Assembly (NCBI GenBank): GCA_036679605.1
Contig: JAZDCZ010000384.1
Location: 1 to 12,871 of the forward strand
Origin: Gemmatimonadota bacterium
GTDB taxonomy: Bacteria > Gemmatimonadota > Gemmatimonadetes > Gemmatimonadales > GWC2-71-9
Length of the DNA: 12,871 bases
Direction of reading: 5' to 3'
Shown: positions 1-12,871 of the stretch, piece by piece
How the letters are laid out: every line of letters begins with the position of its first letter
Position numbering within the stretch: the stretch's first letter is position 1
The notes under the pieces: generated by a model
The model's database searches: none
What the model was told of the DNA's origin: nothing
The model's input: the letters and a program-made list of their open reading frames with translations, nothing else
Position numbers and translations under genes: made by a program

Positions 1-453
1 CGTTCCAAGGCAGCAGCCGCTGGGAGCGAAGGCGTATCCTGGGCCCTGGCTGACGCCCTCCGCCTTCCCTTCTCCGAGGCGACGTTCGACTGTGTGACCA
101 ACGCGTTCCTGCTGCGGAACCTTGCAGACCTGCGCGCCGGTTTGGCGGATATGGCCCGCGTCCTCGTGCCGGGCGGCCGTCTTATTTGCTTGGACATGAC
201 ACAGCCCCCGCCGGGCCCGTTCGGATCGATATATCGGCTGTACTTCAACCACCTGGCGCCCCCGCTGGCCGGTGCCATCAGCGGCGACCGCGCGGCGTAC
301 CGCTACCTGCCCAGCTCCCTTGAGGGCTTCCCAGATGCGTCACGCCTGTCCGCTATCCTGACAGATATCGGCCTGACGCAGGTCCGGGTGCGCCGGCTGG
401 GAGGGGGAGCCGTGGCCCTGCATTCGGCCTCCAAGCCGGCTCCCCATCCATAG
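1..453 (+). CDS. menG: Demethylmenaquinone/ubiquinone biosynthesis methyltransferase (UbiE/MenG family), 5'-truncated by the window edge
   Basis: Frame is open from base 1 (RSKAAAAGSEGVSWALADALRLPFSEATFDCVTNAFLLRN...). It carries UbiE-typical segments DALRLPF..FD, LRN..D...L.DMARVL.PGG and AYRYLPSS. Confidence 0.88.
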   Translation, partial: RSKAAAAGSEGVSWALADALRLPFSEATFDCVTNAFLLRNLADLRAGLADMARVLVPGGRLICLDMTQPPPGPFGSIYRLYFNHLAPPLAGAISGDRAAYRYLPSSLEGFPDASRLSAILTDIGLTQVRVRRLGGGAVALHSASKPAPHP

Positions 454-454
454 C

Positions 455-538
455 GCCCGTCCCGCTCTGCGTCCGAATGGCCCCTAACGCGTCGTAGCGG
501 TAGCTGGCAACAACGTTCCCGCTGCCGTCCGACAGTCG
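455..538 (-). pseudogene. Short RHS/YD-repeat protein remnant
   Basis: Minus strand encodes RLSDGSGNVVASYRYDALGAIRTQSGTG, matching the L(T/S)DxxGxVVxxYxYDxxG motif of RHS cores. It has no start or RBS of its own. Confidence 0.6.
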
Positions 539-549
539 GCCGGTGGGCG

Positions 550-2424
550 CTACTCGCGAGCGCGCGAGCGTTTCCGGGCGCGAGCGTGCGCTTTCAGTTC
601 CACCTTGCGCAGGCGGACCGCGACCGGCGTTACCTCCAGGCATTCGTTCTGCCGGATCATCTCGAGCGACTGCTCCAGCGAGAGTGTGGTAGGTGGAGTC
701 ATTTTCTCGGTCGCCTCGGCTGTCGACGAGCGCATGTTCGTCAGCTTCTTCTCCCGCGACGGGTTAACGTCCATGTCCTGCGAGCGTGGACTTTCGCCGA
801 TGATCATCCCTTCGTACACATCAACGCCGGGGCCGACGAACAGTGTGCCCCGTTCCTTTAAGCTCAGCAGCGCGTAAGCGGTAGTCACGCCCCGGCGGTC
901 CGCCACCAGGCTGCCGGTCGACCGCGAACGCACCTCGCCGTGCCATGGCTCGTAGCCGTGGAACACGTGGTGCAGCAGCCCGGTTCCCCGCGTCTCGGTC
1001 TGAAACTGGGTGTGGAAGCCAATGAGCCCGCGCGAAGGAATGATGTAGTCGAGCCGGACGCGACCGCCGGTTCCATGGTCGATAGTCTTCTGGCGGTAAC
1101 CCTTGCGCATCGCCATGAGCCGTGTGGCCACACTGACGTACTCCCGTGGCACGTCCAGCGAGAGCATTTCAACCGGCTCGTGTAGCTGACCGTCTATCTC
1201 GCGCGTGACCACTTCAGGGCGGCCGACGGTGAGTTCGAACCCTTCGCGGCGCATCGTCTCCACCAGGACCGCCAGCTGCAGCTCGCCCCGACCCTGCACG
1301 GTCCACGCATCCGGCCGATTCAAGGGTAGGACGCGAATCGAGACGTTCCCTATCTGCTCGGCGTCCAGTCGGTTCTTCATAATCCTCGCGGTCAGCAATG
1401 TGCCCTCGCGTCCGGCCAGTGGCGATGTGTTGATGCCTATGGTGACCGAGAGGCTTGGCTCGTCAACGCGGATTACCGGCAGCGGTTTAGGGTTGATCGG
1501 ATCGGCTAGCGTCTCGCCGATAGTGATGTCGGGGAAGCCGGCTACGGCAATTATTTCGCCCGGGCCGGCTTCCTCAGCGCTTATCCGTTCCAGCACCTCG
1601 GTCACGTAGAGCTCAGCGACCTTCGCAAGTTCGATGCTGCCATCCTGGCGGCACCAGGCGACTGTCTGGCCGGGTCGGATCTTACCCTGCACCACGCGGC
1701 ACAGCGCCAGCCGACCGACATAGGGCGATGAGTCGAAGTTAGTGACGAGCGCTTGTAGCCCGTGGTCTGGATCATAGGCAGGCGCCGGAACACGCGAAAC
1801 CAATACGTCGAACAGCGGGTGCAGGTCCTCGCCGGTAACGTTCGGGTCTAGTGACGCCTGGCCGGTTCGCGCATTGCAATAGACGATGGGGAAGTCGAAC
1901 TGTTCTTCGTTGGCGTCGAGCTCAAGGAACAGCTCGTAAACTTCGTCGACCACTTGGGCGACGCGACTATCGGCGCGGTCAACCTTGTTTACCACCAGGA
2001 TAATCGGCAGATGGGCCTCGAGTGCCTTCCGTAGCACGAACCGAGTTTGCGGTAACGGTCCCTCGGTGGCGTCTACCAATAGTAGCGCGCCATCGACCAT
2101 CGTAAGGCCCCGCTCGACCTCGCCGCCAAAATCGGCGTGGCCCGGCGTGTCAACTATGTTGATCTTCACGTCGCCGTACCGCACGCTGGCGCTCTTGGCG
2201 AGAATTGTGATCCCCTTCTCGCGCTCCAGGTCGGCGGAGTCGAGCACGCGGTCAGGGAGTTCCAGCCGCGCGTCTAGCTGGCCAGATTGTCGGAGCATGG
2301 CGTCCACCAAGGTGGTCTTACCATGGTCCACGTGGGCAATGATCGCCACGTTCCGAAGGTCATTCCGAAAGGCATTGGCGCGTCCTGACGCCGGCTTCGT
2401 GCCGGATCGCATACTGTTGGACAT
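550..2424 (-). CDS. typA: Translational GTPase TypA/BipA
   Basis: G1 AHVDHGKTT, EREKGITI, G3 DTPGHADFGGEVER, G4 NKVD, GRGELQL, and C-terminal KKLTNMRSS. Start placed at ATG 2424 (MSNSMR), downstream of GGAGA; the ORF track's first 40 aa are probably not translated. Confidence 0.96.
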   Translation of the reverse strand: MSNSMRSGTKPASGRANAFRNDLRNVAIIAHVDHGKTTLVDAMLRQSGQLDARLELPDRVLDSADLEREKGITILAKSASVRYGDVKINIVDTPGHADFGGEVERGLTMVDGALLLVDATEGPLPQTRFVLRKALEAHLPIILVVNKVDRADSRVAQVVDEVYELFLELDANEEQFDFPIVYCNARTGQASLDPNVTGEDLHPLFDVLVSRVPAPAYDPDHGLQALVTNFDSSPYVGRLALCRVVQGKIRPGQTVAWCRQDGSIELAKVAELYVTEVLERISAEEAGPGEIIAVAGFPDITIGETLADPINPKPLPVIRVDEPSLSVTIGINTSPLAGREGTLLTARIMKNRLDAEQIGNVSIRVLPLNRPDAWTVQGRGELQLAVLVETMRREGFELTVGRPEVVTREIDGQLHEPVEMLSLDVPREYVSVATRLMAMRKGYRQKTIDHGTGGRVRLDYIIPSRGLIGFHTQFQTETRGTGLLHHVFHGYEPWHGEVRSRSTGSLVADRRGVTTAYALLSLKERGTLFVGPGVDVYEGMIIGESPRSQDMDVNPSREKKLTNMRSSTAEATEKMTPPTTLSLEQSLEMIRQNECLEVTPVAVRLRKVELKAHARARKRSRARE

Positions 2425-2584
2425 ATCCGTACATTTTCTCCCTGCGAACCTAATCATTAAATGTCGTGTGTAATCAGCGTAACATCGGCCGGGCGTGGAG
2501 TGCCAATATTGCAGCCGCTGTGTTTCCACTCGTCGTGGAGCCACTCACTCGTACTCGTGGTGCAGACCAGCGGGGTGCCGAAAA

Positions 2585-2625
2585 CAGATACGAAATCTGG
2601 AGGGCCCGGTGGGTTCGGACCGACG
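2585..2625 (-). repeat. Degenerate copy of a tRNA-Lys 3' end plus 12-nt flank (att-like), direct repeat of 11256-11298
   Basis: cagatacgaaatctggagggcccggtggg (2585-2613) versus cagatacgaaattttggagggtccggtggg (11256-11285): 27 of 30 columns identical. Minus strand reads cccac-cgggccc-t-cca (T-stem, acceptor strand, CCA). Confidence 0.7.
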
Positions 2626-2648
2626 CCCAACGTGTGGGGTTCGTAACT

Positions 2649-2719
2649 AGGAGGCACAGCGCACAGAGCGGAACGTCTCGAAAACCGCGCGTCGCGGGTT
2701 CGAGTCCTCCTGTCCCTGC
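2649..2719 (+). pseudogene. Degenerate tRNA (tRNA-Trp-like relic)
   Basis: agg...cagagc...tctcgaaaaccg...ggttcgagtcctcctgtccctg resembles tRNA-Trp (tctccaaaaccg; ggaggttcgagtcctcctgcccctg). The stems are mismatched, the D-arm is shortened and the anticodon reads CGA. Confidence 0.5.
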
Positions 2720-2804
2720 GAGATATATTTCCCTCTCCATGAGGCTCGAAACGACCGCACGGACAACGTGGTGGCGATCTCCGCGAGGGGCTCCGTTTCG
2801 ATAT

Positions 2805-3137
2805 CTATCTGAGCCTACTCGCGCCAGTCATAGGCAGCGGGCAGTATCCCCTGTCCGGTCGGATGCGGAACTTCCTGCCTACGATCCCAGTTCCCATGGC
2901 GGGGATCGGTATGATCCAGCGTCCTGCGCACTGGACGGGGAATCCGTGGGTGGCCCGTGGGCACCCTCCAGATTGGTCTGGCCCCCGGCAGCCGTCCGTG
3001 ATGATTTGTCCGGCTTCGTCACAGATCAAGGCGTGCATCTTCTTTGGCCTTACCTTTGGGCTGACTGCCCAGGCGAAGTAGAGGGGTATGGCAGTCAACA
3101 ATGTCGCTGCACCGGCCACGAAGTATAGAGTCTCCAT
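2805..3137 (-). CDS. Hypothetical membrane-anchored Cys-rich protein (possible metal/Fe-S binding)
   Basis: Strong RBS aggagg before the ATG, N-terminal hydrophobic helix (LYFVAGAATLLTAIPLYFAWAV), and Cys pattern C..CRGP..CP..CAG..CP. Confidence 0.75.
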   Translation of the reverse strand: METLYFVAGAATLLTAIPLYFAWAVSPKVRPKKMHALICDEAGQIITDGCRGPDQSGGCPRATHGFPVQCAGRWIIPIPAMGTGIVGRKFRIRPDRGYCPLPMTGASRLR

Positions 3138-4182
3138 TTAGGCGCCTCCTGTCCTTCTGGCTACTCCGCGCTAACCGGCTGGTCCCACGAGCGCGATATG
3201 GAGTTGGTGCACGCCGGGTCCCTCGCCACTACTGAGCATACGGTGCATTCTGTCCGCTGTCTGTCAGGTAAACTTGGGAACCTGTGTGGGGGAGAGCCCT
3301 ATTGCGCTGTGACGGTTTGTGGTAGAAGGCAGACTACTATCGGGCAGGCGCGTGTGGCCGATAAGCGCCCCAAACGTGGCGCCGGGAAAAGGCCATCGCC
3401 GTGACTATGTCGTCAGCGGCGCCGTTCGGGGTAAGCTGCTCCGTAAAGAACCGCGTCGCCATGGGTGGAGAAAACGCGAAATGACGTTGTCGGCATGCTA
3501 GGTTACGGAGCGGGGTGCGGCGGAGGAGGTGCCCTTGATTCAGGCTTGTGTAGAGATCGTCCGTGTGGGTATGGGGAGCACTGTTCGACGGATGACCTCT
3601 GATCGTGGCCCCTCCTCCGCCCGCGGTGCGCTCCCGAGTTCGTGCCTTAACCCAAAGGGAGGTCGCAAGCGAGACTGCGGGTTCGCGGGAGCGCGGCAAC
3701 CTCGGCGGACCGCTCGATTTTCGCCGAGGACGTCTTTGCTTGTAACAGCCACGGGCGCCTATGGCAATTGGCCATAGTATCAAAAGTGCGTCGGCGAGTC
3801 TGTCATTTCCACTAGCGCCCTGTCCGACACGTGGGCCTACAACGATCTACCGATCTCAGAACCCCTCCGGGCCGTTGCACCAGAGCACCAGTCGGCCGTT
3901 CTATCAAGTCAGCTCTGAAGCGGCGCGAACCGCGCGGCTTTGGCCGCTTTCCTAGATAGCGACTAAGCCGTTTCCCGAGAGCGAACGCACGCTCTCCGTA
4001 TTGTTACGGACGTTTCGATGGTAGCCTAGGCGAACTTGAATCTAGGTGATAGGCCGCCCCGGTCCGGAGGGTTCACACTTCCGCCTCGAACCCTTGACCA
4101 CCTTGCCGATTGCAGAGCGAGTTCCAGATGCTACCTTAGTGTCAGTCGCTATGCTATATCAGGAGGAGGTCTGAAGTAGATC

Positions 4183-4512
4183 ATGGCGGGGGTGTTTATC
4201 CTATACGAACACCGGCTCTTCAGTGATATCATGTCCAACATACTCGGAGAAGATAACGTAGTCGGTGCCGTTGGCCGGCCTGAAACCCCCTTGTCTGCTG
4301 TTGTCGAGGAGATCGGTAGAACTCGGCCCAGTATCGTCATTGTCGAGGCCGACGCTAATGGAAGTAGCGCTTGGCACATCACGCTGGCCAGCGGCGAGCC
4401 TCGCCGGGTAGTGGTGTTGGACGTGGAGCGCGGCGTGATTCGCGACTACGCCGTGCGAACCACAACCGTCGATAGCGTGGATGAGCTACTGCTCTTCCTG
4501 CGGCGTCGGTGA
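4183..4512 (+). CDS. Stand-alone atypical (pseudo-)receiver domain protein
   Basis: RBS aggaggagg upstream. Sequence follows the NarL-type REC layout (VFILYEHRLF...VVG...RPSIVIVE...RVVVL), with Glu where the phospho-Asp is expected. Confidence 0.65.
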   Translation: MAGVFILYEHRLFSDIMSNILGEDNVVGAVGRPETPLSAVVEEIGRTRPSIVIVEADANGSSAWHITLASGEPRRVVVLDVERGVIRDYAVRTTTVDSVDELLLFLRRR

Positions 4513-4658
4513 GGAAGGGCCCCAGACCGCGTTCAATCAGGCGGCTCGCGGGGCGTCCTCGCGGTTGAATCTCTGGTGGACTGGACGGCGACTGTTGACT
4601 CAGACTGACCTCAACGAAATAAGGTAACTGGGCAGTCTCAGCTCTGAACAGACAGGTT

Positions 4659-6530
4659 CTACGTACTAAACTCCGGCGTGAGCACGCCGAGTTTTTGAGC
4701 CCTCATGATGGCTTCGGTCCGGCTCTCCGCCCGTAGCTTTTCATAAAGGTGAGTTATATGGTATTTGATCGTAGCCTCGGTCAGCTTCAACTCGCGTGCG
4801 ATCTCCTTGTCGCGTCGGCCAGCAGCGATGAGGTGAAGCACCTCCGTTTCCCTTTGGGATAGGGTTTCCGTGCCGGCCCCCTGGTCCGCGTCGCCTAGCG
4901 TCATCACGAAGTCGGTACTGGCCGCAGGATGAAGCAACATCTCGCCCCGATGAACGGCGCGGATCGCGTCCACCAGAGCTGATCCGGTTACGTCCTTGGG
5001 TAAGTAGGCGCGCGCTCCGGCCACGAGAGCCTTGCGAACGAGGTCGCTTCCCCTGTTAGCACTGAGAATGAGTGAGCGCGTGTTCGAATTTTGAGCGCTG
5101 AGCCTTGCGACCAGCTCGATTCCGTTCATTCCGGGAAGGTGCGTGTCGACGAGCACGACGTCTGGTCGCAAGAGATTCGCCTTCTCGAGCGCCTCGTCTG
5201 CGTTGGCCGCGTCGGCAACCACCTCTATCCCGGGAGCATGTTCCATTATCTGTCTGAGACCCTGGCGAAACAGCGATTGACTGTCCGCTATTAGGATCAT
5301 CACGGGCGGGCTCGAGTGGGACTGATTCGCCCCTCCCGGCCGCGGAGCTGCGGTCTCGACCTCGTCATTCGGAATCTCTACCGCCAGAGTAGTCCCCTGG
5401 CCGGGCGCCGATTCTATCGAGAGGTCACCACCGGCGAGCCGCGCCCGCTCACGGGCGCCGGCAATTCCGCCGCTACTTCCTCCGCCATTCTGATCGAAGA
5501 TCGGAGATGGATCGAACCCCACGCCATCGTCGGATATCGTCATCTTGACCGCGTCCGGCTCATATGCGAGATGGACATTGACCTCGTTGGCCTTGGCGTG
5601 CGTGCGGACGTTGGCCACCGCTTCCCGAGCGATGCAGTGTAAGGCGAACTCCACCTTTCTCGGCAGGCGCCTAGGATGACCCTCCGAGACGAAGCCGACG
5701 GAAATGCCCGTCGATTCCAGGCTCCTGGACTCGCGGAGAACCGCTTCATTCACAAACGAGGGCTCTGAATCCGGCCGGGACGCCAAGACCAATTGTCGCG
5801 CGTCATCTAGACATTGCTGAGACGAGCGATGGGCCTGCCTAATCTCCGATTGGGCCGCCCTGAGATCGGACTGCAAACGACGCTCCGCCAATTCAAGATG
5901 GAGCACGATTCTCAGCAGCGACTGGACGACGGCGTCGTGAACCTGCCGAGCCAGGCGGCTTCTCTCTTCCATCCGCGTGAGTTCCGTGCTCTCCTCGAGC
6001 ATCCAAGCATGCGCTACCACGACACCGATAGGACCAGCCATCTCCATCGCATGCCCAAGTTCGTCCCCGGAGAAAGCTCCTGCCTCTCTTCGCCCCAAGT
6101 CCAACGTTCCTATTGGTCGGCCCCTTGACGTAAGCGGCAACACCATCATCGACTGAAGGTCGCCGTTCCCTAGCGGTAGATCTTCATGGGTGTGGAGACC
6201 CTGTTTGTTGACGTCATCGTAGACGATGGGATGGCCTAAGAGGATGGCTCGGCCCAGGGCTGATTCGCCGACGAGCACCCCAGTTCCCTGCGGTGAGAAT
6301 ACTTGATCGTCAACCACGCAGAAGCGCGTGTACAGTTGTTCTCCGTGCTCACTGGAGAGGGAGATTCTGAATCGATCGTGGTCTATTCGCCGTCTGACCA
6401 GTCTTGCCAGCTGCGCGAAGAGATCTTCTGGGTCAAGAGTTGAGAGCCCCAGAAGGAGGACGTCGTCATAGGGTGACACAGGTGAGGCCCCCGAATAGGG
6501 CCGTCGCACTGCGGTATCGGTACTGCTCAT
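4659..6530 (-). CDS. Soluble hybrid GAF sensor histidine kinase / NarL-family response regulator (GAF-HisKA_3-HATPase_c-REC-LuxR HTH)
   Basis: GAF segment (SMMVLPLTSRGRPIGTL), H-box ERSRLARQVHD, N-box EAVANVRTHA, DDGVGF, SAPGQGT, REC PDVVLVD..LPGMNG..YLPKD, and LuxR HTH LSQRETEVL..G..DKEIARELKLTEATIKYH. No transmembrane segment is evident. Confidence 0.93.
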   Translation of the reverse strand: MSSTDTAVRRPYSGASPVSPYDDVLLLGLSTLDPEDLFAQLARLVRRRIDHDRFRISLSSEHGEQLYTRFCVVDDQVFSPQGTGVLVGESALGRAILLGHPIVYDDVNKQGLHTHEDLPLGNGDLQSMMVLPLTSRGRPIGTLDLGRREAGAFSGDELGHAMEMAGPIGVVVAHAWMLEESTELTRMEERSRLARQVHDAVVQSLLRIVLHLELAERRLQSDLRAAQSEIRQAHRSSQQCLDDARQLVLASRPDSEPSFVNEAVLRESRSLESTGISVGFVSEGHPRRLPRKVEFALHCIAREAVANVRTHAKANEVNVHLAYEPDAVKMTISDDGVGFDPSPIFDQNGGGSSGGIAGARERARLAGGDLSIESAPGQGTTLAVEIPNDEVETAAPRPGGANQSHSSPPVMILIADSQSLFRQGLRQIMEHAPGIEVVADAANADEALEKANLLRPDVVLVDTHLPGMNGIELVARLSAQNSNTRSLILSANRGSDLVRKALVAGARAYLPKDVTGSALVDAIRAVHRGEMLLHPAASTDFVMTLGDADQGAGTETLSQRETEVLHLIAAGRRDKEIARELKLTEATIKYHITHLYEKLRAESRTEAIMRAQKLGVLTPEFST

Positions 6531-6569
6531 AACGTCCTATTCTAGGGCACATCAGCGGGGACAAGCCCC

Positions 6570-6842
6570 TCAGCTCGCCACCCGCCGGATCCGGGAGTCT
6601 GGCAAATCTTCTTGAAGTGATTCTGACCCCGACACCATTCCCAACTGTAGTGCGCGAGCGACCGCGTGCACCCGGTTCGTGACGCCCAGCTTGCGCGTCA
6701 CCGTCCGCAGATGCGCGCGAACGGTGCTTTCCGAGACGAAGAGGCTGCGGGCGATCTCCTTATTGGTCAATCCCTGCGCCAGCGTCTGAAGGACCTGCGC
6801 CTCACGTGCCGTCAAGGGATCCGGTAGTAATTTCCGGGGCAA
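6570..6842 (-). CDS. Solo LuxR-type HTH regulator, possibly 5'-truncated by the IS
   Basis: PLTAREAQVLQTLAQGLTNKEIARSLFVSESTVRAHL...KLGVTNR is a canonical LuxR C-terminal domain. The annotated TTG start lies inside the IS left TIR. Confidence 0.85.
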   Translation of the reverse strand: MPRKLLPDPLTAREAQVLQTLAQGLTNKEIARSLFVSESTVRAHLRTVTRKLGVTNRVHAVARALQLGMVSGSESLQEDLPDSRIRRVAS

Positions 6843-6849
6843 TTATCCC

Positions 6850-6878
6850 TTGACAGTAGGTAGTTAACCTGCTAGGCT
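6850..6878 (+). promoter_or_regulatory. Putative sigma70 promoter P1, partly inside the left TIR
   Basis: TTGACA (6850-6855), 17 bp spacer, TAGGCT (6873-6878). Confidence 0.5.
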
Positions 6879-6879
6879 C

Positions 6880-6908
6880 TTGTTGTGGGTAGACGTTGTA
6901 GGTATAAT
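6880..6908 (+). promoter_or_regulatory. Putative sigma70 promoter P2 for the IS leader/sORF
   Basis: TTGTTG (6880-6885), 17 bp spacer, TATAAT (6903-6908). Predicted +1 is near 6915, where the inverted repeat begins. Confidence 0.55.
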
Positions 6909-6914
6909 GGGGTG

Positions 6915-7115
6915 TGACATGGGACGACAGAATCGCGACGAAAGGAGACCGAGCCAATGGCGAAATGTCGTCCCACGCGCACACGTAGGACTGGCCGGAA
7001 AGCCATCCGCGTTAGGGCTCACGCCCGACGTAAGCCGAAGCCAATCGGCAAAGCCTGCTAGGAATACCATCCTAGCACATCCATCCAGCTTCTAGCCGCC
7101 TGTCGTCCCATGTCA
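6915..7115 (+). repeat. Perfect 16-bp long-range inverted repeat enclosing the sORF
   Basis: tgacatgggacgacag (6915-6930) pairs with ctgtcgtcccatgtca (7100-7115). An extra internal partner tgtcgtccca lies at 6966-6975. Confidence 0.85.
6957..7061 (+). CDS. Small basic protein/leader peptide, 34 aa (MAKCRPTRTRRTGRKAIRVRAHARRKPKPIGKAC)
   Basis: RBS aaaggag at 6941-6947, ATG 6957, TAG 7059-7061. 14 of 34 residues are K/R and none is acidic. An 8-bp hairpin (7056-7077) overlaps the stop. Absent from the supplied ORF track. Confidence 0.6.
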   Translation: MAKCRPTRTRRTGRKAIRVRAHARRKPKPIGKAC

Positions 7116-7133
7116 ACTAAGAGAGGTAGCGCC

Positions 7134-8018
7134 ATGAACAACAATAGAATGCGGAAGTACACCGTCCAGGATTTCAGCCGCGACTTTCCCGACGATGCTG
7201 CTTGCCTGGAATGGCTTCGGGGTCACCTGTACCCTGATGGCATCTTCTGTAAGGTCTGTCAGAAGATCACGAAGCATCATCGGGTCAAGTCCAGGCCATC
7301 CTATAGTTGCGACTGGTGCGGGCACCACGTCCACCCGACCGCTGGAACTGTCTTCGAGAAATCCACCACACCGCTGCGGCTGTGGTTCCATGCGGTGTTT
7401 CTCATTGCCTCTACCCGCTGTGGGGTCTCGGCCAAGCAGATTGAGCGGGAAACGGGGGTGACCTATAAGACTGCTTGGCGGATGTTCAACAAGATCAGGG
7501 AACTCCTGGACGAGCCCATTGATTCGCTATCTGGCGAAGTTGAAATCGATGAAACCTACATTGGCGGGAAGCGCAGGGACGGTAAGACCGGCAGGCCCGG
7601 TATTGGCTCGAACAAGACACCTGTGGTTGGCATGGTGGAACGAGCAGGCAGGGTTGTCGCAGTAAAGACTGCGAACGTCTCCCGAACCACTATCATGCCC
7701 GTGATTACGAGTCATGTTCTACCCCGAACCAATGTGTATACCGATGAATACCGGAGCTATGACAGCCTAAAGTATGAGGGTTATGCGCACCGCCGAATAC
7801 ACCACGCCAGCAAGGTCTATGTCGCAGGTACAGTCCACACCAACACCATAGAGGGCTTCTGGTCGCTAGTGAAGCGAGGAATCAACGGAGTCTATCACGC
7901 CGTGTCGCAGAAGTATCTACAGTCCTACCTTAACGAGTACGCCTTCAGGTACAACCACAGGAACGACGAAATGCCCATGTTCAAGACGATGCTTGCTCGC
8001 GTTTCACGGGGCGACTGA
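7134..8018 (+). CDS. IS1595-family (ISXO2-like) DDE transposase
   Basis: N-terminal Zn ribbon (CKVC...CDWC), HTH region, catalytic motifs EIDETYIGG, YTDEYRSY, HTNTIEGFW, and YLNEYAFRYN. Start placed at ATG 7134 after gagagg; ATG 7110 is an alternative. Confidence 0.95.
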   Translation: MNNNRMRKYTVQDFSRDFPDDAACLEWLRGHLYPDGIFCKVCQKITKHHRVKSRPSYSCDWCGHHVHPTAGTVFEKSTTPLRLWFHAVFLIASTRCGVSAKQIERETGVTYKTAWRMFNKIRELLDEPIDSLSGEVEIDETYIGGKRRDGKTGRPGIGSNKTPVVGMVERAGRVVAVKTANVSRTTIMPVITSHVLPRTNVYTDEYRSYDSLKYEGYAHRRIHHASKVYVAGTVHTNTIEGFWSLVKRGINGVYHAVSQKYLQSYLNEYAFRYNHRNDEMPMFKTMLARVSRGD

Positions 8019-8157
8019 CTCGTTTCAGGGCTCCCTCAAAGTCAGCCCGCGTGAACTCGACACCACCCGGCTCTGTCACGATGACTGCCGTCCACTCGAC
8101 CGATTCAACCGCATCACCCTTAATCGTCGGTATTATCCGCTGAACCTCGTTAGCCAC
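7981..8157 (-). CDS. Small hypothetical passenger protein (58 aa) overlapping the transposase 3' end
   Basis: GTG start at 8157 preceded by ggaggagg and overlapping the upstream stop (translational coupling). C-terminus FTRADFEGALKRVSRPVKREQASS. Confidence 0.55.
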   Translation of the reverse strand: MANEVQRIIPTIKGDAVESVEWTAVIVTEPGGVEFTRADFEGALKRVSRPVKREQASS

Positions 8158-8557
8158 CTTCCTCCTCCTTTCGCGCTGCTGTAATTGGAATACGAGCCTT
8201 CGGGTCATCATTCACTAACACGACGAAGACATAGTCTCCCTCAGCTTCAAACTTCAAGTTATGGAGCCTCAGTATTTGCGGTATTTCCACGGGGCGTCCG
8301 CCTTCCGCCCGTGGAATCTTCATCTGAGTCTTTAGCGAGAGCTTTTCATCCCCATCGGCATTCAGCAACTTGATTTCAACGGCCTTCTCGGTATCGTACT
8401 CGGCTGGCTCAGCTACCAGCTTCATCACAACGTACAACTGTGCATGAGTCGCGGGGAAAGTGGAGGCCCAAATGCGGTCGAAGATACCCATGATGTTGAG
8501 CTTCCCACCGTCAGCGACGTTGGCGTAGTCTGCTAGGATAGCAAGCGGAATCTCCAT
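8150..8557 (-). CDS. Passenger gene, beta-rich hypothetical protein (DUF6941-like)
   Basis: MEIPLAILADYANVADGGKLNIMGIFD...FP...LKFEAEGDY.F resembles DUF6941 proteins (recognised from memory, not searched). ATG 8557 is preferred because TTGACA (8596-8591) and GACAAT (8572-8567) look like its promoter. Confidence 0.7.
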   Translation of the reverse strand: MEIPLAILADYANVADGGKLNIMGIFDRIWASTFPATHAQLYVVMKLVAEPAEYDTEKAVEIKLLNADGDEKLSLKTQMKIPRAEGGRPVEIPQILRLHNLKFEAEGDYVFVVLVNDDPKARIPITAARKEEEGG

Positions 8558-8674
8558 AGGGCTTCCATTGTCTGTAGTCTCCCTAAGCCCTGTCAACGCG
8601 AACGCCTGTCTTACCTTCTATCAGGGGATAATTGCCTCGGCACTTAGTGTTCGATCCGAGGAGCCCTCTCCTAC

Positions 8675-9715
8675 CTACTCTGCATTTACGGAGTTCACAA
8701 GATCCACTAAGCGTTCCAGCGTGGACAGGCGCTCACGCTGGCTTTCCCCTTCCGGCTCGACGCGTAGTGTTGTGACCCCAACGTCGCGATAGGCGCGGAT
8801 ACGCTTCTCAACCATCTCGTCGGTACCCAGGAGGTTTGTCTGAAGGACAAGCTCGTCGGGGACTCGTGCCGCCGCATCTTCTCGCCTGCCTTCGAGCCAC
8901 AGGTCCTGGACCTCGATCGCGACATCCTCGTATCCTGCACGCCGAATCGCGTCGTTGTAGAAGTTGTGCTCCCGCGATCCCATCGCGCCGAGCGTGAACG
9001 CGAGGCCGGGCTTGCGGCGAGCGATGAGACGGTCAACGTCGTCAGAGAATGCGACGACACCACCGGCTTGGAGATCAAGCTCCGTCAGGGAACGCCCGGC
9101 ACGCGAAGCGCCTGCGGCAATGTGGTCGAAGAAGACATCCGCATGTTCCGGCATGAACGAAGTGCCGAGCCAGCCGTCTGCCAGTTCGCCGGTCATTTGA
9201 AGGCTTTTTGGACCGAGGGTGGCCAGGTAGATGGGAACGTGTGTCCCGGGCGGGGCGCCAGAGCGCAATGCCTTGCCCTCGCCGCCGGGTAAGGGGAGTT
9301 CATAGAACTTTCCCTTGTAGCGCAGCCGCTCGCCGCTTGCTGCGAGATTCACGATCTCGATGATCTCACGCATACGCTGAAGCGGGCGTTCAAATGGGAT
9401 GCCGTGCCAGCCCTCTACCACCTGCGGGCCACTCACGCCGAGGCCCAATAGGAAGCGGTCGTGTGACATTGATGCAAGGCTCATCGCCGTCATCGCGACA
9501 AGCGCGGGAGTGCGGGTGCCGGCCTGCATGATGCCTGAGCCCAGGCGGATGCGGGAGGTCTTTGCCGCGAGGTATGCCAGGGGTGTCACCGCGTCATAGC
9601 CCCAGGCTTCGGCTGACCAGACGCTGTCGACTCCCATCCGTTCAGCCTCGGTTACATAGGCGCTCGTCTCGTCCCAGTCGCTGGTGGCGAGGCCGAGCGA
9701 GACGGACAGCCGCAT
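8675..9715 (-). CDS. LLM-class (luciferase-like) flavin/F420-dependent oxidoreductase
   Basis: AEAWGYDA, RTPALVAMTA, RFLLGLGVSGPQVVEGWHG, PIYLATLGPK..GELADGW. RBS ggagg precedes ATG 9715. Confidence 0.92.
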   Translation of the reverse strand: MRLSVSLGLATSDWDETSAYVTEAERMGVDSVWSAEAWGYDAVTPLAYLAAKTSRIRLGSGIMQAGTRTPALVAMTAMSLASMSHDRFLLGLGVSGPQVVEGWHGIPFERPLQRMREIIEIVNLAASGERLRYKGKFYELPLPGGEGKALRSGAPPGTHVPIYLATLGPKSLQMTGELADGWLGTSFMPEHADVFFDHIAAGASRAGRSLTELDLQAGGVVAFSDDVDRLIARRKPGLAFTLGAMGSREHNFYNDAIRRAGYEDVAIEVQDLWLEGRREDAAARVPDELVLQTNLLGTDEMVEKRIRAYRDVGVTTLRVEPEGESQRERLSTLERLVDLVNSVNAE

Positions 9716-9879
9716 GCTTCCTCCCGTTAGGGGATTCGTCCGAGAACCAATGTGCCCTTCACGCCGGGCATTGTAGCATCCTTGGACGACCATGCCTGAG
9801 CACGCACGGGAACACTACGGAAACTTAACGTCGCCTCAGAAGTAGCGCGAGCCGGCCTGAAGCTCCATTCGGCGCAGCT

Positions 9880-11094
9880 CTACAGAGACGTCGTCGAGAA
9901 GGCAACGGGGAGTGACCGCAGGCCCCGCAGTACGATGTTTTCCTTATACTCCGGCGATTCGGTCCGAAGCTCCAGTGAGCTTAGGCGCCGGGCCAAAGTA
10001 GCGAGGGCTATCTGGCCCTCGAGGCGCGCCAGCGGCGAACCGACGCAGAAGTGGATGCCGAAGCCGAAGGCAAGGTGGCTATCATCGTTGCGTGTGATGT
10101 CGAATTGCTCGGGGCGCGCGAACTGGTCGGGGTCCCGATTGGCCGCTCCGAGAAGCAGGATGACGTTGTGCCCCCTGGGGACCGTCACGCCCGCAACCTC
10201 GATATCCTCCAGGGCGATTCGCCCGGTCAGCTGGACGGGCGGATCGTAGCGTAGTACCTCCTCGACCGCGCTCGGTGAGAGGGATAGGTCGTCCCTCAGC
10301 ATGCGAAGCTGGTCGGGATGCCGGAGCAGGGCCAGTATTCCATTGCCGATCAGGTTCACAGTTGTTTCATGACCTGCGACGAGAAGCAATCTACACGTCG
10401 CAAGGAGCTCCGCTTCGGACAGTCTGTCCCCCTGTTCCTCAGCCTCAATCAAGGAGCTCAGCAGGTCTTCCTTGGGTACCCTGCGCCGTTCTTCTATCAA
10501 GCCTCGGAAGTAATCGTCGAACGAATCTAGAGCCTTCTTAATTCGGCCCAAGACGTCCGCTGAGGGAATCGGCTCGGGGTCAAGAGAGCGCGCGAGCTCT
10601 TGAGACCAGCCCTTGAAAGTCTCGTGGTCATCTGGTGGAACGCCCAGCATCTCGCTAATCACTGTCACGGGAAGCGGATAGGCGACATCCCGAATGACGT
10701 CCATCTGTCCACCAGGGGCCACCCTCTCCAAGAGATCATCAACTAGTTCCTGTATGCGCGATCGCAGTCCCTCCACCACCCTCGGGGTGAATGCTCTGCT
10801 TACCAACCCCCTAAGTCTCGTGTGGTCTGGTGGATCCAAGAAGAGGAACGGCCGGGAATCGCCGAGGATATCTAGGTCCGGCTCAAAGCCGGGCTGCTCC
10901 GCATTTCTGAAATCGCTGCTCCACCGACGATCCTTCAGGACGGCAACGCAGTCTGCGTACCGGCTGAGAACCAGGGCGCCCAGAGGACTCCGGTGGATCG
11001 GGTCTTCCGAGCGAAGCCGCCGGTAGGTTGAGTAGGGGTCAATTCGGAAGCCGGGATCAAACGGATTGAACGTGGCGGGTGCTACGTCCGACAT
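9880..11094 (-). CDS. Cytochrome P450
   Basis: DPPDHTRLR, I-helix AGHETT, EEVLR (ExxR), AANRDP, and heme motif FGFGIHFCVG. Confidence 0.97.
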   Translation of the reverse strand: MSDVAPATFNPFDPGFRIDPYSTYRRLRSEDPIHRSPLGALVLSRYADCVAVLKDRRWSSDFRNAEQPGFEPDLDILGDSRPFLFLDPPDHTRLRGLVSRAFTPRVVEGLRSRIQELVDDLLERVAPGGQMDVIRDVAYPLPVTVISEMLGVPPDDHETFKGWSQELARSLDPEPIPSADVLGRIKKALDSFDDYFRGLIEERRRVPKEDLLSSLIEAEEQGDRLSEAELLATCRLLLVAGHETTVNLIGNGILALLRHPDQLRMLRDDLSLSPSAVEEVLRYDPPVQLTGRIALEDIEVAGVTVPRGHNVILLLGAANRDPDQFARPEQFDITRNDDSHLAFGFGIHFCVGSPLARLEGQIALATLARRLSSLELRTESPEYKENIVLRGLRSLPVAFSTTSL

Positions 11095-11189
11095 TGAACC
11101 TCGTTCCTAGTTTTCGGGCTCGGCCTTTCCAGGATAACGCGGCTGAGCTCTTGTCGGTTGGCCTATCTTTCGCAGATGATTTCGTCCGG

Positions 11190-11211
11190 GTTGCTGTCAG
11201 CGTTGCTGTCA
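11190..11211. repeat. Tandem 10-bp direct repeat, integrase arm-type-site-like
   Basis: gttgctgtca at 11190-11199 and 11202-11211, about 60 bp from the tRNA fragment. Confidence 0.55.
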
Positions 11212-11269
11212 ACTCCGCATGTGACCCTCTTCGCGGCCCTGCCACCGGCCCGTTTCAGATACGAAATTT

Positions 11270-11318
11270 TGGAGGGTCCGGTGGGATTATAACCCACGAC
11301 TCCCGGATTAAGAGTCCG
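11270..11318 (-). pseudogene. 3' half of tRNA-Lys(CTT), att-like fragment
   Basis: Minus strand reads cgga-CTCTTAA-tccg (anticodon arm, CTT), ggagtc, gtggg-ttataat-cccac (T-arm with mutated loop), cggaccc-t-cca. No 5' half is present upstream. Confidence 0.75.
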
Positions 11319-11392
11319 TTAGTCGGGAGCTGCTCACCGCTAGCCATTGCCAGATACGGAGAGCGCGTCCCGGAGAGGCAATCAAGCGCCGG

Positions 11393-11433
11393 ATCCTCTC
11401 GTCGCGTACCCGATACTTGCTGACGAGGGGATT
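11393..11433 (+). repeat. 41-bp hairpin repeat, copy 1
   Basis: atcctctcgtcgcgtacccgatacttgctgacgaggggatt; 40/41 identical to 11893-11933. Confidence 0.9.
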
Positions 11434-11519
11434 GTATCCTGACCAGTGGGCAGCTGCAATAGTGAAGGCCTGACCGGGAGGGTCGGCAGGCGTACGGCGC
11501 CAAGAAAATGGTCGAGGCC

Positions 11520-11807
11520 TTACATGGACCTAATCTCATAGACCCTGATGCTTGCGATGTATGGATTGTCTTGTGCGATTTTTTCCGCCGCGTCGAGGTC
11601 TTCGGCTTCGATGATATTGTAGCCGGTGATGGACTCCATGCCCCACGGCAGATCTTTGGGTCCGGTTTTTGAGATCTCTCGCCCACTGCTGAAGCCGCCC
11701 CGGTCGACCTGATTGTCGGCGATCGACTCGAACCATTTCCCCCAGGCCTCCATGATTTCAGGCGTGGGTTTCTCGAATCCGAAATGCAGAAACATGAACT
11801 TCTTCAT
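11520..11807 (-). CDS. YciI-related domain protein
   Basis: RBS aaggag. MKKFMFLH...MEAWGKWF...ITGYNIIEAEDLDAAEKIAQDNP...IRVYEI is typical of YCII-like proteins. Confidence 0.82.
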   Translation of the reverse strand: MKKFMFLHFGFEKPTPEIMEAWGKWFESIADNQVDRGGFSSGREISKTGPKDLPWGMESITGYNIIEAEDLDAAEKIAQDNPYIASIRVYEIRSM

Positions 11808-11892
11808 TGCTCTCTCCTTGTCGGTGGTTTCACTCTTTCATTCGGCGCGCGATCTCAGCGCCGTAGAGCGTCCCGGGGCTGCCCAGCGGCGA

Positions 11893-11933
11893 ATCCTCTC
11901 GTCGCGTACCCGATGCTTGCTGACGAGGGGATT
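11893..11933 (+). repeat. 41-bp hairpin repeat, copy 2 (terminator-like on the + strand)
   Basis: atcctctcgtcgcgtacccgatgcttgctgacgaggggatt followed by tt; 11-bp stem with one G-U pair. Confidence 0.9.
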
Positions 11934-11966
11934 TTACTTGCCTCGCAAGCAACCAGCAAGCGTATA

Positions 11967-12003
11967 ACGACCGGGAGGTCTACCTGGTCGACCTCCCAGT
12001 CGT
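11967..12003 (-). terminator. Hairpin just downstream of katG, probable terminator
   Basis: acgac-c-gggaggtc pairs with gacctccc-a-gtcgt, 18 nt after the katG stop. The U-tail is weak. Confidence 0.55.
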
Positions 12004-12021
12004 CAGACCTATCTGCTCAGA

Positions 12022-12870
<849 letters not shown>

Positions 12871-12871
12871 G

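Follow-up and report, generated by a model that had tools for sequence, protein, structure and literature searches.

A candidate RNA-peptide cargo cassette with pairing mRNA ends in an IS1595-family element

An IS1595-family element lies within the 12,871-nt contig analyzed here (JAZDCZ010000384.1, binned as a Gemmatimonadota bacterium; hereafter, the window), and its transposase gene is preceded by a small open reading frame (sORF) enclosed by a long-range inverted repeat. The reading that we favor, with a probability of about 0.5, is that this region is a cargo cassette of ∼200 nt carried by one IS1595 sub-lineage, namely, a mini-gene for a basic peptide of 29 to 34 aa, the ends of whose mRNA pair with each other. 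Support for this reading comes from two copies, that of the window and a homologue at a second locus (L167), and from the one comparison between them. Judged by sequence, the cassette was found at two different positions relative to the transposase.

Table 1. Features of the IS1595-family element and of its cassette in the window
Feature	Positions	Strand	Remark
Left terminal inverted repeat (TIR), contains family promoter P1 −35 TTGACA (6850-6855)	6838..6862	+	Pairs with 8612-8636
P1 extended −10, TGn-TAGGCT, 17 nt after −35	6870..6878	+	At the site of the homologues' −10 boxes
Cassette, apparently inserted in a short ancestral transposase 5' UTR	6885..7115, left edge approximate	+	Spacing compared with homologues
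Candidate second promoter P2, −10 box TATAAT, +1 near 6915	6903..6908	+	Sequence; weak −35 TTGTTG
5' arm of closing stem	6915..6930	+	Perfect complement of 7100-7115
sORF Shine-Dalgarno (SD) sequence GAAAGGAG, 9 nt before ATG	6940..6947	+	Identical, with the same spacing, in L167
sORF, 34 aa, 14 K/R, no D/E, pI 12	6957..7061	+	Peptide and codon pattern shared with L167
Alternative partner of 5' arm, sORF codons 4 to 7	6966..6975	+	Beyond shuffles; register not kept in L167
Hairpin spanning sORF stop codon, GCTAG-N10-CTAGC, no U tract	7056..7077	+	Also in L167
3' arm of closing stem	7100..7115	+	Perfect complement of 6915-6930; pairing kept in L167
Transposase SD GAGAGG, outside stem	7121..7126	+	RBS-to-ATG pattern as in L001 and L177
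IS1595 family transposase, 294 aa	7134..8018	+	PF12762, E = 1e-45; NF033547, 215.7 bits (cutoff, 75)
Convergent passenger ORF, 58 aa, overlaps transposase 3' end	7981..8157	-	Similar ORF in L167
DUF6941 passenger gene, promoter-like site 8596-8567	8150..8557	-	PF22091, E = 5e-29
Right TIR	8612..8636	-	Pairs with left TIR

The host element and its leader

The element belongs, as an ordinary member, to an IS1595 lineage that carries cargo. Its transposase and TIRs are those of the family, and an 8-bp target duplication is absent, with 7 of 8 flank positions differing; an exact 8-bp duplication was found in 39 of 78 complete relatives, and the L167 element also has none. A LuxR-type HTH fragment (6570 to 6837, minus strand) is cut at the left TIR, and nothing continues it beyond the right TIR, which, together with the missing duplication, suggests an adjacent deletion or a later rearrangement at the element. 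The contig also carries a TypA gene (550 to 2544, minus strand) whose best named matches are from Dehalococcoidia/Chloroflexi, and the assembly has a second, different TypA; thus, the contig probably entered the bin as a contaminant. No differences in the region were seen in the contigs from one run, which may be the source sample.

IS1595-family elements with passenger genes share with the window element the same type of transposase, TIRs of about 25 bp, and passenger genes inside the ends; Siguier and colleagues reportedly described such elements as "transporter IS." The cassette departs from the usual cargo: instead of an ordinary protein gene, it is a structured RNA that contains a mini-gene. 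The small convergent ORF of the window and its counterpart in L167 (1929 to 2069, minus strand) are basic. This ORF has no Pfam match, and a regular expression for its T/S-R/K-x-x-F-x-x-x-L motif matched at 53 of 234 loci (a raw count, uncorrected for background).

Related transposases were compared at 239 loci, 115 of which have the TIR of the window element upstream of the transposase. A −35 element falls inside the TIR in 102 of these 115 loci and is joined by a −10 box at a spacing of 16 to 18 nt in 88, and the distance from the TIR to the homologous start is 130 nt or less in 77. In most relatives this TIR promoter runs directly into the transposase ribosome binding site (RBS). The left TIR of the window contains the family promoter as well (P1), which the original prediction had missed, and we infer P1 to be the ancestral transposase promoter. 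Were the cassette removed, the −10 box would lie about 24 nt from the ATG, as in homologues. The RBS pattern before the ATG at 7134 also matches that of the homologues. The window has thus kept P1, and ∼230 nt with its own −10 box appears to have been inserted into an untranslated region (UTR) of ∼25 nt.

Longer TIR-to-start spacers hold unrelated passenger genes (13 loci), and small passenger genes of various kinds occur in the family both before and after the transposase. The feature had originally been described as an IS1595 leader; a long-range repeat of at least 12 bp in the 400 nt upstream was found in 1 of 203 relatives, and the homologue lies downstream of its transposase. Going by these sequences, the cassette is not the normal leader of the IS1595 family.

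Other small features were seen among the loci. Just after the transposase, L026 (3532 to 3606) and L029 (3526 to 3600; both plus strand, approximate coordinates) have an sORF that encodes a hydrophobic 24-aa peptide and comes with a strong SD and a U-tailed hairpin; from their sequences these sORFs look like type I toxin-like cargo, and they occupy the slot that the cassette has in L167. Loci L039-L079, mostly from Solirubrobacterales, have no match to the family TIR and carry TGTCAA-N-TTGACA ... TGTCAAGTA before an apparently leaderless transposase start. Phage sORFs of 11 to 17 aa (L276, L287, L318, and L345) are K/G- or R/G-rich and have a strong SD, and no cassette-like closing stem was seen at them. 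The sORFs of L347 and L356 encode hydrophobic peptides of 23 aa, which we take to be Fst-like, and are followed by repeats after the stop.

The paired ends, the peptide, and the L167 homologue

The two arms of the closing stem are exact reverse complements over 16 bp, while the longest long-range inverted repeat in 1,000 dinucleotide shuffles of the leader was 12 bp. Ten nucleotides of the 5' arm (6920 to 6929) are, in addition, the exact complement of a segment within the first codons of the sORF, a local pairing reached in 0 of 5,000 shuffles (a pairing of 9 nt was reached in 13 of 5,000). Positions 6915 to 7140 have a predicted fold of −89.9 kcal/mol (z = −5.6). Both pairings had been pointed out in the original prediction and withstood these comparisons; the other features on which it was built, namely, the TATAAT box, GAGAGG, the two ATGs (7110 and 7134), and the sORF, are all present. 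A putative long-range SD/anti-SD helix inside the closing stem would lie no more than 1 kcal/mol from the best predicted fold of the window and no more than 3 kcal/mol from that of L167. The cassette ends in the window read TG...CA. A retron msr-msd was considered for the bracketing repeat and put aside, since the scan of the window's proteins turned up no reverse transcriptase.

The proposed transcription start near 6915 fared less well. The TATAAT box of P2 is there, its −35 element is weak, and a consensus promoter scan did not list it; an equivalent in register was not found in L167, and scans found no promoter before the L167 cassette. Neither copy has a terminator. The sequence GTAGGTA occurs in the left TIR (6856 to 6862), again before TATAAT (6898 to 6904), and, in many relatives, ahead of the transposase start; it is a possible operator for autoregulation, and P2 may derive from a TIR-like piece.

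The homologue (L167, 2064 to 2253) was matched by a covariance model built from one sequence (25.3 bits; rough E value of 1e-4), a structure-aware search that found what plain sequence searches had missed. Its own fold has a z score of −3.7. The L167 transposase is 72% identical to that of the window, the closest among relatives with nucleotide sequence, and the two share a clade with three further proteins (a quick tree with 57 rows gave support of 99). Transposases P0002 to P0005 show 72 to 79% identity, and P0003 to P0005 belong to this clade. Some 80 nt separate the transposase stop from the cassette, which is closely followed by an unrelated 108-aa cargo gene; this gene resembles clusters, one of which is 12% GIY-YIG. 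Upstream of the same transposase is a ribbon-helix-helix-like repressor gene with its own promoter (842 to 1009, plus strand).

Seven of the 16 pairs of the closing stem are invariant between the window and L167, seven are changed on both sides, one is changed on one side, and one is a mismatch, in a two-row alignment fitted to the model that shows kept pairing rather than a covariation statistic; aligning on sequence only opens a gap of 3 nt within the 5' arm. Slid-alignment controls gave at most one two-sided changed pair over the whole structure. The stop-codon hairpin has two two-sided changes among its eight pairs. The inner hairpins of the window are matched in L167 only if the codon alignment is broken, and their conservation is not supported. 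Likewise, L167 does not keep the 10-bp alternative in register: its local alternative lies over the SD-to-AUG spacer, has 8 bp including two G-U pairs (P of about 0.63), and is no better than chance in its 5-bp Watson-Crick run.

The enclosed peptide is also shared. Over 28 positions the window peptide and the 29-aa L167 peptide have 12 identities (E = 3e-4 for the pair), and both fit the motif MAKC ... RK-x-(I/V)-x-V-x-x-H-x-R-x-x-PK. Identity by codon position is 14, 19, and 11 of 27, the second positions being best kept, a substitution pattern that is, for this pair of sequences, coding-like. Conservation is spread along the length of the peptide and is not confined to a few sensing codons. 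Neither peptide has a hydrophobic stretch (GRAVY of −1.2 [−1.23] for the window and −1.4 for L167). Rich in K/R and with a conserved Cys and His, the peptide most likely binds nucleic acid.

Database searches placed the peptide in no described family. Pfam, PHROG, and NCBIfam gave no match; phmmer against 1.84 billion representative proteins gave 0 matches at an E value of 0.001, and neither peptide is present as an exact sequence in the protein collection. Searches of phages and plasmids by tblastn and of the PDB returned chance matches only, and a peptide profile run on 94 genomes gave one match, lying inside a long ORF. In the ESM Atlas, three unnamed clusters (34, 29, and 34 aa) came up at 0.90, 0.85, and 0.79 with a low recognition value, which serves as a lead only. 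An AlphaFold model was uninformative (pLDDT of 66, pTM of 0.28).

Might the RNA matter and the ORF be incidental? A structured noncoding RNA, or a MITE-like element of 201 bp with 16-bp terminal repeats, would account for the strong fold, the TG...CA ends, and the insertion in the UTR. We consider this very unlikely, given that the SD, its spacing, the start codon, and the reading frame have been kept, with synonymous change, and that the inner hairpins can be matched only if the codon alignment is broken. The arms diverge in sequence while their pairing is kept, unlike terminal repeats that are bound by protein, and a MITE is further contradicted by the lack of a target duplication around the arms and by the single copy of the cassette in the assembly.

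Further copies were sought by running a covariance model (R1) over 231 loci related to the IS, namely, 79 from genomes, 80 from metagenomes, 63 of the 80 viral ones, and 9 others, with 17 loci of one gut-phage group left out. L167 was the one full-length match, and the rest were short hairpin matches with E values of 0.012 or worse. A second model (R2) gave nothing convincing on 200 of the 231 loci plus 100 pattern loci and 0 of 50 on IS-hosting genomes, a set that held no positive control. A DNA pattern with both arms had 0 matches in metagenomes; four viral DNA patterns gave no homologue, and a fifth gave none among the matches listed. A duplex-energy scan of 143 sORFs near transposases could not separate the real cassettes from GC-rich noise. 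The cassette was found in 0 of 60 and 0 of 400 relatives of the assembly, counts that carry little weight because the contig is probably foreign to the bin. In Rfam 15 neither copy had a match at the gathering score, with chance matches only (E values of 6 to 8). The cassette, conserved in two copies, thus matches no Rfam, Pfam, PHROG, or NCBIfam entry and is uncatalogued. Literature searches at the title and abstract level brought up no description of such a cassette; subscription papers lay mostly outside this search, and the supplements of RNA-motif surveys could hold one.

Folding path and the downstream gene

Predicted folds of the growing window RNA are dominated by the local helix until the 3' arm is made. 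The long stem is calculated to be more stable than the open state by 8.1 kcal/mol in the window and 8.5 kcal/mol in L167. Opening the −20 to +13 footprint of the sORF costs 21.2 kcal/mol in the nascent RNA versus 12.4 in the full RNA (window) and 16.5 versus 13.7 kcal/mol (L167), whereas for the SD-to-AUG segment alone the nascent form of the window is the more open one (2.0 versus 4.8 kcal/mol). The direction of the modeled nascent effect depends, then, on the measure used.

The closing stem ends 5 nt before the transposase SD. Predicted opening of the downstream SD-to-AUG segment costs 2.0 kcal/mol with the stem closed and 6.6 with the alternative forced in the window, and 1.9 versus 8.1 kcal/mol in L167. 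When the arms were shuffled, the downstream SD in the open state was masked as strongly in 139 of 300 cases for the window and in 30 of 300 for L167, so that there is no specific anti-SD for the transposase. A dedicated transposase switch, the cis-regulatory link from sORF to transposase as first proposed, is therefore not supported: the homologue lies downstream of its transposase, the stem leaves the SD more open, and the 10-bp alternative has lost its register in L167. The alternative ATG at 7110 does lie within the 3' arm, as had been noted, but it has no SD, and homologous starts match 7134; it was rejected as the transposase start.

A more general version is a portable cis-acting leader, in which translation of the sORF would melt the local helix, the 5' arm would capture the 3' arm, and the SD of the next gene would be freed, the long stem being the ON state. 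We regard this as possible but doubtful. It keeps some plausibility because both copies sit directly before an SD, within about 5 to 10 nt of the 3' arm and with no terminator between; the lower predicted cost of downstream opening with the stem closed holds for both, and the alternative helix of the window, beyond chance, lies in the ORF. However, the calculated instability of the open state means that such a switch could only be kinetic, the masking is matched by shuffled arms at the rates given above, both arms lie outside the ORF, and the peptide is conserved along its length rather than at a few sensing codons. In trpL, ermCL, and other leader-peptide attenuators, a short ORF is combined with mutually exclusive helices before a gene; the cassette differs from them in having no terminator, no run of sensing codons, and, in the window, no significant anti-SD for the downstream gene.

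RNA structure before a transposase is also described for IS200, where tnpA 5' UTR structure and the antisense RNA art200 block the transposase RBS (PMC4513863). As far as that account goes, the cassette differs in leaving the RBS free (SD-to-AUG opening of 2.0 kcal/mol in the stable state) and, unlike an IS200-type leader, in being absent upstream in nearly all relatives examined, its only homologue being downstream.

A closer likeness is to the hok/Sok and aapA/IsoA mRNAs, described as having an sORF of ∼30 codons, a 5'-3' long-distance stem, and a local alternative helix in the nascent RNA (PMC9841398, PMC6733600). To the extent of these descriptions, the cassette shares the ∼30-codon sORF, the 5'-3' stem, and, in the window, a predicted nascent local helix for the 5' element, and it differs in its basic hydrophilic peptide, in having no antisense RNA indicated by consensus scans and no terminator, and in a stem that does not include the SD itself. 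The stem pairing of type I toxin mRNAs was found in both sequences (seven two-sided changes in 16 pairs), and the nascent metastable helix is strong in the window and, in L167, in a different register and at chance level. The suggestion of an IS-borne mini-gene with toxin-mRNA-like 5'-3' pairing is upheld by a homologue that keeps both the stem, through compensatory changes, and the peptide.

A type I-like toxin-antitoxin or addiction module, with a nonmembrane toxin and an antisense or trans-encoded antitoxin, is nevertheless an unlikely explanation. It would fit the order of 5' arm, local metastable helix, and 5'-3' stem, which is that of hok and aapA in the accounts cited (PMC9841398, PMC6733600); a segment freed in the full window RNA can pair over the SD region, like hok's ucb; and the toxin-like mini-genes of L026 and L029 sit in the same downstream slot. 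Against this, the peptide is basic, having 14 K/R among 34 residues, and is not a small hydrophobic membrane toxin like most type I members. Consensus scans of either element found no antisense promoter or terminator, a minus-strand TTGACA (7116 to 7111) has no proper −10 box and is not kept in L167, and the mRNA has no closing terminator.

A working model and its implications

In the cargo-cassette reading that we favor, the 16-bp stem would enclose the SD, the ORF, and the stop-codon hairpin of an RNA for which P2 serves as promoter, with P1 contributing by read-through. While this RNA is being made, the 5' arm would pair locally over the translation start region, and peptide synthesis would be delayed; once the 3' arm appears, the long stem would form and would either protect the 5' end or mark the unit for processing by a double-strand nuclease. 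The long stem would in this way set the amount of peptide made, and a nucleic acid binder that is harmful in excess would fit such tight control. Any effect on the transposase would follow from the landing site of the window copy.

More tentatively, the cassette could be a portable RNA-peptide module in which a hok-like folding path controls a basic, nucleic-acid-binding micro-protein, and which a transposon lineage would move before different genes; by way of its own translation or of its peptide, it would gate the downstream gene or addict the host to the element.

The analysis defines a small RNA-peptide unit that was missed by the gene callers used for the protein collection and that Rfam, Pfam, PHROGs, and NCBIfam lack. 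With a length of 230 nt and two natural variants, it is directly testable with reporters. If the folding path controls the basic peptide, mRNA control in the style of hok and aapA would extend beyond membrane toxins; if the cassette gates the next gene, it would be a plug-in regulator for transposon cargo.
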